Shown in pieces: positions 1 through 64,000 of a stretch of DNA of 64,000 bases. The stretch spans positions 2,728,001-2,792,000 of the forward strand of contig OZ218955.1 of NCBI GenBank assembly GCA_965112735.1, written 5' to 3'. The DNA is from Phaeosaccion multiseriatum (taxonomy: Eukaryota > Protista > Ochrophyta, other classes). Every line of letters begins with the position of its first letter. Position 1 is the stretch's first letter. Made by a program: the position numbers and the translations under genes. The notes below the pieces were generated by a model. The model worked only from the letters and a program-made list of their open reading frames with translations. It was not told the origin of the DNA and did no database searches.

Positions 1-79
1 GTCAGGCATTGAACCCACGAGACGCGTGTGTCACTGCTGCGGCTTCTTCTTTCTACTCATCATCCTCTTGTTGTTCTTT

Positions 80-180
80 CCCTCCTTCCTTCCTTCCTTC
101 CTTCATTCCTTCCTTCCTTCCTTCCTTCTTTCCTTCCTTCCTTCCTTCCTTCCTTCCTTCCTTCCTTCCTTCCTTCCTTC
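80..180. repeat. (CCTT)n intronic microsatellite
   Basis: Visible tetranucleotide run upstream of the 231 acceptor. It is representative of dozens of similar SSRs (GGGA, GAGT, CA, GA, GGA, CAG) across the window. Confidence 0.95.
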
Positions 181-230
181 CGCCCGCCCGTCCGTCCGTC
201 CTTCGTTCCTCCCCATCTTGACCTGCTCAG

Positions 231-922
231 GATGCACAGTACCGAACGGGGCCGCTCCTCCTCAAGGACCTCAACCAAGATCCGCTCAGGCGCCGCCCAC
301 AAGGGCAGCAGCAGGGGGGGCAGTTGGTGATACAGCAGGGGCCGCTGAAGGGGTGCTCATCCGAATATGAGGTGGTGGAGGGCCACGATATCTTCAAAGG
401 CCGCTGCGATATGGGAGTGGCCAGGTAGGGGGGGGGGAGGGGGGAGAGGGCAGTGGATGGAGGGAGGGAAGCACGAGAGTCACGCCCGTTACACCCTGTC
501 CCTCTCTTTCTCGCTCGCTCGGTTGCTTTCCTTGGCTTTGCTGCGCGTCCTCTTGTTGTACTGCGCTGTGCTGTGCTGTGCTGTGCTTGCTTCGCCCCCC
601 CCCCCCCCCCTGCCCTGCCTTACCCTTACCCTTGCCCTCACCCTCACCCTCACCTCTTCTTCTATCCCCTCCCCTCCCCCTCCCCCCCCCCAGTACGGCC
701 TCTGCCTCAGAATGCTGCTCGAGCTGTGACTCCCAAGCTGCTTGCGCGGCCTTCACCTTCGCCCCGAGCCGCAAGGGTTCGGGTGGCACCTGCTACTTCA
801 AAGACTGCGCCGATCCCGGCCCCAATGGCCTCAACCGTTTCAGCGGTTTCGATGCCCTTCCCGGTGGTGTATCGGCTTACAAGAGCAAGAGGGGCCCTGA
901 TATCATGGCAGTGGCGTCCTGA
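231..922 (+). CDS. 3' end of a multi-exon gene with a C-terminal PAN/Apple domain (5' part outside the window)
   Basis: Exons ~231-424 (DAQYRTG...EYEVVEGHDIFKGRCDMGVA) and 694-922 join in phase across a GT-AG intron. The last exon reads ECCSSCDSQAACAAFTF...GTCYFKDC, matching the PAN/Apple cysteine pattern (CCxxC...CxAFTF...CYLK). Stop TGA at 920-922. Confidence 0.7.
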
Positions 923-2029
923 CACCAATTGTTGGGTGGAGGCCTCACAAGGGGTATGATGATAACACATTCGAAGGAGCCACTCGCGGTCAGGTGACGG
1001 AACACACACACACACACACGCGCACACACGCACACACACACACACACACACACACGCATATATATACACATACACACATACACCTCAAGTCATGAGCAGG
1101 GAAGGAAGGCTTCAAGTAAGGCTGGGTGATGTGGCCGTGGTCGATGAGTGATAAGTCAGCGAGTCCCTCCCCCGGTGCACCCCTCCCCCGTCGGTCCGTT
1201 CGGCGGGCCCATGCCCCCCTCGCTCTCTGCTCTCTGCTCTCTCTCTCTCTCTCTCTCTTGCTCTGTGGGGGGGGTGGAGGGAACTCCTGCCGGCGAGGCA
1301 ACGAACCCGTGGTGCGACTGACTGTATGCACGTGTTGGTGATATGTTACCTTACGTCAACCTTGCGATCTCTTTCGTACCGGTAGCAGCCTACTCAAGGA
1401 GTAGGGGAGGGGGGTTTCCGCATGCTGCAGGCCATAGAACTGGACTTGATGACTTGATGAGGGTTGCAGGAGCCAACGAGGCCGGCGTTCGACTTGTCTT
1501 AACGAGGACAACGCGATGAGCATGTCCAAACTCGCCAAACGTTTGGGGTCGTCTGTTAGGTCGGTGATTACTGTGAAGTGAGTATTATAACAAGAGTAAA
1601 CTATTTGAGTCTAGTTGTGTACCAAAGAAAGAAAGAAAGAAAGAAAGAAGGATGTCTTCCTTTTAAGGCGACAACCCTAAGTTACTTGAGAGAGCACAGG
1701 GATCGGAGAGAGACTGCAACGAATAAGGCAACGAATTAGAGTACATAAGGCATTATGAGCAGTGTCGTCCGTCTCTGGACAGCCCCGCCACGCTTATCTC
1801 AATGAAGCATCTCATGTCAATGAAGCATCTCATGTCAATGAAGCACATAGGCCCCTCTTTCGCCTCTTTCGCAGAGGAGAGGAGAGGAGAGGCGCTTCTA
1901 AGCCTGCTCTACATAGTGAAAAAGACAATACTCCACACTGGGATGCTAATCACAACTGCTGTATGCAACTGTGTATCACCAACTGCTGTAAGAAGTACCC
2001 CACTGTCGCAATAACTCCCCCCCCCCCCT

Positions 2030-4026
2030 TCACTTCTCGTACCACCGCCCTTCCTTGTCGAGAGTGGCCTTCCGCTGCTGTGCTCCTCCTCCTCCTCCTC
2101 CTCCTCCTCCTCCTCCTCCTGCCGCCGTATCACCAACTGCCCCCCTTGCCTTGGCGGTTCCCTCATGTCGCTCTACCCTCCTGTGCACCTTGTCAGCATA
2201 AGCCGCCTCCAAAGGCGTGGTGCCCTCGTTGTCGCCCCCGCCTGCCCCCTGTACCGCCTCTCGCCCGCTCCTCTTGCGCTGCTTCTTCTTACTTCTGCGG
2301 CTCTCCCCCCCCCCCCCTGCCGCTGCGCCCCCCGCCCCCTCACTGTTGATGAGCGACTCTTCCGCCTCCCCCTCGCGCTCCCTTCGCCCCCTCTTCTTCC
2401 CTGGGGCACCCCCCTGCGCACCCTTTTTCTGCTGCTGTGTCACCAACGCCTGCCGCTCCTGTCCTTCTTGCTGCCCCGTGTGCCCCTTGCTCTTCTTTGC
2501 CTTCTTCCACGCTTTGAAGCCTGTTTCTTGTCCCTGGCGATCCCTACGCCTCTCGCTCCTCTCCTTCGCCCCCTCTTTGTCTCCCTCTTTGGTGGTCCCC
2601 TCCTTGCCCCCCTGCCCCCCCTTTCCCTTGCCCTTCTGTCCACCCGTAGCAGTAGCAGCAGAGGCAGCAGTTGGTGATACAGCAGGAGCAGCAGCACCAC
2701 CTTCCGTCGCGCCTCCTCCTTCTCCTCCCTCCTCTCTCTTCTTGCGCTTGTTCTCCCGCTGCCTCGCTCCTCTGCTCTTAAACCCATCCTCCTTGCTCCC
2801 CTTACCCTTCACTCCCACCCCTCCCCCTCTCCCCCCCACTGCCTTACTGGCCAAGGGTTTCCCGTCGGGTCCTAACCCGAGTTGCCGCAACTCCTTCTTG
2901 CGCTTGTCCTGCTTCTCCTTCCTCTCCTCCTGCAGTTTGAGTTTCGAGTGATTCTCTACCGAGAATTCCACAATGAGTCTCGTCACCTCCCCTGGCGCCA
3001 ACTTGTCCCTCTGCTGACTGCGAGCACTGCCTCGGAAGGCCGGGTTGTTGTTCAGAGCACGCAGGGCAGCGAGGGCGTGTGCGTGGTGGTGGAAGAGAAC
3101 GAAACCGTAGCCCTTGCTGGGATGCACCTCCGTCCCTGGGCCGTTCTACAGGCGAGGGAGGGGAGGGAGGGAGGGAGGGGAAGAGGGAGGTGAGTACTGC
3201 CATACTACGTCAGACATACGTAAGTAGACATAAGATCCACTCAACCACAGGGGCTAGACATAAGGTCCACTCAACCACTGGGGCTGTTTTCTTGTCCCAA
3301 GTCCAAAAAAACCAAAGTTGATACTGACGCTTAACACACTTTATCGGACCTAAGCACATTCGTAGGTACACACATGAGACATGAGACATGAGGCACATCA
3401 TCCACTTACCACTGGGGCTATCTTCTTGTCCAAGTCCCTCATAACCTTACAAGAGACCACAGCCTGCTTCCCCACAGGGGGCACCGCCAGCGAGGCAGGG
3501 GTCAGCTCCCTCAACTCCTTGCCTGGGGGGGGGCAGGGGGGGAGGGGGGGAGGGGGGGGAGGACGGGTGGGTGGGTGGGGAGGATAGGGTAGGAAGGGCA
3601 GGTAGGGACGGGGTGGGTGAAGGAGTGAGGGGGGCGGGGGTCGACGTCTCACAGCCGCTTACCTTGAGCCACGAGCTGTCTTCGCGTGTCTTGCTCTGTC
3701 ACCATGCGCCGCTCCACACCGAGCTTAGCCCTGTTGGGGTGGAAACATGGGGGGGGGCGAGGACAGAGGTTGGGGATACATTTCGCTCGCTCACCTCCCT
3801 CTCTCCCTCCCTCGCTCGCTCACTGCTGACTGACTCACTTTCACCCACTCTTTCCTTCCATCTCTCTCTCCCTCCCTCCCTCCCTCCCTCCCTCCCTGAC
3901 TGGCTGACTCACCCCTCGATGAAGAGTGCCCTGAGTTTCGCATTGTCGACATGCTTGGCGAGGTTCTTGACGCTGAGGCGAGTGGAGCTCACAAAGAAGA
4001 GCTGACGGGGGGGGGGGGGGGTGCGT

Positions 4027-4075
<49 letters not shown>

Positions 4076-4505
4076 CGTTTGAGCGTTTCGTTGTGGCCAC
4101 GGGTCTGTGAAGCTGCCGGGCGTTTCTTTCATGCCCTCACGCATGCAAACCACCCACCCACCCACCCACCCACCCACGCATCCACGCATCCACCCAACCC
4201 CACCCACCCACTGAATCATTGACTTACTTCCCACCCGTTGAATCATAGACTTACCCACCCACCCCACCCACCCGCTGAATCATTGACTTACCGGGCTCTT
4301 GAGCTTCTCCTTCTTGTCTGTGCGTGCCTTGGAGCGCTTGTCCATGTCGCTCTGGGGGGCCTCGTTCAGCCCTCCGAACCTGTGCACACACACACACACA
4401 CACACACAGACACAGAGAGAGAGAGAGATACACACATACACACATACATGCATTTATATATATATATATAACACACACGGAGTACAAGGAACAGCGGCGG
4501 CACGG

Positions 4506-4539
<34 letters not shown>

Positions 4540-4948
4540 GTCATTCAGAGAGACAAATGATCGAAATACACAGTCGATAGGCAGGCAGGCAGGCAGACAG
4601 GAAGATGGACGGGAATGGAATGGGGTGATGTCAGGCAGGCAGGCAGGCACATGGGCAGGGTAGCAGACAGACAGACAGACAGGCCGCAGGCAGGCAGGCA
4701 GGCTTCCGGGCGGGCACCCACCCACGCACCCATAGACATACTGCCCCGCAGAGGAAATCATCGACTTACCTCTTCTCCAGCACGAGCCCCTCGTGCCTGA
4801 GGTAGAGGTTGCGTTTGTCCTTCTGTCCGGCGGGTTTCTGAGCAGCGCTAGCAAGTCTGCCCACATCAGTCATCAGCAGCCGAGGGGAGGGGGCAGGGCG
4901 GGGCAAGCAAGAGGGGAGAGAAAGGGAGAGAGAGAGAGAGAGAGAGAG

Positions 4949-4988
<40 letters not shown>

Positions 4989-6945
4989 AGAGAGAGAGTA
5001 GAGAGAGAGAGAGAGAGAGAGTAGAGACAGCCAGGGAGGTGAGAGGGGAGAGAGACGGGGGTCAAGGAGAGGGCGCACCCTCTTCATTCAAATGAAATGA
5101 AAACGCCTTCGTAACAGATGGTACGCAGAGTCGACAAAACAGGTGTGTGTGTGTGTGTGTGTGTATCCGCATGGTGGTCGCTACACAGCACAACAGGTAT
5201 TCTTCTCTCGGGTTGCTCTTTTCCCTCCCTCCCTCCCTTTCTCCCAGCCTTCCTGCCCATGTGCCTGCCAACATGCCCGCCCATATGCCTGCTCATATCC
5301 CTGCCCATAAGCCTGCCCATACGCCTCTACCCACCTGCCGGCCTGCTCCTTGTCCACGGCCCTCGTCACGTGCAGTGCCCTCTCCGACATCACAATGGCG
5401 GTGCCTCCGCTGTCCAGCCCTTCGCCATCACCACCCCCCCCCTCCTCGTCACTACTCCCCTCCCCCTCCCCCTCCTGCTCCTCTTCCTCCTCCTCCCCGG
5501 CCAAGGCCAGCCCTTTGGCCCCTCTCAGGCAGCGATCCGCCGCCTTCTTGTGCCCAAATTTGACAAAGGCCGTCCCCTTGAGCAGGCCTGTGGCTCTGTC
5601 CTTGACGAGTAGCGCCATACGCACGGGACCGTAGTGCGCAAAGAGCCCTTTGAGAGACTCTTCCGACGCATCGAAGGGCACGTTGCGCACAAACACCGTG
5701 CAACCCTGCCCCACATCCGACGGTTTCATTTCCGACGATGGCTTCTCCTTGCTCTTGTTCTTCTTCTGGCCCTTGTCCTCCGAGTCGTAATCATCTTCCT
5801 CTTCATCATCTTCGTCTTCATCACCATCTTCTTCGCTGCTGTCCTCCTCCTCTTCATCCCCTCCTTGAACCTTGCGTTCTGCCCCCTCCTCCTCTTCCTC
5901 TTCCTCCTCGTCCTCGTCCTCGTCCTCTTCCTCATCATCATCATCATCATCATCACTATCACCATTCTCATCGTCGTCGCTCCCTTCACTGCTGCTGCTA
6001 TCTCCCCCCTCCTCCCCTTCATCACTCTCGTCACTACTGTCGCCCTCATCCTTCTGCTCCACCGTCCCCCCCTCACCCTTCTCGTCCCCTCCTCCCTCTC
6101 CACTGGCCATGCCTATGCCGGCGCTCTTCATCTCTGCATGTTTGGCTTTGCTGACGGCAAAGTCCACTGCGGACTCCCTCCCCGCAATGTTCAGCATACC
6201 ATGGTCCTGCACAAGGGAGGAAGGAAGGAAGGAAGGAAGGAAGGAAGGAAGGAAGGAAGGAAGGAAGGAAGGAAGGGAGGAAGGGAGGAAGGGAGGAAGG
6301 AAGGAAGGAGGGAGGGAACGAGGGAGGGGGGGGGGAGGGAAGGAAGAGGGGAGGGAGGGAGGGAGGGAGGGAAGGCAGGAAGGAAGGGAGAGAAGGAAGG
6401 GAGAGAAGGAAGGAACGGATGTGTCAGTGGCTGTGTGTATGTGGGGGGTTGTAGATGCATCAGCAGGTAATATAGGGCGAGGGCGGCGAGAGGAGGGGAG
6501 GTCCGTGTCACCAACACATGAATCACAGGCACACACACACACACAGTTCACTCCCCTCACTCACCTTGACCACGGTAAGGGCGTCATTCCTGGAGAGGAA
6601 CTGCACGAAGGCGAAGCCCCTGCTCTTGGTCTTGTTCACCACCACCTCCTGCTTGGTCTGCCGGTCTACCCGTGTGAAGGACACCTGTGGAGTGGCAGTG
6701 GATGTGCAGTAGATGGCAGATGGATGGTAGTGGATTGCAGATGGATGGTAGTGGATTGCAGATGGATGGTAGTGGATTGCAGATGGATGGTAGTGGGTGG
6801 TAGTGGGGGTGGTAGCGGATGGTTGGTGGATCGTAGTGGATGGCAGATGGATGGTTGTGGGTGGCAGAGGGATGGCAGAGGGAGGGTAGTGGATGACAGA
6901 TGGATGGCCATCATCGGATATGAGAGAGAGCGTGCGTGTGTGTGT

Positions 6946-6990
<45 letters not shown>

Positions 6991-8729
6991 CAAGAGAGAG
7001 AGCGTGAGCGTGAGTGGGAAAGACAGAACGGCACATCAGGCTCGTACCAGCATCGACATGAGACAACAGAAGAGCTCCAGGCAAGACAAAGGAGAGCTGC
7101 GGGACACACCCACGCACCCACCCACGCACCCACCCACGCACCCACACATCCACGCAGGCACACACCTACTTACATTGACAGTGGGAATGTGCACCTCCGA
7201 GAGGGGTCCGAAGGGAGTGAGGGCATCAGCAATGTCTTGCTCAGAGGCCTCGAAGGAGAGGTTCCGCACGATGAGGCGTAGTGCTTTGGCCGCCCTGACG
7301 TTGGAGAGGGGGACGACCTCCACCAGGCGACGTGCACAGAGGGTGCTGTGAGAGGGAGGGGGTGGGGCAGGCGAGGGTGAGGAGTGACAAGGAGAAGAGA
7401 GAGGAGGAAAAAAGAGAGGGAGAAACAGGGGGGGGGGGGGGAGAGAGAGGGCGAGAGAGGGACAAGAAAAGAGAAGCCGACGGAGAAGGGCAGGGGCGGG
7501 GGAGGGAGTGCAAGCAGGCCTAGTAAGGCTATCCACCTACCACTGTCTTCACCACAGCCCCCGTCTCATCCCTCCGTCCGTTCCCTCCCCTCCCCTCCCC
7601 CTCACCCTCCTCCTTCCCTCCCCTTCGCACCACCCATCCTCCTCCCCTTCCCTTCGCACACACACCTGCCGTGCACGTTGTGGCCGTCCACTCGGGCCAG
7701 GACCTTCTTGACCCCCTCTAGTGATGCACACACCACCGTGGCCCTCCCTCCCCTCGGCCACTCGCCCTGCCCTTCCTCTATGTCTATGGCCTCGATGGGA
7801 GCGGCCTTGCGCAGACGCTTGACGAGTTGCTTGGGTTGGGTCTGGGCCGCTACACCATACACCACCACGCTCCTGTTCTTCTTGTGCGCCAGATGCTGCA
7901 TCTGCTGGAGGGGAGTGCCCGTGCCGCCGCTGCTGCTGCTGCTGTTACTGCTACCATTTCCCGCTGCGTTGTCCCCTCCTGCTGCCCATGTGGCTGCTGC
8001 TGCTGCTGCTGCTGCGGAGGCGGCTGCAGCTGTATCGCCAACTGCTGCTGCCCCACTTGGTGCCGGTGCCTGCTTGGCCTGCTTGGCAGCAGCCTTCCCC
8101 TTAGCCCCTTTCCCCTTCACCTCCTCATCCTCCTCCTCCTCCTCGTCGTCGTCGTCATCTTCATCACTCTCCTCATCCTCTCTCTCATCGTCATCCTCAC
8201 TCTTATCGCCATCTTCACTCTCCTTCTTGCTCGGCGCAGTCGGAGCCTTCACCTTCACCGAAGCTAGCCCAGGAATAGACTTGGGCCCCTCCCCTTTCTT
8301 GTCCTTCACTGCCCCCTTCGCACCCGCAGTCGCCTCACTAGCACCAGAGCCAACGAGGTGCTTGTGCTTCATCGGCGTGCCCTTGGGCGTCACCGCCGGC
8401 CCCTTCTTCTTCTTGGCCACCGCCAACTCCACCTTCATCGCCCTTCCCTTCACCTTGCGTCCATTGAGCTTCTCCACCGCCCTCGCCGCATCCTCGTCCA
8501 AAGCAAACTTGACGAAGCCGAACCCTTTGGACACAAGCTTCTTCCCCACGCCTCCTTCTCCCGGTAGGGTGTCCTTGATGAGGTCCACACGCTTGATCAG
8601 CCCAAACTCACCAAAGATGTTCTCAATGCTCTCCTCCGTCAAGTCGGACGGCAGGTTCCTCACAAACACCTTGCTGCTCTCCACTTGGCCCCCACCTCCG
8701 TGCTGCGGCTTTGCCATGGGCACGGCCAT
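2030..8729 (-). CDS. RBM28: RNA-binding protein 28 / Nop4p-like nucleolar multi-RRM protein
   Basis: About 10 exons (8729-7666, 7345-7174, 6684-6565, 6206-5335, 4856-4770, 4379-4292, 4001-3913, 3730-3663, 3522-3410, 3145-2030), all GT-AG. RRMs: KVFVRNLP...SKGFGFVKF; LRLIVRNLSF...SRGFAFVQF; TVFVRNVPF...KGTAFVKF; TRLSVKNL...SKGYGFVLF. It has an acidic tract between RRM2 and RRM3, plus the Nop4/RBM28-type DKRNLYL, ALRALNNNP and RLIVEFS motifs. The start could be 8729 or 8717. Confidence 0.9.
6710..6800. repeat. 21-bp minisatellite (AGATGGATGGTAGTGGATTGC), ~4 copies, intronic
   Basis: Tandem copies visible in RBM28 intron 2, with degenerate copies continuing to ~6905. Confidence 0.85.
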
Positions 8730-9071
8730 GCGGACGAAAACGCTCCGAACGAGCACGGATACTAGCCGAGCGACGGTTTCCTCCCTCCTCCCTTTCACGG
8801 CTGCCAGCAGAGCCGGGTGACGGTCTCCTTATCTTAATTGATGGGCAAGCGCCAAGCGCCGTCGATTTGCTGCCCAAATGTGACTCGGAGAGCCAACAGC
8901 TCTACTTCCTCACGCGAGGGGGTGCCCGCGCGGAGATGCAAAAAGGAAAATGTAATAATCATCACACGCCACTTTCTTTCCTTTCTCCCGTACGGCTTCC
9001 CTCCTCCCCTCCCTGAACTTCTTCATCCTAGGCACGGGCAGCCCCCCCATATCCCGCCACTGACCCATAGG
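8730..9071. promoter_or_regulatory. Probable bidirectional promoter (RBM28 / SETX-like)
   Basis: Only ~340 bp separate two divergent start codons. No specific element was identified. Confidence 0.5.
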
Positions 9072-9756
9072 ATGCGTACGAAGGAGAGCCAAGGCAATGA
9101 GAAGGACAGCAGCAGTAGAGTGAAAAAAAAGACAAAGGTCAGCGTCAGCTCGGCTGTGTCCCAAGAAGCAGCAGCAAGAGGAGGAGCAGCAGCACCACTA
9201 TCAGCAGCACAGCCCGCAGAAGTAGCGGCGGGGCCAGGAGCTTCGGCTCTACAGATCATTCGAGCTGACATTAGTACAGACGAAAGTCCCCCCGTGATCT
9301 CCTTGTCAAGGCCAGCAGCAACTCCACAAGGAGGAGGGAAAGGAGGAGACAGAGGAGGAGGGGAAGGAGGAGGAGGAGGAGGAGGAGGAGGAGGAGGAGG
9401 AGGAGGAGGAGGAGGAGGAGGAGGAGGAGGACGGTTGGAACAGAAGCAGAAGCAGAAGCAGAAGAAGCGCCACCTGCCGTCCACAAGGACCTTCGAACAA
9501 GGCCCATCCTCCCTGCCTGCCGAGGCCGCCCTGCTATCGACATGTGGAAGCCATGGTGACGAGGCTGGAAGAGCTCTGGCGAGGAGCAGGGATGGTATTG
9601 GACGGGGGCAAGCGGCGGCCCTGACTGCCGCTGCCACTGCGACAGACAGAGCGTACGCCGCCTTCAAACAGCAGGCGAGGAGACTCAGAGCAGGGGCGGC
9701 AGCAGCACAGTCTGCAAGCAGTAGTAGCAGTGACAGCAGTGAGGACAGCAGCAGCG

Positions 9757-9787
<31 letters not shown>

Positions 9788-10941
9788 GAGGAGGGGTAGG
9801 AAGAGGGCCAGGCGCGATGGACCGCAGCCCCCCCAGCGAGGCCGAGGGCCGCCACAACGAGAGCCGCAGCCGCAGCAGTTGGTGATACAGCCGCAGCCTC
9901 AGCCGCACCCCCCAGGAGGGGTGGGAAGAGGGCGGCAGCGAAGAGTGTCCCTCCAGGAGATGCTCGACTCACCGCCGCCCGGGCACTCTCCCGTCCGTGC
10001 TGCTGCTGCTGCTGCTACTGCTGCTACTGCTGCTACTGCTGCTACTGCTGCTGCTGCCGCAGGAGGGCCTTCGAATGCCATCAGGATGGATCTGTCAAGC
10101 GAAGAGGAAGACGAAGACGGAGACGAAGACGAACACAACGACAATGACGAAGACGAGCACAAAGACAATGACGAAGACGAACACATCGACAATGACAACA
10201 TCAATAGCAGCGAAGTGCGCGTTCAAAGCGACGCCGACGTCGTGGAGCTCCCCTCGGGGCGGGCAGTGGGGGACGCCTCCGACGGAGCCATTGATGGAGC
10301 CATTGATGGAGCCATTCCTATAGATGGCATTGATGGAGCCATTCCTATAGATGGCATTGTCGATGGCACTCGTAACGCTCATGGTATCGGTGGGCCTGTG
10401 GTGCTGGCACCTCTCGCTGCTCCTGTATTACCAACAGCTGCTCCTGCTGCTCAAGCTCAAGCTGAAGGTGGCGTGGCTGCCATCGAGAGGCGTCGGGGTG
10501 GTGATCGTGAGAAGGAGAGAGTTGAGGGATTGGGCGGGATTGAGAGCGATAGCGGCAGCGACGGTGATAGCGATGGTGATGGCAGTGGGGATGGTGAAGG
10601 AGGTAGGCATGGCGGCGGCATTGAGGTAAAGAAGGTGCAGCAAGAGGAGGAGGGGAAGGAAGAGGAAGGAGAGGAGAAGGAGAGAGAGCCTTCCCCCCTC
10701 ACAAATGGCGAGAGGGGATTGATCGATCTCGCGGCGGGTGACTCCAGCAGCGAGGGAGAGTGGGACGATGGTGGCAAGGCAGGTAAAGACAGACGCATAG
10801 CCAGAGCCAGGGACAGAGACAGAGAGAAAGCGGCAGCCACCGCAGCGAGCGAGACGGCTCGCAAAGAGAAGGCTCGAGAAGCAGGCGGCAAGGTCAAGAA
10901 ACGTAGTAGAGGTAGTGGTGGTGGTAGTAGCGGTAGTAGTG

Positions 10942-10972
<31 letters not shown>

Positions 10973-12076
10973 TGGCAGTGACAGCAGTAGCGATGATGAG
11001 GCCCAGGACATCCCCATCCCTCTGGTCGGAGCAAACCGCAGCAGCAGCCACCACGGTGATACCCGAAAGCCCTCCATGGATGAGACTCTTGTTCCTCGCC
11101 GTCCTCCTCCTCCTCCTGCCCCTCCTCCTGCCCCTCATGCGGCTTGTCCTCCTGCTCTATCTTCGGCTACGTCGGGTGCAGGGGGGCAAGGCGGGGGGAC
11201 AGAGGGGGCGGACACGGCCAATGGTAAGAAGGAGGGGAATGCCAGGGATGCACCCCGGGGGGCGAGTCCACTGCCCACACCAGGTGCTACGGCCGCTACT
11301 TGTGCTGCCCCTGCCGCTGCTGCTGGTGGTCATGGTAGTAGTGGTGGTGTTGATGCTGGCTGTGCTGGTGACCGCCCCAGCCCTGTCTCAAGTTCTGTCA
11401 GAGGCGATTCGGCGCAGAGCCTGCGCAGCGGCGGCAGCGGTGCGGCGAGCGGCTTCAGCCTAAGGGGCACGCGCCCTGCCACCAGCATCAAGGCCTCCAG
11501 AAAGCCCCCCGGGGGGAAAGGTGCGTGCGTGCGAGTGAGAGTTTCAGCTCATTGGGTTTGCGAGAGGCAGAGAGACACGCGTGTGTAGGCATGTTGTATG
11601 TATACGTAGAGGGGTCACAAGCAGCGCATACGGGCATGTGTGGGCATGTGGGCGTTTGGTGATGGAGGCATACGAGTATTTTGTCACACACACACACACA
11701 CACACGCATACAAACACACGTACCCACCCACACCCACACCCGTATACACACGTACACACACGCACACACCCACAGGCCGACCCAGATCGGATCCGATGGG
11801 CCGTTTGTGGCCCTCCCTCGGCCGCTTCTACCGCTCCGTGCTGCGGTGGGGGTACTCGAAGGAGGAAGGGCTTTGCAGAGACTCCAGGGAGGGCACAGGG
11901 GGGGGGGCGAGTAGTGTTGCTAGCAGTGTTGCTAGCAGTGTTGCTAGCAGTGTTGCTAGCAGTGTTGCTAGCAGTGTTGCTAGCAGTGTTGCTAGCAGTG
12001 TTGCTAGCAGTGTTGCTAGCAGTAGTGATAAGGCCACAAAGGGCGGCAGCGGCAGCAGTAGTAGTAGTCATATGGG

Positions 12077-12126
<50 letters not shown>

Positions 12127-15100
12127 TCCGGCGCGTGCCTGTGACTTTCGAGACTGTGCACGAATACCAGGAGGTAAGCACTGCTCTTCCTCTCTCTCTG
12201 TCCTATGGCCCTCTCTCTCTCTCTCTGTCATGACGACTTTCTCTCTCTGTACTGATTCTCGCACTCTCCCTGTCCTGACGCTCACGCTCTCTCTGTACTA
12301 ACACTCATGTTCTCTCATTGTCCTGGCAGCCAGCCTGTCCTAAAGCCTCTGCTCTCTGCCCTGACATACTCTCTCTGTGTCCTGACACTCTCTCTCAAAG
12401 GTGTTCTTCCCCCTCCTCCTGAGAGAGACCAGGGAGTCCATCGCAGTCAGTTTGGGGCGGGAGGCAGGAGGAGGAGGAGGAGGAGGAGGAGGAGGTGGAG
12501 GAGCGGGCGGGGGAGGGGAGAGAGACAGCGGTCCCGGGACGTACGGACAAGTGCAAAACGCGTACTCCGTGGACGGCGGGGGCAATGGTCATGCCAGGGG
12601 TGGGGGAGGAGGAGGGTTTCCGAGCGGTGGCGGCTCGGTGGAGGCGGGGGGCGCGCTGTATGTGCTCACTGTGCAGCTGGAGAAGCCCAAGAGCGGCTGC
12701 AGTAGCGGGGGCCGTGAATGTCCCTTCTACGGAGGGGACCTGCTTTGCTTAGAAAGTGACTCCTGGCATCAGGGGGACGGAGGAGGGCAGGGGGGAGGAG
12801 GAGGAGGAGGAGGAGGAAGAGGGGGAGGAGGAGGAGAAGGAGGAGAAGGAGGAGGAGGAGGAGAGTCGACGATGCCACGTGTGGCGCTGGGGGTTTGCTT
12901 GACTTGGGATCCCGAGTACGACAGCGCCGCTCCGTGCGCCAAACTCGACGCAAACGCAGCGGACTGGGGCAAGGGTGGGGCCGTAGTGCTCAGGGTACTA
13001 GTGTGTGTGGGGGGGCACACAGGGGGAGGGGGAGGAGGGGCTGGGACGGGAGCGTGGATGCCCGCTGCCCGGCTGCTGGCGTGTCAGTCGCAGATGACAA
13101 GGCTGAAGCTTTCTTACGTGGGATCGTTAGTCACGGGTGCAAGGGAGTACCAGGTGAGGAAGGGAGGGAGGGAGGGAGGGAGGGAGGGAGGGAGGGAGGG
13201 AAGGAGGGAGGGAGGAAGGGAGGGAGGAAGGGAGGGAGGAAGGGAGGAAGGAAGGGAGCGAGGGAGGGAGGGAGGGAGGGAGGAAGGGAGGGAGGAAGGG
13301 AGCGAGAGAGGAAGGAAGGGAGGAAGGGAGGGAGGAAGGGAGGGAGGGAGGAAGGGAGGAGGCAATTTCCGACACTTCCCATAGAGCAAGGGGGGTTAGG
13401 CGGCCAGGCTTTTAAAGCTTTGGCTGACAGGACGTGCCGGCCATACCCTCCCTCATCTCCTCCTTGGGGCTTGCCCTCCTCCCTTCCTTGGCTTGCTGCC
13501 CTCCCCTCTTTGGCTTGCTGCCCTCCCCTCTTTGGCTTGCTGCCCTCCCCTCTTTGGCTTGCTGCCCTCCCCTCTTTGGCTTGCTGCCCTCCCCTCTTTG
13601 GCTTGCTGCCCTCTCCTCTTTGGCTTGCTGCCCTCCCCTCTTTGGCTTGCTGCCCTCCCCTCTTTGGCTTTCCCTAACCTCCTCCTCCCCTCCGTCGCTC
13701 CCCTTCGCTCTCCTCTATCTTGCTGTGCTTCATTTGCGTCGTGTGGTGTGACTGTATCACCAACTGCTGTACCCGTGCCAGGCTCTCATGTCTGTGTCGG
13801 AGCTCAGTCCTGTGCTACAGCGCACTCTCCTCGCAAGGCCCCACAGCGTAAGGCCCTTGCAAGCGGCGGCCCGGCAGGCATACGGGCAAGCATATGGGCG
13901 TGCGGCAGTAGGAGCCCCTGCGACAATAGCAGTTGGTAATACAGCGAAAGCCACAGTTGGTGATACAGCAGTACCAGTTGGTGATACAGCAGCACCAGTT
14001 GATGATACAGGAGCTGCAACGGCCTTGCCCCCGAGGGTGCCCCTTCGGCTGTGGCGCGTGATGCAAGGGAGGTTTGACGCCTCTCAGCTCAGAGCCATCG
14101 CAGCAGTCGCCAAGGGACTGCCCAGCGGAGTCACACTCCTGCAAGGACCTCCGGGGACGGGCAAGGTGAGTGAGTGAGTTAGTGAGTGAGTGAGTGAGTG
14201 AGTGAGTTAGTGAGTGAGTGAGTGAGTGAGTGAGTGAGTGAGTGAACCATATGAGTGGGATGGATTGGCCATCTCATCTCTGTTGTCTCTCCCTCTTGAT
14301 CTCTCATCTCTCTCTTGATCTCTTGCCCCTCTCTTCCTCTCTCTCTCTCTCCCTCCCTCCTTCCCTCCCTTCCTTCCTCACTCACTCACTCTCTCACCCA
14401 CTCACTCTTTCCTCTCTCTCTCTCCCTCCTTCCCTCCCTTCCTTCCTCACTCACTCACTCACCCACTCACTCTTTCCCCTCTCCCTCTCCCTCTCTCTGT
14501 GTGCGTATCTGTGTGCATGTGTGTGTGTGTGTGCGTGCGCTCCTAAAGACCCGTACCCTGCTGGGCATTCTAAGCGTGCTTCTTGCGGGTGCGTGTCCGT
14601 CACCGGGTGGGGAGGAGGGTCACAGCAGCAGCAGCAGCAGCAGCAGCGAGGGGGGAGCCGCAGGGATGGCCCGGGGGGGCGACGCCGGCGCAGGTAAGGA
14701 TAAGATAAAGGCGTGATAATAAATGCACGTAAGCACGCACGTAAGCATACATACACGTACTCCAAGTGCCACCCTGCTCCTCATCCCCGCTCGTCTGAGC
14801 CAGTCTGAGATGCATGTTGTGCCCCCCCCCCCACCCTGCTCGCTCTGACCCGCTCTCTCTGACCCGCTCTCTCTGACTCGCTCTCTCTCTCTGACCCGCT
14901 CTCTCTCTCTGACCCGCTCTGCTGACAGGGGGGGCGGCCGCGAGGGTGACCATCGGGGCGTCGCTCAACAGGACACAGGGCGGCGGGGCAGGGAGCAAAG
15001 CCATGCTCGGGCCCAAGGTGAAGGTGCGTGCACGTGCAAGTGTGTGTAAGAAGGCGGGAGGGTGCGAGTGGGTGTGTGGGGGGGGGGTGCGTGGGTGCGT

Positions 15101-18100
15101 GGGTGCGTGGTACACTATCCGAAGTATATGGATGGGCACACACCACCTCCCTAGCCTGCATCCCATGCCCCATACTCCATACCCTATACCCTATACCCAA
15201 CACACTAAACCCTATACCCTATACCCCATAGTCCTACACCCCATACCTTATATCCCATACCCTTTTCCCTATACCCTATACCTTATATCCCATACCCTAT
15301 ACCCTAATATCCACACCCTATCCCATACCTTGTATCCCATACCCTATACCCTGTCCCCTATACCCAATACCCTATACCCTCCATACTCCAAACCCCATGC
15401 CCCATACACCATACCCTATTCCCACCCCCTCCCCCAGGCTGCCGTGGCATCTGCCTCAGTGCTGGTCCCTCGTGAGGTGCGCGTGTTGGTTGTCGCTCCA
15501 TCCAACGCGGCGGTGGACGAGATCGTCGCCAGGCTGTTGAGGGAGGGGCTACTCGACGACAGAGGTGAGTATGTACGCGGAAGTAATGATACTTAAGAAG
15601 AGCGTAAGAAGAAAGAGTGCAGGAGAAGGAGTACTACAGAAGGCGCTCGTGTGTTATACGACTCGACTGTGGACTCGGACTACCACTACTACACGCACTC
15701 CCTCACTCACTCACTCACTCACTCACTCACTCACTCACTCACTCACTCACTCTTTCACTCACGCACTCACTCACTCACTCACTCACTCACTCAATCACTC
15801 ACTCACTCTTTCACTCACTCACTTTCTCATTCACTCATTCATTCACTCACTCATTCATTCAATCACTCACTCACTCACTCACTCACTCACTCACTCGCTC
15901 ACTCACCCACCCACTCACTGACAATAGGCGATGTGTGGAAGCCTGCAGTGGTGCGCGTGGGTTCCTCCTCCGGTGGTCGCGACGAACCGCAACAGCAGCA
16001 GCAGCAGCAGCAGGGAAGGGGTGGTTCGTTCTCTTCGTCCTCCTCGGGCAGAGAGGGACAAGAGGGGCAGAAACGTGACTCTCAGCCGGGACAGGCAGTA
16101 GGGCTGGAGGGGCTCGCGGAGAGGCGCAGAAAGGCGGTGAGTGACCCTGTTGGGTCCCTTTATTCGCTCCATCGTCCATCTATTTACTGTCCTGCCTCCC
16201 CTCCCCTCCCTTCCCCTCCACCATCCATCCATTTACTGTCCCCACCTCCCACATACCCCTCCCCTCTCACCTTCTCACACCCCTCTCCTCCACCATTGAT
16301 GCACTGACTGTCCCCCCTCCCTACCCCCCTCCACCCCGTCAACCATCGATCTATCAGCTCCGCTCCTCTCTATGGCCCTCCTGTCTCGGCCCTCTCCTCC
16401 CTCCCCTCCCTTCTCACCCTCGATCATCCATCCTTTGGCTCTCCTTCCTCACCCCTGCTCCACGCAACAACTCCGCCCCTCCCCACCTCCCTCCCTCCCT
16501 GCCCCCGGCCGTTCCCATCAGGTTGGTGGCAGTCTGGCTCAGGCGCGAGTGGACGTGTTATGTCGGGCAAGAGTGGTGCTTGCCACCCTCTCCGGCTGCG
16601 GCTCCCAGGCCCTCGTGGAGGCACTGCTCAGCTCCCAAGGTAAAGGAAGGAAGGGGGAGGTGGGTGGGTAGGTGGGAGGGAGGGAGGGAGGGAGGGAGGG
16701 AGGGAGAGTGGGAGAAAGGGAGAAAGGGAGAGAGAAAGGAGGAGGGAGAGAGGAAGTGAGGTGGGAGGGAGGGAGGGAGGGAGGGGGGGGGGGGGGAGAG
16801 TGGGAGAAAGGGAGAAAGGGAGAAAGGGAGGGAGGAGGGAGAGAGGGAGGGAATGTATAGTCGTTCCTTGACCCTTGTCACAAGCAACATCGCCACCCCT
16901 ACTCTACACACCCGCCCGCATCCCTCCCCCCCCCGCCCTCCCCTCTCTCAGGCTACGGCTCCTCCTCCTCCTCGCCATCGGGCTCTGCCTCTCTCCACTT
17001 CGATGCTGTGGTGGTGGATGAGGCGGCCCAAGCCACGGAGCCCTCGAACCTCATCCCCCTCAAGACAGGAGCAAGGTGCCTCGTGCTTGTAGGGGACCCT
17101 AACCAGGTATGGGGTATGGGATATGGGATATGGGGTATGGGGTATGGGGTATGGGGTATAGGGTATTGGGTATTGGGTATAGGGTATAGTGTGTTGGGTA
17201 TAGGGTATGGGATGTGGGCTGGGGTATGGGGTATGTGGTATGGGGTATGGGGTATGTGGTATGGGGTGTGGGGTATAGGGTATGGGGTATAGGGTATGGG
17301 GTATGGGGTATAGTGTGTTGGGTATAGGGTATGGGGTATGTGGTATGGGGTATGGGCTATGTGGTATGGGGTATGGGGTATGGGGTATGGGCTATGGGGT
17401 ATAGGGTATAGGGTATTGGGTATAGGGTATAGTGTGTTGGGTATAGGGTATAGTGTGTTGGGTATAGGGTATGGGATGTGGGCTGGGGTATGGGGTATGT
17501 GGTATGGGGTGTGGGGTATAGGGTATGGGGTATAGGGTATGGGGTATGGGGTATAGTGTGTTGGGTATAGGGTATGGGGTATGTGGTATGGGGTATGGGG
17601 TATGGGGTATGGGGTATGGGGTATAGGGTATGGGGTATTGGCTATGGGGTATAGGGTATAGGGTATAGGGTATTGGGTATAGGGTATAGTGTGTTGGGTA
17701 TAGGGTATGGGATGTGAGCTGGGGTATGGGGTATGTGATATGGGGTGTGGGGTATAGGGTATGGAGTATAGGGTATGGGGTATGGGGTATAGTGTGTTGG
17801 GTATAGGGTATGGGGTATGTGGTATTGGGTATGGGGTATGGGCTATGGGCTATGGGGTATAGGGTATGGGGTATTGGCTATGGGGTATAGGGTATAGGGT
17901 ATGGACTATGGGGTATAGTGTGTTGGGTATAGGGTATGGGCTATGGGCTATGGGGTATGGGGTATGGGGTATGTGGTATGGGATATGGGGTATGGGATGT
18001 AAGGTATGGGGTATGGGGTATGGGGTATGGGGTATGGGGTATGGGGTTTGGGGTATAGGGTATGGGGTATAGGGTATAGGGTATAGGGTATTGGGTATAG

Positions 18101-19061
18101 GGTATAGTGTGTTGGGTATAGGGTATGGGGTATGGACTATGGGGTATGGGGTATGGGGTATAGGGTATGGGGTATAGGGTATAGGGTATTGGGTTTTGGG
18201 TATAGTGTGTTGGGTATAGGGTATGGGCTATGGGCTATGGGCTATGGGGTATGGGGTATGGAGGATAAGACGTATGGCGTATGGGGCATAGTAGGTAAGA
18301 TGCCTCTTGCGTGCTTGTAGGGGACCCTACTCAGGCATGGCGGTATATGTGTATGTGGGGTATGGGGTGTGGAGGGTATGAGGGACAGGGCATCTGTGCC
18401 CCTTCATGCACATCACTTTTAACCGCTCCCTCATGCCCTCTCCCCTCTCCCCTCACCCCTACCCAGTTGCCAGCGACACTCTTCTCCCCCTCGGCGGCAG
18501 CGGCTGAGTACGGACAGAGCCTGTTCCAGCGGCTGCAAAGGAGCGGTCACCCCGCACTGCTCCTCGACACGCAGTACCGCATGCACCCGGAGGTAAGGGG
18601 GGAAGGACCTATCTCGAGGGGAGCTATATAGGGGGGTATGGACCTGTCTGCCTATGGAGGGCATATATAGGGGGGGATTTAGTGGGGGCCTCTGGTATAC
18701 CCAACCAAGAACACCACTCGTCTGTGAGGTGCTCTGGTGCTGTCGGTGACCGCCATCTGAGTCATCTTTCACCTCTTACGTCCCCTCTTCCTTCCCTCTC
18801 CCTCTTGCGCCGCGCTACTCTACCACGCCGCCTTAGGTGTGCTCCTTCGCTTCTCGCTACATCTACCATGGCCAGCTCAAGAGCTCCGTCACAGTCACTC
18901 CAAGGTGCGGCAGGGAGGGTGGGTGGGTGGGTGGGTGGGTGGGTGGGTGGGGGGTGGTTGGGGGGTGGTTGGGGGTGGGTGGTTGTGTGGGTCTTTGAGA
19001 TGGAGGTGGAGAGGGGTGCGCCACACACATAGTCGCCATCTGTGTTTTGTTTTGAAGAAGG

Positions 19062-19103
<42 letters not shown>

Positions 19104-20048
19104 CTTCTCTCGAAGCTCTCTCTCTCTCACCCCCCAACCACCCAACCACACACATCCAACACCCAACTACTGTACCCACCCCTTAGATCGCATGGGCAGG
19201 CGTACCACTCGCACCCCCTCTTTGCCCCCTACCGCTTCCACGATGTGTCTGATGGGCGCCTGAGCCGCGGCACCAGCAGGGGGGGCGGCAAGGGGGCTTC
19301 CTGCAGCAACAGGCAGGAGGTCATGTACATCGTTCGGCTGCTCAGGTGAGTGTTGGCAGGGGTGAGAGGGGAGGAGAGGAGTGGGAGGGGAGGAGGGGAG
19401 TGGGAGGGGAGGAGGGGAGTGGGAGGGGAGGAGGGGAGTGGGAGGGGAGTGGGAGGGGAGGAGAGGAGTGGGAGGGGAGGAGGGGAGTGAGAGGGGAGGA
19501 GAGGAGTGGGAGGGGAGGAGGGGAGTGTAGGAAAGGAAGTGGGAGCCGACTTTGAGCTTGGCTTGTATGTTGCAGTGGCGCTGCTCTCAAGCTTTTCGTG
19601 CTGGCCCTTGTGGCTCCTCTTGCTGTGCCACCAACTGTTGTACCACCAATTGCTGCTGCCGTATCGCCTGAACCCGGCCCATTAACATGCTCTGCTACTG
19701 CCCTTTGCCTGCTCTTTGCCTGCTCTGCGGCTGCGGTATCACTCACTGCCGCAGGGAGCTGCGTGCTTGCTTCCCCAGCGTGGAGCTGCGGCACCGCATC
19801 GGCATCATCGCCCCCTACCGGGCCCAGATCCAGCTGCTCAAGCAGGTTAGTAAGTCATTAAGGCAGTCAGTCGTTAGGGCCGTAGCCCTTGATCAGCCAT
19901 CAGTCCCTTCATGGTGCACGCACACACACGCACACACACACTCACACACACACTCTCTCACACACACACACACTCACTCACACACACACACACACACACA
20001 CGCACACACACACTCATACACACACACACTCACACACACGCGCACGCG

Positions 20049-20096
<48 letters not shown>

Positions 20097-21266
20097 CATA
20101 CGCACACACACACAAAGCCGAAAGCCGCGCACGCCCGTAGCATGTATAACCGTCTGCTTGTATCCCTCTCCATTGCATATCACCAACCTGTGTATCTCCA
20201 ACCTGTGTATCACCAACCTGTGTATCACCAACTGCTTGCTGCAGGAGGTGCCTGCTGCACTGGGTCTGAGCGGTGCCGCGGCGCGAGAGCTCGACATCTC
20301 CACTGTGGACGGCTTCCAAGGGTGTGAGAAGGACATTATCGTCTTCTCCTGCGTCAGGGCTCCGGAGGAGGGGCACGGGCAGGGGCAGGCAGGAGGAGGA
20401 GCTGGGGCAGTTGGTGATACGGGAGTAGCAGGAGGCGGGGGGCTCCCGCGGGAGGGCGGCATCGGCTTCCTCGCTGACTGGAGGTGGGTGGGAGGGTGGG
20501 TGGGTGGGGAGGGCAGAGGCAGAGAGCCCACAACACACACACACACACTCCATCTCTCTGTCTCACACACGCACAGTCGCACAACACACATGGACAGATA
20601 CGCCCTGCCACGCCGCTTCACTTCACTTGACTTCACGCGCCTTTGGACCCCTTCCGCCTCCTCTGACCTCCCTTCCCCCTCCTCCCCTCTCGCCCCCCCC
20701 CCCACCCCCTTTAACCCTCTTTTCCCTCCCCCTTTAGGAGGCTGAATGTGGCCATCACCCGTGCCAAGTACGCGTGTTGGATCGTCGGGCACGCCGACAC
20801 TCTGCGACGAGGGGACAGCGGAGAGTGGAGAGACCTGCTGAAGGACTGCGAGGGCAGAGGCTGCCTTGTACAGGGAGGCCTGGGGGGGCTGGGGCAGTGG
20901 ACGCACAGGGGCATGGGCATGGGCGGCTCCCATCGTCACCACCACCAGCAGCAGCAGCAGCAGCAGCAGCAGGAGCAGCAGCAGCAGCAGTACGGACGGC
21001 GAGGACGACAGCAGCAGCAGCAACAGCGGCAGCAGCGGCAGCAGTCGTATGGGCAGCAGCCGCGCAAAGGAAAGCCGCGGAAGCCGAAGCTCAAGGCCGA
21101 CCACCGCGGGGGTGGTGGCCCAGGGGGGCAGCACCCAGGGGGGCGGAACCCAAGGGGGGCTCCTGGGCACGGCCTGAGAGCAGGGAGTGTCGCCACCCCC
21201 TCACCGCCCCCTCCTCCACCCCCTCCTCCCCCATCTCCTCCGCCACAGCCATCGCCACAGCCATAG
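9072..21266 (+). CDS. SETX: Sen1/senataxin-like (UPF1-family, SF1B) RNA/DNA helicase with a long disordered N-terminus
   Basis: About 16 exons (9072-11520, 11776-12173, 12401-13153, 13782-14165, 14549-14693, ~14929-15020, 15438-15564, 15928-16136, 16522-16639, 16952-17106, 18467-18592, 18837-18904, 19187-19345, 19755-19845, 20245-20483, 20738-21266). Motifs occur in order: LLQGPPGTGK|T, VLVVAPSNAAVDE, VVVDEAAQATEP, LVGDPNQ|LPAT, SLFQRL, LDTQYRMHPE, IGIIAPYRAQ, TVDGFQGCEKDIIVFSCVR, IGFLADWRRLNVAITRAK. The FETVHEYQE-VFFPLLLRET segment is typical of the Sen1/MAA3 subfamily. The symbol is a family-level call. Confidence 0.88.
11911..12022 (+). repeat. 12-bp coding minisatellite (AGTGTTGCTAGC), ~9 copies, encoding (SVAS)n in exon 2 of the helicase
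   Basis: Perfect tandem copies, in frame with the exon. Confidence 0.9.
13488..13670. repeat. 22-bp minisatellite (TTGGCTTGCTGCCCTCCCCTCT), ~8 copies, intronic
   Basis: Unit starts at 13488, 13510, 13532, 13554 and onward. Confidence 0.92.
15160..15425. repeat. Degenerate (CCCATAC/CCCTATA)n heptamer tract, intronic
   Basis: This is the reverse complement of the 17107-18260 satellite, in more degenerate form. Confidence 0.8.
17107..18260. repeat. ~1.15-kb G-rich heptamer satellite (GGGGTAT/AGGGTAT)n, intronic
   Basis: It begins at the GT donor after the LVGDPNQ exon and carries recurring higher-order blocks (AGTGTGTTGGGTAT). Confidence 0.95.
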
Positions 21267-21790
21267 CCACAGCCATAGCCACGGCTGTAGCATGGGTCCG
21301 AGTGCGGCCAGCGGTAGACGCGGCTGACGGCAAGCGGGCATGAGCTTCAGCAATGCGTGATTGATTTTAATTAATTCCAATTCCTCCAGGGATTTCTTGT
21401 TGCCGTGTGCTTTCTCCGCCTAATGCTTTGTGTGTGATGCTGCTGCTGCAGTTCCAGCGCCCTTGGCATGGAGGCCCTTGCCTCAAGCAAAGCAGCCCTC
21501 CATCCCTCCGTCCCCCTTCCCCCTCCCCTCGCGTCACCCGTCTACTGCTCGCCCCCACGCCTCCTCAAAGCCCGTGGGCGCACACTATCGAGGCTACTCA
21601 GGGGTACCTAGGCAATCGCTTCGGCTGCTGCACTGCACCTCATCCATCCCCCACAGGCAGCGCCCTCCTCTTGTTCTTCGCTGCTCGACGGACCGCTGGG
21701 CTGCTGCTCCTCCTCCTTGCCCTTCCTGTCCACGCGATACCTTCCAGTCTGGATTCAGAGGATAGGTAACAGTCCAGCAAAAAGTACGAC

Positions 21791-24134
21791 TTACGACACA
21801 AGCTGCATGTTGATGAGCTCGCTCGGCATGCCGAAGCCCGCGTTACCAATCTTGTACCACTGTTGTACCATGCGGTGGGCCTCCTCCACCTTGTTCCGCT
21901 CACCGGCGACGTTCCGTACTCTCCCTCCTCTCTGTCCCCAGCGTCCTCCTCCTCCCGACTGCTCAAGAGTCGTAAGAGCTCCTTCAAGGCTCGAGAACAA
22001 GCGGAGCAGGGGCAGCGCACTTGCAGTAACGGGTGCGTCGGGAGAGGAAACGGCCAGTGCTTCTTCATAGCACCTCACCGCTTTGGCAGCTGTCTCCAAG
22101 CCAAAGCTTGAGGCTTGTGCGTACAGCATGAACGCCAGGTGCGGCTGTTGGTCATCCACCGCCAGGCGAGGTGAGAGCGCTCTCATCTGCCGCACGAGGG
22201 AAGGAGGCACCCTTTGCCCTGCCTTACGGCTTTGACGGGCAAGTCGCATGAGCTCCATGGCCTCGGCGAAGGCCTCCGGATGCCTCCCGTGGGCAGTGCA
22301 GAGAGCGCAGGAGCACCGAAAGCCCCAGCCTGGTGGGTACGGGATGGATGGTGCGACGCAGAAGGCAGACAGGCACCCGTTAGGTATGGATGAAGCAACG
22401 GCCATATCTCTTCTAATCTTTCCACTTCTCTTGCTTGCCTTGGATGAAAGAGGCCCCACCAACCGGCCGTGGGACAGCACTGCTAGCAGCAGCCCCTACA
22501 CCAGCGAGGAAGTGAAGTTCTAGTGCGTCGGTGTACATGATCGTGAGCTCCTGACCCTTCGGGATGGCAAACCTTGTAGTGATCAGCATCACGTCGCCGC
22601 CCACCACACATCGGCCGCAGTTGGCCACGCTGGGCCGAGGGGAAGGGACGAGAGGGGCGCGTGACGGGACAACCACACAGACAACCGCAGGTATCAGTCA
22701 CTCTCCTTTAACAATCAAAACATGGACCCCCCTCGTCTCTGATGTCTGCGTCGGCTCCGTGTCCTTCAAGACTTACCACGAGTGATTGAACAAACTTGGC
22801 ACGGGGAAGAAGCCGGTACCTTGGCTCGGCGACACAGCAGCCGCAGTAGGCGCGATACAAAAGTTGCAACGTGTCATGGTTTGGAAAAGTGCCCCTATAT
22901 CCACGTCGCCAACCCTCGCACCGCAATGCCCATCACCCTCTTCGTAGCATGTGGCCGCAGAGTGGCCTTCTTGCTGGTCTTCCTTCCCGCCCCCGAATGC
23001 AGCGTCGTCCTCCGACGAGGCCTCTGCCGGCCCGCCAGCATTCTCCTCCACGTGGCCGTGTCCGTCACCGCCCCCATCCCCCTCCCTCTCGACTCGGAAG
23101 CCCACCTTCTGCGCTTGCAGAATCCTCTCCGCCTGCAAGTCCACGTCCAGAGGCATGCATGAAGAGGAATTGTTCTTGTTCTTGTTCTTGTTCTTGTTCT
23201 TCGGATCCACCGTCGTCGGAGCTGGCACCAGCCACGGCACGACGTGGGCTGCGCGCCCCCCCGCAAGGAGCGATTGAAGTACCTGCCACTTGCAGTTGGC
23301 CTCGCAGGGCCTGTTCCTACGCTTTGTGCCGAGGTTGTTGAGGGAGCCGTAGACAGACGACATGGTGCTCGCTCCGAGGGCCTTGGAGCCCACGATGAGC
23401 GTTCCTGCGGGGATGGCAGCGGACGCCACCACGCCTTCTCTCAGCCACACATCGTCACGGTGGGAAGGGAGAACACGAGAGGGAGGGAGGGAGGGAGGGA
23501 GGGAGGGAGGGAGGGAGGGAGGGAGGGAGGGAGGGAGGGCATATCAGAAGCAGAGCACAGAAGTAGCAAAAGAATAGAAGAAGACATGAAACGGCAAGGC
23601 AGGGCAAACGGCAGGGCAAAAGGCAGGGCAAAAGGCAGGGCAGTGGTCTGTGACGCACCGCGGCACTTCTTGTCCTCGATGTAGGCAAGCTCGATGGCTG
23701 GCGAGGCGAAGCTGTGCAAGGCGCTGGGCACGCGGGGTGGTGCGTGCTCCGCGGCCTCACTCGTTGCCCCGACGGGGTTGGTGGTACAGTCGGGCTTGGG
23801 CCGCCTTCTCAGCTTCTCTTGCTCCTCCTTCAGCCGAAGCAGCGGGTCGATACTGTAACTGTAACCACGTGCTGTGGGTGGCTGGCTGACGGTGAGGGCG
23901 GCTAGGCGCTTCTGCAGCGCAGCCACGTCAGCTCCACCGCCCGCCGCCTCCAAGAATGCCTTGTGACGCTCCAGCACGGCCCCTGCTTGGGGGTAGGCCT
24001 GGAGCTGCACGAGTGCGCAGGCAAGGCGGTAGGGAGCCTTACATAGCCTCTTCAGAGCCTCGGCACTTGGGGAGGGGGCTCGCTCAAGCCTGAGAAGGAT
24101 CAGCTCCGTGGCCTGTCACGGTGTGTGTGTGTAT

Positions 24135-24176
<42 letters not shown>

Positions 24177-25871
24177 ACAGCATCCCAAAGGGCACAACGA
24201 CACGGAGCGTGAGAGGGCGGGGGTGCGGCACGGCGGGTGGTGAGAAGCCGCCAAAGGGAAGCGCACACTGCACTACCAGCCATTAGGCTGTGTGTGCGTG
24301 TGTGTGTGCGTGCGTATGTGCGTGCGTGTGACTCGGTGTCTCGTGTCGTGACGGCCTGGCCTCACCTGCTGGGCATCCCTGGCCGCGAGGAGGTTGTGCT
24401 CTGTCTGCAGGAGCGCTGCTGCGCTGTTGGAAAGGAGCACGGCCAGTGCCTCCTCTCGGGATGACAGCGACGACTCGGAGTCCGCCTCCTGCTCCTTCTG
24501 CTCCTCCTCGGATTTGCCGCTGCCCTGAGCCCGATCCCATGCAAGCTGAGCCAAGAGCAACTCGATGCCCCTCCGATAGGCGGCAGCGGCCTCTGCATGC
24601 TCGCCGCTCTTGAACAAGTGTGTGCCCTCCTGTTTGTCGCGTGAGGGCAAATAGAATAATAAGCAGCGGGACGGGGAAGGAAGAGGGTAGTGAGTTTGCC
24701 TTTTTGGCGGCCGCCGGATTGAGCGAAAGGCAGTCAGTCGGGACGACCGTTCATTCATCCATCCCATCACACGCACCTCCCGCCACATGTTCGCGTCTCG
24801 AGGGGCGGAGTATGCTGCATTTTGCCGGCCTCCGAGCCCTCCCTGGCTCTTGAGTGAGGAGAAGAGCGGAACGGATGCGTTCTCGACGTGGCTCAAGTCA
24901 TGCCTGCTTGCTGCCTCCAGCCACGCTTGTAGTTGCTGCGCGTGAGCGGGGGAGACACCAGGCAGCTCACTCGGGACGAAATTGGGCACGTCGTTGAGGC
25001 GAATTAGGTGGGTGGGGTTGTCCACTCGAAGTATGAAGTTGGTACCGTAGGCGTTGGCCTTGAAGTAGGGCTCCATCAGGAGATACACAGAGTCCAGAGG
25101 AAAGGCGAAGGACACGTCCGTGATAGGCCGGGCCAAGAAAGGCTTCAAAACGTTGTACACGCCAGCCATCTGACAGCAGGACGACACCTCTCCGGGCTGC
25201 AGTAGGTCCTCCACTATGAGTGACGCTCCAATTGATTGCTTGTGAGGCCGGACGACTTGACGGAAGATTATAAATCTCCCGAAGTGGACAGAGTCGCTCT
25301 TTAAGCGCTTAAAGGGCTGGTACCGGAAATCTGTCGTGGTGAGGTCATCGCATAGAGAGCTCAGCCGCACGCCTTCCTTCTGCTGCCCCCCGCGGCTGAT
25401 CCGCCCCAGGTGCTCCAGGCCCGATGCATTGCTGGCAGCTCTATGGTAACCAAAAGCCTTTGGCCCTGCGACAAACCTCTCCTGCGCAGCTGATAGCAAG
25501 TCTTGCCTCGTATTCTCATGGGAGCTAATGAATTGCCAACGAGAGCGTCCCGAAGCCTTCGGCACGCTTCCTGTGCTGCTTTTCATCCTATCCAGCAACA
25601 CTGGAAGCAGCTCACCCTTCATCATTAGGAGGACCTCACGCTCTGTTTCCGGAAGGACGTCGACTTTGCACCCGCCCTTGACGAGTCGGCAGTAGTTCAC
25701 GAGAAACTCCTCGTCACTCATCGTCGTGTCTCCAACTTGTCCCATTTCTGTAAACATTCTCCTTAGCATCCGTATGTCTTCTCCCCCGCCCTCCTCCGGC
25801 AACCTGGGTGCCTCCCCCATGGAAAGCTTGGACAGAAGCCCCACCAGGCCTTCTCTCGAAGGGGCCGCCAT
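21791..25871 (-). CDS. TPR + SET-domain protein (SMYD-like putative lysine methyltransferase) with an N-terminal EPY/RVD domain
   Basis: Multi-exon. TPR helices: EGTHLFKSGEHAEAAAAYRRGI and LLSNSAAALL. Split SET domain: IELAYIEDKKCRG...AAIPAGTLIVGSKAL, GFFPVPSLFNHS, DVMLITTRFAIPKGQELTIMY. Post-SET motif WGFRCSCALC. Internal exon boundaries are approximate. Confidence 0.82.
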
Positions 25872-26199
25872 AGCTCCCTGTTATTTTATGTGCCAGTCTT
25901 TTTTTTTTATAAAAAAGGTCACCCACAGGTCAATAAGCTAGTGATTAGGGGAGTCGGGTCTCGAACGGGAGGCAATTCCCGGAGGTCTGGCAAGCTGAGG
26001 CCCTCATGTCTTGCCCCCACTGCCGACCTTTCGAAGCTGTTCGCCCCCCCCCCCCCATTTATCTCGTTCCTGCTGTCTTTCCAATCAATTAGTCACCCAA
26101 TGCTTTCTCTGAACGCTTCGCAGGCCTTCAGCACTGCCGGGAAGAAGCGACGAGGTCAGACTTTTGGTCGTCTTGCTCATCCGCGTGCCTAGATCGAGG

Positions 26200-26500
26200 A
26201 GAAAAATGTGCAGCGGCGGAAACGCAGCTGCGCTCTGGAAGGATTCGAAACGGAGGCAGAACGAGTGCTATCGACATGGCGGGGGTCTACTTGTGTAGCA
26301 AAACTGCGAGAAAAGGAGGTTCAAGTCAAGGAGGTTCAGGGGGCAAGGTCAAGCGCTGTCCAGTAGAAGGGTGCCGAAAGCACGTGGTCAAATGACGTGT
26401 GTACATTTACCAAGGAGACCAGGTCAAGCTCTGCCGCGTTGGAGAGTGCGATAAGACGGCGCAAGGAGGGGTGGACGGGATGTGCCACAGACATGCGTGT
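26200..26500 (+). pseudogene. Decayed WRKY19-type zinc-finger repeat (CxxxGCxKxAQ...CxxHGG) fragment
   Basis: One frame reads KRCPVEGCRKHVVK*RVYIYQGDQVKLCRVGECDKTAQGGVDGMCHRH, with an in-frame TGA at 26393-26395. Upstream, KRSCALEG and ECYRHGGG lie in different frames, which implies a frameshift. Confidence 0.55.
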
Positions 26501-27093
26501 ATCAGCAGAGAGGAGGCTGGGCGCTCAAGCTTCCACCCCCCGCGATGGCCACGAGGAGGAGGAGATGTTCATGGGCAGGAAGTGCAAGGATGCGAGAAGC
26601 GAGGAAGTCGCGCACCGCATCTCGCCCTGCCGCCGTTGCTCCGGGACAGGAAGGGCAAGAGGAGGAGCAGCAACCCAGCCGCCTTCATGCAGCCAGGAGG
26701 AGCAAGGCGCTCCGTGTGGGGGATGAGGTCCAGCAGCTGCTGCTGACCATTGAGGGACGAGAAGTGTCGCGCATGGGCTCTGAGAGGCGGGAGGGCTGCG
26801 CTTTCGGATAGCTTCGAATGCGAAGGGTGCTCTTGAGTTCGGGAGGGCTTGGAGAGGAACAGCGCGACACACACACAACTACGCTCGCTTGGGTGTAGAG
26901 TGAGTGGGATGTGGCACTGTGGGCGCGTGTTTACTACAGGGCGGTGACGATGGACACACACATGCAACAATTTACGCTCCTGCTTCAATTAATGCAATAC
27001 GAAGGACCGTTTGAGGGAAGCAAGAAAAAGTTTGCGCTGCTGCGTGTGGTGTAGCCATCTCCCACCCCACCCCGCCTGATCGCTTGTGCACTC

Positions 27094-30000
27094 TTACCAC
27101 ATCATTTCGCTCTGCTGTGGAACCCGCATGCCACCCTCTTTGCTCTCTTTGCATTCCTCCATCGTTGTCATCTCTACCCCTCCTGCTGCCTCACTTCGAT
27201 GCTCGCCTTCCTCCCCTGCCGCCCAGCCTTGACGGCCTTCCTCCTCCACCGCGTCGCTCTCCTCCCCTTTGAAGCGCCACTCCTCCTCTGCGTACACCCC
27301 AAACAAGATAAAGTTCATCAGCATGAGCGCCAGCAGCGTCCACCCCGCCACCCCCACATCTCTCACTTCGTCATGCATTTGGAAGCATACGTCGCGCGTG
27401 AGGTCTGCGTAGAAGGTCCCCACAAAGCCGCACATGGTGTAGGCCGGGGCGTCGAGGGCACGGTCGTTCACCCTCCACAGCGAAGCGCTCAGATCGGTCA
27501 CAGTGCTCTCCGTCGAGGCCGCGAGGAAGGTCAGTAAGGCACGCGAGTTGTGTCGCTGCTGTGCCACCTCTTCCTGCTCCTCCTCAAACCGACTCAAGTT
27601 GCCATGGAAGAGCACGAGCTCATCCCGGATGGCATCCAACGCCTCGACCTGTGACGCGTTGAGAGCCGATTCCGAGGGCCGAGTCTCGTTTTGGTAGGCC
27701 GAAACCGCCGACAGCGAGGCGTTGAGGCTGAATCCCTCGGCCAGGTCCAGAGCCAGGAAGCGATCGAGTCGCGTGTATGTGTCCCTCGCACCCGATACAC
27801 TTCCCAGGCCATCGGCGAGGGCTCCACCGACACCTCGTAAGATGTCGTCGATGGGGAGGATAAAGGACGTCAGATTGAGGGCCTGCTCCAGCCCCAGGAT
27901 GCCCACTGCTTGCATCGTCGCGTGGCAGGGGTGGGGGGGTCCGCGTGAGTGCGTGGTCGGCCCACGAGGGGGTGAGTAGGAGAAGGCGGAGGGGTGCAGG
28001 AGGGGCATGCACCAGAGGAATGAGGGAGGGTGGCGTGCGTGAGTGCGTGCGTGAGTGCGTGAGTCAGTGAGAGAGGCAAGGGAGCAAGCTGTATAGGTGA
28101 GTAACGCACCGAAGTTGTTGGTGGAGTTGGGGCTTGTGCCGACCGGGCACTCCAAGATGGCGATGATTGACTCTCCGAGGTCGTTGGAGACGACGCCGTT
28201 CAGCGTGTAGGTCTGGGGGTGGGGGCAAGGATGGCAGGGGGTGTGGAGCGAGCTTGATGGATCGGCAGGAGGGGCCAAGGCATCTTGATCAGTTCCAATC
28301 ATGCTAGCGCGAGAACAAGGTTCTCCAATAAAACCCAGTCGCTCACTCACCCACGCACCTGCCCTTGGAAGGTGGCCAGCACGACTTGTTGGTTGACCGC
28401 ACATACGTCGCCAATGACCTTGTAGGCCCCCAGAAATAGGCCCCCCAGGAGCGCGTTGAGCCCCTGGAACGCGAAGAGGTAGGCCATACCGCCGGCCTGG
28501 CAGGAGCAGCGCCAGCACCCCCTGTGGGACCGCGACGGTCGCCCTTCTTTTTCTTTTCGTTCTTCTTGTAGTTGTTGTTGTTCTTCTTCTTCTTCTCCAC
28601 CTTGCTGTTGTTCTTCCTCTTGTCTGATGTCGATGCCGGCCTGCGGTTCCCTCTGCGGCTTCCCGAGACGCCGCTCCTCGCTGCTGCTGGCCCTTCCGCG
28701 GCAGAGAAACACCACCCCACACAGAAAGAGTACGAGGGACGGCAGAAAGACTACCACCCCGGTGACGGCCGCCACGAGGGACCAGTAGTCCTGGCCAGTC
28801 TCGTATCCATCGCGCAGCTCCGTCTCGCGGAAGTGCGTGACCTTGTCGGTGAAGGGCCCCAGATCGTCCTCCACAACGCCGTCCAGAAAGGCCGTGATGC
28901 GCTCCAGCTGGGCATCAATCTCGTCCATGTCGAGCACTTGCCGCACTGCCATCAGCCACAGCTTCAAGCTCAGACTCATCGTCTTTGCGCGGCGTCTTAC
29001 CTTCTTGCTTAAGTGTTCGGCGTCTGCAAAAGATTCGTCAGTGACGTTTAGGGCGGTGGCCATGCCCACTCCTCCTTCTGCTCCTGATGAGTCAGTCACG
29101 TTGGGCAGAGACGCCGCTTCGGCGATGGACGAGATGCGGGCGGCACTGCTGCTCAGACTGCGAGACGTTGTCTTGGCCTGCTTCAGGGTGTCAGCGGTGT
29201 GGCTCAGGTTGCCTGCCGCCCAATCAAGGCTGGCGACCGTATCATCCAAGAAGATCACTATCTCGCCAATTGCAGAGCCGGCAATGTCGCTTAGAGAATA
29301 CACCCACTCCCCAACACTTGCTCCATCGCATGTCCGCTCATGGTGCCCCTCTTGCTTGCTGTTGCTGCTGTTGCCGCGGCCATTGCTGCACAGCATGGAG
29401 TTGACGTTCTGCAATAGTTCGTCCGTACCTCGGTAAGCCTTGGTCTGGGGAGCGCATTGGGCGCGGTTGAGGCGGCACAGTGGGCAGAGAGGGCACACAA
29501 GGGGGGTGACGGTTGTGAGCTGAGCGGGAGAGATGTGTACGCCCCTCATCACACCCTCGACCATCCTCTGAGCGAACTCCAGCCAATAGTAGCGACGAGT
29601 ACAGCCTCACGTCATTCCTTACGATGACTGCGTGCGAAGCGTGGACGTTATAGTATGCCACCGAAGCGGCAGCGAGATATCCCACAAAGAGCAGCACAGA
29701 TGTGCACAGGAAGATGCGTCTCTCTCGAACCGCCACCCGGCGCGCCGACCCAACCTCCTGCTCCTTGTTCGGACTCAGGAGAGCACTCTTAGAGAGCGCT
29801 CGTGAGCGCGATGTTCTCATCTGCTCCGCTGCGGCTAGCGCATTTCCGTCCTTGTACTTCTCTTCCTTCTTCTCTTCCTTTCCCTCCTCCGCTTCACCCT
29901 CCCCGTCCTCCTCCTCCTCCTCTTCCACCTCCTCCGCCTGGCGGCGCTTCCTTCGGTGGTCGCGGCGGTGGAAGAGGAATAGCCCAATGCACATGACCAC

Positions 30001-30102
30001 CCCAATAGCGAGCGCGAGTGCAAGACCTACAAATGCCGTCGCCTTCAGTACGTGCATAGCGTACGGCTTGAAGTCGGAGACCTCGTACTCGGTAATGTCC
30101 AT
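27094..30102 (-). CDS. Prominin/Tweety-like pentaspan membrane glycoprotein
   Basis: About 4 exons. There are five hydrophobic segments (FVGLALALAIGVVMCIGLFLF; IFLCTSVLLFVGYLAAASVAYY; WSLVAAVTGVVVFLPSLVLFLCGVVFLC; MAYLFAFQGLNALLGGLFLGAY followed by GDVC; GWTLLALMLMNFILFGVY) and two long helical loops with NxS/T sites. The prominin-like CGFVGTFY...DVC precedes the last TM. The start codon is uncertain (MDITE at 30102 assumed). Confidence 0.65.
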
Positions 30103-30731
30103 GACCGGAAAGCACGCATTTGTCCTCGGGACGCCAATCAGGTAAAGTACCCACAGAGCGAATGGAGGCTGTACACCCACGAGGGAAGCAAGTAGGCGAG
30201 GAGAAGAAAGGTGTCACTCATCGAGCCATTACGGGGCGCAATCGGCGAAGCGCAATACCTAATAGTCATTGATACCTTGCGTGCAGTCATCTTCGAATCG
30301 GAGTTGGGTGTGGTACACATGACTCGGAGGACTCGCTGTCACGAGGGAAGCGAGCAGGGCAGAGAAAACCCCGTAGCTACCATCTGTGATTTCTCGCCTC
30401 TGCTTCAACTCTCCCTTTTCCGTTTCTGTACGTGGAGCTGGGAGTGATCCGAGTGTCAAGGCCAGTTCTATACCGAGCAAAATGTATACGGTGTGCACGC
30501 TAGACGATGAAGCCTGTGCTAGCGTCGCCCCGAATGGCGCCTTCTCCCCTCCCCTGCATGAGGATCGGCACGAGGATACCCAGGGGGCGAGTGAGTCGAG
30601 AGAGACGAGTGAGTTGAGGGAGCTGAGGGAACGAGGGTCGTCAGCGACGGAGGGGGAAAGGAAGGTACTACTACCCTTGCTTCATCTGCAACGGGTTCAG
30701 CTAGCTAGGCAATTCACCGCTTGAGTCATAC

Positions 30732-33700
30732 CTATTGCGCCGCAGCTGTGTCGGTGGCGCCTCCCCCAATGGGCCTGCCAGCCTGCTGCTGTGGTGGCTG
30801 CTCCTGTTGGGGCTGCTCCTCTGTGTATGTCAAGGGCACGGGCTCGAAGGCACCGCCTGAAGGAGGACCGCGGACGAGTGAGTCGGACGACATAGGAGAG
30901 GATGGCAGTGAATGGAGGAGAAGGGAAAAATGGAAGGTAGAGGTGGTAAAGAAGAAAGAAGGGGGGTGGCGGCAGCTGTGGCACGCGTCTCTTACCCCTT
31001 GCTCCACTTCATGTCCGTCCTTCCTTCCCGCGCTCGCTTCCCCACCCACAGCCGACGAGGGCTCCTACGGATGCACCTACCCCCGCCCCGACGATGAAGG
31101 TGAGCAATCTCAGCAGTCATGGGCAGTCTGCTTTGCCCGTCGACCTCATGTGATCGGCCCGTTTCAGCTCTACTCTCCCCGCTAAGCCTCACGCGTCTCT
31201 TACCCCTTGCTCCACTTCATTTCCGTCCTCTTTTCTCTTGTTCGCTTCCCCACCCACAGCCCACGAGGGCTCCTACGGATGCACCTACCCCCGCCCCGAC
31301 GATGAAGGTGAGCCATCTCAGCAGTCAGGGGCCGTGTGCTGTGCCCGTCGAGCTGGTGTGTACGAGCCGTCTCTTTCCTACACTCTCTACTAAGCCTCGC
31401 TCTCCTGCTACCCCACATGCATTCCCGTGCTCGCTCCTTCACTCACAGCCCACGAGAGCTCCTACAGACGCTCCTACCCCCGCTCCTACGACCAAGCCCG
31501 TCTGGACAGCGGCACCTACGCCCGCCCCCACCATGAAGGTAAGCAATCTCAGCAGTCATGGGCAGTCCGCCGTGCCCGTCGACCTCATGTGATCGGCCCG
31601 TTTGAGCTCTACGCTTCCCGCTAAGCCTCGCGTTTCCCTTACCCCTTGCTCCACTTCATTTCGGTCCTTCCTTCCCGCGCTCACTTCCCCACCCACAGCC
31701 CACGAAAGCTCCTACGGATGCACCTACCCCCGCCCCGACGATGAAGGTAAGCCATCTCAGCAGTCAGGGGCCGTGTGCTGTGCCCGTCGAGCTGGTGTGT
31801 ACGAGCCGTCTCTGTCCTACACTCTCTACTAAGCGTCGCTCTCCTGCTACCCCACATGCATTCCCGTGCTCGCTCCTTCACTCACAGCCCACGAGGGCTC
31901 CTACAGACGCCCCTACCCCCGCTCCTACGACTAAGCCCGTCTGGACAGCGGCACCTACGCCCGCCCCCACCATGAAGGTACGCAATCTCATCAGTCATGG
32001 GCAGTCCGCCGTGCCCGTCGACCTCATGGGGATTGGCCCGTTTGAGCTCTACTCTCCCCGCTAAGCCTCACGCGTCTCTTACCCCTTGCTCCACTTCATT
32101 TCCGTCCTCTTTTCTCTTGTTCGCTTCCCCACCCACAGCCCACGAGGGCTCCTACGGATGCACCTACCCCCGCCCCGACGATGAAGGTGAGCCATCTCAG
32201 CAGTCAGGGGCCGTGTGCTGTGCCCGTCGAGCTGGTGTGTACGAGCCGTCTCTTTCCTACACTCTCTACTAAGCCTCGCTCTCCTGCTACCCCACATGCA
32301 TTCCCGTGCTCGCTCCTTCACTCACAGCCCACGAGAGCTCCTACAGACGCTCCTACCCCCGCTCCTACGACCAAGCCCGTCTGGACAGCGGCACCTACGC
32401 CCGCCCCCACCATGAAGGTAAGCAATCTTAGCAGTCATGGGCAGTCCGCCGTGCCCGTCGACCTCGTGTGATCGGCCCGTTTGAGCTCTACGCTCCCCGC
32501 TAAGCCTAGGCATTAGGCATAGCGGGGAGCGTAGAGCTCAAACGGGCCGATCACATGAGGTCGACGGGCACGGCGGACTGCCCATGACGGCTAAGATTGC
32601 TTACCTTCACGGTGGGGGCGGGCGTAGGTGCGGCTGTCCAGACGGGCTTGGTCGTAGGAGCGGGGGTAGGTGCGTCTGTAGGAGCTCTCGTGGGCTGTGA
32701 GTGAAGGAGCGAGCACGGGAATGCATGTGGGGTAGCAGGAGAGCGAGGCTTAGTAGAGAGTGTAGGAAAGAGACGGCTCGTACACACCAGCTCGACGGGC
32801 ACAGCAGACTGCCCCTGACTGCTGAGATGGCTTACCTTCATCGTCGGGGCGGGGGTAGGTGCATCCGTAGGAGCCCTCGTGGGCTGTGGGTGGGGAAGCG
32901 AGCACGGGAAGGAAGGACGGACATGAAGTGGAGCAAGGGGGACGAGACGCGTGAGCCTCAGCGGGGAGCGTAGAGCTCAAACGGGACGATCACATGAGCT
33001 CAACGGGCAAAGCAGACTGCCCATGATTGCTGAGATTGCTTACCTTCATGGTGGGGGCGGGCGTAGGTGCGGCTGTCCAGACTGGCTTGGTCGTAGGAGC
33101 GGGGGTAGGTGCGTCCGTAGGAGCCCTCGTGGGCTGTGGGTGGGGAAGCGAACAAGAGAAAAGAGGACGGAAATGAAGTGGAGCAAGGGTTAAGAGACGC
33201 GTGCTACGGATGCACCTACCCCCGCCCCGACGATGAAGGTAAGCCATCTCAGCAGTCAGGGGCCGGGTGCTGTGCCCGTCGAGCTGGTGTGTACGAGGCG
33301 TCTCTTTCCTACACTCTCTACTAAGCCTCGCTCTCCTGCTACCCCACATGCATTCCCGTGCTCGCTCCTTCACTCACAGCCCACGAGGGCTCCTACGGAC
33401 GCACCTACCCCCGCTCCTACGACCAAGCCGGTCTGGACAGCGGCACCTACGCCCGCCCCCACCATGAAGGTAAGCAATCTCAGCAGTCATGGGCAGTCCG
33501 CCGTGCCCGTCGACCTCATGTGATCGGCCCGTTCGAGCTCTACGCTCCCCGCTAAGCCTAGGAGCAAGAGGCAGAGCGATGACCCAAGAAATTGAGCCAA
33601 AGACATGCAACCATGGCTTCACACTGCCGCAGAAGGCACACTCACCCCCTCGTGCCTACAGCTCTGCGCAGCGGCTTGCTCGAAAGTGCTCCAGCTCAGC

Positions 33701-34119
33701 GTCGCCCCCGTGCATGGGCGCTGAGCCTGCTCACCGTGGAAAGGGGCCGCAGAGGCCGGGGGTGCTGCTTGGGTGTACGTGGGGGGGGGGGCACGGTCGA
33801 ATGCCGCCTCGAAGAGGAGGTCAAACGGGTGGCAGGAGGTCGGCCAAGTCCACATGCTGTAGATTCTCCTCAATGCGCTGCTCAAGCTGCTGGATGGACA
33901 GATGAATGGTCGCAGGCGGAGATTCGAATAGATGCTCCATGGACACCAGTCAATCCCGGCGCTCTCCTGAGTCCGAACGCAGAGGTGGAAGAGGAATAGC
34001 CCAATGCACATGACCACCCCAATAGCGAGCGCGAGTGCAAGGCCTGCAAATGCCGTAGCCTTCAGTACGCGCATAGCGTACGGCTTGAAGTCAGAGACCT
34101 CGTACTCGGTAATGTCCAT
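30732..34119 (-). CDS. Putative chimeric gene: duplicated 5' end of the prominin-like gene fused in frame to the last two exons of the neighbouring membrane-protein paralog
   Basis: One open frame runs from MDITEYEVSDFKPY...IGLFLFH through to PPTYTQAAPPASAAPFH. It is followed by a donor at 33734, an acceptor at 30857 and a terminal exon GAFEPVPLTYTEEQPQQ...AAAQ* (30856-30732). It could be a pseudogene. Confidence 0.45.
30982..33558. repeat. Array of Pro/Thr-repeat mini-exon cassettes (~439-bp unit), with an inverted central block
   Basis: Forward exons at 31052-31099, 31260-31307, 31449-31538, 31699-31746, 31888-31977, 32139-32186, 32328-32417 and 33380-33469. Inverted exons at 32694-32605, 32883-32836 and 33133-33044. 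Exons are 48 nt (PTRAPTDAPTPAPTMK) or 90 nt (…PTTKPVWTAAPTPAPTMK), each flanked by CAG| and |GT. Two conserved intron types (~141 and ~160 nt) alternate. Confidence 0.92.
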
Positions 34120-34551
34120 GACTGGAAAGCACGCATTTGTCCTCGGGACGCCAATCAGGTAGAGTGCCCACAGAACGAATGGAGGCTGTACAGCCACGAG
34201 AGAAGCAAGTAGGTGAGGAGAAGAAAGGTGTCACTCATCGAGCCACTACGGGGCGCAATCGGCGAATACACTATTAATTGATTGTTGCATACTGTCATTT
34301 TCGAATCGGAGTTGGGTGTGGTACATATTACTCGGAGGACTCGCAGTCACGAGGGAAGCGAGCCGGGGAAGTCAGACTTCTTTTGGTGATATGACGCCAT
34401 CTGTGACTCGTATAGCTGTTTTTGCCCCCCACGGATGTAGGCCCGAGTGTCCGGCAAGGCCTGTCCCCCACCAAGCGGAAGCTACACCGTGTGAACGGAC
34501 GGAGCACTCTCTCCCCCCTGCATGAGGATCGGCACGAGAATTCACAGAGGG

Positions 34552-34975
34552 CGAGTGAGTCGAGTGAGTCGAGTGAGTCGAGTGAGTCGAGTGAGTGGAG
34601 TGAGTCGAGTGAGTCGAGTGAGTCAAGTGAGTCGAGTGAGTCGAGTGAGTCGAGTGAGTGGAGTGAGTCGAGTGAGTCGAGTGAGTCGAGTGAGTCGAGT
34701 GAGTCGAGTGAGTCGAGTGAGTGGAGTGAGTCGAGTGAGTGGAGTGAGTCGAGTGAGTCGAGTGAGGGAGGGGAGTGAGTCGAGTGAGTCGAGTGAGTCG
34801 AGTGAGTCGAGTGAGTCGAGAGAGTCGAGTGAGTCGAGTGAGTCGAGTGAGTCGAGTGAGTCGAGTGAGCGGAGTGAGTGGAGTGAGTGGAGTGAGTGGA
34901 GTGAGTGGAGTGAGTGGAGTGAGTCGAGTGAGTCGAGTGAGTCGAGTGAGTCGAGTGAGTCGAGTGAGTCGAGCG
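34552..34975. repeat. 9-bp minisatellite (GAGTGAGTC/GAGTGAGTG)n, ~45 copies
   Basis: Directly visible in the intergenic region. Confidence 0.95.
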
Positions 34976-35043
34976 AGCGAGGGCCGTCAGCGACGGAGGG
35001 AAAACGGGAGGTGCTGCTCTTGCTCGGTTTGCGACGGACGCAG

Positions 35044-36913
35044 CTACCTAGGAATATGTAACCACGTGAGCCCTACCGGTAGCGACACAGCTGCGTCAGT
35101 GGTGCCTCCCCCGCTGGGCTTGCTGGCCACCTCCCCCTCCTGCCGCGGCTGCTGCTGTTGGGGCTGCTGCTGCATGTATGTCAAGGGCACGGGCTCCGAG
35201 GTGCCGCCTGAAGGAGGACCGCGGACGAGAGAGGCGAGCGAGAGAGGAGAGGGGGATGGCAGTGAGTGGAGTACAGAAGAAAAGAAACAAGATCTTCGTG
35301 CAGGACCGAGAGGCAGAGCGAGAATCAAAGCGATCGAGCGAGACATCGGCACGTGGAGCTTCGCACCGCCGCAGAAAGGCGAGCTGGCCCCTCGTACGCC
35401 CACAGCTACAAAGTATCACGACTCGGCTTGGTCGAGTACCTCGGCTCCGTGCACGGGTGCTGAGCCTGCTCACCGTGGAAAGGGGCCGCAGAGGCCGGGG
35501 GTGCTGCTTGGGTGTACGTGGGGAAAGGGGCGGGGGCGGTGGCCGGCGTCGTCCAGAAGGCCAAACGCAGCTCGTCTGGCTCGGCTCGAGCTGCCACCGC
35601 AGCCGTTGCCGAGCATAGGGCGGCGGAGACGGCGGCGAGAGCCTGCATGACGACGGCCCACGTGTAGTAGCTGTGGGGTGGAGAGGGGCATCGAGGAGAA
35701 GAATGGAGGGAAGGGCAGCGCATCCGGGGAGAGGGCAGCTGAGCTGTTGCAGCTTGCGGCGAATGGGAGAACTATTTGACCATTGTTGCGCGGTACACTC
35801 ACTCGCTCTTGATGTGGTAATCGCTTGCGCCGAAGGCGAGCATGAAGGAAAAGGCCAGGACGTTGAGGAAGGAGGCGCAGGAGCATGATGAGGCCATCGC
35901 TGCGAAGCTGGATGGCAGCGAACGGACGGTGGGCGATACGGGGGGCAGCAGTGCGGACCGAGCAAGATGCGCGCAGCCAGCACCAGCCGAGTCGAAGGCC
36001 GAGGCAGGCAGGCAAGCAGCGAGGGCAAGAAGAAAGACGAAAGGACGTGAGCTGAGTATCACCCCTCACGCGGGGCGGCCGACGGGAGAGGGAGAGAAGA
36101 GTGGCGGGGAGTTACGTACCTCGATCGCGTCCTGATGCCTCCGCACAAGACCGGGGAGATGCCCAAATTGGCCTGTGAGGGAAGGAGGGAAGGAGGGATG
36201 GGTGCTCGCACACTGATTTGTGGAGCCTACCCAAGAAAAAAGTCACAATGACTTACAATGAAGAAGGCGAAGCTGAGCGAGTCACCAACGCCAAAGAGGA
36301 TCCGCGCGAGGCCAGATGGAACAGGGACGAGAAAAACGGAAAGGATATCAGAGGTGAGATTCGCAGCGAGAGACCCTCAGCAAGTCGAAGGAACTGCTTC
36401 AAGTCACAAAATTCCCCTCCTTCCCTACTCCTGCTACTATCTGGTGCTCTGACACTCTTACACTCACATGGACGACCACACGAAGACCCCGAAGACCCAC
36501 ACCTATAGGATCACGTGGGGGAGGGGGGAGGTGTTATCTTAACATGACGCTCAAGTTGCACATTTCGCGCCTTAGAACACTTTTTCCTTCATGCTTCGCC
36601 TCTCCGCTCTCCTTACTTGGGCAAACTCAAAGAAAAGGCACGCAATAGCGGCCCAGTACCACGAGCTCGGGCCTTCCTTCGGCTTGGAGCAGCAGCTTGC
36701 CGTGCGCTCCGGGCGAAGTGGCGGTAGGGGGTCCACAATGTACATAGGCTGCTGCTGCTGCTGCTGAAGCACCTGTCCGGTCTGACCCACGAACTGCGGA
36801 GGCTGCTGGGCGTACTGCAGGGGCTGCTGGACCATTATGGGCTGAGTTGCAAACTGCGGTTGCTGTGCCTGCTGCTGCTGCGGCGGCGGCGGCGATTGCT
36901 GCTGCGTGGACAT
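35044..36913 (-). CDS. Small multi-pass membrane protein with Q/P-rich termini, unknown family
   Basis: Exons 36913-36617, 36172-36120, ~35907-35804, ~35670-35474 and 35207-35044 join with consistent phases. They give hydrophobic segments WYWAAIACLFFEFAQ, FLNVLAFSFMLAFG and WAVVMQALAAVSAALC. One or two further TM-like exons probably lie at 36257-36500. Confidence 0.6.
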
Positions 36914-37480
36914 GACGCCGACTTTTGTGGGCGTGAGGACGGCACAGGCGCGGCAGCAGCTGATCCCGGCGCTTGGATTACAGCGTAGCTTGCTGATCAA
37001 GATGAGACTGATACTGATACCTGGCAAGCAGGCGTGCTGCGGTGTGTTGGCGGTGAAGTATGGGTATAAAGGCCTCTGACTTTGGATGGGCCCCCGGGGG
37101 AAATTATTGAGGCCTCCGATTTCCGAGGCCTCCCTTGCTCGTCAATCACGTATATTTCACATTTCATTTGCTACCAAGTACTTCGAAGTATTTCAGTGAC
37201 CCATCCCGTCTTTCCTCTGCCTGATGCCCTCTGCCATGACTGCGTATATCATCCACCGGTACATCAAAATTTGCTTCAGTCCCCATAAGCCGGGCCCTTC
37301 CCTTCTCCTCACTCTCTCCTTATTATCCTGTAGCTCCACTGCTGATTGTATAGCACGAACAAGCCTTCCTCACAGTCAGTCAACGCCACGAACCACGCCC
37401 ATCCCAAGCCTGCTGCCCTCCCACCTCTCCCCTCATCTCTCCCCTTGCAATGTACTCTTACTTCTTACTTCCCTCTCGAA

Positions 37481-37996
37481 TTACCCCACCACCCCCTCGG
37501 CCACTCGCGCCTCCCCTGACCCTGCCCCCTCTGCTACCCTCTGCTGCTGGTGCTGGTGCCGCTGCTGCTGCTGCTGCTGCTGCCCGATTCCGATCGCCCT
37601 CGGTACGGCAGGGCCTTGCTGCGCTCCCGCCGCCGCCGCATTCAGCCAATCCCCCTCCCCCCCGGGGGGTCGCTGGAAGAGCTCTCCGGAGGCGGTTGCT
37701 CCACTCATGGATCCGCCCCCCCCATTGGCCTGTGAAGTCTGCCGTACGGCCCGCTCCAACATACGGAGGCCTTCATTGCTCGCTGCGCCTTCCCCCCCCT
37801 TGCCCTCCTCGCTGACGGAGGAAGCAGATCTTGCTGCTTGCTGTAGCCAATCAGCCTCATCCCCGGCCTCCCCTGATTCAACACCCAATCGCACTTCGGT
37901 TCTCCCAACGGAGCTGAGCGGCTCCACACCGCCCCAGCCTTGCGCAACAGCGACTCCGGGCGCCCCTTTAAAGCCCTCCCGACCCGCCGTCGGAGC

Positions 37997-38029
<33 letters not shown>

Positions 38030-41000
38030 GGCGGAGGCAGAGGAGGGGTGGGCAGAATGGGGCCTCTGTTTTGCAGCCGAACTCGACGAGGCCTCCCGCA
38101 AGGCCCTCTCGAAGATGGCGTTGCTCTCGCCGCCCGACCCTCCTCCTCCTGCTGCTGTTGTTGTCCCGGAGGGCGATGCTGAGTGAGGGCGTGCAGCGTT
38201 TGTTGCCGACGATGCTTGACGAAGGGCTTTCTCCAGTCCGTTTTCCTCCGCAATCACCGGCGGGACGACGGTGTGATAGCTGCCTCTGAGAGCTCTGGTA
38301 AGCATATCCATTCCTTCTTCTGCTGGTGCTACTCCGGGTGCTGCTGCCGCTGTTGGTGCTGGTGAGGCCGAGGGAGGGCGCGAGCTTACTGCTGTTGATG
38401 CTTGGCGAAGCGCCCTCTCGAGCGGGTCCTCTCCTCTCCCACCGCCTGCCGCTGCCCGTGCGGGAGCGTGGGAGGAAGCGGTAGACGCTTGTCGAAGTGC
38501 TCTCTCCAAGACATTCTCTCCTCCTGCCGCTGTCGGCTGTGGAGTACGGGAGGTAGCGGTAGTGGCCTCCCGAAGCGCTTTCTCCAGCTTGTTATCCTCC
38601 ACAACCACCGGCGGGACGACGGTGTGATAGCTGCCTCTGAGAGCTCTGGTTAGCATATCCATTCCTTCTTCTGCTGGTGCTGGTACTGATGCTGCCGCTA
38701 TTGGTGCTGGTGCTGGTACTGCTGCTGGTGCTGGTACTGTTGCTGGTGCTGGTACTGTTGCTGGTGCTGCTGCTGTTGCTGCTGCTGTTTCCTTCATCTG
38801 GAGCACCACCTCCCCCTCTGTCTGCGTGGAGGCGTCACACATCTCTGGGCCCTCCCTCCGCCCTCCTCCTTCTCCTGTTACCACTCCGCTTGCTCGACCC
38901 AAAGCCTTCCCAAGCCAGTCTACCTCCCCGCCTCCACCGCCTCCTCGACCTCCTGCTGTACCACCAACTGCTGCTGGTGCTCCAGCTGCTGAGATGTTCC
39001 CGCTTGGGCGGCCTAATGCCTTCCCAAGCCAATCCACCTCCCCTCCTCCTCCTCCTCCTCCTCCTCCTCCTCCTCCTCCTCCGCCGCCGCCGCCGCCGCC
39101 ACCTCCGTCTCCCTCCTCCAGGGTGCCGGTCGACGCCCCCCCTCCCAAGGCTTGCCCAAGCCAATCCACTTTACCACCTCCACTTCTCGGCTTGTTACTG
39201 GTCGGTGGTTTGGCTGGTGTTGCCGTGTGGAAGGAGTACGCTGATGAAGACGAAGATGAAGAAGTAGCAGCTGAGGGTTTCTGCGACACCGTGGACTTGA
39301 AGAAGGAGTACACGGGTGGTGCGGAGGCGGCCTCCTCCTCCTCCTCCTGAGGCGTCTTCCTCTTGGATGACGAGGTGGTTGCCGTCTCTGCCAACCACGC
39401 AGGTGGGTCGGGCTTGGCCGCGGAAGAAGAAGAAGATGATGATGATGATGATTTTGATGATGAAGGCATCGTTGCGGCCAGCCATGCCGGTGGGTCGGGC
39501 TTAGGCGTCGCTGGTTCGGCGGGTTTGGCTGGTGCAGGTGCTGGCTCTGGTGCTGGTGGTGCCGCAGCAGCAGGTGGTGCTTGCTCCTCCTCCTCCTCCT
39601 CCTCCTTCTCCTTCTCCTCTTCATCTGGAGGAGGGGCATGCTCGTTCATGCTGCTCAGACGCAGCGCTCTGTCGAGGATGCTCTCATCACTCGGGGCCGC
39701 TGGCGGCGATGCCTCCCCCGCTGCTTCTTCTGTCGGTCGGCCCAATGCCTTCCCAAGCCAGTCCACCTCCCCTCCTCCTCCGCTTCCGGCTGTATCACCA
39801 ACTGCTTCTGGTGCTCCTGCTGCGGAGGAGTCCCCGCTTTGTCGGCCCAATGCCTTCCCTAGCCAATCCACTTTCCCCCCTCCGCCTCCTCCCCCCCCCC
39901 CTGCTGGTGCTGCGGCGGCTACTTTTCCTGTGGAAATTTTCCCGCTTGAGCGGCCAAGAGCCTGGCCAATCCAATCCACTTCCCCGCCCCCGCCGTCTCC
40001 TCCTGCTGCTTCTGCTGCTCCAGATGGAGCGGAAGACGTCGCGCCTGTCCCGCCCAATGCCTTCCCAAGCCAGTCCACCTCCCTTCCTCCTGCTGCTGTA
40101 TCACCAACTGCCGTGGATGCTGTGCCGATCGCCCCCCCGCCCAAGGCTTGGCCGAGCCAATCCACATTGGACTTGTTCTTTCTGAGGTTGTTCCTTGGTA
40201 CCGCTCCGCTGCCGCTCTGCGGTGCCTTTGTCTTGAAGAAGGAATACGTGGGCGTTTCCGTTGGAGCGTCTAAGGAAGAGGCCCCTGCACCTGTTGTAGT
40301 CGTCGTCGTCGTCGCCTTTTGTGGGGCTGCTGACTTGAAGAAGGAGTACACTGGCGGCTCTGTGGGGGCGTCTAAGGCGTACTCTGCCCCACCTCCTCCT
40401 CCCGCCGGAGTCGAGGCCGAGGGTTTCTGAGGCACCGTGGACTTGAAGAACGAGTACGTGGGCGGTGCGGAGGCGGCCTCCTCCTCCTCCTCCTGAGGCG
40501 TCTTCCTCGTGGATGCGGCGGGAGCCGTCTCTGCCAGCCACGCAGGTGCGTCAGGCTTGGGCTCGGCGGCGGCGGCGGCTGCTGCTGCTTCTGCTGCTGC
40601 TGCTTCTGCTGCTGCTGCTGAGCTCCGTGGTGATTCAGGGGGCGTCTTTACTCCTGTCATCCAAGACGGTAGGCGCGGACCTTTGGTCGCTGCCACAGCC
40701 GGTGGTGTTTGCTCCTCCTCCTCCTCCTCCTCTTCCTCTGGAGGAGGGGCATGCTCGTTCATACTGGCCAGACGCAGCGCTCTGTCCAGGACACTCTCCC
40801 CATCCGGGGCCGCTGATGCCGCTGCTGACGACGACGCCTCCTCCGCCGCTTCATCTGTCGGTCGGCCCAATGCCTTCCCAAGCCAATCCACCCCCCCACT
40901 TCCACCTCCTCCCCCGCCTCCTCCTCCTCCTCCTCCTCCTCCTCCCGCCGGCGCCGCTGTCGAGGACGTCTTTGTGATCTTCCCACCAAGAGCACTCGCC

Positions 41001-44000
41001 AGCCAATCGACTCCACCACTCGCCGCTGCTGTATCACCAACTGCTGCTGTTTCTGCTGCTGTATCACCAACTTCCTCAGGCGCCGTGGCGCCTGTGCCTT
41101 TCCCCAGCGCCTTGCTCAGCCAATCGATTCCACCTGCACCTCCACTTTCCGAGGTCTTTCCACCGCCCCCCTGGGTGGCCGGCGCCGCAGAGGGACTTAC
41201 CACAGCGGCCGCTCCCCCTCCTCCCCCTCCCTCTTTTCCTCGCTTCATGGCCATTTGCAGCCAGTCGTCTCCACCACTCGCACCACTGCCACCATCATCA
41301 CTGGCAGCACCACTGGCAGCCGCTGCTGAGGCACCCGCCGAGCGCTTTCCCCCGCCCAATGCCTGTCCGAGCCAGTCCACCTCCTCTCCTCCGCCTCCTC
41401 CTCCTGCTGCTGCTGTATCACCAACTGCCGTGGATGCTGTGCCGATCGCCGCCCCGCCCAGGGCCTGCCCAAGCCAATCCACTTTGCGGGCTCCGCTGCT
41501 CGGCTTTTTTGCTACAGCCCCACTGCTGCTGCTCTGCGGTGCCTTTGTCTTGAAGAAGGAATACATGGGCGTTTCAGTTGGAGCGTCTAAGGAAGAGGCC
41601 CCTGCACCTGTTGTAGTCGTCGTCGTCGCCTTTTGTGGGGCTGCTGACTTGAAGAAGGAGTACACTGGCGGCTCTGTGGGGGCGTCTAAGGCGTACTCTG
41701 CCCCACCTCCTCCTCCCGCCGGAGTCGAGGCCGAGGGTTTCTGAGGCACCGTGGACTTGAAGAACGAGTACATGGGCGGTGCGGAGGCGGCCTCCTCCTC
41801 CTCCTCCTGAGGCGTCTTCCTCGTGGATGCGGCGGGAGCCGTCTCTGCCAGCCACGCAGGTGCGTCAGGCTTGGGCTCGGCGGCGGCGGCGGCTGCTGCT
41901 GCTTCTGCTGCTGCTGCTTCTGCTGCTGCTGCTGAGCTCCGTGGTGATTCAGGGGGCGTCTTTACTCCTGTCATCCAAGACGGTAGGCGCGGACCTTTGG
42001 TCGCTGCCACAGCCGGTGGTGCTTGCTCCTCCTTCTCCTCCTCCTCTTCCTCTGGAGGAGGGGCATGCTCGTTCCTACTGGCCAGACGCAGCGCTCTGTC
42101 GAGGACACTCTCCCCATCCGGGGCCGCTGATGCCGCTGCTGACGACGACGCCTCCTCCGCCGCTTCATCTGTCGGTCGGCCCAATGCCTTCGCAAGCCAA
42201 TCCACCCCCCCCCCTCCACCTCCTCCCCCGCCTCCTCCTCCTGTTGCTGCTGCGGGTGCGCCTGCTGAGGAGGCCTTCACACCTGTCCCGCCCAACGCCT
42301 TCCCAAGCCAGTCCACCTCCCCTCCTCCTCCTCCTCCTCCTCCTCCTCCTCCTCCTCCTCCTCCTCCTCCTCCTCCTCCTCCTCCTCCCGCCGGCGCCAC
42401 TGTCGAGGACGTCTTTGTGATCTTCCCACCAAGAGCACTCGCCAGCCAATCGACTCCACCACTCGCCGCTGCTGTATCACCAACTGCTGCTGCTTCTGCT
42501 GCTGTATCACCAACTTCCTCAGGCGTCGTGGTGCCTGTACCTTTCCCCAGCGCCTTGCTCAGCCAATCGATTCCACCTGCACCTCCACTTCCCGAGGTCT
42601 CTCCACCGCCCCCCTGGGTGGCCGGCGCCGGAGAGGGACTTACCACAGCGGCCGCTCCCCCTCCTCCCCCTCCCTCTTTTCCTCGCTTCATGGCCATTTG
42701 CAGCCAGTCGTCTCCACCACTCGCACCACTGCCACCATCATCACTGGCAGCACCACTGGCAGCCGCTGCTGAGGCACCCGCCGAGCGCTTTCCCCCGCCC
42801 AATGCCTGTCCGAGCCAGTCCACCTCCTCTCCTCCGCCTCCTCCTCCTGCTGCTGCTGCTGTATCACCAACTGCCGTGGATGCTGTGCCGATCGCCCCCC
42901 CGCCTAGGGCTTGCCCAAGCCAATCCACTTTGCGGGCTCCGCTGCTCGGCTTTTTTGCTACAGCCCCACTGCTGCTGCTCTGCGGAGGCTTGGCCTTGAA
43001 GAAGGAATACATGGGCGTTTCCGTTGGAGGGTCTAAGGAAGAGGCCCCTGCGACTGTTGTAGTCGCCGTCGTCGCCTCCTGTGGGGCTGCTGACTTGAAG
43101 AAGGAGTACACTGGCGGCTCTGTGGGGGCGTCTAAGGCGTACTTTGTCACCGTCTCCTCCTTCGGAGCCCCTCCTGCTGCCGTGTGAAAGGAGTACGCTG
43201 AAGAAGAAGGAGAAGAAGAAGATATCGAGGCTGAGGGTTTCTGAGGCGCCGTGGACTTGAAGAAGGAGTACATGGGTGGTGCGGAGGCGGCCTCCTCCTC
43301 CTCCTCCTGAGGCGTCTTCCTCTTGGATGACGAGGCGGGCGCCGTCTCTGCCAACCACGCAGGGGTATCGGGCTTGGCCGCGGAAGAAGAAGACGATGAT
43401 GATGATGTAGGCAGCGTTGCGGCCAGCCATGCCGGTGGGTCGGGCTTGGGCGTCGCTGGTTCGGCGGGTTTGGCTGGTACTGATGCTGGTGCTGAGGGCG
43501 TCTTGCCTCCCGTCATCCAAGACGGCAGGGGTTTGGCTCCTGGTGCTGCTGCTGCTGCTGCTGAGGACGTCGTTTTGCCTCCCGTCATCCAAGATGGCAG
43601 GGGTTTGGCGGAAGTAGCCCCTGCCGCCAATGATGATGAAGCTGCTGCTGCTGCATCCTGTCCGGGTTTCGACGCGTCCGTGGAGGCCGTCTTGCCTCCT
43701 GTCATCCATGCAGGTAGGGGCTTCGCGGCAGTGCTCGCTGCGGCCGCTGACGACGACGACGAAGCGGAGACCGAAGGTAGGAAGGACGGGGCTGACGTCG
43801 TTGAGGAGGAAGACGAGGAAGAGGGTGTTGTCTTCGCGAAGGGGTTCTCCATAGGCTTCTTGGGAGCTCTAGACCGCGGAATGGGCGTGAAATCCTCGGG
43901 TGCGAGGGAAGTCGAGGCCTGAGTAAGCCAGGACATCGGGGAAGCTGCCGCAGGAGCAGTCGCTGCCATACAGCCCCCAAATGCTCCTCCTTCTCCCCCC

Positions 44001-44512
44001 CCTGCGCCACTCTGCTCCTGCTGCTGCTGCTGCTGCTGGTAGGCGCCAGTGCGGAAGGTTCCTCCTCCGGGAGTTCCCGTAGAGGGAGGATTCGGCGTCG
44101 CAAGAGCCGGCTGGCGCACAGCCACGTTCGTCAGCCAGTCCAGTCCTCCCCCTTTCCCGCCAGCCTCCTCTGCAGAGCCCTCGCTGGCCGGAGTGACGTC
44201 GCTCGTGCCCTTGGTTTCTGCCACTACCGATTGGCGAGGAGGCTCTGGGTCCCTCTCCCTCTTCACCTGTTTCTCATGTCCCCTCGCCCTCTTGAAAAAG
44301 CCGGGCTTGGTGTTACTCTTGCGCGCTGTCTCTGCATCTGTGGCGCTGTCGTCGTCTGACTCGAAGGCGATTTCGAGGGTCGGGTACCGCCACCCTTGAA
44401 AGGGACTCTTCAGAGACGCACCCAACCTATCCTTCAGCTTCAGCGGGGGGGATACCGTCTCGTCCTCATCTTCGGACTCGTATGTAATCTGCAGAGACGC
44501 GCCCGCCCCCAT
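37481..44512 (-). CDS. 2343-aa intronless, intrinsically disordered motif-repeat protein with a predicted N-myristoylation site
   Basis: A 7-kb uninterrupted ORF starting MGAGAS. It has recurrent VDWLG[KQ]ALG, YSFFK, LP[AS]WMTG, PAWLA and L[DE][RK]ALR motifs separated by G/A/S/E runs. Internal DNA duplications of ~1.3-1.45 kb are present; for example, paired shadow ORFs at 40465 and 41779 are 1314 bp apart. Confidence 0.8.
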
Positions 44513-45162
44513 GTTTGTTGAAAAGGCCGGCTGCTGCGAAGCAGACGACCCTTCCAGCCGTTCCTTGCCTTTCCCTCCCCCTTAAACTTGAAGAGGGTAG
44601 TGTGTCTTCTGTCAAAGCCACCACTACTTGATTGCTTCCGCTGCGGCAGCAGCAGCAGCAGCAACCATGCCTTGCGGGCAATGCACCTCTCCTGAGCTCG
44701 TTCTGATAAGAATGATGTCCCCTGTCCTGTGGTTCCTTCTCTGCTCCTTCCACCTTCCAAAGGGCCCACTCCTGCACCTGTCCTCTTTGCCCCCGAGACC
44801 TTTGCTTGCTGCTGCTCTGGGAAGGAAACTAATGCAGGAAGAGCCAGAGCTGAAGAACGAAACTTCGTGGCTAAAAGTAAAAACGTAACCGTTGGAAAAT
44901 CTAGAGGAAACAGCAAGTCAAAAAAATGGAGAATGCGAGGAGCCACTCGCCGATCAGGAGCTGGCTAATCCTCACGATGATGAGGGATGGGAGGGCTGAC
45001 AATCACAAGAAGAGGGGAGGAGGAGCGAGGAAAAATAAGAATGCAGTCAAGGCTCCGAGATGGTGAGGGGGGGTGCTTGATTAAGAGAAGGAGCAGCAGC
45101 AGGCAGCCCAGGGGGGGGCGGTGGCATTGGAAGTAGTTGCGGTGTGCAGCAGCTCAAGGGGG

Positions 45163-45193
45163 ATGAAGGACAGCCATGGCGATGGTGAAGAGC

Positions 45194-45227
<34 letters not shown>

Positions 45228-48200
45228 CCCCCCTCCGCGCCCGAGACAAGTGCAGTCGGGTGGAGGCGGCTCCGCGGCCGACTTTCGTGGGGGACGAGGA
45301 GGAGAAGGAGGAAGTGGAGGGGGTGGAGGAGGAGATGGGGGAGAAGCAGGAGCAGGAGCAGGAGCAGAAGCAGGAGGAGGAGCAGCAGGAGCAGCAGCAG
45401 CAGGAGCAGGAGCAGGAGGAGGAGGAGGAGGAGGAGGAGGAGGAGGAGGAGGAGGAGGAGGAGAAGGAGGTGGAGGAGGAGGGAAACGCGAAGGGGGTGC
45501 TGAGGCAACAGGCGGGGCGGGAGTAGCCAGTGCGGCGAAGAAAGGAGGCAAGATAAAGAGGAGAAAGCACTCCTCCGGGAGCGTGGCCGGATCAGCAGCA
45601 GCAGCCGCAGCAGCAGCAGTAGCAGGGACCAATGGCAGCGGCAGTGGTGGCGGGAGCAGCAAGTTGTCTGGGGCGGGGGGGGGGGCGTCAAGCGCCAGCA
45701 CCCCCTTGCTCTCCTCGTCTTCTCCATCCTCGTCCTTCCACGAGCACGCCGGACAGAGTAGCATCATGGTGGCAGTGCGGCTCAGGCCTCTCCTCAACCA
45801 CGATCGCACACACACGGAGGTCGCCAAAGGTGGGTCAGGAGAGGGAGGAGAGGGAGGAGAGGGGGTGGAGGGAGAGGGAGTAGAGGGGATGGAGATAGAC
45901 GGAGGAGAGGGGGTGGAGGGAGGAGAGGAGGAAAGGGAGGAGAGGGAGGAGAGAGATAGAGGGAGGAGAGGGAGGAGGGAGGAGGAAGGGAGGAGAGACG
46001 TAGGGAAAGGAGAGAGAGGCTTACGAAAGCGAGAAACAGGCATACGACCAGAGGGCGAACGGACTTTCGTGGCTGGGGTACATGAACTGGGCTGTCTCTC
46101 GCTGTGTAGGGCTCTGCAAAGTCCACAATCCTGCCTGCCGGCCTATCTGCCTGCCTGCCTACCTACCTGTCTGCCTGCCTATCTGGCTTAGGGTTAGGGT
46201 AAGGCTCCTCTTCCCTTCCCTTCCCTTGCCGTGCCTTGCCTTGCCTTGCCTTGCCTGGCCTGTGTCTTGCACCCCATGCCCCACCACATCCCCTTCCTGC
46301 CCCTTCTCTAACTCCTCCCTTCCCTTCCGTGTACCATGCCGCATGCCCATATGCTTGTTCCCCCCAATCAGTCCTGGACAAGCGTGTGGTGGTTGTGATG
46401 GACCCGTCGAAGCTCGGGGATGAGACAGACCCTCTCCGGCAAGGGCGCAGCAGGGAGAAGCGTTATGCCTTCGACCACGTGTTCGACCAAACTGAGGTAC
46501 TTACCGTCTTCAAAGAAGGGATGCATGGTGTTGTTTTAGTGACTTGTGTGTGTAAGTAGTTAATTGATGGAGAACGAGAGCAGTACGGTACCATCCTTGT
46601 TTTGCTAAAAAAAAAATGCCGCTGGCCGTTTCTTGACCCGCCCCCCCCACATCCGAATGTCCGAACAACAATCCAATCCCCACATCCACCCACCCGCTGT
46701 CCTAACACCCACCCACCCACCCGCTGTCCTGACACCCCACAACAGGGGCAGAAACGTGTGTACCAGAGCACCACCAAGTTTCTCATCCAAGGGGTGCTAG
46801 ACGGTTTCAACGCCACGGTGTTTGCCTACGGATGCACCGGGGCAGGCAAGACACACACCATGATTGGCACTCCGCAGGACCCCGGCATTATGGTGCAGAC
46901 GTTGTCGGATCTCTTCCGCCTCTCCAAGCAGGCTGGGGAGGATAACGGTGTGCTCTACAACGTCAAGGTGGGTGCGCATGCATGTTAAGGACAGAGAGTG
47001 GGTGGGTGGGTAGGCTGTAAGTCACTGGGTGGGTGGCTAGTAAGTCATTGGGTGGGTAGGCGGGGGTTGGTAGGTGGGTGGGTGGGTGGGTGGGTGGATG
47101 GGTGGGTGGGTACACCGTGGGTGGGGGGTACGTGGCTGTGTGGGTGGATGTGGGATATACTCTTTCTTATCAAGTGCCATCATCTGTTGCTGCTACCTAA
47201 AAGCATCAAAACTGACGGGTCTTTTGAAACTGTCTTGTTTCCTCATAGTTGGGTATTTCCTTTCATTGACTTACTTTCACTGACATGCCCCTAACAGGTG
47301 TCCTTCCTGGAGGTGTACAATGAAAACATTAGCGATCTCTTGTCCGACGTGCCGGAGTACCTCGACCTTCGAGAGGACCCTATCAAGGGCCCTGTGGTGG
47401 CGGGCATCAGGGAGGTTGAGGCAAGTAGTCCCGCCGAGATCATGGACCTGCTGCACAAGGGCAACCTTAATCGCACGCAGCAGGCCACCAAGGTAAGGAG
47501 GGGAGGGAGGGAGGGAGGGAGGGAGGGAGGGAGGGGGGGAGGGCCATTTGTGCCAACCATCATCACCATCACCACCACCACCACTCCTCTCTCGCCGACA
47601 TTTAGCTCTGTGCTCTGTGCTCTGTGCTGCTTGCCCACACACACACACACTCGGACTACATAACACCCTTTTCTCTTACTCCTCCCTCTCTCTTTCTCTC
47701 CGGTTCTTCCGTTCTCCCTCTCCCTCTCTCTCTCTCTCTCTCCCTTCCCCGTCTTCCCCTCCCTCTCTCCCTCCCCCCCTGTATCGCCAACAGGCCAACG
47801 CTGTGAGCTCTCGCAGCCACGCCGTGCTCCAAGTCATTGTCGAGAACCGCGAGAAGGCCCCGGGCACAGTGGCCAAGGTCAAGATGGGCAAGCTCTCTCT
47901 TGTTGACTTGGCGGGTAGCGAAAGAGCCTCCATTACACACAACCGAGGCATGCGGCTGGTGGAAGGCGCGAATATCAACCGCTCGCTGCTGGCACTGGGC
48001 AATTGTATTAATGCGCTGGGGGAGAAGGGGAACAAAACGGGCCAGTTTGTGCCGTATCGGGATTCGAAGCTCACCCGTCTACTTAAGGACTCGTTGGGCG
48101 GCAATTGTCGCACGGTGCGTTATGCAGGCAGGGAGGGAGGGAGGGAGGGAGGGAGGGAGGCTGGCTCACTCGCTCATCCATTCACATGTTGGTAGTTCAC

Positions 48201-51200
48201 TCACTCACACACTCCCTCACTCCTCACGTGTTGGTTGTTCACTCCTGTCAGGTGATGATCGCCAACATCTCCATGGCGGCAAGCTCCTTCGAGGAGACGC
48301 TCAATACGCTCAAGGTACAGAAGGAGGGATGAGGGGGAGGGTACGGCAGTTACAGAAAGTGGGATAGTAGGTACAAAAAGTGGGATATATGGGGAGGATA
48401 ATAGCAGGACGCCAATGAGCCAACACTGAAGCCCCGGACACGCGCCACCACACCTCTTTCTCTCTCTCTCTCCCTCCCTCCCTCTTTCTTCTCTCCCCCT
48501 CCCTCCCTCTTTCTCTCTCTCTCTCTCCCTCCCTCCCTCTTTCTTCTCTCCCCCTCCCTCCCTCTTTCCCTCTCTCCCCCCCTTCCTCCCTCTTTCTTAT
48601 CTCCCCCTCCCTCCTTTCTTTCTCTCTCTCTCTCTCACTGCACAGTACGCCAACCGAGCCAAGAACATCAAGACCACCGTCACGCGTAACGTTTTGAGCG
48701 TTAACTACCACATTGTCGAGTACGTTAACCTCATCAGCTCGCTAAGGACCGAGATTGGCCGCCTCAAGACGCAGTTAAAGGTCCTCCCCGAGGGGGGAGG
48801 GGGAGGCTCGGGCCCCTCGGGAAGCGGTGGCTCCAGGGGGGGTGGAAGCGGCTCCGGCGGCGGCTTGGATGACTTAGGGCTGGGCCTTCTTCCTCCCGAG
48901 GGGGGCAAGGGCGGCAAGAGCAGCAAAGGCAAGCGTTCCGGAAGTTCTTCTACGCTCTCAGTGCCCGCCATCGGAAGCGGTGGAGGCAGCAGCAGTGGCA
49001 GCGGCAGGAGTGGGGGGGGGGGCAATCCGGGGGGAGGGGTTAGCAGCAGCAGGACGGGAAGAAAGGTTTCCGCGGCGGTATGTGCGGTGGCGGGGGTGCT
49101 GGGAGGAGGCAGAGGGGCCAAGGGGGGCAAAGGAGGAGGAGGAGGAGGAGGAGGAGGAGGAGGAGGAGGAGGAGGAGGGGGAGTGGGAGGAGGAGGAGGA
49201 GGAGGAGGAGGAGGAGGAGGAGGAGGAGGAGGAGGGGAAGGAGGAGGCAAGCAGCCAAGGGCGAGAGGTAGGGTCCAACGCGGCAACACCGAGGCAGAGG
49301 GGGGCGGCGGCAGTGGCAGTCGCAGTCCTATGGGCCGGGGGGGGCAGCAGGGTAAGCAGGGGCGGCAGGGGCAGCAAGAGCTCGGCTCAGAGGGAGGAGA
49401 GCAGCTAGATGCTGGCAGTGGGGTCTCAGACGACATCAGCACCAGTCAGGACCAAGAAGCTTCCGTGGATGACAAGGCTTTCATGGAAGAGGTAGTACAT
49501 GCGGAGAGTGGAATGAGGTGGGGGGGGGGGGGGGGCGGGACAGGGGGCCAGGGGCAGCGGCTTGATAGAGTCCTACCCCCCTTACTTCTCTTTCTCTTCT
49601 CTCTCTCTCTCCCTCCCTCGCTCCCTCCTCCCGTCACTCATTCACTCGGTCCCTCTCTCTCTGTACAACCTATCTCTATGCCCCTGAATGTGCGTCTTTG
49701 TTTCTCCTTTCCCTGCCCATTCGCAAAGGTGCGCGAGAAGGTGGTGAACAACTTTCGAGAGCGCATGCAGCTACGCCGCTCCCTCATAGGTACGTAGAGC
49801 AGTTGGTGATACAGCAGCTGTGGAACACTCAGTCACTCACTCGCTCACCTCACCTCGCTCACTCACTCACTAACTCACTAACTCACCCACCCACCCACAC
49901 CATTTACTCACTCGCTCACTCACTCACTCACTCACTCCCCACTCGCTCACACACTCCCTCACTCTATCACCCACCCACTCACTCCCTCACGCACTCTCTC
50001 ACTCACTCACCTGAACAGAACTGGAGGACCAGAACGTTCAGAATAGCATCGAGGTGGGCAAGCGGCAGCTCTTTATCGTCGAGTGGAAGGACGACAGAGA
50101 CCAGACGAGCGACAGGGGGGCAGGAGGGGCGGGGAGGGCGGGGAAGACGAGCAGTATCGGGGAGAAGCTTATGAAGATCCGATTCAGCGGGTAAGTATTT
50201 TACTTACTTACTTAGTAGTGCTAATAAGGTGTGGGGCGATGCCCATGTGCCCTTGCCCGTATGTACAATCGTATTGACAGTGCTGACCGCTTCCTTCCTC
50301 TCTCGCCCTTTGTGCTTGTATGTCCTGCTGTTATTTTCTTCTGCAACGCCCTGCTTGGGGGGAAACTTGATGAAACCACTGAAACCGTGCGTGCGTGCGT
50401 GCGCGTGCGTGCGTGCGTGCATCCAGTGATGACAGGGAGGGCGGTCAAGGCGACAGCAAAGGTGGTGGAGGAGGACGGGGAGGACGAGGAGGAGGAGGAG
50501 GAGGAGGAGGAGGAGGAGGAGAAAGTGAGTCTGTAGACTTGGACGCAGAGGGGCTCAAAGGGCTCATCGGAGAAGCAATTGGCGACGACGCGCCCCACCA
50601 CATCAAGGGGGCGTGGAAGGAGTGCCAACAGCTGAGCTCAGCTATCGACAAGAACAATCACATCAAACGAAAGATTGCGAGGAGACTGCGCAACAATGAG
50701 AGGCAGGCAGAGAGCTTTAGAAAGGATTTGGCGGAGAAGGTCACCGGGGAGGACTGGAAGGTGAGTAGGTCAACGATTCGGTGGTGGGTGTCAGGACAGA
50801 GGATGGATGGGTGGGTGGGTGGGTGGGTGGGGTTGTGTGGAACCAGGTGTCGTGTGTCTATATGCTCACGTCCGCGTGTCCTGCTTGCTTCTCACGGACG
50901 ATTCCCCGCCTCTACCTCCCTCTCTCTCTCCCTCCCCCACCCTCCTCCCCTCCCTCACTCCCTCCTCTCCTCCCTCCCTCCCTCCCTCCCTCCTTCCTTC
51001 CATCTCCTCCCCTCCCCTTCCCTCTCTCCCCTCCCTCCCTCCCGCCCTTCCCTCCCCTCCCCCCTCTCCCTGTGTGTATCACCAACAGGAGCTGATGGAG
51101 CTGCAGTACCGCATCGGCAAGCTCGAGCTAGAAAATATGGAGCTCGAGCAAAGCCGCATAGTGCATGAGTCGGCCATGAAGGGTAAAGACCTCACCATCC

Positions 51201-51774
51201 AGAAGCTTTCCTTACAGTTGGCGGTGCAGCATAAGTTAGTGGAGCAGCAGAGAAGTATACTCATGGACCATGGACTCTTGCCGGGGGCGCTGGGACAGGG
51301 GCAAGGGGCAGGAGGAGGAGGAGGAGGAGGAGGAGGAGGAGGAGGAGGAGGAGGAGGAGGAGGAGGAGGAGGAGGAGGAGGAGGAGGAGGAGGGGAAGGA
51401 GAAAGAGGAGGTGGGGGGGGGGGGCACGCGCAGGGGAGTGGCAACGGCACCATAACAGGTTGGTGATTCGGTGGGCTTTACTTACTGCCTACGTGACAAA
51501 ACTGGCTGGCTTACTGCCTGGGTGATCGACTGACTGACTGGCTGACTGACTTCCTCCCTTCCTCCCTTGCTTCTCTGTCCCTGTCGTCTATCCTCTGCTC
51601 TGTTCTACTTTTCCTGCTTCTCTCCCTCTCTCTCTCCTGCTCTCTTTGTAACTCGGTCTCCTCTCATTCATTCTTGCGATCCAGGAGCGCTGATGCTTGA
51701 GCCCAGCAACAGCAGCAGCAAGAGTAATAGTAATAGTCATGGTCACAGTTATGTCAGCACTAGTCATAGCAATA

Positions 51775-51818
<44 letters not shown>

Positions 51819-53903
51819 CACTACACGGCCCCGATTCCAGCGGCCGGAGGCTCCAGCAGCGACAGTATCGGGGGCAGTAGCGCGTATGGCAGTTTCGGGG
51901 ATTTGCGAGTATCGGGAGACGGCGGCGGCTTCGACCGGGGGAAGGCGGGAAGGGGCAGGAGAAGGGTGCGGAGAGGGGGGGGTAGCGGCGGGGTGGAGAG
52001 CGGCAGCACCAGCACCGGCAGCAGCACCAGCATCCAACAGCAGCAGTTGGTGATACAGCAGCAGCAACAGCAACAACAACACCAGCAGCCGCCACCGCTT
52101 CCCAGGCACGGTGGTGACCGTTTTCCTCCGGCTCAGGCTCAGACAGGAAGCGGAGCGGCAGACGAGCGACTCGACGAGGGGAGGCAGCAGCAACAGCAGC
52201 AATCGTCGCACCACCACCACCACCACCACCACCATCGCAACGCACAGCAGGGTAGCACCGGGCGGCTTCGGGGTAGAGAGCATCCGCAGCAACAGCAGCA
52301 CCAGCAGCAGCACCAGCAGCACCAGGCAGCCAAGGAGAGGCCTAGATACCCCGGGGGGCACCATCACAGTCACCACGGCGGAAACCATCGGGAGCCCTTC
52401 TTGGGAGGTACGTACGTACTCACTTACTCAACTTACGTGAGGTTACTTGCGCGAGATCAAAAGAGGGAGTGGCGACGGCGGCTGTATCGCCAACTGCTGA
52501 TGTACTTCAACACTCTCTCGCGTTGCTATGCTGTTTCGCATTCCACCTCGAGTCTTCTTGTGTCTGCCCTGCTCCTTTCTTTCTCTCTGCCTCTCTCCCT
52601 CCCTCCCCTCCTCTCTCTCCCGTACTCACTCATCCACACACGCACCCACTCACTCACTCACTTGCACACCCTCACCGACCCATTTCCCCCCTTTCCCTCT
52701 CTCCCTCCCTCTCCCCCTCCCCCTCCGCCTGTCTGACTCAGGCGGAGTTTACGCGGACCTGACCCCCCCAGCAATGACGTCAGGCCCTGGGGCAGACGAC
52801 GAGAGTAGCATGGGCGGTATCCACCCGCACCCCCCGGGAGGCCCCGGTGGGGACGGAAGCGGAAGCAGCGGTAGTCATTTGGGTGGTCACAGCAGAAGTG
52901 CGAGCATGGGCAGTCATATGGGTGGTGGCAGTGGTGCTGAAGACGGCCTGGCAGGGGTGAGGCTCCCAGCCTCGGGAGTTGGAGCAGGAAGCAGCACGAG
53001 TATAGGGTATCGAGACGGCGGTATGAGAGAGGGGAAGGAGAGGAGGGCCGGCAAGGGAGGGAGGGACGGAGGGAGGCCCAACACTGGGGAGGGGGGGGGG
53101 GGGGCAAGGTGGGGCGCCACACCTGCTACAAATGGCGGCAACTCTTCGAGTGGGGGAGCAGCAGCGGCACCTGCGCCGCGGTTGAGCCCTTCGAGGCGGC
53201 GCCAGCAGCAGCAGCAGCAGTTGGTGGTACAGAGCAGCAGCAGCAGCAGCAGCAGCAGCACGGCCAGCGGCAGCGGCAGTGGCAATAGCAGCGTAGGAGG
53301 GGCTTTGGCCTTCGTACAGCAGCAGCAGCCGCAGCCGCAGCAGTTGGTGGTACAGCCACAGCACGTGGGTCGGTCGAGGGTGCGGAAGGGGAACACGGCG
53401 GGACTTGGCAATGCAGCAGCAGCAACAGCAGCAGTTGGTAGTACAGCAGCAGGGGGGGGGGGGGCAGGAGGAGGAGGAAGAGGAGGGGCGGACAGAGGCG
53501 CGATGAAGAGCAGCAGTCCTCGCAGTCTACCGAACCTCAAGGTCCATCCTCTTACCCCGGGGGGCAGTGGGGGTGGCACCAATAGCACTAGCACTCACGG
53601 CAATAGCAGTCATACTGCTGGCACTCTCAGCAATAGCAATAGTAATAGTAACGGGTCGCTAGGCGGTCAGGGCAAGGGGGAGGGCAATAGGGGAGCTGTG
53701 GTGGTGAGTGAGGACTTGCTGGAGGTTTCCGTGGATGACACTCCGCGCACGCACGCACACGGCTGGCGACGGCAGCAGCAACAACAGCTCCAGGAGAAGC
53801 AGCAGCAGAAGCAGCAGCAGCAGGCTCAGCAGAAGCAGAAGCAGTTGGTGATACAGCAGCAGAAGCAGCAGCCTCTTCAACAGCCGCAACCGCACCGTAA
53901 ACC

Positions 53904-53936
<33 letters not shown>

Positions 53937-53988
53937 GCAACAACAACAGCCGCAACAACAACAGCAGCAGCACCACCAACAACAACAG

Positions 53989-54026
<38 letters not shown>

Positions 54027-54050
54027 ACAACCACAACAACAACAAAAACC

Positions 54051-54095
<45 letters not shown>

Positions 54096-54159
54096 GCAGC
54101 AGCAAAAGCAGCCCCCCCAGTCGCAGAAGCAGCTCCAGCTCAAACTCCAACAACAGCTC

Positions 54160-54201
<42 letters not shown>

Positions 54202-54456
54202 TCGGTGATCCCAAAGGAGCCCCCCCTGCACCACCGAGGCGGGGGTGGCCCTGCCCTAAGCGTGGCGGCGGTCGGTCAGCTAGGCAACAACGGACGCATC
54301 GCGGGGCTGGAGCTGGGGGTCGGAGGTAGGCGGATGCCGATCGGAGGGGCGGCAGCGGCAGCATGTGGTCACACGGCAGCGGTAGTAGCAGGAGGGGCAG
54401 CAGAGCAACGTCCGCCGGGCCCTGGGGGTCAGCAGATGCTGCAGCAGCAGCACTAA
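45163..54456 (+). CDS. Kinesin-8 family motor (KIF18/KIF19-like) with a long low-complexity tail
   Basis: About 13 exons (45163-45829, 46372-46496, 46746-46967, 47298-47491, 47794-48114, 48252-48314, 48646-49491, 49729-49789, 50019-50189, ~50427-50760, 51089-~51458, 51684-52407, 52743-54456). Motifs: [130 protein letters not shown]. The start and the 3' exons are less certain. Confidence 0.9.
53770..54200 (+). repeat. Interrupted polyglutamine tract (~140 codons; CAG-rich, then CAA-rich, then mixed)
   Basis: Directly visible in the last kinesin exon. Confidence 0.85.
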
Positions 54457-54534
54457 ATGTTAATAGGAAGAGCTGCGAGTTTTGATGGTACTCAATTCTC
54501 TTGTACTGCGTTGCGTACAGTAGGTGGGCTTACC

Positions 54535-55270
54535 TCCCCTCCTCTTGGCTGCTTTCCTCCTCTCCTCTTGGCTGCTTTCCTCCTCTCCTCTTGGCTGCTT
54601 TCCTCCTCTCCTCTTGGCTGCTTTCCTCCTCTCCTCTTGGCTGCTTTCCTCCCCTCCTCTTGGCTGCTTTCCTCCCCTCCTCTTGGCTGCTTTCCTCCTC
54701 TCCTCTTGGCTGCTTTCCTCCTCTCCTCTTGGCTGCTTTCCTCCTCTCCTCTTGGCTGCTTTCCTCCTCTCCTCTTGGCTGCTTTCCTCCTCTCCTCTTG
54801 GCTGCTTTCCTCCTCTCCTCTTGGCTGCTTTCCTCCTCTCCTCTTGGCTGCTTTCCTCCTCTCCTCTTGGCTGCTTTCCTCCTCTCCTCTTGGCTGCTTT
54901 CCTCCTCTCCTCTTGGCTGCTTTCCTCCCCTCCTCTTGGCTGCTTTCCTCCTCTCCTCTTGGCTGCTTTCCTCCTCTCCTCTTGGCTGCTTTCCTCCTCT
55001 CCTCTTGGCTGCTTTCCTCCTCTCCTCTTGGCTGCTTACCTCCTCTCCTCTTGGCTGCTTTCCTCCTCTCCTCTTGGCTGCTTTCCTCCTCTCCCCTTGG
55101 CTGCTTTCCTCCTCTCCTCTTGGCTGCTTTCCTCCTCTCCTCTTGGCTGCTTTCCTCCTCTCCTCTTGGCTGCTTTCCTCCTCTCCTCTTGGCTGCTTTC
55201 CTCCTCTCCTCTTGGCTGCTTTCCTCCTCTCCCCTTGGCTGCTTTCCTCCTCTCCTCTTGGCTGCTTTCT
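54535..55270. repeat. 23-bp minisatellite (TTGGCTGCTTTCCTCCTCTCCTC), ~32 copies
   Basis: Unit starts at 54545, 54568, 54591 and onward; near-perfect copies. Confidence 0.95.
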
Positions 55271-55351
55271 GCCACCGCCCTGTGCCGGCGGCCTAGTCTC
55301 GGCAATGAACTCATGTGACAGATGAGAACACAAGCAAGTCAGTCTCACTCG

Positions 55352-55687
55352 TCCACCCACCGCCTTTGCCCCACTCTAATGTCTTGCATTCCATCCACCC
55401 ACCGCCTTTGCCCCACTCTAATGTCTTGCATTCCACCCACCCACCGCCTTTGCCCCACTCTAATGTCTTGCATTCCATCCACCCACCGCCTTTGCCCCAC
55501 TCTAATGTCTTGCATTCCATCCACCCACCGCCTTTGCCCCACTCTAATGTCTTGCATTCCATCCACCCACCGCCTTTGCCCCACTCTAATGTCTTGCATT
55601 CCATCCACCCACCGCCTTTGCCCCACTCTAATGTCTTGCATTCCATCCACCCACCGCCTTTGCCCCACTCTAATGTCTTGCATTCCA
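55352..55687. repeat. 42-bp minisatellite (TCCACCCACCGCCTTTGCCCCACTCTAATGTCTTGCATTCCA), 8 copies
   Basis: Head-to-tail, near-identical, with no spacers. Confidence 0.95.
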
Positions 55688-56081
55688 TTAGTGTCAAAGA
55701 TGGAAAGACATACAGAAGCGCTCAACATCGAGCCTCATGCGCGAGACATCTCAAGGGGGCGGGGTCCCCAGGGGGGAGCGGTCCCGAGGGGGGCAGTGGC
55801 CCCGAGTGGGTGCGTCCTTTGTGTCTGGACCTCAGGTTGCACATCGCCCTGTGTGTAGACGAAGCCTGTTGCCTTGCCTTGCCTTGCCTTGCCTTGCCTT
55901 GCCTTGCCTTGCCTTGAGGTGTGGCTTAGGTCCAGCGGGGTTGGGGTCGGATCTGGCTTCGCCCTCAAGTCCTCAGCCCCCACCAGATTCCGAAACGTCA
56001 GCCAAGTTCAGCTTCAATTTCAGTCTCAGCTCTCACCACTAGAGAGAGCAGTAGCCATGACTGCCAGCAGCAGGCAGAGCA

Positions 56082-56856
56082 TCAGCCATGACTGCCAGCA
56101 GCAGGCAGCGTCTCAGGCAACATCGCCAACGCCATGTCCCGTATTGTGTCCTGGAAGGGGCGGCACAACACGCCGAGCTCTCCGGCTACGGCCTGAGCAC
56201 ACACCTCTTTGTCACTCCTCCCTCCCCCCACCCTCGCCCCGATGGCTTCCGCCCTCTCCAGTTGCTCGGGGCTGAGAGTCACGCGTGCCCTCAGGCGGGC
56301 AAGGTGAGAAGCCCGGTTGGTGGTGGTGCTGGTGGTGCTGGTGGTGATGCTGGTGTTGGTGTTGGTGTCGGGGGGGGCGAGAGCAGCGGAGAGCGCCTGC
56401 GACACTTGCAGAGGGGTCACGCGGCTCTGGAGAGGGAGGGGCAAACACGGCAATGACAGTGTTAGTAGTACGCGCTCCCTCCCCTCCCCTCCCTCTCCTC
56501 CCTCCCTCTCTCCCTTCCTCACCTCCGTGCTGACGATGTAGCGCCTGCCCGCCTGCCCCCTCTCCGCCGCCGCTACATGTGCCTTGGCCACATCCCTCAC
56601 GTCACAGATCAACTTCCTCTCCAGGCTGGGCCCCCCTTCCCTTCCTCGTATTCCTTCCTTTCCCTCTCCTTCTCCGGCGAGGATCCAGTCGCGCATGAAG
56701 TGCTGGCTAGTGCAGAGAGGGCTGCAGCCCAGAGAGGCCGGAGGGCCCAGCATCATTGAGGGCTGAGGGAGGGAGGGAGGGAGGGAGGGAGGGAGGGAGG
56801 GAATGGGTCGGTGGGCGCGTGAGTGATTGGGCGAGTGTGAGTATGCGGTGTGTGTG

Positions 56857-56887
<31 letters not shown>

Positions 56888-58263
56888 TGTGTGTGTGAGC
56901 GGCGAGCCGCTAGCTGAACACACGCACGCACTCACGCACTAACGCACGCACGCATGAAAAGACTCAGCAGGTGCGCTATGGCGTATACGTACGCACCAGC
57001 GCGGAGAGCACGTTGACTCGCTCGTCCCTCCCCCACCGCAGCGCCGCTCTCTCTGCCTCAGCCTTGGCCCATTGGTAGGGCTGCATGCCGGGCCCACGCC
57101 GCTCACTGGACGTGTTCCAGTCCTCCTCGGTGAAGTGTTTGCCATTGGTGGGCCTGAGGGAAGGAGGGAGGAGAACAGAGGCGTATGGTGAGGGAGAGCG
57201 AAGGGCGAGTGCTCCATGACGAGCGACAAGGCTCACAGGCAAAGGGAAGGAAGTGCACTCCATACCACTCCATTCCATCCCCTTGCTCAAGGTTAGGCCC
57301 AGCCCGAGCGAGGGAGGAAAAGCCCAAGGGCCCTCCCCCCACCCCCCCCTGTTGTAAGGACGATCCCATGTTGTGCATCTCACCCTCTCCCTCACCTGTC
57401 CCCAGGGCCTCGAAGCGCGGCGCTACTCGAGGTGATGACTACCGCAGCGAGCTCAAGCTCCGTAGACACCAACATAGGCGCCTCTTCTTGTTCCTGTTCT
57501 TCTTGTTCTTCTTCCTGTGTGTTGCGCCCATCTTCACCTTCAGCGCAGGCCTGGTCATCAGGGCCCTCTCTCTGTTTCTTTCTCTCTGCTTTGGTGGCGG
57601 AGACGGAACGGGCCGTCTTGGCAGAGGCGAGGAGATGCAGGGTTCCCTCCAAGATGGGGTGTACAATCTCCTTCTCGGCGTCGGCAAAGTCCCGGTAGAA
57701 GGGTCCGGCGGTGTGGAAGAGCACGAGAGACGAGCGAGGGAGAGAGAACGGAAAGGGTGCTTGGTCTGCTTCCCGGCAAGTCTCAGACTCTTTAGTCGAG
57801 GAGGAGCAGAGACTTAAGGCGGGTCCGAATGATCCTGGGAGTGTCAAGTCTGCCTCGTACAGCTCGAGCCTGCCCGGAGGATACCGCTTCTGGAGCGAAT
57901 GGAGGGCGCGCAACGAAGCATCTGTCTCGTCGGAGGTGCTTCTCCTGATGTTGCCGCTGCCGTTGTTGCTACTGATCCTGATTCCAGAGCCCTCTGAGCG
58001 CCCTCTGAAGGTGCCTCGCACGGAGTGGCCTTCACGCATATACGCACAAACCGCACAGCAAGAGAGCAGGCGCGTCTCAAATACATCTGTAAGGAATGGT
58101 AAGTCCAGCATGCAGACGCACCTTGCTCGAGCAGCTCCTGCACGAGATGGAGGCCGAGGTAGCCCGTTGCCCCGGTCACCACGGCCGTGTAGGCCTGGGA
58201 GGAAGGCAAAAGGAAGAGCGATAGCAGAAAGACAAAAACACGAGGCCGCCAAGCGGACATCAT
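56082..58263 (-). CDS. Extended SDR, NAD(P)-dependent epimerase/dehydratase (dihydroflavonol-reductase/CCR-like) with an N-terminal signal peptide
   Basis: About 5 exons. Motifs: AVVTGATGYLG (Rossmann fold), HSVRGTFR, LELYEADLT, VLFHTAGP, IVHPILEGT, VVITSSSAA, FTEEDW, YQWAK (YxxxK), ICDVRDVAKAHV, RRYI. Confidence 0.85.
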
Positions 58264-58657
58264 CGCAGGAGGAAGGAACCAGGACCAGGACGCACACAGC
58301 AGAGATCCCCCGCGTATTTATAGAAAACCTCCATGAAGCGCAGCAGCAGAGCTACTGTACACGTAGGAGAGAGAGAAGAAATATATATTACACCCTTAGG
58401 AGAGAAGAGACGACGGGAGTTGTTGCGTTGGTTCTTTGTGGCTCACAGAAAGGATGATTTCCCTCCGATTTCCGATTTCCCCCATACCTCTTTGTACCAA
58501 CCAAGTCAAGACCCTTGTTTTTACGGTATGGCTGCTGGTGCTGGTGCTGCTGGGACACACACGGTGAAGTGCTCGACGCGGACGAGTCCGAAAGCGGACT
58601 TTGCCCAAAGATAACGCTGGTCGTGGGAGATTCCTGCACTTGACCGCCCAAGGCACA

Positions 58658-60801
58658 ATGACGCTTCAGATGGGCTTGCTTCGGGGCTCGAGGGCCCTGA
58701 TAAGCAGCAGCAAAGGCAGCAGCAGCAGCAGCATCGGTGTGTTGGGGAGGAGATGGAGAACAACCCACGGGGTGACACCAGCCCCGTCCCAGCGGCAATC
58801 GACACATCAGTCGCTGAAGCGCCTGTATACCGCCGGAAGAAGAAGCGGGTTGGCTGGGGCCTCCCCCCTTTGCTCGACTATCTCAGGTCTTCAATGGCCA
58901 TGGGCAGGAGGAGGCACTGATGGCTCACGCATCAACAAGCGACGCCTTGGCGGATGTGGTTGCGGCTGCGTTCGTCACCACAGTAGCAGTAGCAGTAGCA
59001 GTAGCCACGAGAGGTCGGAGGAAGGGACGAAGCTCCAACAGCGAGGGGGGGGGGGGAGTAGAGGAGCGGCGGCAACGGCGGCAGCAGCGGCGCGGGACAT
59101 GTGGAGGAGCAAGAAGACGGAAATGGCAGGGGACATGAAGGGCAGGAAGGAGGAATTGGCCCAGGATGCCAGAGAGGTAGCCGAACGATTGAGAAAGAAG
59201 GGGGAGGAGGCAAAGGAGCAGCTGGTGGGTAGGGGAGCGGACCTGAGTGGGGCCGCGAGGGAAAAGGTCCGGGAAGGGCACGAGAGGTTGGTGGAGAGGG
59301 GAGAAGAAGTGAAAGACACTCTCGTGGCCGGGAGGGAAAAGCTCAAGGAGGGTGGAGAGCACCTGAGGGAGATGGCGAGGGATAAGGTGAAGGAAGGTAG
59401 TGAGCGGTGGGCGAGCAGGCGAGATGAGCTGAGGGATAGAGCCAAGGATAGAGTCACCGATGCCGCACACGACGCACGGGAGAACATGTCGAGCGTGAAG
59501 GATCGCTTGAAGGAGAGGGGAGGAGACATGAAGGACCGACTGAAGGAGAAGGGGGGAGACATGGTGAAGGAGGCCACCACTCAGGTGAGTGTGTCGAGTC
59601 GAGTGTCAGTGTCAGAGGAGGAGGACAAAGTAGGCGGTGTTGGGTGTTAAGTGTTGGGGGTTGTACAGGCCACGGCAAGGCAATGCCCGCTTCAAAAGAG
59701 GGCCAGGCGGTAGTGCAGTTGGGCAGCAGGCTTCGTTGGGTGGGCAGCGTGTTGGTTCGGCGCTGCTCTTGCTGCTCTGCCCGCGCTGCTCCGGTACCAC
59801 TGAGTGCATCGATGCCTCCTCTCCTCCACCTCCCTACCCCCACCCAGCCTGCTCACTGACTACACTGGGGCTGTGCCCTCGCTAGCGACCTCACACTGCA
59901 CACCTGACTCCACTAGAATGCACTGGCCTCTCTCCTTTCACCCCCCCCCCCTCACCCCCTCTCTCCTTCCGTTGCCCTGCCCTTCATCTTGCCTCCTGCC
60001 CTTGCTCCTCGCCATGCCTCTTGCTCGCCCCTCTCTCCCCCTCTCCGCCGCACCATCCCATCCTCTCCCAAAGGTGCGGGATAGTGTAGTGGCTGGGAGG
60101 GAAAAAGTGGCAGAGAAGGCCGAGGCAGGCAAGAACACCGTCAAGTGGATCTTCAAAAAGTACGGCCTCATCGCTCTGGGTACCTACGTGACCGTGTACG
60201 CAGGCACGCTCAGCTCCGTCTATGCTGTTCTACAATTGGGCGTCATCAGTCCGGAGTGGTTGGCGACGGGGGCTGAGAGCGCTACTCAGCACGTGCAGGC
60301 GCTCATGTGTTACCTGCCGGCCTGGGCGGAGGAGAAGGGTGTCAAGTGGTGGGGCACAGTGATGCTTGATCCGACCTACAGGAGCCTCGCGCTGGTGAGT
60401 TGTGGAGTTTGGCTTGAGGGTGCTTGGTACTGGTACTTGACTTGGCTTGGGTTTGTTGATCAAGAGGAACAGGAAGAGCATACCATACACCTCTCGCTCG
60501 GGAGCTTCAGCGTGCTTGTGCGCGAGGGATTGGAACGTGCGGGGAGCAAAATCAGAAGTTCAGTTTTTAGTTTACTTTCCAGTCTGTCGGTCGGTCTGTC
60601 GAACAACGCGCTTAACTCGACCGAGGGTGCGTGTCTGCAACTTCCCCGCGTTGCCTTCTCTGCCGTAAGTGTGGCTCCCTCACCCCTCGTCCCTCCCCTG
60701 CCCAGGCCTGGATAGCGACCAAGGTAACCGAGCCCGCGCGTATTCTCCTCACCATTGCCGTGGTGCCGAGGGTGGCGAGGTTCTTCAAGCGAAAATCTTG
60801 A
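58658..60801 (+). CDS. FAM210/DUF1279-family mitochondrial membrane protein with a LEA-like helical region
   Basis: Exons 58658-59585, 60073-60394 and 60705-60801. The N-terminus is R/S/G-rich and presequence-like. KWIFKKYGLIALGTYVTVY...SLAL|AWIATKVTEPARILLTIAVVPRVARFF* fits the DUF1279 pattern (KxYG...AxxxxKxxxPxR). Confidence 0.78.
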
Positions 60802-61126
60802 CAAAGGACAGGACAACAGGCGAAACGGCAATACCTACGCACGCACGCACGCACGCACGCATACATACATACACACACACACGCGCGCGCACTGGATGAA
60901 GGCTACATCTTACTCCCTAGAGTCTGTCTTCTCGTGGGCACACCCTTGCCGCTCACCGTATCCGTTACCCCCCCGGGTTGGACGCGTGCATGTCTTGTGC
61001 TTCATGTAGCGACACATGGGGTGAGGTATATGGGGTGAGGTATATGGGGTGAGGTATAGTGTGGTATGTTGCGGTGCGGCACAAGTGAGAAGAACTCAAG
61101 CAGCACACGTACACACACACACACAG

Positions 61127-61167
<41 letters not shown>

Positions 61168-61642
61168 TTCACAGGCTTGAATGGCACGAACGGGCAGGGG
61201 ATGGGCGGTGTGGGGGAGTAGGGGAAGAGAACGTATTTCGAGGGGGAAGATAAGACTATCTTCTGCGAGCATGACCACCTCAAGGGGAAGCCTTCGATGG
61301 GACCCCACTCTACCTTTGGACATGCGGCTGTGCGGCGTATAAGATCGGTGAAGGAGGACACGCGCCCGCCCACGAGCCCCGAGCCACCCCCCCCCCCCCA
61401 CGACGTGTTCCTCCCTTCTTGGGGGGAAAAGCGGGCAGCAGACAACACTCTCTTGTTGGCCCAGACACTTCTTATTCGTTTTGTTACTACAGTGGCCCAA
61501 GTACTTCGATACTGAATGAATGCTCATTTCCGTGATTTTCATTTACACCACTGCCGTCTCGCTGTCGCGATCAAGCTACGCTTTTTTTCACTACTTCCTT
61601 CCCCCTTTCCTCTACCCTACTGTACAAGCAAAGCTTCTCCCC

Positions 61643-63397
61643 TCACTGGATGGTGATTGTCCTGGGCTTCATCTTGGGCACCGTGACGCTCAGAGCCTCC
61701 GGCCCTCCCTCACCCGCCTCTCCCTGCACGAAGGACGCGCTGATGGCCCCCACGTCGGCGTCCTTGGCGAGCCTGAGGCGGCGCTCTCTGGACCTCACCG
61801 CCGCACCCTGCCCCTCCTCGCCCTCCTGCTGCTGCTGACGGTGGGTCGCCGTGATGACCAGAGTGGCGTTGTCCTCCTCAAGCTTGATGGTCACGTCCTC
61901 CTTCTCCAGCCCCTCCGGAAGGAACACCTTCGCCGCGTACCCCTCCTCCTTGGGAGGTGCGATCTCCACGTACATCTCTGCGCGTCTGGCCGCGAGCACC
62001 TTCTGCAGCCGAGCCCGCTCCTTCTGCTGCACCTGCTCCTCCGTCAGCGGCTTGAGGTTGGGGGGAGGCGTCGTGGAGCTGCTTGTGGAGCTGCTCGCCA
62101 AGCCCCAGTCCTTCTCGAAGTCCCTGACGAGCCCGTCGAACATGGTCGAGAAAGAGTCCTCGATTTCGAGGCGGGCCCTCTCCGCCTTCTCCGCCCTCTC
62201 CAAGCGCTCCTTGATGGCCTTCTCCCTCCTCTCCTCGGCCTCCTGCCGGGCTGCAGCTTGCTTCGCCGCCTCCACGCGAGCGGCGATCTGCCTGTTGGTA
62301 TCGTCGATCTGCTGCTCCCTCTGCTGCAGCTGCTGCGTCAAGTCCGTCTTCTCCTCGCTGCTCATTGCGCCCCACCCGCCCACCTTGGGCAGCACCACCG
62401 TGAGCTTCCTGGCGCCGCCCTCCTCCTCCGACCACTCCGTGGACAAGCTCTGCTCCCACTGCACCTTGAGCTCTGCGTCCGACTGTGACTCCTCCTCCTT
62501 GGAGACAGACACGGGCGAGCCCGCCGAAGCAGTCTCTACCTCCGCCGTGATGGTGGCGCTGGCTGTCTCGGTGGTGCTGGGGGCGTCGTCTCTCCTCTCT
62601 GCGCTCGGCTCTTGCACCTCCCTGTAGAGCTCCAGTCCCTCCGGCAGCTCGAACGCCTGAGAGAAGGAGCGCTGCACCGTTCGCGTGACCTGCTGCTGCT
62701 CCTCGCGCCAGTGCTGGTAGGGGCCGCTACCGAAGATGAGCTGGGCCATGAGGTCCGAGTCCGTCGTGTAGGGTCTCATCACCGTGCGGCTCTGGCGCTC
62801 CTCCTCCGTGGTGCCGACCTGGACATTGAGGTAGCGTGCTCCGGGCGCGCCCTCCAGAGTGACCTGCACGTCACCCTCGGCCACCCCTCCGGCCGCAGGT
62901 GTGTCCACGCGAGGCTGGGTCGAATCGCTCTGCTGGTCCTCCTCCTGATGCTCCTCCTTCTGCTCGTCCTTCTGCCCCTCGGCCTGCTGCTGCTTGTTGG
63001 TGGCGGGTGCTGGGAAGGTGAAGGAGACACGAATCTCCGAGTCCGATTCCTCGATCTTGGGGCTCGACAGCACTCCCTCAATAGGGTGCTGCTGCTCCTG
63101 CTGCTGTTGCTTCTTCGTCTCCTGCTGCCTCCTGTACTGCCTCGGAGCGGGGGCTACACACGGACCGAAGGCGAAGCCTAGGTCTCTGCCTGAGAGCAGG
63201 GAAGGCGAAATGCTCAATCTCCTCCTCGGGTTATCGCACAGGCCCATCTGCGGGCTCTGTTGCCTCTGCCTCTGCTGCCGCCATCGCTGCTCCCGCTGGC
63301 GGTGCCTCGCCGGGCCGGAGGGCGCGGTGATGAAGGCAGCGGCAGGGAATAGATGCGAGCGGGCTCCTCCCATGCTGCTGCTGATATAGTACACCAT
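61643..63397 (-). CDS. Intronless small heat-shock protein with two alpha-crystallin (HSP20) domains
   Basis: C-terminal ACD: YAAKVFLPEGLEKEDVTIKLEEDNATLVIT...RLAKDADVGAISASF...LSVTVPK, followed by an IxI-type tail RTITIQ. N-proximal ACD: IEESDSEIRVSFTFP...DVQVTLE...RSFSQAFELPEG...KLTVVLPK. A coiled-coil linker separates them. Confidence 0.78.
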   Translation of the reverse strand: MVYYISSSMGGARSHLFPAAAFITAPSGPARHRQREQRWRQQRQRQQSPQMGLCDNPRRRLSISPSLLSGRDLGFAFGPCVAPAPRQYRRQQETKKQQQQEQQHPIEGVLSSPKIEESDSEIRVSFTFPAPATNKQQQAEGQKDEQKEEHQEEDQQSDSTQPRVDTPAAGGVAEGDVQVTLEGAPGARYLNVQVGTTEEERQSRTVMRPYTTDSDLMAQLIFGSGPYQHWREEQQQVTRTVQRSFSQAFELPEGLELYREVQEPSAERRDDAPSTTETASATITAEVETASAGSPVSVSKEEESQSDAELKVQWEQSLSTEWSEEEGGARKLTVVLPKVGGWGAMSSEEKTDLTQQLQQREQQIDDTNRQIAARVEAAKQAAARQEAEERREKAIKERLERAEKAERARLEIEDSFSTMFDGLVRDFEKDWGLASSSTSSSTTPPPNLKPLTEEQVQQKERARLQKVLAARRAEMYVEIAPPKEEGYAAKVFLPEGLEKEDVTIKLEEDNATLVITATHRQQQQEGEEGQGAAVRSRERRLRLAKDADVGAISASFVQGEAGEGGPEALSVTVPKMKPRTITIQ

Positions 63398-63721
63398 TTC
63401 TTCTTGTTCGTTTGTTTCGTTGTTTGTGAGCCCATTGCTTCGTCTTCATCTTCCCCTTTTTTCTGGATTGATCTCGAACTTATTAAGTGCCATCTCGAAC
63501 GATCTAGATGCGTGTGTTGGTTCTCTGACTCACAGATGGCAGGGAATGTTATTTGTTTTTCTTCTGATTTCCCATGGGAGATTCCACGTGGAGACGATTA
63601 AGACACATGACACCTTTTCATTTCCTCACAACACATCCTTCATTGGACAAGCAACACATCTTTCTTTCCTCACGAACCTCCTCATACTAACGCGGTAGTA
63701 CGCAGAAATTAAAAGCACAAC
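63398..63721. promoter_or_regulatory. Probable bidirectional promoter with imperfect HSE-like elements and two adjacent 10-bp palindromes
   Basis: ATCTCGAAC occurs twice (63471, 63492); the second extends to ATCTCGAACGATCTAGA, an imperfect nGAAn array. TCCCATGGGA (63570-63579) and TCCACGTGGA (63583-63592, G-box core) sit near the midpoint. Confidence 0.4.
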
Positions 63722-64000
63722 ATGGGCTTCAGCGGGCACCCGATGCCAGCAGGCTACATGCTCTCGCCCAGTGCAGCGGCGCTTCTTCCCCCATCCCTCG
63801 GGAACGGGGCCGCCTTTATCAGCATGAGCATGCCCTGTGGCTCGTTCGAGTGCCAACAGGAGAGGCGTCAGCAGCAGCGGGTCCGGGAACAGCAGCGGCG
63901 GCGACTGTGGGAGGAGCAGCGGCGATACGGAGGCGGGCCTCGCGGAGTCAGCTTCGAGGTGGGCTCCAGCCCGCGCCAGTGGAAGCAGAGGCAACAGCGG
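63722..64000 (+). CDS. 5' end of a gene, probably a divergently transcribed paralog of the adjacent sHSP
   Basis: ATG at 63722 opens a frame that runs off the window end (MGFSGHPMPAG...GAAFISMS...QQERRQQQRVREQQRRR...GVSFEVGSSPRQWKQRQQR). It resembles the sHSP N-terminus (AAAFITAP...RQREQRWRQQRQRQQ...GFAFG...APRQYRRQQ). This ORF is absent from the supplied track. Confidence 0.5.
   Translation, partial: MGFSGHPMPAGYMLSPSAAALLPPSLGNGAAFISMSMPCGSFECQQERRQQQRVREQQRRRLWEEQRRYGGGPRGVSFEVGSSPRQWKQRQQR

Follow-up and report, generated by a model that had tools for sequence, protein, structure and literature searches.

Organization of the repeat array and its host gene

The window, i.e., the whole 64,000-nt stretch of Phaeosaccion multiseriatum DNA analyzed, contains an array of Pro/Thr-encoding exon + intron units (30982–33559). 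The array occupies a phase-1 intron with GT-AG ends in a membrane-protein gene on the minus strand; this gene is unrelated to the Pro/Thr genes described below. The occupied intron (30857–33734, minus strand) is 2,878 nt long and was delimited by its GT...AG boundaries and by flanking exons conserved in a tandem paralogue. The 3′ coding exon, reading ...GGAFEPVPLTYTEEQ... and then a stop (30732–30856, minus strand; ORF 30732–31049), is 84% identical to 35137–35252, and the exon upstream of the intron, ...PTYTQAAPPASAAPFHG (33735–33806, minus strand, with an approximate 5′ limit; ORF 33619–34197), is 88% identical to 35441–35545. The homologous intron of the paralogue (35208–35473, minus strand, 266 nt) is empty, and the outer parts of the occupied intron are conserved there as well. 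This pair of an empty intron and an occupied one of about 2.9 kb had already been recognized in the original prediction; its statement that no target-site duplication is evident was confirmed. On the right side of the array, the host sequence picks up exactly at 33560. On the left side, homology to the empty site fades near 30963, which leaves a filler of about 18–20 nt (30964–30981) that aligns neither with the empty site nor with the repeat unit. Positions 30962–30981 match the reverse complement of exon positions 84–103 at 14 of 20 places (ungapped count), and one inverted-repeat pair of the window alignment extends through the filler; it could be a templated filler, or the match could be due to chance.

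The array was mapped with two reference units, a 208-nt unit A whose exon has 48 nt and a 231-nt unit B whose exon has 90 nt; together they tile 30982–33559 completely. The count of eleven intact exons and a partial one made from the letters alone was reproduced by this mapping: the array holds 11 intact exon + intron units and one partial unit, with Pro/Thr exons of 48 or 90 nt. The Pro/Thr frame is open in all 11 complete exons, most of which encode the same 16- or 30-residue peptide. According to Tandem Repeats Finder, 31073–32507 has a period of 439 nt (3.3 copies, score 2595, 93% matches) and 30982–31398 one of 208 nt. The array begins with a forward block of seven units (30982–32507, plus strand): W1 (30982–31189, exon 31052–31099), W2 (31190–31397, exon 31260–31307), W3 (31398–31628, exon 31449–31538), W4 (31629–31836, exon 31699–31746), W5 (31837–32068, exon 31888–31977), W6 (32069–32276, exon 32139–32186) and W7 (32277–32507, exon 32328–32417). 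It is followed by a 7-nt spacer, AGGCATT (32508–32514, read directly), and by an inverted block of three units (32515–33203, minus strand): W8 (32515–32745, exon 32605–32694), W9 (32746–32953, exon 32836–32883) and W10 (32954–33203, exon 33044–33133). The third block is again forward (33204–33559, plus strand) and consists of a partial A unit, W11 (33204–33328), whose first base is unit position 84, within the 48-nt exon, and a B unit, W12 (33329–33559, exon 33380–33469). Units W6–W7 are 99–100% identical to W2–W3 and represent a very recent duplication by which the window array gained two units.

Relative to the host gene, the inverted block has the sense orientation and both forward blocks are antisense, so that most of the array runs antisense to the host. 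It has neither a start nor a stop exon, as had been noted before, and is an ectopic intronic copy. The three sense exons (33044–33133, 32836–32883 and 32605–32694) are open in the host phase and are multiples of three in length; in the phase-1 intron of the host (32605–33133, minus strand) they read as a Ser/Tyr/Arg-rich peptide. Judging from their frame, these exons could be exonized into the host mRNA.

Two features of the surroundings may be mentioned. The tandem host paralogues are separated by a (CGAGTGAGT)n microsatellite with 48 copies (34552–34981), and the corresponding site of the next paralogue has a degenerate remnant (30588–30672). In Pfam searches of 12 long unspliced ORFs of the window (19.7–52.7 kb), only weak transmembrane-type matches were obtained together with a piece of an AAA_12 helicase (E 1.4e-16) in an ORF at 19687–20745 (plus strand), about 10 kb from the array and with no evident link to it.

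Parent Pro/Thr genes

The original prediction called for a genome-wide search with the unit and for its parent gene. The genome itself (67 Mb in 22 contigs) was searched with the unit as a query, and short motif scans were added; the latter recovered a 16-kb array on contig C5 that the whole-genome DNA search had missed. Parents with start and stop exons were found on C9, C4 and C5. Outside the window, unit matches occur at five gene loci with more than 170 exons together. Unit and motif searches located the C9 gene (C9:3224380–3232650), a further C9 locus (C9:3184996–3188202), the C4 locus (C4:~563400–567460) and the first C5 locus (C5:3939678–3948776), while the 16-kb array with about 65 co-oriented 48/90-nt mini-exons (C5:4107450–4123600, hereafter C5b) came from the motif scans.

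The C9 gene is complete, with an ATG, a hydrophobic signal-peptide-like start, and start and stop exons. Its 369-codon Cys-rich first exon continues in frame into the Pro/Thr repeat, which comprises 31–33 co-oriented mini-exon units (33 unit matches; 31 distinct exons), and its last exon encodes a basic tail before the stop. At the C4 locus, the array is flanked by Cys-rich modules on both sides. The structure of these two genes fixes the reading frame and means that the Pro/Thr units are real exons. In the C9 gene, intron 1 apparently begins with GC (GTGAAG/GCACGC, C9:3231538–3231544, minus strand), while all other units have a GT donor.

The window units are 93–99% identical to their best donor-gene units, found for most of them in the C9 gene, for W4 and W9 in C4, and for W1 in C5. 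Far from being hypervariable, the Pro/Thr exons are nearly invariant, and they do not vary faster than the introns: 40 of the 69 exon candidates scanned in C5b encode an identical 16-residue peptide, and in diverged C5 units only the exon and the splice sites still align with unit A. The parent proteins carry repeated Cys-rich modules, roughly C-x-P-D-x-C ... C-V-T-D ... C-R-F-C-G, with Pro/Thr linkers between them (an example on the C9 gene is C9:3231544–3232650, minus strand). This Cys-rich parent domain had no counterpart in Pfam, the ESM Atlas or PDB sequences when the gene models were searched one exon at a time, and the module may represent an undescribed domain. The parent genes form a family encoding secreted Cys-module/Pro-Thr stalk proteins; its members contain as many as about 65 mini-exons and are not matched by Pfam.

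Junctions and the recurring bond

Five of the eight junction sides of the window array fall at one bond, ...GCTAAGCCT/CACGCGTCTC... (the slash marks the bond). By direct reading, the array starts at 30982 with CACGCGTCTC, the forward block ends at 32507 with GCTAAGCCT, the inverted block ends at 33203 with the complement of the CACGCG side, and the whole array ends at 33559 with GCTAAGCCT. The shared junction position first proposed therefore stands for the array start, the end of the forward block and the end of the inverted block, but the array end had been placed one nucleotide too early, at 33558. Likewise, the inverted block does begin with the complement of the forward end, as claimed, but only after the 7-nt spacer and with one mismatch (AGGCATAGC in place of AGGCTTAGC). 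The restart at 33204 is indeed mid-exon. All junction-forming boundaries belong to the same intron type.

Nearly every family intron has a conserved CTAAG/CTGAG motif (e.g., 31181–31189) 54–85 nt upstream of the 3′ splice site. Its AG is the last one ahead of that site, and a pyrimidine-rich AG-free tract comes after it; the motif probably is a distant branch point. Measured from the CTAAG motif, the recurring bond is 4 nt further downstream. This closeness is treated here as chance, which we cannot prove, and it is the main residual oddity of the locus. An RNA- or lariat-mediated origin of the array was ruled out: no junction of a branch point to a 5′ splice site is present, and full introns are retained.

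Sister locus and the number of independent events

A 6.9-kb segment of the window (27074–33945) has an inverted duplicate at C6:2697496–2690870, 66 kb away from the window locus and with its near edge 36 kb before the window start. Megablast aligned the two with 96.1% identity over 5,021 nt and 99.2% over 743 nt. The duplicate contains a second array of mixed orientation (C6:2691257–2693578), in which the left and the right array/flank junctions are letter-for-letter identical to those of the window, and the flanks of the two C6 loci are 97–99% identical. Identical flank junctions within a segmental duplicate mean a single insertion that was copied later. Motif scans and an A-to-B intron scan revealed no loci beyond the five gene loci and the two C6 loci, and mixed orientation is confined to the latter two among the matches listed. 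A single insertion provides no replicate against which a site preference could be judged statistically.

Unit-by-unit matching showed the window array and its sister to be collinear, with the same relative orientation of their units. A flip-flop inversion between the loci was thereby ruled out; what the window has instead is a deletion of about 225 nt. The right part of the segment (33204–33945), which includes the third block, whose first unit is complete in the sister locus, is 99.2% identical to the duplicate vs. 96.1% for the rest, and this higher identity suggests recent gene conversion between the two loci.

Inverted triplication and erosion of the palindrome centers

Compared with the window, the inverted block of the sister locus has one extra unit at its far end, which is truncated. 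This unit is closest to the first forward unit (126/133 identical positions; next best 112/130). Being a copy of the first forward unit, it means that the inverted block mirrors the whole forward block, here called L. The third block is forward and adjoins the right flank. Read together, the two loci point to an ancestral structure L – rc(L) – L, that is, an inverted triplication of one whole-unit insert. By construction, such a structure has a tail-to-tail junction made of the end of L and its complement and a head-to-head junction made of the complement of the start and the start itself. Once the two flank junctions are added, all junction sides coincide with either the start or the end of L. 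One position thus recurs because the inner junctions fall at the ends of L, and the argument that random duplication should not reuse a single breakpoint does not apply to a structure of this kind.

The differences between the loci lie in small indels at the palindrome centers and in unit number rather than in cassette orientation. At the tail-to-tail center, the window has the 7-nt insertion; in the sister locus these 7 nt are absent and one arm has been shortened by 12 nt. At the head-to-head center, the complement of unit position 1 abuts position 84 in the window, where about 225 nt are missing, and the complement of position 67 abuts position 1 in the sister locus, where 66 nt of the inverted arm are missing; the losses thus affect opposite arms. 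These differences fit the erosion of two palindrome centers that would once have been perfect. The arms beside the tail-to-tail center of the window are identical at 421 of 439 positions, and in both loci the arms next to the center are 96% identical, about the divergence between the loci, which makes the triplication at least as old as the segmental duplication. A fold-back at the ACGCGT palindrome (unit positions 2–7) was ruled out, as the junctions keep the complement of position 1.

Proposed origin

The best explanation, to which we assign a probability of roughly two in three, is a one-off, unprogrammed rearrangement in which a whole-unit circle was inserted and then became L – rc(L) – L. 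L, a whole number of units, would have been excised from the exon + intron array of a secreted Pro/Thr-rich Cys-module gene, whose closest present-day representative would be the C9 gene, most simply as a circle released by recombination between repeats. The circle would have been opened at one arbitrary bond, GCTAAGCCT/CACGCG, and inserted by end-joining into the intron of the unrelated membrane-protein gene. L would then have become L – rc(L) – L, with all inner junctions at the ends of L, either by end-to-end joining of copies of the linear fragment or by a hairpin/closed-fork route such as ODIRA; the evidence does not tell these two routes apart. Subsequently, the 6.9-kb segment with the whole structure would have been duplicated in inverted orientation 66 kb away, after which one-sided erosion of the palindrome centers would have proceeded in each copy and unequal crossing-over would have shifted the unit numbers.

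The insert consists of an exact whole number of units, its left end being unit position 1 (30982) and its right end the last unit base (33559); in the donor intron these two bases stand side by side. A random fragment would start and end at the same bond of the donor unit with a chance of about 1 in 200, whereas adjacent ends are the pattern expected of a circle opened once and reinserted. Circles from tandem repeats comprise whole multiples of the unit (PMC2543021), and Sproul et al. (2020, PMC7403614) describe truncated first and last repeats that jointly make one complete monomer as what a reintegrated circle is expected to leave behind. ODIRA yields exactly one head-to-head and one tail-to-tail junction (PMC4689423). 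The original prediction had named unit-length concatemers or circles as an alternative, and it is this alternative that became the best reading, given the whole-unit insert and the inner junctions at its ends. Several points stand against it. Only 2 units, instead of 5, make up the third block, for which at least one extra deletion by unequal crossing-over has to be assumed; the inverted block contains a fused unit (alpha intron + 90-nt exon) vs. two forward units; the 18–20 nt of the left junction are not accounted for; and the recurring bond is close to the probable branch point.

An unlikely competitor is a purely replicative one, in which a simple insert followed by two template switches (a fold-back at the right end and then a return switch) produced a duplication/inverted-triplication/duplication and the junction phases are partly chance. 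The right array end and its flank form a 6-bp palindrome, CCTAGG, exactly at the junction, and the tail-to-tail center likewise reads CCT/AGG, so that fold-back seeding would explain the junction. The left junction has a weak GTG-G-CAC inverted repeat with 3-bp arms, and models of this kind have been published (PMC4689423). However, the return switch would have to hit unit position 1 precisely (a chance of about 1 in 200), the head-to-head junction shows microhomology in neither locus, and the whole number of units in the original insert is not accounted for.

Much less probable is the system favored in the original prediction, in which a nuclease or recombinase cuts introns at GCTAAGCCT/CACGCGTCTC and moves or inverts exon cassettes, thereby diversifying surface glycoproteins. 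The recurrence of one bond at five of the eight junction sides, its position next to a motif conserved in nearly all family introns and the single intron type of the junction-forming boundaries speak for it. Yet there is only one independent event genome-wide, the two diverged copies show no difference in orientation, and at the five gene loci no inverted unit is present among the matches listed (more than 170 exons), all units being co-oriented within each locus. Among the long unspliced ORFs within about 15 kb of the array, Pfam recognized none with a recombinase or transposase domain, in line with the earlier remark that no transposase is evident. Moreover, the Pro/Thr peptides are almost invariant, which leaves nothing to diversify, and the array, ectopic, without start or stop exon and mostly antisense, sits in the intron of an unrelated gene. 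The proposed shuffling or inversion of cassettes was thus not supported. There is an equally slight chance that the GCTAAGCCT/CACGCG bond is a preferred break, enzymatic or structural, that releases unit-length cassettes, the window array being a by-product of active mobilization, or, in a milder form, that the sense cassettes are spliced in frame into the host mRNA.

Capture by a Helitron or another transposon was ruled out, as terminal signatures and a target-site duplication are both absent and the array begins and ends in ordinary intron sequence of the donor. Least credible of all is an assembly artifact in which the palindromes came from a fold-back chimeric read or a collapsed repeat: palindromic junctions are a recognized artifact type of long-read data, but the forward-inverted-forward order is present at two loci that differ by 1–4% in flanks and units as well as by several indels, and the array measures just 2.6 kb inside a 4.1-Mb contig and can be spanned by single long reads.

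Comparison with known systems

The closest parallel to the insertion step is the spread of satellites to new loci via extrachromosomal circles, described for the Rsp-like satellite of Drosophila simulans (Sproul et al., 2020, PMC7403614) and for plant satellite circles (PMC2543021). In common with these, the Phaeosaccion case has a tandem-array donor, no target-site duplication, first and last units that add up to exactly one unit, and a later change in unit number by unequal exchange. Unlike satellites, the window repeat is an exon + intron unit of protein-coding genes that lies in another gene's intron, and its circle is putative.

The triplication resembles the interstitial inverted triplications known as ODIRA in yeast (PMC4689423, PMC10766183), tandem inversion duplication (TID), and human DUP-TRP/INV-DUP (PMC11293582). 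Here, as there, three copies of the same segment are present with the middle one inverted, one junction is head-to-head and one tail-to-tail, and the flanking DNA is kept. Short palindromes at the junction sites may be a further resemblance: CCTAGG lies exactly at the right end and at the tail-to-tail center, and at the left end there is only the GTG-G-CAC repeat with its 3-bp arms. The window copies are only about 1 kb each, in contrast to the kilobases to megabases given in the cited accounts. They are themselves tandem repeats, the presence of a replication origin inside the unit is unlikely, and the centers are already eroded.

Transgene and T-DNA arrays are head-to-head/tail-to-tail concatemers of introduced linear DNA. 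As in those arrays, every junction of the window array corresponds to an end of a single linear fragment, and small fillers as well as one-sided losses occur; the difference is that its fragment is endogenous and of natural origin.

In the brown-algal ROCO-LRR and NB-ARC-TPR genes, arrays with one repeat per exon undergo exon shuffling (Zambounis et al., 2012, PMC3341825; PMC11378527). The parent Pro/Thr genes resemble them, as far as these accounts go, in their symmetric one-repeat mini-exons and homogenized introns and in the related algal lineage. As opposed to the hypervariable exons described there, the Pro/Thr exons are nearly invariant, and the window array lies outside such a gene. Inverted cassettes or a fixed intronic junction are not known for the ROCO-LRR/NB-ARC-TPR systems, at least from the cited accounts.

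Set against these systems, the window array is a neat but ordinary rearrangement. It provides a clean natural algal example of an array of coding exons and introns that seeds a new locus, bears the mark of a circle and then undergoes a small inverted triplication, and its two diverged copies display how palindrome centers erode. It also illustrates that a single reused breakpoint can stem from the ends of one fragment, with no site-specific enzyme required. Overall, three sense, frame-preserving mini-exons with good splice sites in a foreign intron present a possible route of exon gain.
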